The translations under genes and the position numbers were made by a program. The notes under the pieces were generated by a model. That model worked only from the letters and a program-made list of their open reading frames with translations, was not told where the DNA came from and searched no databases. This document shows positions 1 through 38,094 of a stretch of DNA of 38,094 bases, piece after piece; the first letter of the stretch is position 1; every line of letters begins with the position of its first letter. Origin of the DNA: an uncultured Syntrophobacterales bacterium (GTDB lineage Bacteria; Desulfobacterota; Syntrophia; Syntrophales; UBA5619); contig CAIUXU010000189.1 in assembly GCA_903903205.1 (NCBI GenBank), forward strand, positions 1-38,094, given 5' to 3'.

Positions 1-389
1 AAGACCTCTACCGCCCCCGAAAATCGTGGGGCCTGCCGGAAATTCTCAAGGCGGATGGTCGACCGAAGGCGCTCTGCATCCCGCGCGGCCTGGTCATCCC
101 CTACATCTCCGGCGGTATCATCCAACGGATTCGGATCCGCCGCCCGGAACACCATCGGACAGAACAATGGCCCGCGCCCTACTACGTCCTGCCGGGTTCG
201 GCGATGCCGACGATGCTCCTCGGGCGGGAGCGGCGCGCGTTTGTCGTCGTCGAGTCGGAGTTGGATGCGATTGCCTGCTGCTCGGGAAATTCCCTGGCTG
301 GCGCCGTCGCCCTCGGGTCGGTCAGCGCGAAACCGGATGCGGATACCTTCACTGTCCTCCAGGGCGCGCTCCAGATCCTCAATGCACTC
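1..389. repeat. Left copy of the 389-bp window-end overlap (inside the primase gene)
   Basis: Aligns without gaps to 37706..38094. There are 7 mismatches, at 92, 182, 191, 218, 242, 284 and 290. Confidence 0.97.
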
Positions 390-992
390 GACTTTGATGC
401 GGCTGGGAAGCAAGCGATGGCCTGGTGGGTGGAGCATTTCCCCCGGTGTAAGCGGTGGCCTGCGCCAAAAGGCAAAGATCCGGGCGATGCTGTCCGGCTG
501 GGGATTGATTTGGAGGGATGGATTAAAGGGGGGTTGCCGCCTGCGTTAACGATTTGCGCGCCGAAAACGGGAGAAAATGGGAAAACGGGGCGGCCGACAG
601 CGGCAAGTAAGGGGTCAGAGCGGCCGACAGCGGCAAGCAAGACGTCGGATCATGTTGCCGGCGTCGGCCAAGTGATCGATGTGGCGGAGGCGGCGCCCGC
701 CTTCCCCGTTCGTTCTGAGCCTATTGAAAGAGCTCCCGCCGCCGGACAGCCTATCACGAATCCGCCCGGCGACGACGGCCCTCTCTCGCCTCCATTGCGC
801 GAGCTGTACCTGCTGCTGAGAAACAACCCGACCGTGCGGATCATCAACACGGCGACCCGCTACACGGTTCTGAGAAACGGGCGGTATGTCGGTGGAAGAA
901 TCAATGAACTGGTCTTCCGCGATCAAGAGTGCATGAAATACCTCGCAAACCACCCCGCCGAAGAGATCCACGCGGGGAATTATGTCGTATAA
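3..992 (+). CDS. DNA primase, Toprim-containing C-terminal part (5' partial; continuation of the ORF opening at 37216)
   Basis: Frame 3 is open from the window edge (DLYRPRKSWGLPEILK...) and matches the frame and sequence of 37706 onward. Toprim-like motifs are VVVESELDAI (Glu) and LDFDAAG (DxD). Stop TAA is at 990-992. Track ORF 204..992 is only its internal-Met tail. Confidence 0.85.
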   Translation, partial: DLYRPRKSWGLPEILKADGRPKALCIPRGLVIPYISGGIIQRIRIRRPEHHRTEQWPAPYYVLPGSAMPTMLLGRERRAFVVVESELDAIACCSGNSLAGAVALGSVSAKPDADTFTVLQGALQILNALDFDAAGKQAMAWWVEHFPRCKRWPAPKGKDPGDAVRLGIDLEGWIKGGLPPALTICAPKTGENGKTGRPTAASKGSERPTAASKTSDHVAGVGQVIDVAEAAPAFPVRSEPIERAPAAGQPITNPPGDDGPLSPPLRELYLLLRNNPTVRIINTATRYTVLRNGRYVGGRINELVFRDQECMKYLANHPAEEIHAGNYVV

Positions 993-1308
993 CAGGAGGG
1001 ATATGAAAGAGGAGTTTTATTGTGACGGCGGAGAGTTTGCCTACCCGATAAACTGGTGGGTCAATCTCGCCTACGACGAGCAAAGGATTGTAACAATAGA
1101 ACTGCAAAAGGCAGACATCCGGGGTGGGAATATGTGGTGCAAGCATCACGGCGAGTTTGCCGAGCCTGGCTGCTTCAAAGGATGTGACGCCTACGATCCG
1201 AGAAACAAAGTCAGTGGTCGGTGCAGGGATTACGTTTACGGCCTGACCGGGACGGGTATCAAATACAACATTCATCCCGACGGGAGAGTGGAAAAAGTAG
1301 GGAAGTAA
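982..1308 (+). CDS. Hypothetical Cys/His-rich small protein
   Basis: 108-aa ORF from the track. An alternative ATG at 1003 follows AGGAGG (994-999) but the spacing is short. No recognisable family. Confidence 0.5.
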   Translation: MSYNRRDMKEEFYCDGGEFAYPINWWVNLAYDEQRIVTIELQKADIRGGNMWCKHHGEFAEPGCFKGCDAYDPRNKVSGRCRDYVYGLTGTGIKYNIHPDGRVEKVGK

Positions 1309-1335
1309 ACGAAGCTTTTATGGAGGGGGGAAAAG

Positions 1336-2334
1336 ATGATCGATATATCAAATGGACGCTATTGGGATCTGCCCTGGTCGCTGGTTGATGGTTGCACGCC
1401 CTGTTCGCCGGGATGTGATCACTGCTGGTCGGCGGTAATCGCTCATAGATTCTTCCGTGAGGGCGAGCCGGGATATTGTGCGGGGATACTAACTGACGAC
1501 AAAGGCAGGTTTAACGGTGACATTATCACCCACCCCGAACGCCTCTACATCCCCTTGACGCGCCGGAGGCCTACCGTGTATGCGGTGTGGAATGACCTAT
1601 TTCATGAGGCGGTGTCGTATACTTTCATAGGTCGTGCTTTATCGTATGCGATTGGCGAGTTTCGTCATACGTTTTTGGTGCTCACAAAAAGGCCACAGAG
1701 GATGGCCGATCTTATGGGCCGCTTCTATGCCGAGTGCGACGAAAAATCACTACGGCGAGCGATTAACGTCTATTGCGGCCTCACCATATGCAATCAGGAG
1801 GAAGCGGACGAGAAGATCCCGGTGTTCCTCCAGGTGCCGGGCAAGAAGTTTCTGAGCATTGAGCCGATGTTAGGGCCGATCGACCTGTCTGGAATCGCGC
1901 TAAAGTGTTTGGAGTCGGGAACTGATTGTGGTGGCGGTATGCAAGAAAAGCGTCCCGGATGCTGGAAGGGTAATTGTATGGGAAACGCTCATGTCGATGC
2001 CGTCATCCTCGGCGGCGAGACCAGCCCCGGCGCAAGACCGATACACCCCGATTGGGCTCGATCGGTCCAGAATCAGTGCGCGGCTGCCAACGTCCCTTTC
2101 TTTTTTAAGGGCTGGGGTGAATGGCTCCCTGTTTACGACCGTGACAAGGATGATCCGGATTTTAGAAAATGTGACGGCGTGAAACTAATTACCCCGCAAG
2201 GGCGCTGGTTGAATCGCGCTGGCGGTCAAGGCTTTCATGGGGCGCGTGTGATGCGAGTTGACCGAATCGGGAAGAAACGCGCCGGTCGCCTCCTTGATGG
2301 CCAGACTTATGATGATCTGCCGTGGAATAAATAA
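1336..2334 (+). CDS. DUF5131 / phage Gp37-Gp68 family protein
   Basis: The family motif set is seen by eye: GCTPCSPGCDHCW near the N-terminus, LVLTKRPQRM, LSIEPMLGPIDL, ILGGETSPGARPIHPDWARSV and VPFFFKGWG. There is an extra Cys-rich insertion (CLESGTDCGGG...CWKGNC) before the GGE motif. Confidence 0.8.
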   Translation: MIDISNGRYWDLPWSLVDGCTPCSPGCDHCWSAVIAHRFFREGEPGYCAGILTDDKGRFNGDIITHPERLYIPLTRRRPTVYAVWNDLFHEAVSYTFIGRALSYAIGEFRHTFLVLTKRPQRMADLMGRFYAECDEKSLRRAINVYCGLTICNQEEADEKIPVFLQVPGKKFLSIEPMLGPIDLSGIALKCLESGTDCGGGMQEKRPGCWKGNCMGNAHVDAVILGGETSPGARPIHPDWARSVQNQCAAANVPFFFKGWGEWLPVYDRDKDDPDFRKCDGVKLITPQGRWLNRAGGQGFHGARVMRVDRIGKKRAGRLLDGQTYDDLPWNK

Positions 2335-3158
2335 TGGATAAGGAAGCCCTCGAAAAACTGCTTGACGGCAAGCCGAAAGAGATCCGGCATAAGGCGATCC
2401 TGCTGTTCAACGGAACGGCCACCGGCGCGAAGGCGTACCAGGACGAACCGTCTTCGGCGACCCGGCGCAACTGGGAGGATTCGGAAGCCGCACTGAACAA
2501 GTTCATCGGCGAGATAGGGTCAGCGCCTGAACCTGAGGACGACGAAGACAAGCCGCTGCGGACCATTGCCGCTGTCCTCGAATATCTGAAGGCGAACGAT
2601 TGGCGCGTCACACAGACCAGCCTTTATCGCCACCAGAAAGAGGGCAAGATCGCGCCTCGCCGCGACGGCTGCTATACGCTCCGCGATGTGGACAAATACG
2701 CTCGGAACTGGCTCAAGCAGAAATCCACAGGAAAGAAGGTTGCCGAGAAGGCGGAAGAGCAGCAGGCGAAAAAGCTGGGGCTGGAAATCAGCATCCTGGA
2801 GCAGAACGACAAGAAGTTGAAGTTTTTCAATGATCGCGAAGCGGGGCTCTACATCCCGAAGGAGCTTATGGAGATCGAACTGGCAGGGCGGGCGGGAATC
2901 CTTGACGCGGGTTTGAAGCACATGGTCCAGTCGCGCATCGCCGAATGGATACGCGCCGTCAATGGTGAAATGAAAAAACTTGGCGACCTGCTCCACCTGG
3001 TCAACAGCGACATCGACGAGCACATCAACAGCTATGCCAGCGCGCTCTCCTACCAGGTCGTGATTGAGGCCGAAGAAGACGCCCCCGCCGAAGTTACGCA
3101 AATTAGTGAATCGCCGGAAACGGAATCAAAAACAGAAGGAGGACTCGTCCCATGCTGA
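2334..3158 (+). CDS. Terminase small subunit candidate (HTH-like segment plus coiled coil, acidic tail)
   Basis: It sits immediately upstream of TerL. A central Xis/Nu1-like HTH-looking segment (TQTSLYRHQKEGKIAPRRDGCYTLRDVDKYARNWL) is followed by a K/E-rich coiled coil. The ATG overlaps the stop of the previous gene (TAATG). Confidence 0.45.
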   Translation: MDKEALEKLLDGKPKEIRHKAILLFNGTATGAKAYQDEPSSATRRNWEDSEAALNKFIGEIGSAPEPEDDEDKPLRTIAAVLEYLKANDWRVTQTSLYRHQKEGKIAPRRDGCYTLRDVDKYARNWLKQKSTGKKVAEKAEEQQAKKLGLEISILEQNDKKLKFFNDREAGLYIPKELMEIELAGRAGILDAGLKHMVQSRIAEWIRAVNGEMKKLGDLLHLVNSDIDEHINSYASALSYQVVIEAEEDAPAEVTQISESPETESKTEGGLVPC

Positions 3159-3316
3159 AAAATCAGGATCAAATCGAAATCGCGTTAATGTCCGCTCTGG
3201 TAGCGGAGAGCGTTCTTCAGCTCGTGTCGGTAGCGAGCGTCATTAGTGCCAAGAGGATCATGTCTGAAACGGTAGATAAGCTCCTAAAACTAGACGAGAA
3301 GGTAAAAAAGTTATGA
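3152..3316 (+). CDS. Small 54-aa ORF coupled between the TerS candidate and TerL
   Basis: Not in the track (too short). AGGAGGA at 3137-3143 precedes ATG 3152. It overlaps the upstream stop, and its TGA (3314-3316) overlaps the TerL ATG (ATGA). Sequence: MLKNQDQIEIALMSALVAESVLQLVSVASVISAKR... Confidence 0.45.
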   Translation: MLKNQDQIEIALMSALVAESVLQLVSVASVISAKRIMSETVDKLLKLDEKVKKL

Positions 3317-5373
3317 GTAAAATAAGCATGTTGATCGTCCATATCCCCCGAATCACCCCGTGGCTGCCGCCTTCTCTGTTGAAAACCATTGGCGAGATCC
3401 GCCACCGGGTGCAGTTCTCCGATCCGGAGCGCAGGATCTTCCGCAAGCGGCGCAAGATCCCTGTATCGCAGTGGTGCGAAAAGTTCCGCGTGCTCACCAT
3501 GTCGGTCCTGCCGGGCAAGTGGCGAAACTCCGTCACGCCCTACCTGGCCGGCATCATGGACGCCTCGTTTTTCCCGTCGGTCCGCACGGTCATCATCTGC
3601 AAGTCACCGCAGGTAGGGGGCACAGAATCAGTCCTGAATTGCATAGGCTACGCCATCGACCGCGACCCTGGCCCGGTGCTCTGTGTCTATCCGGATGAGA
3701 TGACCGCGCGCGAAAACAATTCCGACCGCATCCAGCCGATGATCAAGTCCTCCCCGCGCCTACGCTCCTACATGACCGGCGCGGACGACGACAGCAACAT
3801 GCTCAAGATCCGCCTGACCCACATGCCGATCTATATGGCCTGGGCGCACTCCGCCGCCCGGCTGGGCAACAAGCCGATCCGCTACGTCGTCTTCGATGAA
3901 ACCGACAAATACCCCGAGACCTCCGGCAAGCGCGAGACCGACCCGATCTCCCTCGGCCAGGCGCGCACGATCACCTACCGTCACAACTGCAAAATCTGGA
4001 AGATCTCCACCCCGACCACCGAGGCGGGAAACATCTGGCGCGCGATGACCGAAGAGGCGCAGGTTATTTTCGACTATTGGGCGGCCTGCCCCGCGTGTAA
4101 CGTCCTGCAGAAAATGACCTTCCGTCAGATCAAATGGGCGCACAAAACCGAGCCCGGACCCGACGGCAAATCCCACTCCGAAGAACCGGAAATGATCGAG
4201 GCGGAAAAGCTCGCGTGGTACGAATGCCCCCACTGCCTCGCTCCCTGGAACGATTATGACCGGGATGTCGCTGTGCGGAATGGCAAGTGGCGGGAGAGGA
4301 TCAAGGAGAAGGCGGAAGGTGAGCTTTCCGAAGGTCCGGTTCCCGCCCCCCTCGGCATTGCCGAATACCTCAAGTTACACCGCCCGGTGAAGATTGCCTT
4401 TCACCTGCCGTCGTGGCTGTCGCCGTTCGTCTCACTCTCCTCCCCCGCTTCCGCCTTCCTGCGCGGGATGGGCGATATGAACAAGTTCAAAGACTTCCAT
4501 AACAAGCACCTGGCCGAACCGTGGAAACTGACGATTGTCTCCCGTAGCTCCGAGGAGATCTTTGCCGCAAGGTGCGACCTTCCCCCGCAGACCGTCCCGG
4601 AAGCGGCGTTCGCGCTTACCATCGGCATCGATGTCCAGCAGCACGGATTCTGGTTCGCCGTCCGCGCGTGGTCGCCGGAGATTACAAGCTGGCTCATTCA
4701 CTATGGATTTCTTGCAACCTGGGATGATGTTGAAAAGCTGATCTTCGAGTCATCCTACCCGGTGGCCGACACGGGCCGCTCCATGCGGATCTTCCGCGCC
4801 TGTGTCGATACCGGCGGATCGAAAAAATACGAAGATATGACGATGACCGAAGAGACCTATTTCTGGGTGATCAAGAATCACGGGCGCGGCGGCTGCGCGA
4901 TCTGGGGCACAAAGGGGGCAAGCCACGCCATCGCCGGGAAGCTCAGCCTCGGCCCCGGGATCGTCTCCACTCCCAGCGGGAAAAAACTCCCCGAATCGAT
5001 CCGGATCTTGACGGTGGACACCGAGAAGGCGAAAGACCAGTACCACTACCGCCTGAAGCTGGCCATAAAGCCCGACACCCGCGACCTCCCCGGCGCCGCG
5101 TTCCTCCATGCCGACACCGGGAACGATTACGTCGCCCAGATCCTGTCGGAAGAGAAGCAGAAAGACGAAAAGGGCCGCGACTCCTGGGTGAACGTGCACA
5201 GCAGGCCAAATCACCTGCTTGATGCGGAAATCCTTGCAGGGAGTTGCGCCGAGATGGAGTTCCCCGGCGGCGGGTTGCGGCTGCTGGCCGCCTACGCGAA
5301 CCGGGATCAGGTCACACAGGAACCAAAAGACGGTAAACCGACCACAAAAATTAAGAAACCAGGGAGGTGGTAG
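3313..5373 (+). CDS. terL: Terminase large subunit, lambda GpA family
   Basis: 686 aa. GpA-like N-terminus (VSQWCEKFRVL, PGKWRNSVTPYLAGIMD), P-loop-like KSPQVGGTES, Walker B-like YVVFDETD, and a CPxC...CPHC zinc motif. Confidence 0.85.
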   Translation: MSKISMLIVHIPRITPWLPPSLLKTIGEIRHRVQFSDPERRIFRKRRKIPVSQWCEKFRVLTMSVLPGKWRNSVTPYLAGIMDASFFPSVRTVIICKSPQVGGTESVLNCIGYAIDRDPGPVLCVYPDEMTARENNSDRIQPMIKSSPRLRSYMTGADDDSNMLKIRLTHMPIYMAWAHSAARLGNKPIRYVVFDETDKYPETSGKRETDPISLGQARTITYRHNCKIWKISTPTTEAGNIWRAMTEEAQVIFDYWAACPACNVLQKMTFRQIKWAHKTEPGPDGKSHSEEPEMIEAEKLAWYECPHCLAPWNDYDRDVAVRNGKWRERIKEKAEGELSEGPVPAPLGIAEYLKLHRPVKIAFHLPSWLSPFVSLSSPASAFLRGMGDMNKFKDFHNKHLAEPWKLTIVSRSSEEIFAARCDLPPQTVPEAAFALTIGIDVQQHGFWFAVRAWSPEITSWLIHYGFLATWDDVEKLIFESSYPVADTGRSMRIFRACVDTGGSKKYEDMTMTEETYFWVIKNHGRGGCAIWGTKGASHAIAGKLSLGPGIVSTPSGKKLPESIRILTVDTEKAKDQYHYRLKLAIKPDTRDLPGAAFLHADTGNDYVAQILSEEKQKDEKGRDSWVNVHSRPNHLLDAEILAGSCAEMEFPGGGLRLLAAYANRDQVTQEPKDGKPTTKIKKPGRW

Positions 5374-5640
5374 ATGGGTACGGATACGGCGTTGTCGGGC
5401 ATGAAAGCGATTACGGATCACTGCGGGGCCATCGGTCTGCAACGCACGGAGTCATCGATCCTTCAGTTAAGGATTCAATACGGCTTTCCAATGAAGAAAA
5501 TGTTGGGTACCTGGGTGAGCGATAAACTCCAGATCGAAGAATGGCGGAAGAAATTCCTCTCCGGCGACGTGGATCAGGCGCCCTCCATTCGCCCGGAACC
5601 GCCGCTCTCCCGCCGCACGGCGACCAGGGGCCGAAGGTGA
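5374..5640 (+). CDS. Small Xis/MerR-type winged-HTH-like DNA-binding protein
   Basis: ATG abuts the TerL stop, with GGGAGG upstream. MKAITDHCGAIGLQRTESSILQLRIQYGFPMKKMLGTWVSDKLQIEEWRKK resembles the excisionase/Nu1-type HTH pattern. The C-terminal tail is basic. Confidence 0.5.
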   Translation: MGTDTALSGMKAITDHCGAIGLQRTESSILQLRIQYGFPMKKMLGTWVSDKLQIEEWRKKFLSGDVDQAPSIRPEPPLSRRTATRGRR

Positions 5641-5768
5641 CCGGCGGAAGCGGAACGGTTCATAAGGAGCGGTGGAGGGAAACCCTCAAAAAACACCCCG
5701 AAAGGGAGCGACACAAAAACAGACCGATGGACAAATAACATGCCAAATATGCGTAATGAGATAAATAT

Positions 5769-5918
5769 ATGATGTTTTCGGGGGGCATATACTTAGCTTC
5801 CGACCTCGGCCCCGATGCGATCCTCCTCTGCTGGGAATCCCCCGGCGAGGATTGCCACCGCCGCCTGATTGCCGCATGGCTCGAATCGCACCTCAAAATC
5901 AAAGTTCCTGAATTGTAA
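5769..5918 (+). pseudogene. 49-aa ORF resembling only the C-terminal third of a DUF488 protein (gene fragment / moron remnant)
   Basis: MMFSGGIYLASDLGPDAILLCWESPGEDCHRRLIAAWLESHLKIKVPEL. The LLCxE...CHRxLIAxWL motif is the DUF488 C-terminal signature as I remember it. An in-frame TGA lies at 5757-5759, upstream is locally AT-rich, and a strong terminator follows. Confidence 0.3.
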
Positions 5919-5926
5919 CCCACCCC

Positions 5927-5962
5927 GGCCCGAGGAGAGCGATCTCCTCGGGCCTCTTTTTT
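5927..5962 (+). terminator. Rho-independent terminator
   Basis: Perfect 11-bp stem GGCCCGAGGAG (5927-5937) / CTCCTCGGGCC (5944-5954), 6-nt loop, then TCTTTTTT (5955-5962). Confidence 0.8.
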
Positions 5963-5970
5963 GCCCCTCC

Positions 5971-6066
5971 AAAACCTCTGTCAACCCCGAAAACACCTCG
6001 AAAATACCCCCAAAACACCCCGAAAACACCCTCAAAACACCCCGAAAACACCCCGAAAACCCTCAA
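5971..6066. repeat. Tandem 11-bp repeat array, consensus AAAACACCCCG, seven exactly phased units
   Basis: A4 tracts start at 5990, 6001, 6012, 6023, 6034, 6045 and 6056 (period exactly 11). More degenerate copies lie at 5971-5989. An isolated copy AAAAAACACCCCGAAA is at 5688-5703. Confidence 0.9.
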
Positions 6067-6120
6067 ATTTCCGTTTCGCCAAAAAACCGCCCCTTATACT
6101 GCCCCCCAAACGGGGGAAAC

Positions 6121-6348
6121 ATGGCCTACACCTCAACCGATCTGACGAATGTCGAAACTGCAATCCGGGCGATCATCTCCGGCACGCGCACCGTCAGCCT
6201 CTCTATGGGCGACAAAACCATTCAATACACCGCCGTCGATCTGCCCGCCCTACGCTCCCTCCGGGACGAAATCAAGGCGGAGATCGGCGCCACCGCCGGG
6301 ACGTGCAGCCCTCGCACCTATGCCCGCCAGGGAGGCCGCGGAATATGA
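6121..6348 (+). CDS. gpW-like head-tail joining protein
   Basis: MAYTSTDLTNVETAIRAIISGTRTVSLSMGDKTIQYTAVDLPALRSLRDEIKAEIG follows the lambda gpW pattern and the A-W-B gene order. The start was re-placed at ATG 6121; the track ORF 5869..6348 reads through the repeat array. The TGA overlaps the portal ATG. Confidence 0.7.
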   Translation: MAYTSTDLTNVETAIRAIISGTRTVSLSMGDKTIQYTAVDLPALRSLRDEIKAEIGATAGTCSPRTYARQGGRGI

Positions 6349-7913
6349 CGAAACTGGAATCCTTCTCCGCCTCCATCATCGATCGCCTCCAGGAGTTCGC
6401 CTCGCACCGCTCCGCCCTCGCGCGCCATCGCTACCTGATCGGCATGAATCCACAGAAACGCTCCGAGATGTACGCCGCCGCGAAAACCACCCGGCTGACC
6501 GGCGCCTGGTCCATCGCAAACGCGAATGTAAACGACATCATCGGCCTCTCCAACCCCGCGATTCGCTCCCGCGTCCGCCAACTGATCCGGGATTTCCCCT
6601 ACCTGGCCCGCGCCGCGAATGTGATGGTCGATTATTCCATCGGTCCCGGCATCATGTTTCAGTCCAAGGCCAGGGGAGCAAGCGGCAAACCGGACAAACG
6701 CCGGATACAGCAGATCGAAGACGCCGTCCACTGGTGGATGGACGAAGCCGACGCAGCAGGCAAACTCCACTTCAACGAGATCATGCGTCTGGCCAAGCGC
6801 CAGGACCTTGAGTCCGGCGAATTCGTCATCGTGAAAACCTACCCGAAAACCGCGAACCGCTTCCTGCCGTTCGCCCTCCAGGTCTACGAGGCGGATTGGC
6901 TCACCGGCGCGCATGACAGTTACGGCGCCGGCGGCATCGGCATGGCGTCCGCCCCCGGCGACAAGGAGACCCGGCAGGGCATCGAATACGATAAGCAGAC
7001 CGGCCGCGTCACGGGTTACTGGTTTATGGACCCCTACTATGGCGGAAAAGAGGTCTATGTCCCCGCCGATCAGGTGATCCATGGCTTCGACACCCTTCGC
7101 CCTCAGCAGCTCCGGGGCGTCTCTCCCTTCGCGCCGGGAGTCCAGGTGGCCCACGACCTCTCCGACTACATGGATGCGGAGATCGACACGGCCAAGATGG
7201 CCGCCAAATATCTGGCCTTTATCAAGACCCCCGATCCCTCCTTCCGCCAGGATGCGCTTGCATTGAACGGCACATCCGCCTCCGGCGCGACCCAGAAGAT
7301 CGAAGAGATGGAAAACGCGATCATCGAATATCTCCGCCCTGGCGAAGAGGTGGACATCGCCCAGCACAACCGCCCCGGCGCCACCTTCGCCCCGTTCGTC
7401 CGCCTGGTTCTGACGATGCTCTCGATCACGACGGGCGCCCCCTATGAATTGATATCCGGCGATTACCAGGGCCTGAACTTCTCCACGGCGCGGATCGTCC
7501 GGAACGATTTTAGTCAGCAGCTCCGCCCGGTCTCCGTGCGGCACATCCGTCAATTCGGGATGCCTGCCCTGCGGACGATGCTGGACGTGGCCGTTTTGTC
7601 CGGGAAGCTCACGCTCCCCGGCTATTGGCAAGATCCCCGGCGCTATCAGGAAAGCGAATGGCAGCCGCCGGGAATGGAAGCGGTCGATCCGCTGCGCGAA
7701 GCAAAAAGCCAGATCGAGGCGATCAGTTACGGCCTGAAATCGCCCCAGGAGGTAGCCCGCGAGCGCGGCAGGGATCTTGAGGATATCTACGATGAAATCA
7801 AGGCCGCAAAAGAGATGGCCACAGAGATGGGGCTTGAATTCGCAAGCGCCAAGACCTCGGTGAAGAGCAACCCTGCCGCCATCCTGCAGGAAGTCGGAGG
7901 AGTCAGCACATGA
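6345..7913 (+). CDS. Portal protein, lambda (gpB) family
   Basis: 522 aa from ATG 6345 (ATGA overlap with gpW). N-terminal pattern: AAKTTRLTGAWSIANANVNDII...IRSRVRQLIRDFPYLARAANVMVDYSIGPGI. Position follows TerL/gpW. Confidence 0.8.
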   Translation: MTKLESFSASIIDRLQEFASHRSALARHRYLIGMNPQKRSEMYAAAKTTRLTGAWSIANANVNDIIGLSNPAIRSRVRQLIRDFPYLARAANVMVDYSIGPGIMFQSKARGASGKPDKRRIQQIEDAVHWWMDEADAAGKLHFNEIMRLAKRQDLESGEFVIVKTYPKTANRFLPFALQVYEADWLTGAHDSYGAGGIGMASAPGDKETRQGIEYDKQTGRVTGYWFMDPYYGGKEVYVPADQVIHGFDTLRPQQLRGVSPFAPGVQVAHDLSDYMDAEIDTAKMAAKYLAFIKTPDPSFRQDALALNGTSASGATQKIEEMENAIIEYLRPGEEVDIAQHNRPGATFAPFVRLVLTMLSITTGAPYELISGDYQGLNFSTARIVRNDFSQQLRPVSVRHIRQFGMPALRTMLDVAVLSGKLTLPGYWQDPRRYQESEWQPPGMEAVDPLREAKSQIEAISYGLKSPQEVARERGRDLEDIYDEIKAAKEMATEMGLEFASAKTSVKSNPAAILQEVGGVST

Positions 7914-10006
7914 AGATCGAAACCCTCAGCCGCCGCGACGCACCCGCGCCCCCGGAGATGAACTACCGCTCCGCGCCGTTTTCCGTCCGGGCGGACGGCC
8001 CGACGACGCTGGACGAAAAGAGCCGTTCCGTCGAGGTTGTCCTCTCCACGGAGAACCCGGCCACGGTGTACGACTACGACCGCGGCCGGATCAGCGAGGT
8101 CCTGCTGATGGACGGCGCGCAACTCCCGGAATCCCGGCAACTTGTCCTTTTGGACGCGCACAGCCGTTATGAAACCCAGGATGTGATCGGCTCCGTCCGC
8201 GAGATCCGCGTCGAGGGGGGGAAGATGGTCGGCCGTGCCTTCTTTTCGACGGCGCCAGAGGCCGAATCCGCCTGGACGAAGACCCGCGAGGGCCACCTGA
8301 CCGACTATTCGGTCGGCTACCGGGTGGACGAGTCGGTCTGGATCCCCGAAGGACAGACGTCTACCATCTCCGGCCGCACATTTTCCGGCCCGTTGCAGGT
8401 CTCCACGAAGTGGACCCCGCGCGAACTTTCCGCCGTACCGATCGGCGCAGATGCCGCCGCCAAGGCGCGCACCGACAATCAACCCATCAATCAACCCAAC
8501 AAGGAGGAAAAGATCATGGATCCCAAGTTACGAAGTTTTCTCGAAAGAAGCGGTATGTCGAAGACGGCGACCGAAGCGGAAGCCTGGCTCTTTTTGGAGA
8601 CCATCGGCAAGCGCGAAGAGGCCGCCCCGGCGACAGGAACAGCCCCCGCAACGATGCAGTCAGCCGCCCCGGACCTCGACAAGATCCGCACCGAGGCCAC
8701 CGGCAAGGAGCGCGACCGCATCCGCGAGATCGATGCGCTCTTGACCAAATACGAATGCCAGGAGCTGGCCCGCGAACTCATCGTCGGCGATCCCGGCAAG
8801 GAACCCCCGACGGTTGCCGACGCCCAGCGCAAGGTTTTGGACTCGCTCCAGACCAAAAGCGCGAAGCAGAACCCCGGCTTCGGCGGTGTCGTGATGGGCG
8901 CGGACGAGAAAGACAAGTTCCGGGCCGCCGCAAACGACGCCCTCGCGCTCCGCGCCGGCATGGAGATCAAGACCCCTGCCCAGGGCGCCCAGGATCTCCG
9001 GGGCTACACGCTGGTCGAAATGGCCCGCGAATGCCTGCGGATGGCCGGGATAAACCACCACGGCGGGACAAAGGAGATGGTCGGCCGCGCGCTCACCTCC
9101 TCCGATTTCCCGAACATCCTGGCGAACCTCGCCACGAAGTCGATGCAGCAGTCCTGGGAATCGGTCTCCGAGACCTGGCAGACCTGGTGCGGGATCGGCT
9201 CCGTCAGCGATTTTAAAACCTACTACGACAACGCCCTCTCCGAGCACGATGACCTGGAAGAGGTCCCCGACTCCGGCGAGATCAAATTCGGCAGCTACAG
9301 CGAGAAGACCCCCGAGACCTACAAGGCGGCCTCCTACGCAAAGAAGTTCCGGATCACCCGCGTCATGATCCTCAATGACGACATGGGCGCACTCACCGCC
9401 ATGCCCGCGCGCAGGGCGGAAGCGGCTGCCCGCAAGGTGGGCGACGTGGCCTACGCGGTGCTGACCGGCAACGGCGCGATGGGCGACGGACACGAGATCT
9501 TCGATGCGACCGACCACGCCAACGACGCCATCTCCGGCTATACCTCCGCCCCCGGCGTCACGAACATCGCCGAGGCGATCCGGGCGATGGGCGTCCAGAA
9601 GGATATCTCCGGGAAACGGCGGCTCAATATCCGCCCCGTGTTCTTCCTCGCCCCGAAGGCGCTGGAGGGCGTGTCGGAAGTTTTCTTCAAGTCCGAGCGG
9701 TTCTCCGACAACAGCACCGTGGCGACCGATTCCAGTTTCGCCTCGACCCGCGCAAACCCCTACAGCGGATCCTATTTCACCCGGATCTACGAGCCGCGCC
9801 TCGATGACGCTGACGCCTCCGGGTGGTATCTGATGGGGCCGAAGGGCCGCACCGTGAAGGTGGTCTTCCTCAACGGTCAGCAGGCGCCGACGATGGAGAT
9901 GAGGCAGCCCGGATTCACGATCGAGGGGTTCGAGTACCTGGTCGCAATCGACGCCGGCGCGTACGCGACCGATTACCGCGCCATGTACCGCAACCACGGC
10001 GAGTAG
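7910..10006 (+). CDS. Prohead protease (HK97/S78-type) - scaffold-like linker - major capsid protein fusion
   Basis: N-terminal S78 motifs: LLDAHSRYETQDVIGS (His), LTDYSVGYRV (Ser), ELSAVPIGADAAAKA. A charged helical linker follows. The C-terminal ~370 aa is capsid-like. It is a single 698-aa ORF whose ATG overlaps the portal stop (ATGA). Confidence 0.75.
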   Translation: MKIETLSRRDAPAPPEMNYRSAPFSVRADGPTTLDEKSRSVEVVLSTENPATVYDYDRGRISEVLLMDGAQLPESRQLVLLDAHSRYETQDVIGSVREIRVEGGKMVGRAFFSTAPEAESAWTKTREGHLTDYSVGYRVDESVWIPEGQTSTISGRTFSGPLQVSTKWTPRELSAVPIGADAAAKARTDNQPINQPNKEEKIMDPKLRSFLERSGMSKTATEAEAWLFLETIGKREEAAPATGTAPATMQSAAPDLDKIRTEATGKERDRIREIDALLTKYECQELARELIVGDPGKEPPTVADAQRKVLDSLQTKSAKQNPGFGGVVMGADEKDKFRAAANDALALRAGMEIKTPAQGAQDLRGYTLVEMARECLRMAGINHHGGTKEMVGRALTSSDFPNILANLATKSMQQSWESVSETWQTWCGIGSVSDFKTYYDNALSEHDDLEEVPDSGEIKFGSYSEKTPETYKAASYAKKFRITRVMILNDDMGALTAMPARRAEAAARKVGDVAYAVLTGNGAMGDGHEIFDATDHANDAISGYTSAPGVTNIAEAIRAMGVQKDISGKRRLNIRPVFFLAPKALEGVSEVFFKSERFSDNSTVATDSSFASTRANPYSGSYFTRIYEPRLDDADASGWYLMGPKGRTVKVVFLNGQQAPTMEMRQPGFTIEGFEYLVAIDAGAYATDYRAMYRNHGE
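8501..8518 (+). promoter_or_regulatory. Strong internal in-frame RBS plus ATG inside the protease-capsid ORF
   Basis: AAGGAGG at 8501-8507, 8-nt spacer, ATG at 8516-8518, in the same frame as 7910. It sits exactly at the end of the protease domain. Confidence 0.5.
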
Positions 10007-10083
10007 GCGGCGGACCATCCATCAACCGACAGGGGGGGACCGTTCCCGCCCATAGATGAACGAAAACAAGGAGGAACATCAAC

Positions 10084-10701
10084 ATGGCTACCAACAAAGT
10101 TCAGGATGGCAAAATTATTCGCCTAACCGTCGGTTCGACCGTCGATTCCGGCGATCCGGTTGTGGTCGGCAATGCCCTTCGCGGCGTCGCCCTGACCGAT
10201 TACGATTCCGCCGACGGCAAGGCGTCGGTTGAACTCGGCCCCGCGGTCTATGACCTCAGCGTCACCGCAACGGACGCCGCCGGAAACAGCGCCGTCGCGG
10301 TCGGCGACCGCCTCTATACCGACGGCACGACGATCACGAAAAAGCAGTCCGGAAAGTTCTTCGGCGTCGCGCTGGAAATCGTCACCACCGGCAGCACCGG
10401 GACGATCGAAGTCCTGGTCGGCGCTCCGAACGGTCCGGACCGGGCGTCGCATCAGGTATTCGCCGCGGGGATCAATGTCGTCAATGACAGTCCGCTGGCC
10501 GCTGCGGAGTTCATCCCGGTCACCGGGATTCTGGCGACGGATGTGGTGATCTGCACGTTGCACATAAACGGCGGATCGCCGAAGCTCACCATCGTTACGG
10601 TGACAGCGGCGGCTTCTCCCGCGGGCATCACGGTGACCGCCTCCGGAGTATTCACCGCCTCCGACGCGATCAACTACTGCGTCCTGCGGGCGGCCCTGTA
10701 G
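10084..10701 (+). CDS. DUF2190-type head decoration/cement protein with ~90-aa C-terminal extension
   Basis: AAGGAGG RBS. The N-terminal ~115 aa fit the DUF2190 pattern (GDPVVVGNALRGVALTDYDSADGKASVELGPAVYDL...GDRLY...FGVALE). The C-terminal part is T/A/S/V-rich (TIVTVTAAASPAGITVTASGVFTAS). Confidence 0.65.
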   Translation: MATNKVQDGKIIRLTVGSTVDSGDPVVVGNALRGVALTDYDSADGKASVELGPAVYDLSVTATDAAGNSAVAVGDRLYTDGTTITKKQSGKFFGVALEIVTTGSTGTIEVLVGAPNGPDRASHQVFAAGINVVNDSPLAAAEFIPVTGILATDVVICTLHINGGSPKLTIVTVTAAASPAGITVTASGVFTASDAINYCVLRAAL

Positions 10702-10710
10702 CAAGTACGG

Positions 10711-10750
10711 AAAAGCGGGGAGAGGATGCTGCAAAAGTCGCCCCGCTTTT
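10711..10750 (+). terminator. Possible attenuating hairpin after the decoration gene
   Basis: AAAAGCGGGG (10711-10720) pairs with CCCCGCTTTT (10741-10750). The loop is long (20 nt) and the T-run lies within the stem, so it is weak as a terminator. Confidence 0.3.
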
Positions 10751-10772
10751 CCCCACCAAAGGAGGCAAAGGC

Positions 10773-11102
10773 ATGTACAAGAATCACATCCTCAAAGCCC
10801 TGGCGAAGACCGAGGCCACCGGGGCGCAGACGCTCGGCAACCGGGGGTTTGAATACCTGCCCCACCATCAGATCCAGATCGAAGTCTCCGCGCAGCCGAG
10901 CGCCGGGACGTTGAAGATCGAATACCTCTCCCCCGGCTCAACGGAATATGTCGAGGTCTCGGGCAGTCCGGTGGCCCTGACGACCCTGAACAAAGCGGCC
11001 GCGTTTCGCCTGGATGACGTCTTTGTCGATTCGCTCAGGTTTACACCCACAAGTTTCGACGCAGACAAAACCTACAACGTCATCGTGACCAGCAACGAGT
11101 AG
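10773..11102 (+). CDS. Hypothetical virion-module protein
   Basis: 109-aa ORF with AAGGAGG RBS. Beta-rich sequence, no family recognised. Confidence 0.6.
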   Translation: MYKNHILKALAKTEATGAQTLGNRGFEYLPHHQIQIEVSAQPSAGTLKIEYLSPGSTEYVEVSGSPVALTTLNKAAAFRLDDVFVDSLRFTPTSFDADKTYNVIVTSNE

Positions 11103-11105
11103 CGA

Positions 11106-11255
11106 ATGAAAGACGACCCGATCCTCATCACCCCCGCCCTGCGGGAGATTTGTCTGACTCCGGCGGAGGCTGTCTCCGCGACGGCGACGCCGATCCGCGA
11201 CGAACTGGGCGGGATTCTTCGTGATGAGCAGGGGCTCCCTGTTCTGGAGGGTTGA
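11106..11255 (+). CDS. Small 49-aa ORF in the head-tail connector region
   Basis: Not in the track. ATG 11106 lies 3 nt after the previous stop and ends 2 nt before the next ATG. MKDDPILITPALREICLTPAEAVSATATPIRDELGGILRDEQGLPVLEG. Confidence 0.4.
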   Translation: MKDDPILITPALREICLTPAEAVSATATPIRDELGGILRDEQGLPVLEG

Positions 11256-11257
11256 CC

Positions 11258-11566
11258 ATGGGACTTAGGGCCGTATTCGCCGCAGCCCTCCCCGGCATCT
11301 TCCAAGCCGCCGGCGAGGAGGCCTCTTTCGCCCCCGCGACGGGCGCCGCGATCCCCTGCATGGTCTTTATCGATTTTAACGTGCAGCTCCAGCCCGCGGG
11401 CCTCGAAACGCAGATCTGGCAGCGCGGGACAACGATCGAAGCCCTTCTCACCGAGATCCTCCGCGAGCCGGACCGCGGCGAAACCTTCACGGTGGACGGC
11501 ACGACCTACACGGTCCAGGCGATCCTCGAAAACGACGGGCTCACGGTCAAGGCGGTGGTTTCATGA
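11258..11566 (+). CDS. Head-tail joining protein (lambda FII-like pattern)
   Basis: ATG 11258 is preferred over the track's TTG 11252. The pattern ...IPCMVFIDF...GETFTVDGTTYTVQAILENDG resembles FII-type head-tail joining proteins. Position fits. Confidence 0.45.
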   Translation: MGLRAVFAAALPGIFQAAGEEASFAPATGAAIPCMVFIDFNVQLQPAGLETQIWQRGTTIEALLTEILREPDRGETFTVDGTTYTVQAILENDGLTVKAVVS

Positions 11567-12165
11567 TCACAGTCAAACTGAATCCCAAAGACGTGGAGGG
11601 CATAAAAAGCATGCTCTCCAAACTCACGCGCGACGAGGCGGACGCGGCGCTGGTGAGGGGGATCAACACGACAATGACCGGCGTCCGGACCGACGGCACG
11701 AAGATCCTCTATGATCACTATGCGCTGACGGCCACGGCGATCCGTGCTTCCTGGAATATCAGCAAGGCCAGATTCCGCGACCCCTCCGGCGTCATCTCCT
11801 GCCAGGGGACGTTTATCCGCCTGAAAGAGTTCGGCGCGATCGCAAACAAGGCCGGCGTCTCCGTCAAGGTGCTGCGAGAGAATCCGCGCAAGACCATCAA
11901 ACACGCCTTTTTCGCGAAACTGAAACAAAACGACCAGGTTTACTGGCGGAAATACAACGGCCCCCGCTCGAAGATGGTCGCCAACAAGGGCTATTACGCG
12001 AATTTGCCGTTTCAGTACCGCTTCCCGGTCGAAGCGCTTTATGGCCCACGCATCCAGGATTATCTGGGCGATCCGCAGATCATCGGCACACTGGAGAACA
12101 TGGCCGGCGAGCGGATCAGCAAGAACATGGAACGTGAAATTGACGCGATCCTGAGGGGGTTTTAG
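11563..12165 (+). CDS. Minor tail protein, gpZ-like
   Basis: 200 aa with an ATGA overlap. Its layout (RGINTTMTGVRTD...IRLKEFGA...GVSVKVL...HAFFAKL...YGPRIQ) resembles lambda Z / prophage minor tail protein Z. Confidence 0.45.
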   Translation: MITVKLNPKDVEGIKSMLSKLTRDEADAALVRGINTTMTGVRTDGTKILYDHYALTATAIRASWNISKARFRDPSGVISCQGTFIRLKEFGAIANKAGVSVKVLRENPRKTIKHAFFAKLKQNDQVYWRKYNGPRSKMVANKGYYANLPFQYRFPVEALYGPRIQDYLGDPQIIGTLENMAGERISKNMEREIDAILRGF

Positions 12166-12669
12166 ATGGCGAACACCATCCGCGAGTTGATCGTTCAGGA
12201 GTTCATCGCGCGCGCCGCGGTCATGCGCCACGTCGATTCACCCGCCTCCGGCTACGAGACGGAGATCGGCGAAACGGTTCTCCGCGCCCGTCCGAAGGTC
12301 GATCCGGATGATCTCCCCTGCTGTGTCGTCTGGCCGCAGCCCGAGACGGGGGGAAACCTCCACGGCCGCTCCCGCCATGTGATGCCGGTCAAAATCGAGG
12401 GGCTCGCCATGTTCGGGTCGGAGAATCCCTCCGTCGTTTCGGAGCGCATCCTGGGCGACATGATCAAGTGCTTCACGTCGCCCTCCTGGGATCGCCGCCG
12501 GGCGGTTGCCGGATCGCCTGCGACCTACCTCGACCCCTATGCCGAATCGATCCTCTACCAGGGCGGCGGGACGGAATCCGCGCCGGAAGACGGCGCCGTC
12601 TCCATCGGCGTCCAGGCAACGTTTCTGATCACCTACTACACCGCGATCGGAGATCCATATACGCCATGA
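12166..12669 (+). CDS. Tail completion/terminator protein (by position, gpU-like slot)
   Basis: 167-aa ORF directly after the gpZ-like gene. Assigned by position only. Confidence 0.4.
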   Translation: MANTIRELIVQEFIARAAVMRHVDSPASGYETEIGETVLRARPKVDPDDLPCCVVWPQPETGGNLHGRSRHVMPVKIEGLAMFGSENPSVVSERILGDMIKCFTSPSWDRRRAVAGSPATYLDPYAESILYQGGGTESAPEDGAVSIGVQATFLITYYTAIGDPYTP

Positions 12670-13178
12670 ACGAGCCGACAAACCACCTCATCATCACCGG
12701 CTCCGCCCCGGATGTGCTGATCGACATCGCAGGTGTTCCGCGCGTCTGTTCGTATGACTTCATGGCCATCGGCCTTGACGCCGTTGCAAAATACGCCTGG
12801 CCGATCAAATATATGGCTACCTACCATCCTGTCGAGATCCCCGAGATTCGCAAACGGCGGGAGCAGGCGGGCGGCAATACCGACTATCGGGTCGTATCGA
12901 TGGAGGCCCGCGACGGCGTGGACATCGTCGAACCGTTCCGCCCCCCCTCCGGATCGAGCTCGCTCCTCGGCGTGCTGGCCGCCCTCCGGATGGGATACCG
13001 CCGGATCATCCTCTGCGGTTGCCCACTGATCGGGAAGAATGCCGCCGCCGGCAATTACGAAACCTTCCAGGCGGGATGGATCGAGCGGGCCGATGAATTT
13101 CAGGACCGCGTCCGCTCGATGTCCGGATGGACAAAAAAATATTTGGGCCGACCAACGGAGGAATGGCTGAATGGCTGA
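12666..13178 (+). CDS. Rossmann-like protein, possibly a DUF115/MAF-type sugar transferase
   Basis: Start re-placed at ATG 12666 (ATGA overlap with the previous stop). IITGSAPDV near the N-terminus and SGSSSLLGVLAALRMGYRRIILCGCP are reminiscent of GNGPS...G.D Rossmann transferases. Family assignment is weak. Confidence 0.35.
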   Translation: MNEPTNHLIITGSAPDVLIDIAGVPRVCSYDFMAIGLDAVAKYAWPIKYMATYHPVEIPEIRKRREQAGGNTDYRVVSMEARDGVDIVEPFRPPSGSSSLLGVLAALRMGYRRIILCGCPLIGKNAAAGNYETFQAGWIERADEFQDRVRSMSGWTKKYLGRPTEEWLNG

Positions 13179-13806
13179 TATCACCATCTGCTGCATCAAA
13201 TGGGGCACAAAATACGGCCCCGAATACGTCAACAAACTCTATGCGATGGTGCGGAGAAACGTCCTCTGCGTCCCGCACGATTTTGTCTGCTTCACCGAAG
13301 ACCCCACCGGAATCGATCCGGAGATCCGCATCGCCCCGCTTCCGTGCGTTCATCCGGCCTGGTGGCAAAAGGTCGGCCTGTTCCAGGAGAGAATTCCGGG
13401 CGTCGATACAGCGAAGATCTTCTTTATCGATCTCGACATGGTCATCGTCTCGGAAATAGACGCCATGCTCGAATATGATTCCGATTTCACAATCATGCGC
13501 AACTGGCCTCCGGAGATGCACGGGGACGACAACAGCTATATGACCGCCGCTTTCCTGCTCAAAGTGGGAGCGCAGCCGAATGCGTGGCGGTTTTTTGAGC
13601 CCCGCGTGATGCGGGAATATCCCTCCGACCAGGAGTGGATCACCGCCTCCGCCCCCGGCGCCGACCTGTTTCCGTATGACTGGACCCCCAGCTACAAACT
13701 GCGACGCCTGCAAGACCATATCCCGCCCGAGGCGAAGATCGTGGCCTTCCACGGCCTTCCCCGGCCCCACCAGTGCGGCGGATGGGTCAAGGAGTATTGG
13801 AAATGA
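13171..13806 (+). CDS. Glycosyltransferase (GT-A-like, DxD), phage-borne family
   Basis: ITICCIKWGTKYGPEYVNKLYAMVRRN, HDFVCFTED, WWQKVGLF, FFIDLDMVI (DxD) and VAFHGLPRPH match the motif series of a glycosyltransferase family common in phages, as I remember it. It overlaps the upstream gene by 8 nt. Confidence 0.6.
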   Translation: MADITICCIKWGTKYGPEYVNKLYAMVRRNVLCVPHDFVCFTEDPTGIDPEIRIAPLPCVHPAWWQKVGLFQERIPGVDTAKIFFIDLDMVIVSEIDAMLEYDSDFTIMRNWPPEMHGDDNSYMTAAFLLKVGAQPNAWRFFEPRVMREYPSDQEWITASAPGADLFPYDWTPSYKLRRLQDHIPPEAKIVAFHGLPRPHQCGGWVKEYWK

Positions 13807-14369
13807 CGACACGCGAGGCATTCCGCGAGGTTTGGGAAAAGGGCGACTATCGCCAGGGATCGACGGCCCAGCGTCTCGTGCCATTTCTCGCCGATCACAT
13901 CCCCCAGGGCAGCGTGATCAATGACTATGGCGCCGGAACGGGTCGCGCGGAAGTGCAGCTTTCCGCTCGCGGATACCGTGTGAACATGGTCGATATCGCC
14001 GACAATGCCCTGGAAGACGCCGCCCGCGCGCTGATTGGAAACGGGATCACGCACACCATCGCGCCGCTCGATGCGCTTCCGGCCGATTTTCCCGTCGCCG
14101 ACTGGGGTATCTGCATCAACGTCCTGATGTTGGTGGACCCCGACCGCCTCGACGCGATACTTGCCGAGATGCGCCGCACCTGCCGGAATCTGATTGTCGA
14201 GGTGTATGACATGGACGATGTCCGTCTGGGTAGAAACTGGACAACGATCAAGGGAGACGCGGCATGGTGGGCCGCGAAGCTGTCAAATCACTGGCCCGTC
14301 GTGGAATCCCTGGAGAGTCCGGAGCATCCGCGGCGGTATATCACGATCGGAAAGTCAACGGAGAAATAA
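13803..14369 (+). CDS. Class I SAM-dependent methyltransferase
   Basis: Start at ATG 13803 (ATGA overlap). Motif I is VINDYGAGTGR. An acidic residue follows beta-2 (RVNMVDIAD). Size is typical at 188 aa. Confidence 0.7.
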   Translation: MTTREAFREVWEKGDYRQGSTAQRLVPFLADHIPQGSVINDYGAGTGRAEVQLSARGYRVNMVDIADNALEDAARALIGNGITHTIAPLDALPADFPVADWGICINVLMLVDPDRLDAILAEMRRTCRNLIVEVYDMDDVRLGRNWTTIKGDAAWWAAKLSNHWPVVESLESPEHPRRYITIGKSTEK

Positions 14370-14416
14370 CAGAGAGCAGGGCGCCGGTCCTGCCAAACAC
14401 AAAGGAGGATGTACCC

Positions 14417-15448
14417 ATGAGCACCGCCGAAAATGCAAAGATCCAATATGAGTCCGGGCAAGACCTCGTTTCGTTTCTCGCCATCACCGACCAGGGAGAC
14501 CACAAGGATTTCCGGAGCGCCGATCCGCTCTGGTCGAACCGGGCAGGATATGAACCGGATGTGAAACCGAACGGCCTGGCCACCGGGGGAACGGTCTCCG
14601 TCGCCGCCAGCGGAACCAGTGACGTCGTCGATGTCACGGCGCTGACCACGTACCTGGCAGGGGTCTTGACGTCCGTGATCGCGGGAACCAACAAGGCCGT
14701 CACCCGCGGAACCGCTTCCCCGGTCGCACCCTGCAAAAAATCATCGATCACCATCACCGGCGCCGGTGCGATTGCCGTGGTGGCCGGGCTTGAGGGCGCC
14801 GCTTTCTCCACCACGCGCGGCGCGGCGGGCGGCCCCCCCTACATCCTGCCGACCTCAGTCGAGATCTGCCAGATTTGGCTCTCCTCCGCAGCATCATCCG
14901 CGGTAACAGCTTCCGAAATCAAGCAGGTCGTCGGCACCCACTGCGAGCGCTACGACTACCCCACCTGGGAAGAGAATCGATTCAACGTCGAAAGCGGCGT
15001 CATCGGGAATGCTGGCATCACGTTCGCATCGGCGCTTCCCCTGATCCACTCCGCCGCCTCCCCCGTCGTCGGCGTGCCCAAGGCGGTCTATGCCCAGTAT
15101 TACGAACCGGCCTTTACCGACGTCCCGAAATCCGACGCCTTTGTCCCCCCGGAGACCAGCAACTCGGTCAGCTCCAAACAGATTTATGGGACGACGCTCG
15201 GCTCCTCCAGCTCTTCCCTGGGCCAGGGGTCGTTTACCGCCTACCTGCAGGACGGCATTGCGGATGGCATTCTGGCACTAAAGAACATGAATTTGTTCTT
15301 CAAGTTTTTCCAGAACAAACTGAATTCCACGCCTTACCTGGTCATGCAGGGCAAGCTCGGCATCTCCAGGGCGTTCCCCGCAGGCGACCAGATCACCGCA
15401 GCCTGCACGATCTCCGCAGAGTCCGCCGCCGCCGAAGTCACCGGGTAA
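14417..15448 (+). CDS. Putative major tail protein (by position)
   Basis: AAGGAGG at 14402-14408, then ATG 14417; the track ORF starts upstream at 14264. 343 aa, with S/T/A-rich stretches. It lies between the completion genes and the frameshifting chaperone. Confidence 0.5.
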   Translation: MSTAENAKIQYESGQDLVSFLAITDQGDHKDFRSADPLWSNRAGYEPDVKPNGLATGGTVSVAASGTSDVVDVTALTTYLAGVLTSVIAGTNKAVTRGTASPVAPCKKSSITITGAGAIAVVAGLEGAAFSTTRGAAGGPPYILPTSVEICQIWLSSAASSAVTASEIKQVVGTHCERYDYPTWEENRFNVESGVIGNAGITFASALPLIHSAASPVVGVPKAVYAQYYEPAFTDVPKSDAFVPPETSNSVSSKQIYGTTLGSSSSSLGQGSFTAYLQDGIADGILALKNMNLFFKFFQNKLNSTPYLVMQGKLGISRAFPAGDQITAACTISAESAAAEVTG

Positions 15449-15549
15449 CCGGAATGATGCGAAGGGGACAAAATGAGCGAAGGGGGACATGACCCGTATG
15501 CGTTGCATCCGGGATCGTGTCCCCCGAAGCGGTCCCCCGGAGCCTAACC

Positions 15550-16104
15550 ATGAGCAGGCGCAAGCCAGCAAAGCGATATTTCGGAGGCCGTATGCCCTTT
15601 GATTCCAAGAAGTTCCTCAAAACGAAGTGGACCCCCCGAACCGAGGAGGTCCCGGTCCCCGATCTGGCCGCCTTCTTTCCGGCGGGCGCGAAACCCGTCT
15701 GGACGGTCCGTGGACTAACCGGGCACGAGCTCGGCCGGGCAAACGAGGCGTCCGAGCGGAACAAGAACGTCGCCGCAATCCTGGAGGGGATCGCCTCGGG
15801 CGCGTCCAAGGAGCAGACCGAGGCGGTCAAGGAACTGCTCGGCCTCGGCGGCTCTACACCGCAGGACATCGCCAAGCGCCTGGAGCACCTGTCGATCGGC
15901 AGCGTCGACCCCGTATGCGCCCCGGATCTGGCCATCCGCCTCTGCGAGACCTACCCGGTGGAGTTCTTCCAGATCACGAACCGGATCGTACAGTTGACCG
16001 GGCAGGGTCAACTGCCGGGAAAACAGCCGCCCTCTGGAGGGACGCCGAAGTCCGATCCTGCCTCGCCCTCGGTTACGCCAGAGGGCGCTTCCTCTACGAG
16101 TTGA
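15550..16104 (+). CDS. Tail assembly chaperone (gpG-like)
   Basis: It lies downstream of the putative major tail gene and contains the slippery site near its 3' end. An alternative ATG at 15592 has GGAGG 4 nt upstream. Confidence 0.65.
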   Translation: MSRRKPAKRYFGGRMPFDSKKFLKTKWTPRTEEVPVPDLAAFFPAGAKPVWTVRGLTGHELGRANEASERNKNVAAILEGIASGASKEQTEAVKELLGLGGSTPQDIAKRLEHLSIGSVDPVCAPDLAIRLCETYPVEFFQITNRIVQLTGQGQLPGKQPPSGGTPKSDPASPSVTPEGASSTS

Positions 16105-16181
16105 GGCCGGATCTTTTCCCCCAGGGTTTCCTGACGCGGACCGAGCTTGAACTCTGGGAAAAATACTACAAAGGACTCTAA
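15550..16181 (+). CDS. Tail assembly chaperone -1 frameshift product (gpGT-like)
   Basis: A shift at G_GGA_AAA (16017-16023) into the frame of track ORF 15627..16181 adds ~53 aa (TAALWRDAEV...ELELWEKYYKGL). The stop TAA at 16179-16181 overlaps the next ATG. Confidence 0.6.
16017..16087 (+). promoter_or_regulatory. Programmed -1 frameshift signal: slippery heptamer plus downstream stem
   Basis: GGGAAAA lies in the X_XXY_YYZ register of the G frame (codons GGA 16018, AAA 16021). A perfect 10-bp stem, CGCCCTCTGG (16028-16037) / CCAGAGGGCG (16078-16087), starts 4 nt downstream. Confidence 0.6.
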
Positions 16182-16378
16182 TGGAAGCCATTCTGAGCAT
16201 CACTTCGATTAACGGCAGGGTCGTGGAACGCATCCGGGAACGATATACCAATGACGACGAGATCAGGATGCTGCGGAGCAAGCCGAACGCGGAAACGGCG
16301 GCCTACCACGATTGGGTCGAGGAGTGCCTTTATTGGGGGCGACTGGAAAAGGCTAATTTAGGGCTGGAACTGGCATGA
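16181..16378 (+). CDS. 65-aa protein, paralog of the C-terminus of 29159..29572
   Basis: NGRVVERIRERYTNDDEIRMLRSKPNAETAAYHDWVEECLYWGRLEKANLGL versus NQRVVDRIRERYSVNDEIKMLRIGPSTETGAYNDWVEECRTWGRVEKEGLGL. The two share a 21-nt identical block (16308-16328 = 29511-29531). Confidence 0.65.
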   Translation: MEAILSITSINGRVVERIRERYTNDDEIRMLRSKPNAETAAYHDWVEECLYWGRLEKANLGLELA

Positions 16379-16599
16379 CAGCGCAAGAGAATAAAGACAA
16401 CACCTGGAATATATGGGCAAAAAAGGTTCTCAGCGATATCGAGCGGATGGAAGAGAAGCTGGAACTTCTCACGGCAGAATTGGCCAAGTGTTGCTCTGCT
16501 ATAGAGGTGTTAAAAGCTCAGGCGGTCATCATCGGCGGAATCGGCGGAACTCTATCCGCCCTGGCAGTGAGCCTGATTGTGAGGCATCTCTATGGATAA
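16375..16599 (+). CDS. Tail-anchored small membrane protein (coiled coil plus C-terminal TM)
   Basis: ATGA overlap. The C-terminal hydrophobic segment AVIIGGIGGTLSALAVSLIV follows a heptad-like region. It could be a holin/antiholin/spanin-type component. Confidence 0.5.
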   Translation: MTAQENKDNTWNIWAKKVLSDIERMEEKLELLTAELAKCCSAIEVLKAQAVIIGGIGGTLSALAVSLIVRHLYG

Positions 16600-16617
16600 G
16601 AAAGAGGATACTTACTG

Positions 16618-16875
16618 ATGGCAGAACCCACTTTGCGACAACTTACTGACTTGCTGATCCGAACCGACGAGGACCTGCGTTGCCATCAAGAAGAGCTGTA
16701 CGCTCAATCGCAGGAACTCCGTGAAATGCAAAAGCGACTGGCGGTGATCATGCTGGCGCGGGTCGAAGATTTGGTAATGGTGCGGGAAGAAATCAAGATT
16801 GAAATCTGGAAATCCGCACTGCTGAGAGTGCAGAAAACCCAGGGGGTGCGGCATGAGTCGCCTGATACCGTCTGA
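16618..16875 (+). CDS. Hypothetical coiled-coil protein
   Basis: 85-aa ORF, E/L/R/Q-rich, in a lower-GC stretch. Confidence 0.45.
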   Translation: MAEPTLRQLTDLLIRTDEDLRCHQEELYAQSQELREMQKRLAVIMLARVEDLVMVREEIKIEIWKSALLRVQKTQGVRHESPDTV

Positions 16876-17041
16876 GTGCCCGTACTGCGGACAGGCATCT
16901 GTGATCACGCACACGACATGCGAGGAAACAATCTACCGCTGCCAGGGCTGTCTGGACCACTGGACATATCACAACAGGAGACAACGTGGAGAAAAGGCTA
17001 AAATGCCCTCTGTGCCGCAGCTTAAATCTGACGCGGTATGA
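16853..17041 (+). CDS. Small zinc-ribbon protein
   Basis: CPYC-x17-CQGC four-Cys arrangement in a 62-aa ORF. Confidence 0.5.
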   Translation: MSRLIPSECPYCGQASVITHTTCEETIYRCQGCLDHWTYHNRRQRGEKAKMPSVPQLKSDAV

Positions 17042-17195
17042 CGCGGAGGAGAAGACATACGAACTGATCACCTGTGATGACTGCAAACTGATTTGGAAGA
17101 AATTACTGACAGGGCGCTGGGTGGACCCGCTTACAGGCAACGCACGAGGGGATGTGCTGCTGGAGATGCCACATGATGATCTACTACCAGGATAA
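16986..17195 (+). CDS. Small zinc-ribbon protein
   Basis: GTG start, with AGGAG (16976-16980) 5 nt upstream. CPLC-x17-CDDC. Confidence 0.5.
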   Translation: MEKRLKCPLCRSLNLTRYDAEEKTYELITCDDCKLIWKKLLTGRWVDPLTGNARGDVLLEMPHDDLLPG

Positions 17196-17334
17196 CAGGT
17201 GCGATGTGACGAAAGCACACTGCCAGAGAGGGTCGCTCCCGGAGTGCCCGGAGCTGCGAAACGGGTTGGAAATACCCTGTCCGCATTTCGAGCATAAAAT
17301 CCGCAGCGGGTATCAGGTTGATACGAAAGGGTGA
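17173..17334 (+). CDS. Small Cys/His-rich protein
   Basis: GGAG (17162-17165) lies 7 nt before ATG 17173. The 53 aa contain 4 Cys plus HFEH. Confidence 0.4.
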   Translation: MMIYYQDNRCDVTKAHCQRGSLPECPELRNGLEIPCPHFEHKIRSGYQVDTKG

Positions 17335-17443
17335 GATGAGCAGAAAGATCGATCATCGCTGGAATCGGCGTGATCCTCTGGAAGATCTTCCTGGGTCATA
17401 TCGACCTGATCATTAAGTAGAGTCTGCGACACGGGGTGGGGTG

Positions 17444-17863
17444 ATGATCACGGCTCGGCTCATCCGGACGGAAACCTCGGACCAGGGAACCTTTGGGATC
17501 CTGGAGGCCTCCGGATTTGTCTGTCATACGGCCGAGCCTCCCTGGCGAGACAATCAGCCGGGGATCTCCTGCATCCCGCCAGGCGTTTACCTGGTAGAAC
17601 CATGGAACAGCCGCCGTTTTCCACGGACATTCCACATCCGGAACGTTGTGGAACGGGTCGCGATTCTTACCCACACGGGAAATCTGGCCGGGGATCCGTC
17701 GAGGGGATGGCGGCGCCATACCCTGGGCTGCATCCTTCCGGGATTGAAGCGGGGATATATCGAGAAGCAAAGGGCGGTCCTTTTATCGAGTACCGCAATG
17801 AACCGGATCCGGGAGGTGGTAGGTTCCGCCGTCTGGTCCCTGACGATCGAACAGCGGAGGTAA
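17444..17863 (+). CDS. DUF5675-like protein, candidate cell-wall hydrolase (endolysin slot)
   Basis: QGTFGIL...FVCHTAEPPW...SCIPPGVYLV...ILTHTGNLAGD...LGCILPG follows the DUF5675 pattern as I remember it (G..G.L...C.T.E, IP.G.Y, H.GN...D..GCI..G). It sits directly upstream of the holin-like gene. Confidence 0.45.
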   Translation: MITARLIRTETSDQGTFGILEASGFVCHTAEPPWRDNQPGISCIPPGVYLVEPWNSRRFPRTFHIRNVVERVAILTHTGNLAGDPSRGWRRHTLGCILPGLKRGYIEKQRAVLLSSTAMNRIREVVGSAVWSLTIEQRR

Positions 17864-17868
17864 GGGTC

Positions 17869-18447
17869 ATGGATTGGTTGAGCAGCGTTTTCAGCACGGG
17901 CGCATCGGCGCTCTCCGGCGGGATTCTGGGGCTTTTCGGCGGACTCTTTTCGCGCCTGTTTGACTGGCTGACGGTCCGGGAGAAGATCAAGCAGGATAAA
18001 CTCCGCTATGACCACGAAATAGCCGTTTTGCAGATTGAGACACAGCGCGACGTTGTCGTCGCCAGGGAGGAGGCAAACGCCCGGCGCGAAGTCGCCGAAT
18101 CGGAAGCGCTCGGCAAATCCTTCGAAGCGGACCGGGCCACCTACCTGGTCCCGGAGATCGCGAAGGATCTCCCCTCCTGGGCGCGCGGGATTGTCGCCGC
18201 GGTGATGGCCTTTGTCGATTTTGTCCGCGGGATGACGCGGCCGGGGTTAACGCTCTACCTCTGCGTTCTGACGACGATGATCTATATGCAGGTTCAAACG
18301 GCGATCATCAAGGCGGGTGGCGAGCCGATCACCAAAGAGATGTCCTATGGTTTGATCAAACTCATCATCGAAACGGTGCTCTTTTTGACGACGACGGCCG
18401 TGTGCTGGTGGTTTGCCGCACGGGCGAAGTCTGCGCAGGAGAAATAG
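17869..18447 (+). CDS. Multi-TM membrane protein, holin-like (resembles the GTA 3-TM holin family)
   Basis: GGAGG lies 8 nt upstream of ATG 17869. It has an N-terminal Gly-rich TM (GASALSGGILGLFGGLF), a charged helix, then 2-3 TMs around the GMTRPGLTLYLCVL motif. It ends 3 nt before the tape-measure start. Confidence 0.45.
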   Translation: MDWLSSVFSTGASALSGGILGLFGGLFSRLFDWLTVREKIKQDKLRYDHEIAVLQIETQRDVVVAREEANARREVAESEALGKSFEADRATYLVPEIAKDLPSWARGIVAAVMAFVDFVRGMTRPGLTLYLCVLTTMIYMQVQTAIIKAGGEPITKEMSYGLIKLIIETVLFLTTTAVCWWFAARAKSAQEK

Positions 18448-18450
18448 GAA

Positions 18451-21129
18451 ATGGCCAACGTATCCAAAACAGTGGAGATTGTTTTTGGAGGGAAAGACGA
18501 CCTCAGCAAGGTGATCGACCAGATCGGGCGGAAGTTTGACGACCTGGGCGGCCTGACCGACAAGATCACCGAACCGCTGGCCAAGGTCGGCAAATCCATC
18601 CTGGAGATCGACGCCGCCCTCATGGCGCTCGCGATCGGTGGTCTGGCGTACGCAATCAAGGAATCCTCCTCGTTCAACAAATCCTTTGCGCTGATCTCCA
18701 CGTCGATCACCGCGACCGGCGACGACCTGGCCAAGTATCGGACGGACATCCTGAACTACTCCACCACGTCGGTGAAATCTCTCGAAGAGATCAACGCATC
18801 TCTCTACACAGCGGCCCAGGCGGGGGTGAAATACGCGGATTCGATTGGCTTTATCCGCAAGGCGGAGGAGCTTGCCGTCGCGAACAACGCGAACCTGAAC
18901 ACGACGGTCGATCTGTTGACCGGGACGATGAACTCCTATGGCTATACCCTGAAAGATGTCGCCCGCCTGAATGACATCTTCTTCACCTCCACGCTGATCG
19001 GCAAGCAGACGATTGACGACCTGGGCCAAAGCATGGGCCAGGTCGTCGGCATCGCGGCCAATTCGGGCGTATCGTTTGAGGAACTGTCGGCGGCCATCGC
19101 CACCCTGACAGCCAAGGGACTGAAAACCGAGGAGGCGATTACGGCGGTCAAGGGGGTGATCACGACGATCATCGCCCCCTCCAAAGAGGCGGCGACTGCG
19201 GCGAAGGAGCTCGGCCTGAACTTCTCGCTGACAGAGTTGAGTACCAAAGGCTTCTCCGCCATGCTGACCGAGATCATGGCGAAGACAGGCGGCAGCAAAG
19301 AGAAGATGGTCGATCTCTTCAACGAAGTCCGCGCGATGAACGGGGCCTTGATGCTGACCGGCGACGGGATGAAATTCTTCGGAACCGCGCTCGACCAGAT
19401 CAAGAATTCGACCGGGTCGGCGGAAGAGGCCTATGCGAAGATGGTGGCGACATTCTCCAATCAAAGCCAGATGATGATCAACGTCGCCCGGACAACGATG
19501 GTGGACATTGGAACCCAGATCGAACCCTCCGCCGCCAGGGTCGCCGGGGCGCTTGCCGGCCTCTTCACCGGGATCAAGATCGGCGTGGAAGCCGGTGCGT
19601 TTGACCCGCTCTTTGCCTACCTCGATCAGGTGGCGGGCTCCCTTGCGACCTGGTTCAATGGGATCGCGACAGCGATGCCGGAGGCGTTCTCCAAACTCAA
19701 TTTCGCAGGTCTTATCGCCGCGTTTACCGACCTCGGCCGCGCAATCAATGACTATTTCGGCGGGATGGACCTGACCCAAGCGGATGACCTGGCCGGCGTG
19801 ATGCAGCTCTTGATCGACATGGTCACCGGCATCGTTCGCGTCAGCACAGGGATGGCCGACGCCTTCCGGCCTTTTGCAACGGTGATTCTTGATTTCTTTA
19901 CGACGCTTGCCGCAGGCGGTCCGGAGACACAAGCGACGATGGGCCAGATCCTTGCGTTTTCCCAGGCGATCCAGTCGGCCGGCCTGGGCGTTGTCGCCGC
20001 GATCCTGGCGATCAATGAATTCCAGGTCTCGATGCGGGGGATCTTTGAGGTGATTGCCGGAGGCGCTTCGCTTGTGGCGAACGGCTTGAAGACCACATTG
20101 TTGCTAATTATGGACTGGATACTGCAACTTGAGGGAGCGATAGTCCAGACCATCAACACATTAACGGGGGGAATGTTTCCAGGGCTGGGAGCTCTCCAGG
20201 AACAGATAGGGCAGCAAATTACAGCAGGCCGTGATGCTATCGAAAAAAGCGGGCTTTCCGCAGCCGATGCTCTATCAAAAATGGGCGACGGATTTGTCAG
20301 ACTGGGCACCGAAACCGGAGTCAGCAGGGACAGGGCGGAGGAGTTACGCAAGAAGCTGACCGAGATCCCCGCCGTAACCGCCCCGGAGATCAAGATCACG
20401 GGCGTCGCCGAGACGGCCAAAACGGTCGAAGAAATCAGCGTCGCCCTCGAAACAATTCCGGAAAAGTTGCAAACCACGGTCGAAGTCCTCGCCGACGGAT
20501 CCACGATTGAAAGGGCCGCCGGCATGATCAAACAGACCTTTCCGGATGGCCAGGTAGTGTGGACAAATATCGGCCTTAAAACGGACGGCGCCAGCATCGA
20601 TGCGGCAAAATCCAAACTGGACAAAGCCGCGCCCGACAAAAAAGAGATCGAGGTGCAACTTAAACTGGATGAGATCAAACTAAAGGAAAAGTCAGACATC
20701 ATCCAGAAGTCGATCGAATGGAAGGCCAAAATAGATATTGCCAATATTGAAGCCAATACAAAAATCATGGAGGCGACGTTCAAGTCGCTTGACAATACAA
20801 TCACCAACACGGGAGCGACCATGTCGTCCCTCGCAGGTACATATGCGTCCATGCAAACCGCAGGCAAGGGGGGCACTTCGGTGATCGAGCAGTTGATGTC
20901 CGACGAGAACAAGCGGAGGGAGGAGACACTGACGCTCCAGAAGCAATTGACGACGGCGGAGATCGACAATGTGAAGAAGCGAAACGATGCTATGGACCGG
21001 GGGGAATCCACGATCACGATTAACGGAGCGGGGTTACAGCCCCACCTCGAAGCATTTATGTTTACGATTCTCGAAGCGATTCAGGTCCGGGCCAACGCCG
21101 AGGGTCAGAAATTCCTTGTGGGGGTGTAG
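18451..21129 (+). CDS. Tail tape measure protein (TP901-family core)
   Basis: 892 aa. The core region is LISTSITATGDDLAKYRTDILNYS...SLEEINASLYTAAQAGV...NLNTTVDLLTGTMNSYG...VARLNDIFFTSTLIGKQTIDDLGQSMGQV. Long helical and TM-like Gly/Ala stretches. Confidence 0.9.
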   Translation: MANVSKTVEIVFGGKDDLSKVIDQIGRKFDDLGGLTDKITEPLAKVGKSILEIDAALMALAIGGLAYAIKESSSFNKSFALISTSITATGDDLAKYRTDILNYSTTSVKSLEEINASLYTAAQAGVKYADSIGFIRKAEELAVANNANLNTTVDLLTGTMNSYGYTLKDVARLNDIFFTSTLIGKQTIDDLGQSMGQVVGIAANSGVSFEELSAAIATLTAKGLKTEEAITAVKGVITTIIAPSKEAATAAKELGLNFSLTELSTKGFSAMLTEIMAKTGGSKEKMVDLFNEVRAMNGALMLTGDGMKFFGTALDQIKNSTGSAEEAYAKMVATFSNQSQMMINVARTTMVDIGTQIEPSAARVAGALAGLFTGIKIGVEAGAFDPLFAYLDQVAGSLATWFNGIATAMPEAFSKLNFAGLIAAFTDLGRAINDYFGGMDLTQADDLAGVMQLLIDMVTGIVRVSTGMADAFRPFATVILDFFTTLAAGGPETQATMGQILAFSQAIQSAGLGVVAAILAINEFQVSMRGIFEVIAGGASLVANGLKTTLLLIMDWILQLEGAIVQTINTLTGGMFPGLGALQEQIGQQITAGRDAIEKSGLSAADALSKMGDGFVRLGTETGVSRDRAEELRKKLTEIPAVTAPEIKITGVAETAKTVEEISVALETIPEKLQTTVEVLADGSTIERAAGMIKQTFPDGQVVWTNIGLKTDGASIDAAKSKLDKAAPDKKEIEVQLKLDEIKLKEKSDIIQKSIEWKAKIDIANIEANTKIMEATFKSLDNTITNTGATMSSLAGTYASMQTAGKGGTSVIEQLMSDENKRREETLTLQKQLTTAEIDNVKKRNDAMDRGESTITINGAGLQPHLEAFMFTILEAIQVRANAEGQKFLVGV

Positions 21130-21131
21130 GG

Positions 21132-21476
21132 ATGATAGGGGTAGCGGCCAGGACGTTTGATCAGGAAGGAAGCCGGATATACAGGGGGGGATTGGATCGC
21201 GACGACGTCACCGCGCGACGAATCTCCCGGACGGCGACGCTGGACGGAGGGTGTCTGATCAGCGACATGGGGGCGTCGGTCAGCGACAAGAATATAACGA
21301 TTGAAATCAATAACGCAAGCTCTGACGAGATCATCTTCGCCCGGTATATCACCGAAACGTATGGTTCCGTTACGTTGACGACGGAGATCTCCTGTTATTC
21401 GGCGGCGCCGGAGTCCTGTACCGTCAAGGACGGGGTATTGACGCTCAAGTTCCTGATTGAGGGACAACTTTCTTAG
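21132..21476 (+). CDS. Minor/distal tail protein (by position)
   Basis: 114-aa ORF starting 2 nt after the TMP stop. Confidence 0.5.
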   Translation: MIGVAARTFDQEGSRIYRGGLDRDDVTARRISRTATLDGGCLISDMGASVSDKNITIEINNASSDEIIFARYITETYGSVTLTTEISCYSAAPESCTVKDGVLTLKFLIEGQLS

Positions 21477-21485
21477 GAGGAGAAG

Positions 21486-21929
21486 ATGGGAAGCACGTTT
21501 ACGCTTTATGGAGCGGCGCGGAAACAGATACTCGGCGCCATTGACCTCGCTACCGATACAGTCAAACTGGCGCTCGTAACGTCATCCTACACGCCGAGCC
21601 TGCTTGACTCGGCGTGGGCGCAGGTATCCGATTTCGAGGTTGCGGCTGTAGCAAGCCCGAGCAACGGCTACACGGCGGGCGGGAAGGAGTTGACGGAATG
21701 CGAGGTGACGAATACGGCCACGGAGTCGACATTTGATGCGGCGGATGTGACGTGGACGCTCTTGACCGGGACATTCCGCTACGGGGTCCTGTACGTCGTC
21801 GGGACAAAAGGCGGCGTCGTCAACCCCCTGTTGGGATATGTCCTGTACGATTCAACGCCTTCCGACATCAATATCAATGCTGTCGATTGGACGACACAAT
21901 GGAACGGAAACGGGATCATTACCTGCTAA
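21486..21929 (+). CDS. Minor tail protein (by position)
   Basis: 147-aa ORF with AGGAGGAG RBS. No family recognised. Confidence 0.5.
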   Translation: MGSTFTLYGAARKQILGAIDLATDTVKLALVTSSYTPSLLDSAWAQVSDFEVAAVASPSNGYTAGGKELTECEVTNTATESTFDAADVTWTLLTGTFRYGVLYVVGTKGGVVNPLLGYVLYDSTPSDININAVDWTTQWNGNGIITC

Positions 21930-21944
21930 GGCGGCTAAGGGCAC

Positions 21945-24806
21945 ATGGGACAGGTAAAAATTACAGGCGGCGGCCCGACCGGGCTGTATGACATCGAGAT
22001 CCTGCAACCGCTTGATAAGGCTGCGGCCAGGCAAGCCGATATCGCGGCGCATCTCGTCCTGTATGACACAAAATATATACCAGAGGCGGCTACCGCGACG
22101 TTGACCGCCCGCTCGGCGGTCGCCGCAGCCGCGAGCGCGTTGAGTACGGCGCCCCCGGCTGCGGTACAGTCTTGCCGAAGCGCGCTCTTGAGGGCTCAAG
22201 AAGCGTTGGAGGCCTCTATCCGTAAAAGCGCGGCACTCCTGCTCAGCAAGGAAGCGCTGAAGAAAGAGCAGGACATGCTGACAAAGGCGACAGAGGTTGT
22301 TGCGCGCACCGGAGTATGGTGCGCGGACCTTACGGAAGTCCTGGCTGCAGGATCGACTGCGGGAACCATAGAAGTGAACGGCGTCGATTCGCAAATCATC
22401 ATCCGGCCGCGAGGCTCCGTGACCGAGTCCACCGGAATCATTCAGCACGTCGGATTAAACAAGGCGACAGGGACGTTTGTCAACCTCGCGCTACTGGCGG
22501 CATGGCAGAAGTATAAACCGACGTGCCGCATAGGCGTCTTGACCACAGTCGATACGGCGGGGAATACGTGCGCGCTCAACCTGGTTTCGGCCCTGAGCTC
22601 GGTACAGTCTCTGGACATTAACAGGGAGACATCGCTATCAAACGTCCCGATCGTCTATATGGACTGCAACGCGGAAGTGTTCAACCCCGGCGACAGGGTC
22701 GTAGTCGAGTTCATAAACCAGAGCTGGGCGACCCCCAGGGTGATCGGGTTCGAGGATCACCCGGTCGGTCCCGGAGGCGTTGCGTTGCCGGCAGCAGATT
22801 ATTTTGTGTTCACGACAAGCGGAATAAAGTTGGTGAATATAGGATCGGGCGGGGTGAAGTTGCTCGCCTCCCGGAGCAACGCCGACGCGTACCACGGAAA
22901 CTCAGCGGGCACCCCGGTGACGTGGTTCAGCAAGCGATTCATGCACGATGTTGGGACGACAGGGACGCGGGAGCTCTATTTTATCGCGACATCGCTATGG
23001 CTTAACCCGCAACCGTTTGTCGGCGGGGCGGCGTTCTTTGCCGCAAACCCGTCGCACCCGCTGGTAACGAATACCGCAAGCACGCAGATTACGTCCACCG
23101 CACAAGTGCTGACCGACTTGAACCACGTGAACGAGGAAGTCAACCACGCGCACACCTACGTTTCAGACCCCGTTGGAAATGACAACTGGCGCTTCATGGG
23201 CGTGGGGGAGTCAGGCGACTGCGAGGACTTTGCGTTGACAAAGGCGCAGAAACTCCTGGACATGGGATACCCGGCGTCCGCGATCCATCTGGAAGGGGGA
23301 GTCGTCGAAGCAAATGTGATCGGCCACGCCTGGCTCGTTGTGCAGACGACGATAGGCGACTTTGCCCTGGATACCAAAAGCGATCGGGTCGTTGCCAACG
23401 CCAGCCTGACGAATGCCCTGGGCCTTGCGTACACCGGCAGGCGACGGCAGATCGGAATGAACTGGGCTTTTGTGGATAGCTGGGGTTGGGTGCTATCGTC
23501 CAGCCAGCAACAGGATGCTCTATGGACGACCTGCTGGTACATCCTCGACCCGTTGCTCAACATTTTCTATGAGATGTTCCCCGGACAAACGACGACCACC
23601 CCATTTTACGGGGCAGCGGACCTGCTTGGGAACTGGGTCATATCGCACCCGTCGGTAAATTTTTCGGATGACAACGCCACAATTTACACGGCTATTAACG
23701 GGTGGGTGCAGGGGTTCCATCTCGGAGACAATGCGCTCGAAAACCGGGTAGTCGGGCCGTACTCAGGACTCGGCTACGTGGATACGGACGGGAACGTCAT
23801 TATTGCAGACGAGTCAGGCACCAAAGAGTGGTGGTTCGGATACCCCAGAGACAAGGTGTTGGTTACAGAATTTGAAGATATCCCCGGAATCCATCTGTAT
23901 TTCATCCATGATACGCTGTTGGGGGATTTCAAGGCGCTGTACGATGTGCGGGTCTCTGACGAGGATGGCTGTTACGGGTACGAGTACCACTATGCAGAGG
24001 GCACGTTTACGGCCGAATATTCGGTCCCGGCGAACCCCGAGATTATTACCCGCACGGAACCGAATAGCCAGTACAGACGAAACTACACATACACCACGAC
24101 ACGAACCAACATCCTGTCGGGATCGCAAAAAAATTGGGTGGATAGCGGCCACTACCGGTTCGAGTGGTATCATATCATCACCTCTTCACCGGAGGCGTGG
24201 GGCTGGACCTGGGTGGAGGGCGATATCGACGGCGGAACAGGAACGGGACTCGCCGATTACCATTTGAAGATAGAATGGACAGACCCGGAAGAGCCCGATT
24301 TCCAAGTCTACCAAGAGTCAACCGTCTCCTTTGAGAATGTCCCTTACAATCCCGACACAGGGACGGGCGGCGGCTATGAAGTATCGAGTTGCGTTACGGC
24401 GCCCGCGATAAGCAAAGCGAAGACAGCATGCCCGGTTGGAATGGATGACACCTACGACCCCAATATCTGCCTGCTGTTTGAGGATACGACAGGTGAACTG
24501 CACAAATACCCGTATACATTTACGAGCGAAAATAGCGATCGGACATACGTTGCGTATGACACCACGCTCGACTGTTACGCCATCAACCCCGAAAAACCGG
24601 ACAACATCCTGTTCAGGTGGATGGATTTCAGCATCGGTACGGCGAAGGTGGCCGGGTTCGTCATCAACGGATCATCCGGGCTGATCAAGAAGGTTTTCCG
24701 TGGCGGGTCGCCGTATCTCGGCACGCTCGCTGCGGCGCTCGGAACCAGCGAGAGCGCAATCCTCGGCCTCGCTTACGTTCCCTCAACAAACAGATTGAAC
24801 CCATAG
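21945..24806 (+). CDS. Large tail protein with an internal BTLCP (transglutaminase-like cysteine peptidase, C93) domain
   Basis: 953 aa. WRFMGVGESGDCEDFALTKAQKLLDMGYPASAIHLEGGVV...GHAWLVVQTTIGDFALDT gives the Cys (codon 23220), His (23325) and Asp (23370) triad order of BTLCP. Confidence 0.65.
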   Translation: MGQVKITGGGPTGLYDIEILQPLDKAAARQADIAAHLVLYDTKYIPEAATATLTARSAVAAAASALSTAPPAAVQSCRSALLRAQEALEASIRKSAALLLSKEALKKEQDMLTKATEVVARTGVWCADLTEVLAAGSTAGTIEVNGVDSQIIIRPRGSVTESTGIIQHVGLNKATGTFVNLALLAAWQKYKPTCRIGVLTTVDTAGNTCALNLVSALSSVQSLDINRETSLSNVPIVYMDCNAEVFNPGDRVVVEFINQSWATPRVIGFEDHPVGPGGVALPAADYFVFTTSGIKLVNIGSGGVKLLASRSNADAYHGNSAGTPVTWFSKRFMHDVGTTGTRELYFIATSLWLNPQPFVGGAAFFAANPSHPLVTNTASTQITSTAQVLTDLNHVNEEVNHAHTYVSDPVGNDNWRFMGVGESGDCEDFALTKAQKLLDMGYPASAIHLEGGVVEANVIGHAWLVVQTTIGDFALDTKSDRVVANASLTNALGLAYTGRRRQIGMNWAFVDSWGWVLSSSQQQDALWTTCWYILDPLLNIFYEMFPGQTTTTPFYGAADLLGNWVISHPSVNFSDDNATIYTAINGWVQGFHLGDNALENRVVGPYSGLGYVDTDGNVIIADESGTKEWWFGYPRDKVLVTEFEDIPGIHLYFIHDTLLGDFKALYDVRVSDEDGCYGYEYHYAEGTFTAEYSVPANPEIITRTEPNSQYRRNYTYTTTRTNILSGSQKNWVDSGHYRFEWYHIITSSPEAWGWTWVEGDIDGGTGTGLADYHLKIEWTDPEEPDFQVYQESTVSFENVPYNPDTGTGGGYEVSSCVTAPAISKAKTACPVGMDDTYDPNICLLFEDTTGELHKYPYTFTSENSDRTYVAYDTTLDCYAINPEKPDNILFRWMDFSIGTAKVAGFVINGSSGLIKKVFRGGSPYLGTLAAALGTSESAILGLAYVPSTNRLNP

Positions 24807-24817
24807 GAGGAGAAGAG

Positions 24818-24994
24818 ATGGAACAAGCAGATTTGGAAAAGATCATCGCATCAATGGCGGAAAACTTGGCAGCAGTCACCAGGGTCCTTGAAGTTTTGCA
24901 AACACAGGCTCAAAACCCACATGGCCCTCCTGCGCCTGCAAGGATGACCGCTCCTATGGCGGGCAGGATACTTACATCAGAAACCGCGAAGTAA
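24818..24994 (+). CDS. Small 58-aa ORF between the large tail genes
   Basis: GGAGGAG lies upstream of ATG 24818; the track ORF 24617..24994 extends back into the previous gene. Confidence 0.45.
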   Translation: MEQADLEKIIASMAENLAAVTRVLEVLQTQAQNPHGPPAPARMTAPMAGRILTSETAK

Positions 24995-25007
24995 GAAGGA
25001 GACCGAG

Positions 25008-27128
25008 TTGGCAGATCCTGTCCTGACATTTGATGAAGTAGCCGAGATCGCAGCGCATAGTTTTACCTGCATTGCGACGATGACGTCTGCGGGAGGCCAC
25101 ACGATCGCTGATTACGGGTTTCTCTATGTCGAGGGAACCACAGGCGATCCGGTCTACTCGCAGTATGTCGATAACTATGTGATAGACGGCGGCGACCCCG
25201 GCCCATCCCCGTTTGAAATGACGTTTGACTGGGAAAGGTCATCCCCGATGGATCAGGGGACATCGTACCGGGTGCGACCGTTTGTCCATTTCTCGGATGG
25301 AGATGGCGGCATTGCTTACGGGCCGACGCTCACGGTAGAAACGCCGAACGATCCCGTGGATCGATATTGGGTGGGCGGGTCGGGATACTTTGTCCAGACG
25401 GCCCACTGGTCTGATGCTTCAGGCGGGACAGGAGGGTTCTCGGTCCCGTTACGCGGGGACACGGCCCACTTCGACGAAAACTCCGGCGGCGCGACCATCC
25501 AGACATACGGCGGCGCCGCCAGGGTGGATTGTCTGCTGATTGTTGATCCAGATTGCACCCCGGTAAGCTTCTCTTTCGATGCGGCAAATTGTACACTGCA
25601 CGGCGATCTGGTTAACGTGGACCGATTCTCATGGGGAAACGCCGCCAGGTTCATCTCCAACGGGTATAATATTAGTGCTTACCAATCTCTCAGCTTATAT
25701 ACAGGTTACTCAGAATACCCTATGGGCATTTGGCTTGGCGATTCCGTTTTGTCTGTGACGCCTCGCGAGGGGACCGAATGGAGCACCTGTGAAATTTTTG
25801 TTTACCGTGGCGGGGAGCCGGACTTGACGGCCCCGGTGCTGGATACTGAAAATGCCACCCTCCGCTACGACAGCCGCAACAGTCCGCTCGACAACGCCTT
25901 GGGCCTCTACGGAGATTTTACTTTTGCATCCGTAGAGTTATTTCTTGCAGGGGATGTTAAGTGGACGGGGCTATCTCTTACCACAGAAACGCTTAGTATC
26001 GCAGGAGACGGGCGGATAGGCTTCGGCGGAACCGATACGAATGGCGATCCATACGGGACCACCGCGCTTGCGATCCTCGGACATGATGGTTTTACGGCAA
26101 CGGGAGAGACGAAGAACGGACTCGTCCTGGATAGCTGGGAAGGCGAAGTTAACGAAGTTCCGTACAAGTCCGCCCCGTGGACGCTGCATGCCGATGACGG
26201 CGCCATGTACGTCGAGAATTGCTCACTCGCCCACACGGTTGCGTCAGGTACGGCTACGTTTTGGATGGGCGGCGGCTTTACGGCAGGAGAAGGCGTTGTC
26301 GGATGGGTAGAAGACCCGCGAGGGTTGCCTCGGCTGATGATGTCGTTGACCCCCCGGGCTCCCGCTTACAACGTCTATGGCATCCCGACCGCAGAAACGC
26401 CGATGGAAGGCCATGCGCCATGGAGGCGCAACGAAGTAGATCACCCCCTGGATGCCGTGCTGCGCGGCATAGGCCCCGGATACTTCCCCGGCCTGCTTCC
26501 CCTGCGCGAGATAGAGGAAGCGGCGAGCATGGAGTTGACGGCGCGAGACCCTGCCCACAAGTGGGCGATCCCGGTCAGCCTGTCAGCAAAGAAACGGGTG
26601 TGTTACCGGTGTTATCTGATCGGCGCCGATGACGACCTGGATGATCTGGAGTTGCCCATTTCATCCTGGCAAGGCCGGGCGCGAGACGGTGAGCCGAGCT
26701 ATTTGTCGGTCGTCGTGGACAACGTCACCATTTACGGACCGCTGATCGTGGCGCGAACCAACGGAGACATTACGCTCAGAAAAGGGTACCGCTACGAGGA
26801 TGGAAGCGAGACCACGGTAGAGATGATGACCGTGGACTATGAGAGCATCCAAGTGGCCCGCGGCGGCAGAAGCGAGTCCATCACATTATCAGGCCACCGG
26901 ACGGTAGAGTCCACAAACCCGAGAGAGGTCACCGTCGAGGGGGTCAGTTACTATGCCGAGTCCGCGGACGGCAAGCGACGGGTACGGTGCAACATGGACC
27001 TGTTTCTTCGGTGCGGGGATACCTGCATTTATGGGCAGGAGACCAGTGACCAGTTCATCGTCGGCGCTATCACATATTGGGCGTCGGCAAGTCCTTTCCT
27101 GGAGTCCATGGAGGCAGTGGAAGCATGA
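25008..27128 (+). CDS. Large tail/baseplate protein
   Basis: TTG start, with AAGGAG 6 nt upstream. 706 aa. RYWVGGSGYFVQTAHWSDASGGTGGFSVPLRGDTAHFDENSG resembles the opening motif of autotransporter-associated beta-strand (PATR-like) surface proteins. Confidence 0.55.
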   Translation: MADPVLTFDEVAEIAAHSFTCIATMTSAGGHTIADYGFLYVEGTTGDPVYSQYVDNYVIDGGDPGPSPFEMTFDWERSSPMDQGTSYRVRPFVHFSDGDGGIAYGPTLTVETPNDPVDRYWVGGSGYFVQTAHWSDASGGTGGFSVPLRGDTAHFDENSGGATIQTYGGAARVDCLLIVDPDCTPVSFSFDAANCTLHGDLVNVDRFSWGNAARFISNGYNISAYQSLSLYTGYSEYPMGIWLGDSVLSVTPREGTEWSTCEIFVYRGGEPDLTAPVLDTENATLRYDSRNSPLDNALGLYGDFTFASVELFLAGDVKWTGLSLTTETLSIAGDGRIGFGGTDTNGDPYGTTALAILGHDGFTATGETKNGLVLDSWEGEVNEVPYKSAPWTLHADDGAMYVENCSLAHTVASGTATFWMGGGFTAGEGVVGWVEDPRGLPRLMMSLTPRAPAYNVYGIPTAETPMEGHAPWRRNEVDHPLDAVLRGIGPGYFPGLLPLREIEEAASMELTARDPAHKWAIPVSLSAKKRVCYRCYLIGADDDLDDLELPISSWQGRARDGEPSYLSVVVDNVTIYGPLIVARTNGDITLRKGYRYEDGSETTVEMMTVDYESIQVARGGRSESITLSGHRTVESTNPREVTVEGVSYYAESADGKRRVRCNMDLFLRCGDTCIYGQETSDQFIVGAITYWASASPFLESMEAVEA

Positions 27129-27162
27129 AAAAGCCATTAATTAAATCATAAGGAGGAACACC

Positions 27163-29097
27163 ATGCCAAAAATGAGTAAATACCCAGCGGTTACGGCCCC
27201 CGCGGAGTCGGACGTTTTTGTGGTCGACCAGGGCGGGGTTACAAAGAAGATCACGTACGCGCAGATCAGGACGGGCGTCGCCATGAACAACGGCATCAAC
27301 CGGATCGGCGTTCCCGGTGAGTGTGGATTCGGTGTCGGGATCTGTCCAGAGACAAACCTGCCGCCTGGGATGACGCCGATGTTCGGCTGCTACCAGCTCG
27401 GCCATGTGAATTATGGAAATTATACGTTTTCCGACGGTTCGATCATGGTCTATGTGCCGAAATTCTTCTATCGGCTGCACTCCTGGGCCACGTCCGCCGC
27501 AAAACAGTTCACCGCCGCCAAATCGGGTGCAGGCGGCCCGACACAGATTGATCTGCCGGCGCATGGTCTGATCAATGGCGACAAAATTTATATCTTTAAT
27601 GTCGCGGGGACTGGCTGGACCGTCCTGAATGGCCTGGTCCATACCATCACGGTAGCGGCAGACCCGAATTCGTTCACGATCCCGATTGATTCCAGCGGGT
27701 ATGCCGGAGCGACAGCGTCCACAGGCGAGTGCTGCCGGGGGTTCGGCGCGGATTTCGACTTCAATAAAAACCTGCTCACACACAACAAAAACTCCATCGC
27801 CATTCGCGGAACGGAAACCTTTGCCAACGAGGCTGCGGCGAACGTGGGCGGCTATGCCATGCACCGGGCCTTTTGGGATGGCGGCGTCTCGCAACCCGGT
27901 TTCTTTTTCGACAAGTACAAATGTAGCAAGAATGCCCTCGGGTCGGGGTTTGTCGCCTCCTCGCTTCCAAACGGCAAACCGCTGAGCATGTCTGCCGCAC
28001 ACAATCCTTTCACAGATCTGACGGGCGGCGCAAATTACTACTACTCCACAATCGATCTCGCCCATCGCCGTGATGGCGTCAACGGAAACGTCAACGCCAA
28101 TTCGATTTTCCATGAGCGGTCTCAGTTCCAGGGCGCGGCGCTGGCGATGCTTGCCATGGCTCATGGGCAGTATTCGCAAAACGATACCTGGTGCGCCTGG
28201 TACTCTGCTACAACAAACTTCCCAAAGGGCTGCAACAGTGCCGCTCTCGGAGACACGGACGATACGTTGGTCAAATATGCAAGTGATGGTTACAGCAACT
28301 GTGGACGTACCGGGTCAGGTGTGGCTTTCGCCAAGACGACTCACAACGGCCAAGCGTGCGGGATCGCAGACCTGAATGGTTTGATGTATGAGCCGAGCAT
28401 CGGGATAACCTGCATTGCTTCCACGCTGACGATCACGGGTGTCAGCGCCGCCAACCCATGCGAAATTACAACCTCAGCGAATCACGGGCTGACGACGGGA
28501 GATTTTGTCCAGGTTCTCGCAATCGCTGCGGGAACGCTTGCAACCGCCGTTAATAACGACATGTGGAGCGTTTCCACCACTGCCGATCCGAAGAAATTCA
28601 CCATAGTCCTTGACTCAAGTGCGTTAAGCGCATGGGCGTCGGGCGGGACAGCTACCAAAGGGATTTTTTACGCGGCCAAGAAGGCGACCGCCATGAAGTC
28701 GTTCACAGGCGGCAACACGATAGCTACCGATCACTGTGGCGCCACAGGTGTGGCGGCGATGATGGACATTTTTGCCCCTCCGTTCAAATCGGGGTTTGGG
28801 TTTGGGATGCGGTTCGGTTCCGGCGTCAACCAAGTTCTTTCTGAGGCGCTTTCTGGCGCGGGATGGAATCTGACAGGGCTTGGCTTTCCTGTCAATGGCG
28901 CTGCCGTGGATGCTACCGGGACAAACCTGTTCGGTAAGGATTCTTTTTATCAGTATATCCAGAACGAGATGTTTCTGTTCGCGTGCTACAGTTGGAGCAA
29001 CTACTCGGCTGCGGGGGTTTGGTACGCCAATTTCTACAGTTCGCGGGGCAGCTCCGGCGACTATGTGGGTTTGCGGGTGGCCTGTTACCCCATTTAG
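27163..29097 (+). CDS. Receptor-binding protein / tail fibre with lectin (FGE-sulfatase-like) fold C-terminus and two FCCH-like insert domains
   Basis: AAGGAGG RBS. Tail-fibre-like N-terminus (ESDVFVVDQGGVTKKITYAQI). Two repeated ~57-60-aa modules at 27538-27708 and 28456-28635 (HGL.xGD...DP..FTI..DSS). GIADLNGLMYEP and the terminal ...WSNYSAAGVWYANFYSSRGSSGDYVGLRVACYPI resemble the C-type-lectin/FGE fold. Confidence 0.6.
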   Translation: MPKMSKYPAVTAPAESDVFVVDQGGVTKKITYAQIRTGVAMNNGINRIGVPGECGFGVGICPETNLPPGMTPMFGCYQLGHVNYGNYTFSDGSIMVYVPKFFYRLHSWATSAAKQFTAAKSGAGGPTQIDLPAHGLINGDKIYIFNVAGTGWTVLNGLVHTITVAADPNSFTIPIDSSGYAGATASTGECCRGFGADFDFNKNLLTHNKNSIAIRGTETFANEAAANVGGYAMHRAFWDGGVSQPGFFFDKYKCSKNALGSGFVASSLPNGKPLSMSAAHNPFTDLTGGANYYYSTIDLAHRRDGVNGNVNANSIFHERSQFQGAALAMLAMAHGQYSQNDTWCAWYSATTNFPKGCNSAALGDTDDTLVKYASDGYSNCGRTGSGVAFAKTTHNGQACGIADLNGLMYEPSIGITCIASTLTITGVSAANPCEITTSANHGLTTGDFVQVLAIAAGTLATAVNNDMWSVSTTADPKKFTIVLDSSALSAWASGGTATKGIFYAAKKATAMKSFTGGNTIATDHCGATGVAAMMDIFAPPFKSGFGFGMRFGSGVNQVLSEALSGAGWNLTGLGFPVNGAAVDATGTNLFGKDSFYQYIQNEMFLFACYSWSNYSAAGVWYANFYSSRGSSGDYVGLRVACYPI

Positions 29098-29158
29098 CCT
29101 AAGCGATAGCGATTTCTTGGAGAAAAGTTGATGGGAATCTTGAAGGAGGGGATTGAAA

Positions 29159-29572
29159 ATGGCCAGAATCTGCAAGTACCGGAAGTTTACCGACGCTGTA
29201 ACGACACACTGCCTGCTTGAACCGGACTATGGGCGGGAGGGCAGTGAGGAGAGAATCACGGAACTGTGTACCATCGACGGCGATACCTATGTCAGCGTGC
29301 CAGACAGCATCATCCTGCCGCCGCAGCCGGAACAGATCACGGTGGAGGAGGTCACGTTGACCGACGACCTGGCTGCCGCAATCAAGGCTGCCTCCCCCCA
29401 CGTCGCCCTGATCAACCAGCGCGTCGTGGATCGTATCCGAGAGCGATACTCCGTCAACGACGAGATCAAGATGCTCCGGATCGGCCCGAGTACAGAAACC
29501 GGAGCATATAACGATTGGGTCGAGGAGTGCCGGACGTGGGGCAGGGTGGAGAAGGAAGGATTGGGACTGTAA
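29159..29572 (+). CDS. Hypothetical protein after the fibre gene (possible fibre chaperone); C-terminus paralogous to 16181..16378
   Basis: GAAGGAGGG lies 8 nt upstream of ATG 29159. It is the last gene of the rightward late operon. See the paralog evidence for 16181..16378. Confidence 0.6.
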   Translation: MARICKYRKFTDAVTTHCLLEPDYGREGSEERITELCTIDGDTYVSVPDSIILPPQPEQITVEEVTLTDDLAAAIKAASPHVALINQRVVDRIRERYSVNDEIKMLRIGPSTETGAYNDWVEECRTWGRVEKEGLGL

Positions 29573-29585
29573 ATACCCGTAAATA

Positions 29586-29623
29586 CCCACAACAAGGCTT
29601 CCTGGTGGAAGTCTTGTTGTGGG
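29586..29623. terminator. Long hairpin at the end of the late operon (possible bidirectional terminator)
   Basis: CCCACAACAAGGCTTCC (29586-29602) / GGAAGTCTTGTTGTGGG (29607-29623), 17 bp with one G-U pair and loop TGGT. There is no clean T-run on the + strand; it is U-richer on the - strand. It is preceded by a tandem GTAAATACCC x2 (29569-29588). Confidence 0.45.
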
Positions 29624-29652
29624 ATTAACAGTCCGGCAAGGATTCTCCCGCT

Positions 29653-29766
29653 GTAGTCACTTCGTAGTCACCGATCTATTAGGAGCCTGCGGGAGTATGT
29701 CGCTATCAGGGATCATGAGGATCGGGCGAGGATGGAGAGAGGGAAAATGTAGCGACTTGTAGCGAC
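29653..29766. repeat. Candidate integrase arm-type sites (P arm of attP)
   Basis: GTAGTCAC at 29653-29660 and 29664-29671. GTAGCGAC at 29749-29756 and 29759-29766. An inverted GTCGCTA is at 29699-29705. Confidence 0.45.
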
Positions 29767-29802
29767 CAAAGAAAAAGGGCCTCCTTGGGAAACCCTTTGT
29801 GG

Positions 29803-29850
29803 TGGTGGGTCGTGCGGGAATCGGACCCGCGACCAACGGATTAAAAGTCC
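29803..29850 (-). other. attP core: 3' ~48 nt of a tRNA-Lys(UUU) gene (fragment, not a functional tRNA)
   Basis: The reverse complement reads GGACTTTTAATCCGTTGGTCGCGGGTCCGATTCCCGCACGACCCACCA. This gives anticodon loop CTTTTAA, T-arm GCGGG/CCCGC, the acceptor 3' strand and CCA. No matching 5' acceptor or D-arm lies upstream. It sits 18 nt from the int stop. Confidence 0.7.
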
Positions 29851-29868
29851 AGTCTTATATTCCTAATA

Positions 29869-31020
29869 TTAAATAGTTCCACGTTTTTCGGTAGAGTCAG
29901 ACCCGGGAACCCGCGTCAATGCTGGGTTTGTGTAGAGACCGCCGTCCGTAATTAATTGTTGAGCGCGCCTTAAATCTCCCATCGAGACGTGCGAATACCA
30001 CTGTGTCGTGGAAATCTGAGAGTGGCCGAGGAACTTTTGGATGATAGAAACATTAACGTCGGAGCCCATCAAATGTGAGGCGATACTGTGCCTGAAAAGG
30101 TGTGGCGTCACTTTCTTGGTCACGCCTGCCCGCTTGCATGTTCGAGCAATCGCCGCCCTTACATCCCCTACTGGAGCCCCTGAGCGCTTCAACGCGAACA
30201 GATAAGCGCCAGCCTCCATCGGCCACAGCTCAACCAGATCCTTGACCGCCTCCACTACCTGCTCACTCAGCGGCAGTGTCTTCTCACTCCCGCCCTTCTG
30301 CCGTACCCGTACCGTGCGACTTGCAAAATCGAAATCCTCCACACGAAGCAAGCGAACCTCATTCACCCTGAACCCGAGCGCATAAAGGCAAAGGAAAAAT
30401 GCCCGGTAGAATGGTTCGCGCTCCGCAGCCTGCATGATCGCGGCGACCTCTGCCGCCGAAAGGATGGTCGGCAGCGGTCGCTTGCTGGGCAGTTTTTCGT
30501 AGTCGATTCGCGCGATATCTATTTTCTTTTCTCGCCGCAGGTATTTCAGAAACCCACCAAAATAGTCCAGTTCTTTATTAATTGTACGGTTTTTTACCGT
30601 TTCCATCCCCGTCCTGGCTTGCTGATATATAGTCATGTGTTCAGCGGATATATCCCGGACCTGATAACTGCCCAGGATCTTCTGAAATGTCTTTTCCCAT
30701 GACAACGATACATCCTTGTAACTGGTAGGCGCACGGTGGAGTTTATACCACGACAGATAATCCGGAAACAGGTCCGCAACCGTCGCACCGTGCATATCTA
30801 CCGCCATCGTAGATTTTCGGGCCTTAAATGTTGCCTCTGCCTTTTTTGCCGCCTCCGGGCTGATCCCCTCGGGCAGCGTGAAAAGCTTGCGCCCTCCGGC
30901 TCTGCCGCTTGGCCAGTAGTCGATGCCATAACGCATGGCGGTAGAACCGCAGGCCGGGCAAGTGGTCGCTTGCTGAGGGACACGATGTCGGCATTTCGCG
31001 CATTTGGTGGTTAAGGCCAT
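29869..31020 (-). CDS. int: Tyrosine integrase with N-terminal four-Cys zinc ribbon
   Basis: 383 aa. The catalytic region is LGFRVNEVRLL (Arg)...TPHLFRHSIASHL (HxxR)...LGHSQISTTQWYSHV (Tyr). The N-terminus is CAKC-x10-CPAC. Confidence 0.9.
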   Translation of the reverse strand: MALTTKCAKCRHRVPQQATTCPACGSTAMRYGIDYWPSGRAGGRKLFTLPEGISPEAAKKAEATFKARKSTMAVDMHGATVADLFPDYLSWYKLHRAPTSYKDVSLSWEKTFQKILGSYQVRDISAEHMTIYQQARTGMETVKNRTINKELDYFGGFLKYLRREKKIDIARIDYEKLPSKRPLPTILSAAEVAAIMQAAEREPFYRAFFLCLYALGFRVNEVRLLRVEDFDFASRTVRVRQKGGSEKTLPLSEQVVEAVKDLVELWPMEAGAYLFALKRSGAPVGDVRAAIARTCKRAGVTKKVTPHLFRHSIASHLMGSDVNVSIIQKFLGHSQISTTQWYSHVSMGDLRRAQQLITDGGLYTNPALTRVPGSDSTEKRGTI

Positions 31021-31050
31021 AGTTTCAAAGTCCAGGCAATTAATTAAACG

Positions 31051-31770
31051 TTAAATAATAACCGTGTCTGCCGGTAATGTGGCATAATGCTTGCAGTGTG
31101 TGTGTGTGTGTGTGTGTGCATTCATCTCCTGGGTGAGCTGTTCGTATTTTTCCGCGTCAACCATTTGTTCTAGCGCGGCTTTCGCTCGCACGAGCGACCA
31201 TTCGGCATCCGCTAAAAGAGATAGGGTCTCCCTTATTTCCGTGTCGTCTGCCGATCGGTCGCGGAAAAACGCGATAAATACGCCACCCACCATATACAGA
31301 TCCGTGTAATACTGGATGACGCACTCCACGGCCAAATTTTTGCCGTTGCTTCTCCGGTGGACGTTTATAAATCGCCCCTGCCCCGTGTTGCGAATCCGGG
31401 CGAAATCAGTTTGGAGCAGCACCTCGAACGTGCGTAGCGGTCGGCCGATAACAGCGGCCCGATCATACCCGCTCATGATTAGATAGGCGGGGTTGCACTC
31501 AATGACATTTCCGTCCAGATCGATCTCCATATATCCGTCCGCGCAGCGGAACAGGATTGCAGCCCGCACGGCTGCCAGATTGGCCGTGATCTGGTTCCCG
31601 ATGGCCATGTCTCGATATGGCTTGAAATCAACGAGTTTCCCCGTTTTGAACATCCCCACGCCTGTTCTGCTGTAAAATTGCCCCGTCCCATTCACCATGC
31701 CGTGGGGTCCATAGTGGATGGGGTACAGATCGAAATCGCGTCCAGATTCTGGAGCTGGTGTTGATATCAC
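31051..31770 (-). CDS. Stand-alone PAS-domain protein with C-terminal helix
   Basis: PAS-like core: ILFRCADGYMEIDLDGNVIECNPAYLIMSGYDRAAVIGRPL...FINVHRRSNGKNLAVECVIQYY...GGVFIAFFRDRS. The proposed GTG start at 31770 overlaps the repressor stop (GTGA). An alternative ATG is at 31698. The track start at 31914 lies inside the repressor gene. Confidence 0.6.
   Translation of the reverse strand: MISTPAPESGRDFDLYPIHYGPHGMVNGTGQFYSRTGVGMFKTGKLVDFKPYRDMAIGNQITANLAAVRAAILFRCADGYMEIDLDGNVIECNPAYLIMSGYDRAAVIGRPLRTFEVLLQTDFARIRNTGQGRFINVHRRSNGKNLAVECVIQYYTDLYMVGGVFIAFFRDRSADDTEIRETLSLLADAEWSLVRAKAALEQMVDAEKYEQLTQEMNAHTHTHTHCKHYATLPADTVII
31096..31118. repeat. (GT)11.5 dinucleotide microsatellite
   Basis: 23 nt of uninterrupted GT repeats. 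On the - strand they encode HTHTHTH near the PAS protein C-terminus. Confidence 0.95.
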
Positions 31771-32177
31771 ATCGAGACGCGGTGTTGTTCCTGCGATTCG
31801 TTGACCTCGGACACCACGATCGGCCTGGGAAGTGCCGAAAGCCGTGCGTTTTCTTTCTCTAAAAGTGCGATGGTTTTTGCTTGCGATTCTATTGTGTCCT
31901 CTTGTGAGGCACATATCTTTTTGTACATCACCAATTCGTCGTCCCTCCGTTCGGTAATTTTTCCGAACCGCTGAGCTTCGGCGGGTTCGTCATACAACAT
32001 CGTGATGGGAATATGAAAATAATCGGCAACCTTTTTTCGAGTCTCGTAAGTGAAGTTTTTTTTTGAATATAAAATATCCTGGATTCCGCCCTGGCTGATA
32101 CCTATTTTCTTCGCCAGGCCCATCTGCGTAAGCCCTTTGCTCAATTCATTTTTTACGAGTTCAACCATTTTTTCCAT
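31767..32177 (-). CDS. XRE-family HTH repressor (CI-like slot), with no S24 peptidase domain
   Basis: HTH: LTQMGLAKKIGISQGGIQDILYSKKN. C-terminal coiled coil: TIESQAKTIALLEKENARLSAL. It is divergent from the cro-like gene. The start is uncertain (ATG 32177 or 32168, or GTG 32192). Confidence 0.7.
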   Translation of the reverse strand: MEKMVELVKNELSKGLTQMGLAKKIGISQGGIQDILYSKKNFTYETRKKVADYFHIPITMLYDEPAEAQRFGKITERRDDELVMYKKICASQEDTIESQAKTIALLEKENARLSALPRPIVVSEVNESQEQHRVSM

Positions 32178-32205
32178 GATTCTTCTATACACCGTAATAT
32201 TTTTC

Positions 32206-32233
32206 TTGCAATTTAAAATTTCTGCGGTATTAT
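32206..32233 (+). promoter_or_regulatory. Sigma70-like rightward early promoter in the divergent switch region
   Basis: TTGCAA (32206-32211), 16-nt AT-rich spacer, TATTAT (32228-32233), ~30 nt upstream of the cro-like ATG. The host sigma specificity is unknown. Confidence 0.4.
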
Positions 32234-32264
32234 TCTACCCCAATGCTCGAACAAGGAAGGGACA

Positions 32265-32528
32265 ATGCAAAGATTCAGCCGAAACTCGATTAAAGTGCTC
32301 AGGGCATCCAAGGGGATGAGCCTGAAGGATTTCGCGGAAAGCGTTGGTGGCAATGTAACACGACAGTTAGTATCTCAATGGGAAAACGGAACGCAGGTGC
32401 CATCCGTACTTTCTCTATTGAAGATCGTGAACGCCCATAAGGTCCCGTTCGATATTTTTTTTGAGTCTGATAAAAACAGCAGTGGTTTTTGTGCAGGTAA
32501 ACAACCATCCCCAGGAGGCCCAACATGA
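32265..32528 (+). CDS. XRE-family HTH protein (Cro-like slot)
   Basis: MSLKDFAESVGGNVTRQLVSQWENGTQVPSVLSLLKI is a typical XRE HTH. AAGGAAGGG RBS. Confidence 0.7.
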   Translation: MQRFSRNSIKVLRASKGMSLKDFAESVGGNVTRQLVSQWENGTQVPSVLSLLKIVNAHKVPFDIFFESDKNSSGFCAGKQPSPGGPT

Positions 32529-32737
32529 TGCAATTTAATACGCCCATCACCATCGCGGAAATAGACAAACTGGATGAGACGTTCACATTCAGACTCCCCG
32601 AGGCGACGAAAAAACAAGTGGATAAGCTCTCCTCGCAGCAGAAAAAAAAGCTGTCAATGTCGTTATTGTTGACCACTGCCGAGATCCTCCACGAGGCTAC
32701 TTTTGATGCGCGGAAGTATTTAAGCACTGCGGATTAA
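32525..32737 (+). CDS. Hypothetical early protein
   Basis: 70-aa ORF with an ATGA overlap with the cro-like gene. Confidence 0.5.
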   Translation: MMQFNTPITIAEIDKLDETFTFRLPEATKKQVDKLSSQQKKKLSMSLLLTTAEILHEATFDARKYLSTAD

Positions 32738-32785
32738 TTGTAGCAACGAGAACAATGTCCACTTAGTTTTTGATGGGGGCTCTCC

Positions 32786-33136
32786 ATGAACGAACGCGAC
32801 GAAATTCAAGCACTTAAAGACAGAATCGAACGCCTTGAACACTGTATAGTTTTTGGCAAACCACCGGATATTGCCGACCAGATGCTTTGTGACGCGATCG
32901 AGCGGGGAGATCGAAAAACCGTCGCGTTATGGGCCGCATCACAGACGCCCAACAGCCTTCTTCCACCGGAGCTGGAGGACAACCCAGTGACCAGAGTACA
33001 GGTCGCGAAACGTGGAAATCTTGACAGACACCGGAGAACGTCAAGACCCGGACCGAGCGGGAACGCCTACGCCAACGCACAGCGCATGGGAGCCTCGGGA
33101 ACCGATCGCACCGGCAGCACGGCGACAAACTGCTGA
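32786..33136 (+). CDS. Hypothetical early protein
   Basis: 116-aa ORF with an N-terminal coiled coil and a low-complexity tail. Confidence 0.45.
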   Translation: MNERDEIQALKDRIERLEHCIVFGKPPDIADQMLCDAIERGDRKTVALWAASQTPNSLLPPELEDNPVTRVQVAKRGNLDRHRRTSRPGPSGNAYANAQRMGASGTDRTGSTATNC

Positions 33137-33271
33137 GCAATCGTACGGCGAGACAGCCGGAGAGACGGCAGGCGGGTTCCTGGAGTAGCCGATTGAAACC
33201 AGGGGGCGAAAACTTCTCTGGAAGGCTGGGGTGTAAACCAACCGCCCCAGCCAACCTTAAAGGAGGATGAC

Positions 33272-33448
33272 ATGAAAGAGGCAAGGCAAGCAATTCTACA
33301 AGGGATGGACGACCCAAAGCAGGCCGCGACGGATATCGCTTTTGTGTGCGTCCTGTTATCGCTGATCCTCGGGTTTTGTTCATGGTACGCAGTCCCGATT
33401 CCGCCGCCTACAAACCTGATCCCCGAACCACCGGAGGCGAAGCAGTGA
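33272..33448 (+). CDS. Small 58-aa membrane protein
   Basis: Not in the track. AAGGAGGA lies 4 nt before ATG 33272. The TM segment is IAFVCVLLSLILGFCSWYAV. The TGA overlaps the next GTG start. Confidence 0.5.
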   Translation: MKEARQAILQGMDDPKQAATDIAFVCVLLSLILGFCSWYAVPIPPPTNLIPEPPEAKQ

Positions 33449-33639
33449 ACCATTCCTGGAAAGATGGCGTCACTGTTTCCGACGAACCGTACCGCCTCCG
33501 TCAAAACCGCGGCGTGGTCGGCCATATTCAGTCCGCCAACTTCATAACCAACGAGGTCACTGTCTTCGATGATTCGTCCATCGTGTATTGGCACGGAACC
33601 TCGCAGGAATTCGACTACTATTGGGAGGAATGCTTGTGA
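33445..33639 (+). CDS. Hypothetical early protein
   Basis: GTG 33445 (GTGA overlap), with GGAGG 7 nt upstream. 64 aa. Confidence 0.45.
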   Translation: MNHSWKDGVTVSDEPYRLRQNRGVVGHIQSANFITNEVTVFDDSSIVYWHGTSQEFDYYWEECL

Positions 33640-33854
33640 TGAAACGCCGCTGGCTGTTTGTTGTCGAAACCGACCAGGGCGTCGGATACCTCCTCGAAAC
33701 AGGCGGAATGGTACGCTTCCCAGATGAAGCCACAGAATGGGTCGGCACAAGCCCCGCAGCGGACATAGAAGCGAAACGCCGGATGGATGCCTACGACCAG
33801 TTGACCGGCGGCTATGTGAACCGGATCATCTATGAATCAAAAGGGAGGGCATAA
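33639..33854 (+). CDS. Hypothetical early protein
   Basis: ATG 33639 overlaps the previous stop, with GGGAGGA upstream. 71 aa. Confidence 0.45.
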   Translation: MKRRWLFVVETDQGVGYLLETGGMVRFPDEATEWVGTSPAADIEAKRRMDAYDQLTGGYVNRIIYESKGRA

Positions 33855-33856
33855 CC

Positions 33857-34228
33857 ATGATCGGCCTGACAACACATCCCGGAAAATATGAAGAGGTCGG
33901 CGCGGAGATCGGCCGCCTGGTGGACAAAAAGCAGCAGGCATACGGGCGATCCTTTGAGACCTGCGAAAAGGCGCTGGCGCTTTTATGCCCGGACAAGCTA
34001 CGCGCCGATCAGTACGGCCTGGCCCTGGCCTTCGCCCGTTCCTGGGACAAATGGAGCCGCCTCTTCTCCGACCCCACCGCCTTCGGCGAAGAGCCCAAAA
34101 AAGACCTCGCCGGATATGCCCTTTTGATGAATGGCGATTTGGAAGTTGACCCCCCCGGGGGGGTATGTTGCAAACCTTCAGTCGATTCAAAGAAAGAATT
34201 TCTCGAACCCTTTAAGGAGGTCAACTAA
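33857..34228 (+). CDS. Hypothetical protein (all-alpha, possibly DUF1599/MazG-like)
   Basis: AAGGGAGGG RBS. The pattern KKQQAYGRSFE...SWDKWSRL...DLAGYALL only weakly recalls DUF1599-type proteins. Confidence 0.35.
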   Translation: MIGLTTHPGKYEEVGAEIGRLVDKKQQAYGRSFETCEKALALLCPDKLRADQYGLALAFARSWDKWSRLFSDPTAFGEEPKKDLAGYALLMNGDLEVDPPGGVCCKPSVDSKKEFLEPFKEVN

Positions 34229-34683
34229 TGGAAACAAGACAATTCAATCTTTCTTTTCATGGCAGCCGAACCCTAAAGGACGAACGCATCCGAATCATTA
34301 TCCTGGAAGAAATCGAAAAACACAAACCATCCACAATCGTTACCCATGCAGAACCCGAGGGAGTTTGTGAAATGGCAAGGCAAATTGCCAGGGAAAAAGC
34401 GATTCCGCTCAAAGTGCATTTCTTGAATTTCAAATTCCTTCGCGGCGCCTTCGAGCACAGAAGCAAAGATGTTCTGAATGATTGCAATTTTAGCGTATTT
34501 ATTCACGACGGGAAAAGCAAGGGCACATCGAACGAGATAAAACTGGCCGAGAAAATGGGGATTGATCATCAATGTTACCTCTTGGATCAGACAAAATATA
34601 AGAGCAGCGTCGGTTTCGAGATCGACACCGCTTGGGATATTGAACCATTCGAAACAATGGAGCTCATGGATATAGATGTTTGA
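34228..34683 (+). CDS. SLOG/DUF2493-like protein
   Basis: FHGSRTL...STIVTHAEPEGVCEMARQIAREKAIPL...RGAFEHRSKDVL...VFIHDGKSKGTSNEIKLAEKMGI follows the DUF2493 layout (GSR...G.D..A..A...gi...RN...GT). TAATG overlap. Confidence 0.5.
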   Translation: METRQFNLSFHGSRTLKDERIRIIILEEIEKHKPSTIVTHAEPEGVCEMARQIAREKAIPLKVHFLNFKFLRGAFEHRSKDVLNDCNFSVFIHDGKSKGTSNEIKLAEKMGIDHQCYLLDQTKYKSSVGFEIDTAWDIEPFETMELMDIDV

Positions 34684-34763
34684 AATTCAAAGCGCCTGAC
34701 CATGCGAAAGGTTATTGATTTTCAACTGAAACATCTTTGTCGAAAGACCAAAGAGGAAAAGCC

Positions 34764-34985
34764 ATGAATTTCAGAGCGAAATACTACGCGAATCTGAGAG
34801 ACGGAAAGAGCATCTATCTCTGCTCAGGTCACATCGAAAAGGTTTCCCGAAAGATCGATGACGCTGGCCACATGCAGCTCAAACGAGGCGTCCGCTCCAT
34901 AGGGTCACTCTCCATCTACTCGCGAGAAACCTGTGTCGAATGTCGGCGCAATCATGGTTGGTCGTCCATTCCTGAGGTGAAATAG
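34764..34985 (+). CDS. Hypothetical early protein
   Basis: ATG 34764 is preferred over the track's TTG 34737. 73 aa. Confidence 0.4.
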   Translation: MNFRAKYYANLRDGKSIYLCSGHIEKVSRKIDDAGHMQLKRGVRSIGSLSIYSRETCVECRRNHGWSSIPEVK

Positions 34986-35218
34986 TGCAACGAAATATCA
35001 CGATCACGCTTTCCAGCCAGCATGGTTCGCCCTGCCCCCCCCCGACCCCTCAGAATAGAATTCATATCAAGTGTCTACCGGGGGAACTATTCGAGTGGGT
35101 CCTCCGCCAGTGCCTCCAGATATACGGCACGCAGAACCCCAAAATATGGGTCCGGGTGAATTATGATTTTGGTGGGAAAATGGGAAAACGGTTTTTGACC
35201 ACGGGAGAGCAGGGATGA
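34985..35218 (+). CDS. Hypothetical early protein
   Basis: The GTG start overlaps the previous TAG. Its stop overlaps the helicase ATG (ATGA). Confidence 0.35.
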   Translation: MQRNITITLSSQHGSPCPPPTPQNRIHIKCLPGELFEWVLRQCLQIYGTQNPKIWVRVNYDFGGKMGKRFLTTGEQG

Positions 35219-36810
35219 CCGACGACGGGGACGAGAGCAAAAAGCTGACGGAGGAACGAGTGGCGCAGGAGGCGGCGGGGATCCCCCGGGCGGATGAGGC
35301 GCCGAAGGTGACGCGCAAGCTCATCAATGACTGCCTGTTCGCAAACGAACTCGGCGACGGGATTCTTTATGCGACGCTTTTCCGGGGCCGCTTCCTGTAC
35401 GCAAAAAGCACGACGACTTGGTACGAGTGGAACGGCAACTACTGGCAGCAGGACGTGATGAACCGCTCCCTGGCCGCCGTGGAAGATGTCGTCGCGCTAT
35501 ACCTCGGCGAGTACAAGAAAATCTCCTCTGAGGTTTCCGACGCGATAGCAAAGGGCGCCGATGCCAAGGGCGATCCGATAAAAAAGCTGGAGGGCCAGCA
35601 AGACCGTCTGCTCAAACGCGCCTCCGCACTCCGCGCAGCCGGTAAGCGCCGGGCGGCCTGCCTGGAGTTCGCCCACACGCTTCCAGAAAACCCGCTCGCT
35701 ATCAAGGGTGAGGAGTTCGACCAGCAGCCTTGGCTTTTCCCCTGCGCAAATGGCGTCCTGGATCTGCGCACCGGCCTGCTGAATCCCGGCGTCCCCGGCG
35801 ATTATCTGTCGCTGGCCAGCCCCATAGAATTTCTGGGCATTGATTACCCGGCGCCCCTCTGGGAGAAATCCCTCCTCGAAATCTTCAACGGCAAAAAAGA
35901 GATGGTCGCCTACATGCAGCGCCTGCTCGGGTATTGCATCACTGGCATCGTCAACCAGAAGGTCTTTCCGGTTTTGTATGGCCGCACCGGATGGAATGGC
36001 CGTAGCCTCATCGTCGAGACTGTCAATTATGTGATGGGCGCGATGGCCGCCACCATCCAGTCCGAGATGCTTCTGTCGCAAAGATTTTCCAAATCCTCCT
36101 CCGGTCCATCCCCAGACATCATGTCGCTGAAGGGTATCCGCCTGTCGTTCGCCTCTGAGATTGAAGAGAATCAACAGTTCAGCACCGCAAAAATCAAGAA
36201 GCTCACCGGCAAGAATACCCTGGTTGGCAGGCACCCGAACGACAAGTATGAAGTCCGCTTTGCACCGACGCAAAAGATCATGATCGAGACCAATATCCAG
36301 CCCTCGGCCCCGGCCAATGACAGGTCGTTCTGGGAGCGGATGCACCTGATTCCTTTTGATATCAGTTTTGTGAACCGCGATCCTATCGAGGCGCATGAGC
36401 GCCGGGCCATTATGGATCTCGATGATCAAGTCCGTAAAGAGGCGCCGGGAATTCTCGCCTGGCTGCTGCGCGGCTGTCTGTTCTGGCAGCAGCAGGGCTT
36501 GATGCCTCCACAGGAAGTGACCAACGCGGCGGCTGAATACCGGCGCAACGAGGATCTCCTCGGCGATTTCATCGAGGCTTGTTGTGTGCTCACCCCTGCC
36601 GCCAAGGTTTTATCCAAGGTGATCTACCAGCGCTACATCGCCTGGTACAAAGAGAATGTTGACTCGCGCGAAAAAAAGGAACCGACCATCACCGCGTTCG
36701 GCAAGCAGCTCGGGCGGGTTTTTGAGAAGCACCGCGTCAACGGCATCGTTGAATATATCGGCATCGATGTGAAGGATGCTCCCCCGGATGATACACAGTT
36801 GGGTGTGTAA
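35215..36810 (+). CDS. SF3 helicase, D5 N-terminal / P4-primase C-terminal family
   Basis: WLFPCANGVLDLRTGLLNP..PGDYL, MQRLLGYCITG, P-loop VLYGRTGWNGRSL (Arg where the family has Lys), KIKKLTGKNTLVGR, HLIPFDISF. Confidence 0.8.
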   Translation: MTDDGDESKKLTEERVAQEAAGIPRADEAPKVTRKLINDCLFANELGDGILYATLFRGRFLYAKSTTTWYEWNGNYWQQDVMNRSLAAVEDVVALYLGEYKKISSEVSDAIAKGADAKGDPIKKLEGQQDRLLKRASALRAAGKRRAACLEFAHTLPENPLAIKGEEFDQQPWLFPCANGVLDLRTGLLNPGVPGDYLSLASPIEFLGIDYPAPLWEKSLLEIFNGKKEMVAYMQRLLGYCITGIVNQKVFPVLYGRTGWNGRSLIVETVNYVMGAMAATIQSEMLLSQRFSKSSSGPSPDIMSLKGIRLSFASEIEENQQFSTAKIKKLTGKNTLVGRHPNDKYEVRFAPTQKIMIETNIQPSAPANDRSFWERMHLIPFDISFVNRDPIEAHERRAIMDLDDQVRKEAPGILAWLLRGCLFWQQQGLMPPQEVTNAAAEYRRNEDLLGDFIEACCVLTPAAKVLSKVIYQRYIAWYKENVDSREKKEPTITAFGKQLGRVFEKHRVNGIVEYIGIDVKDAPPDDTQLGV

Positions 36811-37215
36811 ATGAGAGGAATTTTCAGAAAAATGAATTTATTCAAAAAAAATGAAATTGCGTCACCTAACCATGTAACCATGTCAAAACGGCAGACACGG
36901 CCCGGTCTCGGTGCACGGTTGCCCCGCGCAGCATTTACCACTTATCTATCGGGAATAGCTGTAGATAGTTGGTTTGGGTGTGTTTTGGGATACATGGTTG
37001 GAGGGTTCTACGTAGGTTTATTCTCCTTGAAAAATGATTATTTTAAATTTTCGGCCCCATAGGGACAGACCATCCCTTACTATGTATCTCCAAAGGGGGG
37101 AGCTTATTGTATATTGTTTTTATTGTAATGAAATTAAATATATAGAAGAAAAAAAGAGAGAAAAAAGAGGAAAAAGCCAGAATTTCAAACCATGTATTTT
37201 GTTTGTAGAGGCGAA
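36811..37215. other. AT-rich ori-like intergenic region between helicase and primase (may also hold a low-GC 83-aa membrane ORF, 36811..37062)
   Basis: TAACCATGT occurs twice in tandem (36867-36883), with an inverted ACATGGTT (36992-36999) and a further AACCATGT (37188-37195). TTATTGTA occurs twice (37104, 37120). A 33-nt polypurine run spans 37144-37176. The region 37021-37215 is roughly 70% AT by eye. Confidence 0.4.
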
Positions 37216-38094
37216 ATGAATACGCTCGACCTGGCCATGAAAAATGTCGTCTTGAAAAAAGCATCCGGCACCAACGGCGGGGAGTGGCAAGGGCCTTGCC
37301 CGGCTTGCGGCGGGGATGATCGCTTTCATGTGTGGCCAGAACAGAACGAGGGGAAGGGCGCGTATTGGTGTCGGGGCTGCGGGAAGACGGGCGACAACAT
37401 TCAGTACCTGCGGGATTTTTGCGGTCTGTCGTTCCGGGATGCGTGCGCTGAGTTGCGGATCGATCTGCCTGCCGGGCGGAATGACTTTAAAACGCCTCCT
37501 CCGCAGCGGACAAAGCCGGTCTTCGCGCCGGTCTCTCACGCCTCACCTGCCGATTTATGGCAAGAGCACGCGGGTAAACTGGTCGCCTGGGCGCAAGGGT
37601 GCATCGAAAACAACCAGGAAATCCTCGTGTGGCTGGCTGCCAGGGGCATAAATCATGACGCGGTGGTGTCCTCATGCCTCGGCTGGAATCCTGGAGAGAC
37701 GGGAAAAGACCTCTACCGCCCCCGAAAATCGTGGGGCCTGCCGGAAATTCTCAAGGCGGATGGTCGACCGAAGGCGCTCTGCATCCCGCGCGGCCTAGTC
37801 ATCCCCTACATCTCCGGCGGTATCATCCAACGGATTCGGATCCGCCGCCCGGAACACCATCGGACAGAACAATGGCCCGCGCCCTATTACGTCCTTCCGG
37901 GTTCGGCGATGCCGACGATGCTACTCGGGCGGGAGCGGCGCGCGTTCGTCGTCGTCGAGTCGGAGTTGGATGCGATTGCCTGCTGCTCAGGAAAGTCCCT
38001 GGCTGGCGCCGTCGCCCTCGGGTCGGTCAGCGCGAAACCGGATGCGGATACCTTCACTGTCCTCCAGGGCGCGCTCCAGATCCTCAATGCACTC
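37216..38094 (+). CDS. DNA primase, N-terminal part (3' partial at window end; continues as 3..992)
   Basis: GAGG lies 5 nt before ATG 37216. T7 gp4/P4-like zinc ribbon: CPACGGDDRFHVW...YWCRGCGKTGD. It is open for 293 codons to the window edge, so it is absent from the ORF track. Joined with 3..992 it gives a 493-aa protein. Confidence 0.85.
   Translation, partial: MNTLDLAMKNVVLKKASGTNGGEWQGPCPACGGDDRFHVWPEQNEGKGAYWCRGCGKTGDNIQYLRDFCGLSFRDACAELRIDLPAGRNDFKTPPPQRTKPVFAPVSHASPADLWQEHAGKLVAWAQGCIENNQEILVWLAARGINHDAVVSSCLGWNPGETGKDLYRPRKSWGLPEILKADGRPKALCIPRGLVIPYISGGIIQRIRIRRPEHHRTEQWPAPYYVLPGSAMPTMLLGRERRAFVVVESELDAIACCSGKSLAGAVALGSVSAKPDADTFTVLQGALQILNAL
37706..38094. repeat. Right copy of the 389-bp window-end overlap
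   Basis: Offset is 37705. Mismatches fall at 37797, 37887, 37896, 37923, 37947, 37989 and 37995. Confidence 0.97.

Follow-up and report, generated by a model that had tools for sequence, protein, structure and literature searches.

Three overlapping open reading frames (ORFs) in a phage tail operon, carried on a 38,094-nt stretch of DNA from an uncultured Syntrophobacterales bacterium (GCA_903903205.1 CAIUXU010000189.1:1-38094; the whole stretch is hereafter the window), are best read as this phage's version of a hypervariable glycan island in which ORF2 and ORF3 are optional cargo. Across related phages, the presence of ORF1 covaries with Ser-Pro motifs in two loops of the putative major tail protein, g343. 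The best reading of these data, to which we give somewhat better than even chances, is that tail-protein serines are O-glycosylated in a process primed by ORF1, with ORF2 lengthening the glycan and ORF3 adding a methyl group to it. The original prediction, made from the DNA alone, of a virion glycosylation system is partly supported: the covariation favors the virion-protein target that it proposed, and from the data below we infer glycosylation itself.

The window has the gene order FII-like, Z-like, g167, island, g343, with the Z-like tail completion protein (phrog_27, 4e-18) preceding g167 on the left flank (Table 1). As originally described, the three ORFs lie between the tail-completion genes and the putative major tail gene and overlap at their junctions (ATGA at 12666, an 8-nt overlap, ATGGCTGA, at 13171, and ATGA at 13803); a strong ribosome-binding site, AAGGAGGA, is found ahead of the g343 start at 14417. 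The similarity in GC content between the trio and its flanks was also confirmed, at 0.58 to 0.61 versus 0.57 to 0.65, slightly lower yet inside the range, and GC3 is 0.73 to 0.755 versus 0.75 to 0.85 in neighboring genes. Promoter-like and terminator-like sites between 9500 and 17500 did not exceed shuffled expectation, and none brackets the trio, which together with the coupled starts fits late co-expression of the three genes. The 3.3 kb carrying the trio is 100% identical across several independent metagenome contigs, and a DNA search with positions 11500..15500 against 50,697 phage records detected no match.

Table 1. Island genes, flanking genes, and predicted acceptor sites in the window
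Feature	Position	Strand	Description
AAASPAG motif (Ser178)	10603..10632	+	C-terminal extension of the head decoration protein (gene 10084..10701); from motif scan
g167	12166..12669	+	167 aa; lambda gpU (tail terminator) position; left border of island
ORF1	12666..13178	+	170 aa; DUF115/MptE-like and GT42-sialyltransferase-like; first island gene
ORF2	13171..13806	+	211 aa; GT-A fold, GT8/GT24-like glycosyltransferase
ORF3	13803..14369	+	188 aa; class I SAM-dependent methyltransferase
g343	14417..15448	+	343 aa; putative major tail (tube) protein; predicted main substrate
g343 loop 1	14702..14743	+	residues 96-109, TRGTASPVAPCKKS; predicted acceptor Ser101
g343 loop 2	15044..15085	+	residues 210-223, IHSAASPVVGVPKA; predicted acceptor Ser215

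The same g167/g343 junction in related phages holds islands of 0.9 to 7.7 kb, of which ORF1 is the sole constant gene, always first and directly 3' of g167 in 64 of 80 loci. ORF3 homologs are found in 48 of the 80 ORF1 loci, mostly as the final island gene. The smallest islands consist of ORF1 alone (L113 and L118-120) or ORF1 and a methyltransferase (L007, L022, L024, and L058), and the larger ones also contain ORF1 paralogs, GT8-like and GT2 transferases, a Hexapep-GT2 fusion, methyltransferases (Methyltransf_24), a NeuD/PglD acetyltransferase (2e-46), and a DegT/PseC/LegC-like aminotransferase fragment. A KdsB CMP-Kdo synthetase (284 bits versus a cut-off of 234) is limited to a few of the larger islands, where it adjoins a second ORF1 paralog. 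The KdsB, NeuD/PglD, and PseC/LegC-like genes in these sister islands are a hint of a CMP-ulosonic or CMP-nonulosonic acid donor. Many relatives have no island. The trio was originally thought to be fixed in the operon, but constancy is limited to ORF1 and to the position. HMM searches of all six frames of the ORF1-minus loci detected no divergent ORF1 or ORF2, and many of the intermediate-sized gaps at those loci represent a longer g167. A split methyltransferase at L004 was considered as a natural knockout and rejected as an artefact, because the interruption is a run of N in the scaffold. The islands are found in a large set of lambda-like siphophages, and Syntrophales and other diderm bacteria are their likely hosts.

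g343 (phrog_30644) is assigned as a putative major tail (tube) protein by synteny only: it occupies the lambda gpV position, ahead of a chaperone-like gene and the tape measure gene, in the window, in the relatives, and in Marinobacter phage PS3. Relatives of g343 number 348 in IMG/VR. The motif (A/G)(A/G)-S-P-(A/V) is present in one or both variable loops of all 43 g343 proteins from ORF1-positive phages, versus 1 of 25 from ORF1-negative phages, and Ser is the central residue in 69 of 70 sites. Taken separately, [ST]P is found in loop 1 of 30/43 versus 0/25 proteins and in loop 2 of 34/43 versus 1/25. SP separates the two groups best of all 400 dipeptides, with one mismatch compared with 12 for the runner-up, and [ST]P outside the loops showed no association with ORF1 in the 43 ORF1-positive and 25 ORF1-negative proteins. 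Some co-inheritance is expected because ORF1 and g343 are physically linked; on a loop-masked g343 tree, ORF1 has been gained or lost at least six times and SP at least five, with 1 of 68 tips mismatched. The g343 proteins of L113 and L114 are 87% identical, and loop 1 reads SGGSPANTH in ORF1-positive L113 versus SGGEPANTH in ORF1-negative L114. A Ser-to-Glu change or deletion of the loop is found exactly in the ORF1-less phages, with the one exception of L146, which retains the SP loop. Three ORF1-positive prophage sequences found later all contain the motif.

In the window, the island-linked sites of g343 are both ASPV, at residues 100-103 and 214-217, and from the covariation we predict Ser101 and Ser215 to be the acceptors. 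The tail-protein stretches put forward originally, VSVAASGTSDVV and GTTLGSSSSSLGQGS, did not hold up as acceptors, being equally conserved in island-less phages. When g343 Ser/Thr columns, those of these stretches included, were compared between island-positive and island-negative phages, the sole column to separate them, and that weakly, was position 234; the SSSSS stretch, conserved with and without the island, was rejected as island-linked. The other substrate suggested at the outset, a stretch in the decoration protein, fared better, in that it contains the Ser-Pro motif as AAASPAG; this is kept in 18 of 20 homologs from ORF1-positive phages, a raw count that ignores kinship and has a single ORF1-negative comparator, and Ser178 is a possible secondary acceptor. 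g167 has SP sites at T104-S-P-S and G116-S-P-A and may also be a secondary substrate: the motif at site 117 is found in 52/58 ORF1-positive versus 3/25 ORF1-negative homologs, and these, like the counts for g109, are raw and ignore kinship.

ORF1 appears, from its sequence and predicted structure, to be a minimal relative of DUF115/MptE-like proteins and GT42 sialyltransferases. Its AlphaFold2 (AF2) model (pLDDT 93) was used to search with Foldseek, and the best Protein Data Bank (PDB) matches were CstII and Cst-I (7e-4 and 1.2e-3; TMq 0.63), a moderate likeness; matches in BFVD include DUF115, MptE-like, and sialyltransferase proteins. Alignment of ORF1 with CstII by hhalign (81.5% probability, E 1.1e-5, 117 columns) pairs I-T-G12-S-A-P with A-G-N-G-P-S, Y-H-P with Y50-N51-P52, and S-G96-S-S98...L-G-Y-x-x-I-x-L-x-G with T131-S132-G...L-G-Y-K-E-I-Y-L-S-G. 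ORF1 therefore has an N-terminal loop of the G-x-G-P-S type and a phosphate loop of the T/S-S-G type; in the wider family, conservation of G12, G96, and S98 is 90% or higher. The acidic residue of G-x-D (G152-I-D154 in CstII) is replaced in ORF1 by G118-C119-P120, of which G118 is invariant and P120 nearly so in the family. The hhalign match to CstII does not extend over ORF1 residues 124-170, leaving the His188/Tyr156/Tyr162 region unmatched, and the conserved active-site candidates of ORF1 are H54, W138, and S153-G154-W155. The likeness to DUF115/MAF transferases that had been suspected was thus borne out, although its Pfam link is transitive only: a search of Pfam (including PF01973 and PF06002) and NCBIfam detected no match to ORF1, and PF01973 matches 13 of 87 distant family members (E<=1; best 1.1e-5) and CST-I matches one of the 87 (0.43). 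Sequence searches of PDB chains with ORF1, ORF2, and the ORF1 and g343 profiles produced nothing usable. The family comprises 1802 clusters at 50% identity and has no Pfam model, and its domains are found fused to GT8-like and to Methyltransf_24 domains; in tblastn against 50,697 phage genomes, the sole match to ORF1 was Paracoccus phage Pkon1 (vB_PkoS_Pkon1), whose p38 adjoins a major capsid protein that contains VTSPATP. We predict that ORF1 is a putative priming protein O-glycosyltransferase.

Transfer of a group other than a sugar is unlikely but has several points in its favor. ORF1 would then modify Ser-Pro by phosphorylation, pyrophosphorylation, or nucleotidylation, ORF3 would methylate the tail protein, and ORF2 would act elsewhere. 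S/T-P is a classical kinase motif, and the Foldseek search with ORF1 also returned, besides a Pasteurella sialyltransferase, thiamin pyrophosphokinases (TPK) and SteA. The fold of ORF1 is common to pyrophosphokinases (TPK and MptE) and SteA and so would permit nonglycosyl transfer. The sole Pfam link of the family is MptE-like, a pyrophosphokinase family, and the catalytic residues of CstII cannot be mapped onto ORF1. In one mycobacteriophage, methylation of a tail protein by a host enzyme affects infectivity (PMC13445384). Against these points, the best PDB and hhalign matches of ORF1 are CMP-sugar transferases, a GT8-like domain is fused to ORF1-family domains, and the cargo that accompanies ORF1 (GT8-like, GT2, KdsB, NeuD/PglD, and PseC/LegC-like) is for glycan biosynthesis. 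DUF115 also includes the Maf flagellin glycosyltransferases.

In O-glycosylation primed by ORF1, the putative glycan-extending enzyme is ORF2, which on sequence and model evidence is, as originally predicted, a GT-A glycosyltransferase, here placed as GT8/GT24-like (retaining-type). It belongs to the phrog_1962 glycosyltransferases (1.2e-18), and its AF2 model (pLDDT 97, pTM 0.93) has 342 Foldseek matches in the PDB at E<=1e-3; the top ones are UGGT, glycogenin, LgtC, and GlyE, at TMq 0.6-0.69, and these together with Skp1 alpha-galactosyltransferase match at 5e-10 to 1e-7. Each of the motifs quoted in the prediction is present, WWQKVGLF, FIDLDMVI, and FHGLPRP in ORF2 and VINDYGAGTGR in ORF3. 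The second contains the DxD-type motif F-I-D87-L-D89-M-V-I, in which D87 is invariant among 52 homologs, and the third, F193-H194-G195-L-P-R-P199, has an invariant G195 and at least 90% conservation of F193, H194, and P199; it may be the counterpart of the GT8 C-terminal His motif (H-x-x-G-x-x-K-P-W type). ORF2 matched nothing in Pfam at E<=0.1, including PF01501 (Glyco_transf_8), or in NCBIfam, and the glycosyltransferase part of fusion protein P0257 scored 19.9 bits with PF01501, below the cut-off of 24.3. ORF3 was also correctly recognized as a class I S-adenosylmethionine (SAM)-dependent methyltransferase, judging from Pfam matches above threshold (PF13649, 35.9 bits, cut-off 27; PF08241, 28.4 bits, cut-off 21.2), a TehB-like match (24.2 bits, cut-off 20.4), and SAM motif I, N-D-Y-G-A-G-T-G-R; its substrate class is not assignable, as the best PDB relative is YtkW at 2.7e-5. 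We predict that ORF3 methylates the glycan, the protein being a less likely target.

The products of the trio would be made late, as cytoplasmic proteins encoded in the structural operon. ORF1 would recognize (A/G)(A/G)-S-P-(A/V) in both loops of g343, and it probably also reads this motif in g167, g109, and the decoration protein. The first sugar, transferred by ORF1, would come from a nucleotide sugar of the host, perhaps an ulosonic acid activated with CMP, Kdo being one example. ORF2 would attach a hexose-type sugar to the primer made by ORF1, and the glycan would then be methylated by ORF3. The turnover of island content suggests that the tail-surface glycan is under diversifying selection, possibly for shielding of the tail surface or for adhesion, and such selection would bear on how these phages deal with host surfaces, matrices, and defenses. 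A more general proposal, which we put forward tentatively and consider less probable than its negation, is that the ORF1 family comprises minimal Maf/GT42-like, sequon-directed cytoplasmic O-glycosyltransferases that recognize (A/G)(A/G)-S-P-(A/V) on phage structural proteins and use a host CMP-ulosonic acid (e.g., CMP-Kdo) as donor. In many unrelated phages that infect diderm bacteria, they would seed hypervariable, O-antigen-like glycan islands within structural operons, so that glycosylated tails and heads would be common in environmental phages and not peculiar to mycobacteriophages. If true, virion glycosylation in phages of Gram-negative, largely uncultured hosts would be mechanistically different from that of actinobacteriophages and far more widespread, a function would be provided for ~1800 protein clusters that have neither a Pfam model nor annotation, and a hypervariable hot spot inside otherwise conserved tail operons would be explained. 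A small, 170-aa enzyme with a short acceptor motif could also serve glyco-engineering.

It is improbable that the cassette instead targets the host envelope (lipopolysaccharide [LPS] core, capsule, or another glycoconjugate), acting in superinfection exclusion or release, with its placement in the tail operon incidental. KdsB is an LPS-pathway enzyme, and the bacterial homologs of ORF2 are chromosomally encoded and annotated as glycosyltransferases, the gene for one lying two positions away from a Kdo hydroxylase gene and that for another adjoining a GT4 gene. The g167/g343 junction also takes unrelated cargo, including fiber genes and a lysis set, and in Citrobacter phage phiNP an analogous pair is found at a moron-rich site between lysis genes and terS. 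However, membrane and export components are missing from the trio, translational coupling links its starts within the late structural operon, and the island moves with the tail module across differing head modules rather than tracking head or lysogeny genes; gain and loss of the tail-protein Ser-Pro with ORF1 would also be left unexplained. Hypermodification of phage DNA by the trio, yielding glycosylated or methylated bases that evade restriction, is highly improbable: although phage glycosyltransferases and methyltransferases are often DNA directed (reviewed in PMC12619734), the families matched by ORF3 are of the small-molecule, O-, and tRNA methyltransferase types rather than DNA methyltransferases, ORF2 resembles protein- or glycan-directed GT8/GT24 enzymes, no base-modifying enzymes are nearby, the trio is late and structural in placement and expression, and the Ser-Pro covariation would be unaccounted for.

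The proposed O-glycosylation of tail proteins has parallels in several known systems. A small DUF115/CST-like protein, automatically annotated as alpha-2,3-sialyltransferase, adjoins a clear ORF2 homolog (hmmsearch 7e-38 and 8e-37) in Tetraselmis viridis virus S20 and Citrobacter phage phiNP (phiNP_031/030), pairs that have no reported function. In S20 the set also includes a methyltransferase and lies just 5' of the head-closure, tail-terminator, and major-tail genes, unlike the phiNP pair with its position between the lysis genes and terS. The CST-like proteins themselves were rejected as ORF1-family members, the HMM match covering 35 residues only. The GT8/GT24 relatives of ORF2 (for UGGT, the catalytic domain) share its fold and DxD motif and possibly a C-terminal H-x-G-x-x-(K/R)-P-type motif, and several glycosylate proteins or extend protein-linked glycans, but ORF2 is shorter, reaches no Pfam threshold, and comes from an uncharacterized family rich in phage members. 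CstII and Cst-I of Campylobacter jejuni are the best structural matches of ORF1, but CstII is directed to lipooligosaccharide and has ~290 aa, a lid, and the catalytic His188, none of which maps onto ORF1.

In flagellin glycosylation, Maf (motility-associated factor) is a DUF115-type (PF01973) transferase that works in the cytoplasm, where it O-glycosylates Ser/Thr of a subunit that self-assembles into a filament. Maf is encoded in a hypervariable island that also has genes for CMP-sugar synthetase, PseC/LegC-type aminotransferase, NeuD/PglD-type acetyltransferase, and methyltransferase, the same cargo as in the sister islands. Unlike Maf, ORF1 has just 170 aa, with neither the extra Maf domains nor a PF01973 match of its own, and it has G-C-P where the family has G-x-D. 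Its predicted target is a phage tail protein in which a short sequon is apparent; flagellin glycosylation, by contrast, follows no strict sequon.

To our knowledge, phage-encoded virion glycosylation has been shown experimentally only for a few actinobacteriophages, all mycobacteriophages, and in actinobacteriophages it alters antibody recognition. Accounts citing Freeman et al. 2023 (Cell Host Microbe) describe it for Che8, Corndog, and Myrna (PMC11600133, PMC12363180, and PMC12619734) and, in cluster O mycobacteriophages, modification of the capsid and tail tube by a phage methyltransferase and glycosyltransferases (PMC11600133). No homology of ORF1 or ORF2 to the Che8, Corndog, or Myrna enzymes was found by tblastn against the 50,697 phage genomes; for ORF2, this refers to the organism names listed for its 34 matching phage records, among which there is no Mycobacterium phage. 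The systems resemble each other in the use of phage glycosyltransferases, with an O-methyltransferase in cluster O, on virion proteins including the tail tube, as predicted here from sequence. They differ in that the hosts here are diderm (Syntrophales-like) rather than actinobacterial, the predicted sites are internal S-P loops rather than the C-terminal glycans reported in PMC12619734, the core enzyme is the DUF115/GT42-like ORF1, and the genes are grouped in an island of variable content whose junction within the tail operon is fixed.

The three genes of the trio, encoding a predicted priming glycosyltransferase (ORF1), a GT-A glycosyltransferase (ORF2), and a SAM methyltransferase (ORF3), are joined in order by an ATGA, an 8-nt overlap (ATGGCTGA), and a second ATGA, and the next gene, g343, a major tail protein by synteny, is preceded by its own ribosome-binding site (AAGGAGGA). 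Upstream lie genes for a head-tail attachment protein of FII type (PF05354), a tail completion protein resembling Z (phrog_27), and g167, which occupies the position of lambda gpU; downstream, g343 (phrog_30644, without functional annotation) is followed by a chaperone-position protein and later the tape measure. The trio has slightly lower GC and GC3 than its neighbors, inside the operon range. Both the overlapping layout and the GC resemblance to flanking structural genes had been read correctly in the original prediction. In a consensus scan, promoter-like and terminator-like sites were no more frequent than expected and none flanked the trio, and 100% identical copies of the trio sequence are found on several independent metagenome contigs. 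Elsewhere in the window, the major capsid protein is a fusion whose C-terminal part is PF25209 (Phage_capsid_4); the full-length protein has a match to phrog_4523, annotated "major head and protease protein". Between the chaperone-position gene and the tape measure, GC falls to ~0.54 across extra genes absent from most relatives: three small ORFs, an antisense ORF, a DUF5675 protein, and a 192-aa membrane-like protein.

Coordinates of the trio and of other features in the window
Feature	Position	Strand	Product
Major capsid protein fusion	7910-10006		698 aa
g167	12166..12669	+	167 aa
ORF1	12666..13178	+	170 aa
ORF2	13171..13806	+	211 aa
ORF3	13803..14369	+	188 aa
g343	14417..15448	+	343 aa
g343, third variable stretch	14858-14899		residues 148-161
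Chaperone-position gene	15592..16104		170 aa
Extra genes	16181-18447		
Antisense ORF	16793..17356	-	187 aa
DUF5675 protein	17444..17863		
Tape measure	18451		

ORF3 is a class I SAM methyltransferase, as first proposed, and passes the cut-offs of the Pfam models Methyltransf_25 and Methyltransf_11; because its closest solved structure is a small-molecule methyltransferase, its substrate class is not readable from sequence. ORF2 has no match in Pfam or NCBIfam and matches phrog_1962 "glycosyltransferase" (1.2e-18). An AlphaFold2 model built from an alignment has very high confidence (pLDDT 97), and its Foldseek neighbors belong to the retaining GT-A families GT24 and GT8 (E 5e-10 to 1e-7), including the UGGT catalytic domain, glycogenin, LgtC, GlyE, and Skp1 alpha-galactosyltransferase, which agrees with the GT-A assignment made initially. 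D87 of a D-L-D motif is invariant, as is G195 in a conserved F-H-G-x-P-x-P motif. Distant ORF2 matches occur in phages P1, P7, SJ46, and phi456; the P1 protein PmgQ, annotated as a "putative morphogenetic function", and HdmD of P7 are ~25% identical over 82% of ORF2 (E 1e-4 to 5e-4). In Variovorax sp. RCC_210 (L165:8001-8759 and 9759-10628; L numbers denote related loci, mostly from IMG/VR) a Kdo hydroxylase gene (PF11004) is found two genes away from a chromosomal ORF2 homolog, and in another genome (L167) the homolog adjoins a GT4 glycosyltransferase, neighbors that hint at action of the bacterial relatives on LPS core.

No match to ORF1 was detected in Pfam, PHROGs, NCBIfam, or PDB sequences. 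Its family is very large and well conserved (335 word-seeded homologs; 1802 clusters at 50% identity, E<=1e-3). The ORF1 structure model (pLDDT 93) best matches the Campylobacter GT42 sialyltransferases CstII and Cst-I among solved structures (E 7e-4 and 1.2e-3; TM ~0.63), followed by SteA and thiamin pyrophosphokinases; its matches to predicted viral structures are uncharacterised phage proteins and entries named DUF115, MptE-like, or sialyltransferase. A profile built from 87 diverse members of the family aligns with CstII at 81.5% probability (E 1.1e-5), pairing I-T-G-S-A-P with A-G-N-G-P-S, Y53-H54-P55 with Y50-N51-P52, and S-G-S-S...L-G-Y-x-x-I-x-L-x-G with T-S-G...L-G-Y-K-E-I-Y-L-S-G. 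No counterpart of the catalytic His188 region of CstII could be mapped on ORF1, which also has G-C-P in place of the G-x-D acidic residue. PF01973 (MptE-like, formerly DUF115) matches 13 of the 87 members (best E 1.1e-5), and family domains are fused elsewhere to GT8-like and Methyltransf_24 domains. These structure matches, the profile alignment, the PF01973 matches, and the fusions bear out the initial impression of a DUF115/MAF-like protein, of which ORF1 is a divergent, minimal member.

The original prediction took the trio for fixed members of the operon. This is refuted by 80 IMG/VR loci with an ORF1 homolog, in which the content of the g167|g343 junction is hypervariable and ORF1 is the sole universal gene. 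Co-occurrence of the trio in related structural operons holds only in part: g167 lies directly upstream of ORF1 in 64 of the 80 loci, but ORF3 homologs are present in 48/80 and ORF2 homologs in 44/80 (g343 in 42/80). The g167-to-g343 distance ranges from ~0.9 to 7.7 kb, ORF1 comes first in every case, and the methyltransferase is mostly last. The smallest islands hold ORF1 only (L113, L118-L120) or ORF1 and a methyltransferase (L007, L022, L024, L058). Larger ones carry tandem ORF1 paralogs, GT8-like and GT2 transferases, a hexapeptide-acyltransferase/GT2 fusion, a DegT-family fragment nearest PseC/LegC, a NeuD/PglB/VioB-family sugar acetyltransferase (2e-46), Methyltransf_24, homing-endonuclease-like genes, and, directly after ORF1 in four loci, a genuine KdsB CMP-Kdo synthetase (284 bits; cut-off, 234). 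Such a gene set is that of a glycan-biosynthesis island. An apparently split methyltransferase (61 + 127 aa; L004:1418-1989) reflects a run of N in the scaffold, not a mutation. The island and the tail module (FII, Z, g167, g343) stay together across exchanges of head modules, with portals at 24-30% identity and a lambda E/D-type head in a Syntrophales MAG prophage; the prophages most closely related at the genome level lie in Syntrophus, Syntrophales, and Syntrophaceae MAGs.

The junction is a general insertion hot-spot for non-glycan cargo too. Without a glycan island, it holds a 141-aa gene and a 762-833-aa collagen-repeat (G-x-x) fibre-like protein in two loci (L129:4811-7740, L154:5021-7737); a holin-like gene and lysozyme occupy it in L146, and two fibre-like proteins (524 and 553 aa) lie 5' of ORF1 in L036. 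The candidate homing endonucleases, called by inspection of their sequences, resemble HNH type, with no Pfam match, and LAGLIDADG type (L028:7359-8075 and L056, cluster C10; L014:2344-2847, C19) and may drive turnover of island content. A long g167 (234-242 aa) with a ~70-aa domain inserted mid-protein (…GGTYEIEVGDTIEGATGGATGYV…) occurs in ORF1+ and ORF1- relatives alike (L113, L114, L121, L122, L125, L127, L152). ORF1 homologs also head apparent glycan-type cassettes in unrelated phage modules (L071, L073, L078, L079, L085, L063, L049), after tail-fibre and lysis genes in myovirus-like contigs or right behind the major capsid gene (L063), with putative methyltransferases, acetyltransferases, GDP-sugar dehydratase/epimerase-like and even methylmalonyl-CoA-mutase-like genes.

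An alignment covered 68 distinct g343 proteins. In 11 distinct island-less loci, just 15-79 bp separate g167 from g343, and in 14 further loci without an island the gap holds nothing but an extended g167, small ORFs, a collagen-like fibre gene, or a lysis set; searches of these whole loci with profiles detected no hidden ORF1 or ORF2. The Ser/Thr-rich tail-protein stretches originally proposed as acceptors are conserved with or without the island, and that proposal was wrong. Two variable loops do differ by island state, at window g343 residues 96-109 (TRGTASPVAPCKKS) and 210-223 (IHSAASPVVGVPKA): Ser/Thr-Pro is present in at least one loop in 43/43 ORF1+ proteins vs 0/11 island-less and 1/14 other proteins. 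SP was the best discriminator among all 400 dipeptides (one mismatch; runner-up, 12), and [ST]P outside both loops showed no association with ORF1 across the 68 proteins. The consensus over 70 sites is (A/G/E)(A/G/T)-S-P-(A/V/L), with Ser in 69/70, and three more ORF1+ prophage sequences, retrieved later, all contain the motif. A third variable stretch has [ST]P in 12/43 ORF1+ vs 1/25 ORF1- proteins (SSATPAP in L007), and the window g343 lacks it there.

ORF1 and g343 are physically linked, which could inflate this association; this is countered by the rest of g343, which does not co-segregate with the island, the differences being point changes or small deletions in the loops only. When both loops are masked, a neighbor-joining tree of g343 divides the ORF1+ lineages into three clades with ORF1- lineages in between, and parsimony requires at least six changes of ORF1 state and at least five of SP state, with one mismatched tip. 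Tail proteins of L113 (ORF1+) and L114 (ORF1-), 87% identical, have SGGSPANTH vs SGGEPANTH, and in another clade the ORF1-less L129 and L154 have deleted the GGSP(L)N segment and loop-2 SP(A). The motif is also found in the window decoration protein (AAASPAG), g109, g167 (twice), and g170b, and its conservation in their homologs follows ORF1, in counts that ignore phylogeny. The decoration-protein stretch originally named as a plausible substrate contains AAASPAG.

We consider it probable that the trio is a tail (virion) protein glycosylation island; the original interpretation was right in substance, if wrong on the tail-protein acceptor stretches and the fixed genes. From the observed folds, architecture, cargo, and covariation we infer the enzyme roles. 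ORF1 would be a cytoplasmic priming protein O-glycosyltransferase with Ser101 and Ser215 of g343 as its acceptors, since it is the only universal gene, can stand alone, and by its presence predicts the motif; it would probably also modify the same motif in neighboring structural proteins. Its donor would be a host nucleotide sugar, perhaps, though less likely than not, a CMP-ulosonic acid such as Kdo, to which the GT42 relationship, the phage-borne KdsB beside ORF1, and the diderm hosts point weakly. ORF2 would lengthen the primer sugar and ORF3 would then methylate the glycan. The most serious rival, which we regard as unlikely, is that ORF1 makes a non-glycosyl modification and ORF3 methylates protein directly: the ORF1 fold is common to pyrophosphokinases and S/T-P is a kinase-type motif, but the glycan cargo of the islands and the ORF1-family fusions to GT domains argue against it. 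Less likely still, the trio modifies the host envelope, in line with the bacterial ORF2 homologs near LPS-type genes, which would leave both the ORF1/Ser-Pro covariation and the operon placement unexplained. DNA modification is very improbable. For a virion glycosylation island, the rapid turnover of content suggests an exposed glycan under diversifying selection; any benefit, whether in shielding, adhesion, or stability, is speculative.

Across 50,697 phage genomes, the one match to ORF1 is a distant one, p38 of Paracoccus phage vB_PkoS_Pkon1 (L159:6977-7843), the only cultured-phage relative, in which ORF1 corresponds to the N-terminal domain of a 288-aa protein (31% identity). The p38 gene directly follows the major capsid gene (L159:5995-6984) and overlaps its end; the capsid protein contains VTSPATP, and Pkon1 is a possible culturable test system. 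The cultured phages S20 and phiNP encode pairs of a small CST-like protein, auto-annotated "alpha-2,3-sialyltransferase", and a phrog_1962 glycosyltransferase, analogous and non-orthologous to the trio; no study of them was found in the literature searched. In Tetraselmis viridis virus S20 (L169, NC_020840, 122-5705) the cassette includes a methyltransferase and lies just 5' of head-closure, tail-terminator, and major-tail genes, and in Citrobacter phage phiNP (L170, 4466-5651) the pair lies between Rz and terS. The larger phage islands closely resemble flagellin glycosylation islands in gene content. In mycobacteriophages, a phage-encoded methyltransferase and glycosyltransferases are reported, in citing papers, to modify capsid and tail tube (PMC11600133). 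The trio enzymes, ORF1 with its one match in Pkon1 and ORF2 with no Mycobacterium phage among the matches listed, are unrelated to those. The trio system would work like the mycobacteriophage and Maf systems and belongs to neither.

Follow-up and report, generated by a model that had tools for sequence, protein, structure and literature searches.

Does a PAS protein encoded between the repressor and integrase genes of a temperate phage take part in the decision between lysis and lysogeny, or is it accessory cargo carried by the lysogeny operon? An earlier note on this locus had proposed the former, with a PAS protein that is translationally coupled to a non-cleavable repressor and modulates it independently of RecA. 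We examined the gene order, the repressor, the PAS protein and the content of the same position in related modules.

Organization of the Lysogeny Unit

The stretch of DNA analysed (the window; 38,094 nt) is the complete genome, of about 38 kb, of a temperate siphovirus, recognized by its terminase, head protease-capsid fusion, tape measure, primase and HP1-like attP. Its leftward lysogeny unit consists of repressor, PAS protein, integrase and attP (tRNA-Lys), in that order (Table 1). The layout described earlier is thus present in full: the three genes lie in this order on one strand, divergent from a cro-like gene, with the integrase ATG (31020) 30 nt past the PAS stop; the gap between the repressor and PAS genes is 0–68 nt. 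The zinc-ribbon cysteines of the integrase are invariant in a two-sequence alignment with the L003 integrase. The attP core is 88–90% identical to tRNA-Lys and to the annotated attP of HP1, HP2 and S2, and ARAGORN found no complete tRNA at this site.

Consensus scans of 29500..33000, which are weak evidence, detected no terminator-like site between the repressor, PAS and integrase genes before attP is reached. In the lysogen, the PAS and repressor genes probably share a transcript, much as rexAB follows cI in lambda. On the − strand of the switch region, a TTGCAA-16-TATAGA sequence read by eye could give a leaderless repressor mRNA, and no SD is found upstream of the repressor start. The only operator-like repeats in the switch region are an 8-nt direct repeat and a weak 15-nt inverted repeat. 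A search of the whole window against Rfam was empty, including the stretch between the repressor and PAS genes, and the predicted RNA fold of 31640..31790 was no better than that of shuffled sequences (z=-1.3).

Table 1. Features of the lysogeny unit and the adjoining switch region, with positions in the window.
Feature	Position	Strand	Basis
Terminator-like hairpin and T-run, end of leftward unit	29774..29798	-	Consensus scan
attP core, matching the 3' part of tRNA-Lys	29803..29850	.	Sequence identity
Tyrosine integrase, 383 aa, N-terminal CxxC...CxxC zinc ribbon	29869..31020	-	Phage_integrase E=5.2e-34
Maximal PAS ORF, 239 aa, from GTG overlapping the repressor stop	31051..31770	-	Open frame; Pfam
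(CA)11 tract coding (His-Thr)n, 3' end of PAS gene	31097..31118	-	Sequence comparison
Long C-terminal Jalpha/signalling-helix-like amphipathic helix, residues 172-220	31111..31257	-	AlphaFold pLDDT 80-94
PAS core, residues 76-171	31258..31545	-	PAS_9; HMMER; AlphaFold pLDDT 88-98; Foldseek
N-cap (A'alpha-like) helix, residues 52-75	31546..31617	-	AlphaFold pLDDT 76-88
CI-slot repressor, 136 aa; XRE HTH (about 1-65), linker, short zipper-like helix (about 93-116)	31767..32177	-	HTH_3 E=1.1e-5
Switch region, repressor to cro-like gene	32178..32264	.	Promoter-like TTGCAA-16-TATTAT on + strand
cro-like HTH protein, 87 aa, opening the rightward early operon	32265..32528	+	HTH_3 E=3e-12; PHROG repressor families

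The Repressor Lacks an Autocleavage Domain

The repressor matches PHROG repressor/regulator families, and alternative starts are available at GTG 32192 and ATG 32168. A Pfam search of the 136/141-aa protein gave no match to Peptidase_S24 even at E<=1; the L014 repressor, used as a positive control, scored against this family at 2.7e-24. Nor does the protein contain an AG or CG dipeptide that could serve as an Ala-Gly or Cys-Gly cleavage site. These results rule out an autocleaving repressor of the LexA/lambda-CI type and bear out the earlier description of a non-cleavable XRE repressor. The coiled coil assigned to the same protein fared less well: a zipper-like stretch of three heptads is present at residues 93–116, but shuffled sequences score alike (p ~0.17 in a crude heptad test), and heptad scoring was not significant for the helical tail of either the repressor or the PAS protein. 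No antirepressor of the Ant, Bro, KilA or ImmA type was recognizable in the phage with Pfam or PHROGs. Taken together with the repressor's inability to cleave itself, this leaves an induction input unfilled, which the PAS protein could fill.

Start of the PAS Gene and Its Variable 3' End

The earlier note had drawn attention to the overlap of the repressor TGA with a GTG start codon. The sequence GTGA does span the repressor stop (31770-31767); however, NTGA contains a start codon of table 11 whenever N is A, G or T, three of the four possibilities, so that an overlap of this kind is close to chance expectation. The translational coupling deduced from it is not supported. An AGGAGG-type SD precedes most genes of the phage and none precedes the PAS GTG. 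Codon-usage log-odds in the PAS ORF are about 0 (-0.06) for residues 1–24, +0.2 to +0.3 for residues 25–54, and +0.43 for the core, and residues 1–50 are disordered in the AlphaFold model. Public gene calls open the gene at ATG 31698, 68 nt past the repressor stop, and a further candidate start, ATG 31653, has an AGG at −10..−8. The real start is likely to be one of these two ATG codons. We rejected a 287-aa ORF from ATG 31914, the overlapping part of which scores -0.41 for coding in the PAS frame.

The 3' end of the gene varies through the dinucleotide repeat that it contains. Other contigs of the phage carry (CA)16 rather than the (CA)11 found here, so that their last 15–20 codons are read in a different frame; the three reading frames that depend on (CA)n all terminate 19–30 nt upstream of the integrase ATG. 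Four contigs, each assembled independently, agree throughout the PAS coding sequence except in the repeat.

The PAS Protein Has a Short PAS Architecture

Profile search and structure prediction agree on the PAS fold proposed for this protein. In Pfam, residues 78–173 match PAS_9 (E=1.1e-9; 38.9 bits against a cut-off of 27), and the PAS (26.7 against 22.6 bits) and PAS_8 (23.5 against 21.8) models also exceed their gathering scores. All 2,645 HMMER matches are to PAS modules within long sensor proteins and cover query residues of about 70–175. AlphaFold, run on a 53-sequence MSA of PAS modules taken from these matches, predicts strands at 79–83, 88–92, 131–139, 145–155 and 164–171 (pLDDT 88–98) that make up the five-stranded antiparallel sheet of a PAS domain; the single-sequence model was uninformative (pLDDT 37). 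A Foldseek search with the model gave 588 PDB matches at E<=1e-3 with PAS/LOV domains on top, the best being 3bwl and short LOV proteins (E~1e-9), and NifL-NifA and PpsR were among the structural matches. On this evidence from profiles and the predicted structure, membership of the PAS superfamily is solid.

The amphipathic helix said to follow the domain is also found in the model, as segments 172–203 and 206–220. The protein stands alone, as claimed: the 239-aa ORF has no other Pfam match, and neither Pfam nor the model gives an HTH or other DNA-binding domain. Although the protein is only 22–31% identical to members of the family, it keeps 16 of 16 invariant or near-invariant family residues at about 27% identity (D78, G79, D84, G87, N93, Y96, G101, Y102, E106, G130, F134, H138, G143, E149, F168 and D171). 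This retention, together with the gene-like codon usage of the core, points to functional constraint on the protein. The gene is therefore predicted to encode a functional "short PAS" made up of an N-cap helix, a core and a long Jalpha-like helix, with no output domain.

Among the closest solved structures are short LOV proteins of full length, with helices at both the N and the C terminus. Like PpSB1-LOV, PF5-LOV, SBW25-LOV and MrLOVe (E 5e-9 to 2e-8), the protein has a stand-alone arrangement of N-cap, core and Jalpha and lacks an effector; unlike these chromosomal bacterial proteins, it is encoded by a phage. The earlier note had raised the matter of heme or FMN ligands, and the sequence lacks the signature residues of the LOV and heme-PAS types. 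The LOV motif GxNCRFLQ reads GRPLRTFE, and BLASTP alignment with the YtvA LOV core pairs GRPLR with GKNCR, with Pro for Asn and with Leu for the photoactive Cys; these replacements indicate that the protein is not a LOV-type flavin photoreceptor. His occurs only at 19, 23, 138 and, in the tail, 219–228, and the absence of a proximal His from the predicted Falpha helix (123–129) argues, for the sequence at least, against a heme-PAS of the FixL/DosP type.

Conservation of the PAS Protein and of Its Pairing with the Repressor

The PAS protein is an orphan, known only from near-identical contigs of the same phage. A word-indexed search of 5.8 billion proteins for close homologues returned the protein itself alone, a tblastn search of 50,697 INPHARED records was empty, and no relatives were found in IMG/VR, GTDB genomes or JGI metagenomes. 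The protein matches no PHROGs family and no PADLOC defence family. Stand-alone PAS proteins of 165–240 aa are nevertheless present in other uncultured phages, as judged from matches in BFVD.

The slot between the repressor and the integrase varies in content between related modules. Relatives of the integrase occur in taxonomically scattered MAGs, of Phycisphaerales, Methylococcaceae and Syntrophorhabdaceae. Twelve modules with related integrases (34–63% identity) carry unrelated genes in this slot: a SWIM-like protein plus others, zinc-ribbon-TM proteins, secreted Cys-rich or DUF2845 proteins, SNase, DUF2188, Dcm+Vsr+YjzC, bPH+SHOCT, and small TM proteins. None of the 12 has a PAS domain there. 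The closest relative of the repressor with its downstream gene in view, identified by profile search (P0155), has an HTH that is 51% identical and shares the C-terminal zipper and PxVV tail; it is followed by a 79-aa protein with two TM segments and then by int, with no PAS neighbour. IMG/VR held no repressor relatives; those from JGI were L017, whose contig ends 56 nt past the stop and leaves the slot out of view, and three weak or short matches. The repressor-PAS pairing is therefore not conserved, either in the integrase family (12 modules) or in the repressor family (P0155), and this sole comparative test lends no support to a PAS-modulated repressor as a RecA-independent input.

Comparison with Known Systems

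In ICEBs1, int follows immR-immA. The phage unit resembles this arrangement in having an XRE repressor without S24, a second gene and int on one strand, divergent from the rest; the second gene product of ICEBs1, ImmA, is a signal-responsive inactivator of the repressor ImmR (PMC10098952). ImmA is a HEXXH zinc metalloprotease (COG2856) that cleaves ImmR, whereas the phage protein is a PAS domain that lacks HEXXH and matches no peptidase family, so that an ImmA-type identity was rejected. In lambda, rexA-rexB lie directly downstream of and co-directional with cI; the lysogen expresses them, and the switch does not need them. The PAS gene would likewise be an accessory gene directly downstream of a repressor in the same direction, and relatives of the phage studied here differ in what this slot contains. 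PAS, however, is not related to the Rex proteins.

Phage P2 has a short C repressor, not cleavable in the SOS response, that comes first in a lysogenic operon with int and is opposed by Cox (PMC1904263, PMC3936717). The unit described here is similar in that a short non-cleavable repressor opens a unit with the integrase and is opposed by a cro/cox-like gene, and its attP adjoins int as in HP1. In P2, however, Pe and Pc converge and no gene lies between C and int, whereas here the promoters diverge and the PAS gene intervenes; no sequence relationship of the repressor to P2 C was found. The only characterized phage PAS regulator to surface in the literature searched is VqmA-Phage of vibriophage VP882, which, as a PAS-HTH transcription factor, switches on the gene for an antirepressor and so provides a non-SOS input to lysis-lysogeny (PMC8284805). 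The likeness extends to a phage-encoded protein with a PAS domain; the lack of an HTH in our protein and the empty tblastn search of INPHARED exclude a VqmA-type receptor.

Discussion

We tentatively favour the reading that the PAS protein is an acquired accessory (moron-type) sensor or adaptor, made in the lysogen from a variable cargo slot. Because related phages carry unrelated accessory genes at the same spot, it looks like cargo and not like an established component of the lysis-lysogeny switch. The protein would be produced from the repressor transcript and may dimerize through its flanking helices, as the layout of short LOV proteins and sensor kinases suggests. The core may bind a small-molecule or redox cue, which would be relayed through the helices to a partner by protein-protein contact, and a host signalling protein with PAS/coiled-coil modules is a more probable partner than an obligatory component of the phage switch. 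The gene differs from classical morons in having no promoter-like or terminator-like flanks of its own in 29500..33000, as far as consensus scans, a weak guide, can tell. Identity to individual PAS modules of the family does not exceed 31%, which argues against recent capture from any sequenced host kinase and makes a role as decoy for a specific host kinase speculative.

The model put forward in the earlier note gives the PAS protein the position that ImmA holds in immR-immA-int of ICEBs1, as sensory partner of the repressor: a ligand, redox or light cue would drive helix-mediated binding to the repressor, release it from its operators or stabilize it there, and so control induction independently of RecA. 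The order of repressor, second gene and int, divergent from the lytic side, is that of ImmR-ImmA, the repressor lacks S24, and the phage offers no other recognizable antirepressor candidate. Control of transcription factors by contact with PAS proteins is known, with NifL-NifA and PpsR among the structural matches, and VqmA-Phage is a precedent for a PAS-containing phage receptor that controls lysis (PMC8284805). The pairing is, however, conserved in neither the repressor nor the integrase family, relatives whose repressors are equally short and lack S24 manage without a PAS protein, and coupling by gene overlap is unsupported. The zipper and PxVV tail recur in P0155, which has no PAS neighbour, so the tail looks like a self-contained oligomerization element. 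We consider this model rather unlikely. A form of it in which the PAS protein docks on the repressor and fills the position of ImmA non-proteolytically, with the (CA)n-dependent tails as phase-variable tuning of the switch, seems to us distinctly unlikely.

A role in recombination, in which the protein would serve the integrase as a signal-responsive accessory or directionality factor, is suggested by the adjacency of the PAS gene to int within one unit and by the stops of all (CA)n frames 19–30 nt before the int ATG, a spacing at which termination-reinitiation could couple translation of int to that of the PAS gene. Against this, the protein lacks a DNA-binding domain, the directionality factors described so far are small, basic and bend DNA, and related integrases have unrelated upstream genes; we regard such a role as very improbable. 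The ORF could also be a piece of a multi-PAS sensor gene, gained by recombination and now decaying or carried along as a neutral passenger, without function for the phage. Its orphan status, the hypervariable (CA)n tract that scrambles the C-terminal tail and the ill-defined start codon would fit such an origin. We nevertheless think it quite improbable in view of the hallmark residues, all kept at about 27% identity, the gene-like codon usage of the core, the intact and confidently modelled unit of N-cap, core and Jalpha, and the recurrence of the same coding sequence, repeat excepted, in the four contigs.

To our knowledge, temperate phages of uncultured bacteria mostly rely on short repressors incapable of self-cleavage, and how their induction is sensed is largely obscure. 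We found no description of a stand-alone PAS protein in a repressor-integrase unit in the literature searched. As a single orphan case the finding is of limited value, but a PAS-only protein in such a unit is a concrete candidate, open to testing, for a sensory input other than SOS or, alternatively, for a modulator of host signalling carried by the phage. If the PAS protein docks on the repressor, prophage induction would follow a small-molecule, redox or metal cue rather than RecA, and the (CA)n/(His-Thr)n tract would provide alternative C-terminal tails within the phage population. The comparative result stands by itself: small accessory genes, mostly for membrane or secreted proteins, have a hot spot between the repressor and integrase genes in two unrelated integrase families.

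Genome organization and the lysogeny switch

The window is the complete genome of a temperate tailed phage of 38,094 bases, and it contains every gene that the earlier note had named, including an integrase on the same strand as the repressor and the PAS ORF (see table). A segment just past the integrase is 88–90% identical both to tRNA-Lys genes (3' part) and to the attP annotated in the Haemophilus phages HP1/HP2/S2; because of these matches, and because ARAGORN found no complete tRNA, it was taken as the attP core. At its N-terminus the integrase has a CxxC...CxxC zinc ribbon, an unusual module for a tyrosine integrase; the closest relative conserves these cysteines, and a Cys-rich, zinc-ribbon-like N-terminus recurs in several further related integrases. 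Elsewhere, one 698-aa ORF matches both head maturation protease and major head protein (phrog_4523, 'major head and protease protein'), which by sequence indicates a fused protease-capsid gene. A 139-aa ORF between the tail genes and attP, without Pfam, PHROG or PADLOC match, occupies the other prophage end, likewise a common cargo site.

Features of the phage genome (forward-strand numbering)
Feature	Position	Strand	Remarks
Structural region	~1 to 29.1 kb	+	large terminase, predicted protease-capsid fusion, tape-measure protein, large tail proteins
Toprim-like protein	within ~1 to 29.1 kb	+	
698-aa ORF	7910..10006		
139-aa ORF	29153..29572	+	
Terminator-like hairpin	29798..29774		beyond attP core
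attP core	29803..29850		
Lysogeny unit	between structural and early regions	-	repressor, PAS ORF, tyrosine integrase
Tyrosine integrase	29869..31020	-	
Integrase zinc ribbon	30946..31020		
PAS ORF	31051..31770	-	
(CA)n tract	31097..31118		3' end of PAS gene
Repressor	31767..32177	-	
Switch region	32178..32264		
TTGCAA hexamer	32206-32211		palindromic, in switch region
Rightward early operon	from 32.3 kb on		cro-like HTH first; includes D5-type primase
Early gene with recoded patch	33857..34228		putative patch 34087..34172

The assignment of the repressor to the XRE family was confirmed by HTH_3 (1.1e-5) and by PHROG repressor/regulator families. It is non-cleavable as claimed, with neither an Ala-Gly site nor a match to Peptidase_S24 in a search that scored the repressor of a related locus, L014, at 2.7e-24. 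Where the note had proposed a coiled coil, the C-terminal segment is zipper-like (a/d residues I-Q-I-L-N-L), but it could not be told apart from shuffles in a crude heptad test. The repressor ATG (32177) lacks a Shine-Dalgarno sequence, in contrast to the AGGAGG-type sites on most genes of the phage. The TTGCAA hexamer could be a shared -35 element of both divergent promoters, with TTGCAA-16-TATTAT a candidate cro promoter on the + strand and TTGCAA-16-TATAGA a candidate repressor promoter on the - strand. The latter would place the transcription start close to the ATG, giving a leaderless repressor mRNA that would resemble that from lambda PRM.

A stand-alone PAS protein

The PAS ORF scores above the curated cut-offs for PAS_9 (E=1.1e-9), PAS and PAS_8. 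HMMER over 1.84 billion representatives returned 2,645 matches at E<=1e-3, all on residues ~70–175; except for the protein itself, these are PAS modules within long multidomain sensors. AlphaFold reached a pLDDT of only 37 from the single sequence. Supplied with an alignment of such modules (53 rows), it gave 78 overall and 88–98 in the core, the model consisting of an N-cap helix (52–75), five strands (79–171) and a long C-terminal helix (172–220), with residues 1–50 and the last ~18 unstructured. In the PDB, Foldseek matched best to 3bwl, an HTR-like PAS domain from Haloarcula, and to several full-length "short LOV" proteins that share the helix-core-helix layout (E 3e-9 to 2e-8). Together, the profiles, model and structural matches confirm the claimed PAS fold and the amphipathic C-terminal helix.

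Despite this architecture, identity as a LOV protein was rejected: Leu replaces the photoactive cysteine and Pro the Asn before it (GRPLRTFE, against GKNCRFLQ in the YtvA LOV core). The predicted Falpha helix contains no histidine, and no cofactor could be assigned from sequence and model. The protein occupies the position of ImmA but is no ImmA protease; the HEXXH motif is absent. Like VqmA-Phage (PMC8284805) it is PAS-based, but it has no sequence similarity to that receptor and, as the earlier note stated, no DNA-binding domain of its own.

Translational coupling of this ORF to the repressor gene, which the note had also proposed, was not supported. The GTGA overlap is literally present at 31770-31767, but alone it means little because three of the four bases possible before a TGA give a table-11 start codon. 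GTG 31770 lacks a Shine-Dalgarno sequence, whereas this phage's genes typically have AGGAGG-like sites, and codon-usage log-odds are ~0 over residues 1–24 counted from it, 0.2–0.3 over 25–54 and 0.43 in the core (mean for in-frame windows of known genes, 0.50 +/- 0.22). In the public gene call the identical protein begins at ATG 31698, 68 nt past the repressor stop, and the best Shine-Dalgarno-like context among the starts is that of ATG 31653 (AGG at -10..-8). The spacer between the genes matches no Rfam family and does not fold significantly. A longer ORF from ATG 31914 was discarded on account of its overlapping part, for which the score in that frame is -0.41.

Conservation of the repressor-PAS pairing

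Conservation of the pairing was a check that the earlier note itself had proposed, and the pairing proved not to be conserved. In a search of 5.8 billion clustered proteins the PAS protein found only itself, and no relative was detected in IMG/VR, 185,579 GTDB species genomes, JGI metagenomes or 50,697 phage records. It is also present on three more ENA metagenome contigs, all of the same phage; these are 99.8–99.9% identical to the window over 10.8–13.6 kb and so carry no evolutionary information beyond an intact ORF.

Related lysogeny modules were sampled through relatives of the integrase and of the repressor. Twelve loci have integrases 34–63% identical to that of the window, with the zinc ribbon mostly kept, and in all of them an HTH repressor (with an S24 domain in one only), zero to three short genes and int lie on one strand. 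The middle genes are unrelated from locus to locus (see table), and phmmer with the PAS query matched none of the 12 loci.

Genes between repressor and integrase in integrase-related loci
Locus	Slot content
L003	SWIM-like 201-aa protein, 184-aa protein, zinc-ribbon-TM peptide
L005, L012, L015	zinc-ribbon-TM proteins
L004, L011	secreted Cys-rich or DUF2845 proteins
L006	SNase homologue
L009	DUF2188
L010	Dcm methylase, Vsr, YjzC
L013, L016	small TM proteins
L014	bPH_3-SHOCT

A profile built from the window repressor and a JGI metagenome relative, L017, identified a further relative, P0155, with an HTH 51% identical and a C-terminus built alike (a short zipper followed by P..PxVV). On six contigs a cro-like gene lies divergent to P0155, and after P0155 come a 79-aa protein with two transmembrane segments and then an integrase from another family (22% identical to that of the window), so the window repressor's family works without a PAS neighbour. 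By sequence, the repressor-integrase gap thus acts like a cargo slot, and does so in two different integrase contexts. Across L003–L016 and L021–L026 the slot forms a hot spot of small accessory genes; the recurring types are zinc-ribbon-plus-TM proteins and tiny one- or two-TM proteins (candidate superinfection-exclusion factors).

Reverse transcriptase genes (RVT_1) were observed in three related phages (L003, 7715..8746; L021, 9177..10205; L022). In L022 a gene matching PF21916 (mtd_2nd, Mtd second-domain family) adjoins the RVT_1 gene, the pair lying at 7655..8683 and 9037..9620. This points to diversity-generating retroelements close to the tail genes of these phages; none was seen in the window.

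Polymorphism at the end of the PAS gene

The (CA)n tract, which encodes (His-Thr)n, is (CA)11 in the window and (CA)16 in L001 and L002, two other contigs of the same phage; a 38,035-nt contig also has (CA)16, read from identical protein sequence. The 10-nt difference shifts the last 15–20 codons to alternative tails, and all three possible frames end 19–30 nt ahead of the int start. Over the 13.6 kb shared with L001, just one further site is polymorphic. This site, between the window and L001/L002, has nine changes including a compensating +1/-1 indel pair, and to judge from the alignment is a short recoded patch. The (CA)n difference reflects either slipped-strand (phase-variable) hypervariability or an assembly effect.

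Possible role of the PAS protein

No terminator-like site was found in the lysogeny unit before the end of attP, and the PAS gene would be transcribed with the repressor in the lysogen. Its product may dimerise through the N-cap and Jalpha helices, sense a ligand, and then act through protein contact. In lambda, rexAB follows cI. The unit resembles the operon type of P2 and ICEBs1; in the P2 lysogenic operon, C and integrase are likewise expressed together (PMC1904263, PMC3936717). The contents of the slot are variable and the pairing is not conserved; for these reasons we tentatively favor an accessory, moron-type role, the partner more probably being a signalling protein of the host whose PAS/coiled-coil modules are similar.

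The earlier note had instead made the PAS protein the sensory partner of the non-cleavable repressor. The gene order is exactly that of ICEBs1 immR-immA-int, and this phage has no recognisable antirepressor of a known family. In ICEBs1 the middle gene, immA, is a signal-responsive inactivator of a non-S24 repressor (PMC10098952). We consider such a partnership a serious rival, though less probable than the accessory role. Control of recombination by the PAS protein is less likely, since it lacks a DNA-binding domain and related integrases have unrelated genes upstream. A neutral passenger is also less likely: of the residues that are invariant or nearly so in its PAS subfamily the ORF keeps all 16, despite 22–31% identity to any member, and its codon usage is gene-like. 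These features and the short-PAS architecture make the unit functional-looking.

Structural matches in BFVD include stand-alone PAS proteins of 165–240 aa in other uncultured phages and in Cellulophaga phages, so PAS-only proteins are not new to phages; in the literature searched, none is described within a repressor-integrase unit. Though a single orphan case, the PAS protein in this position is a good candidate for experiment.
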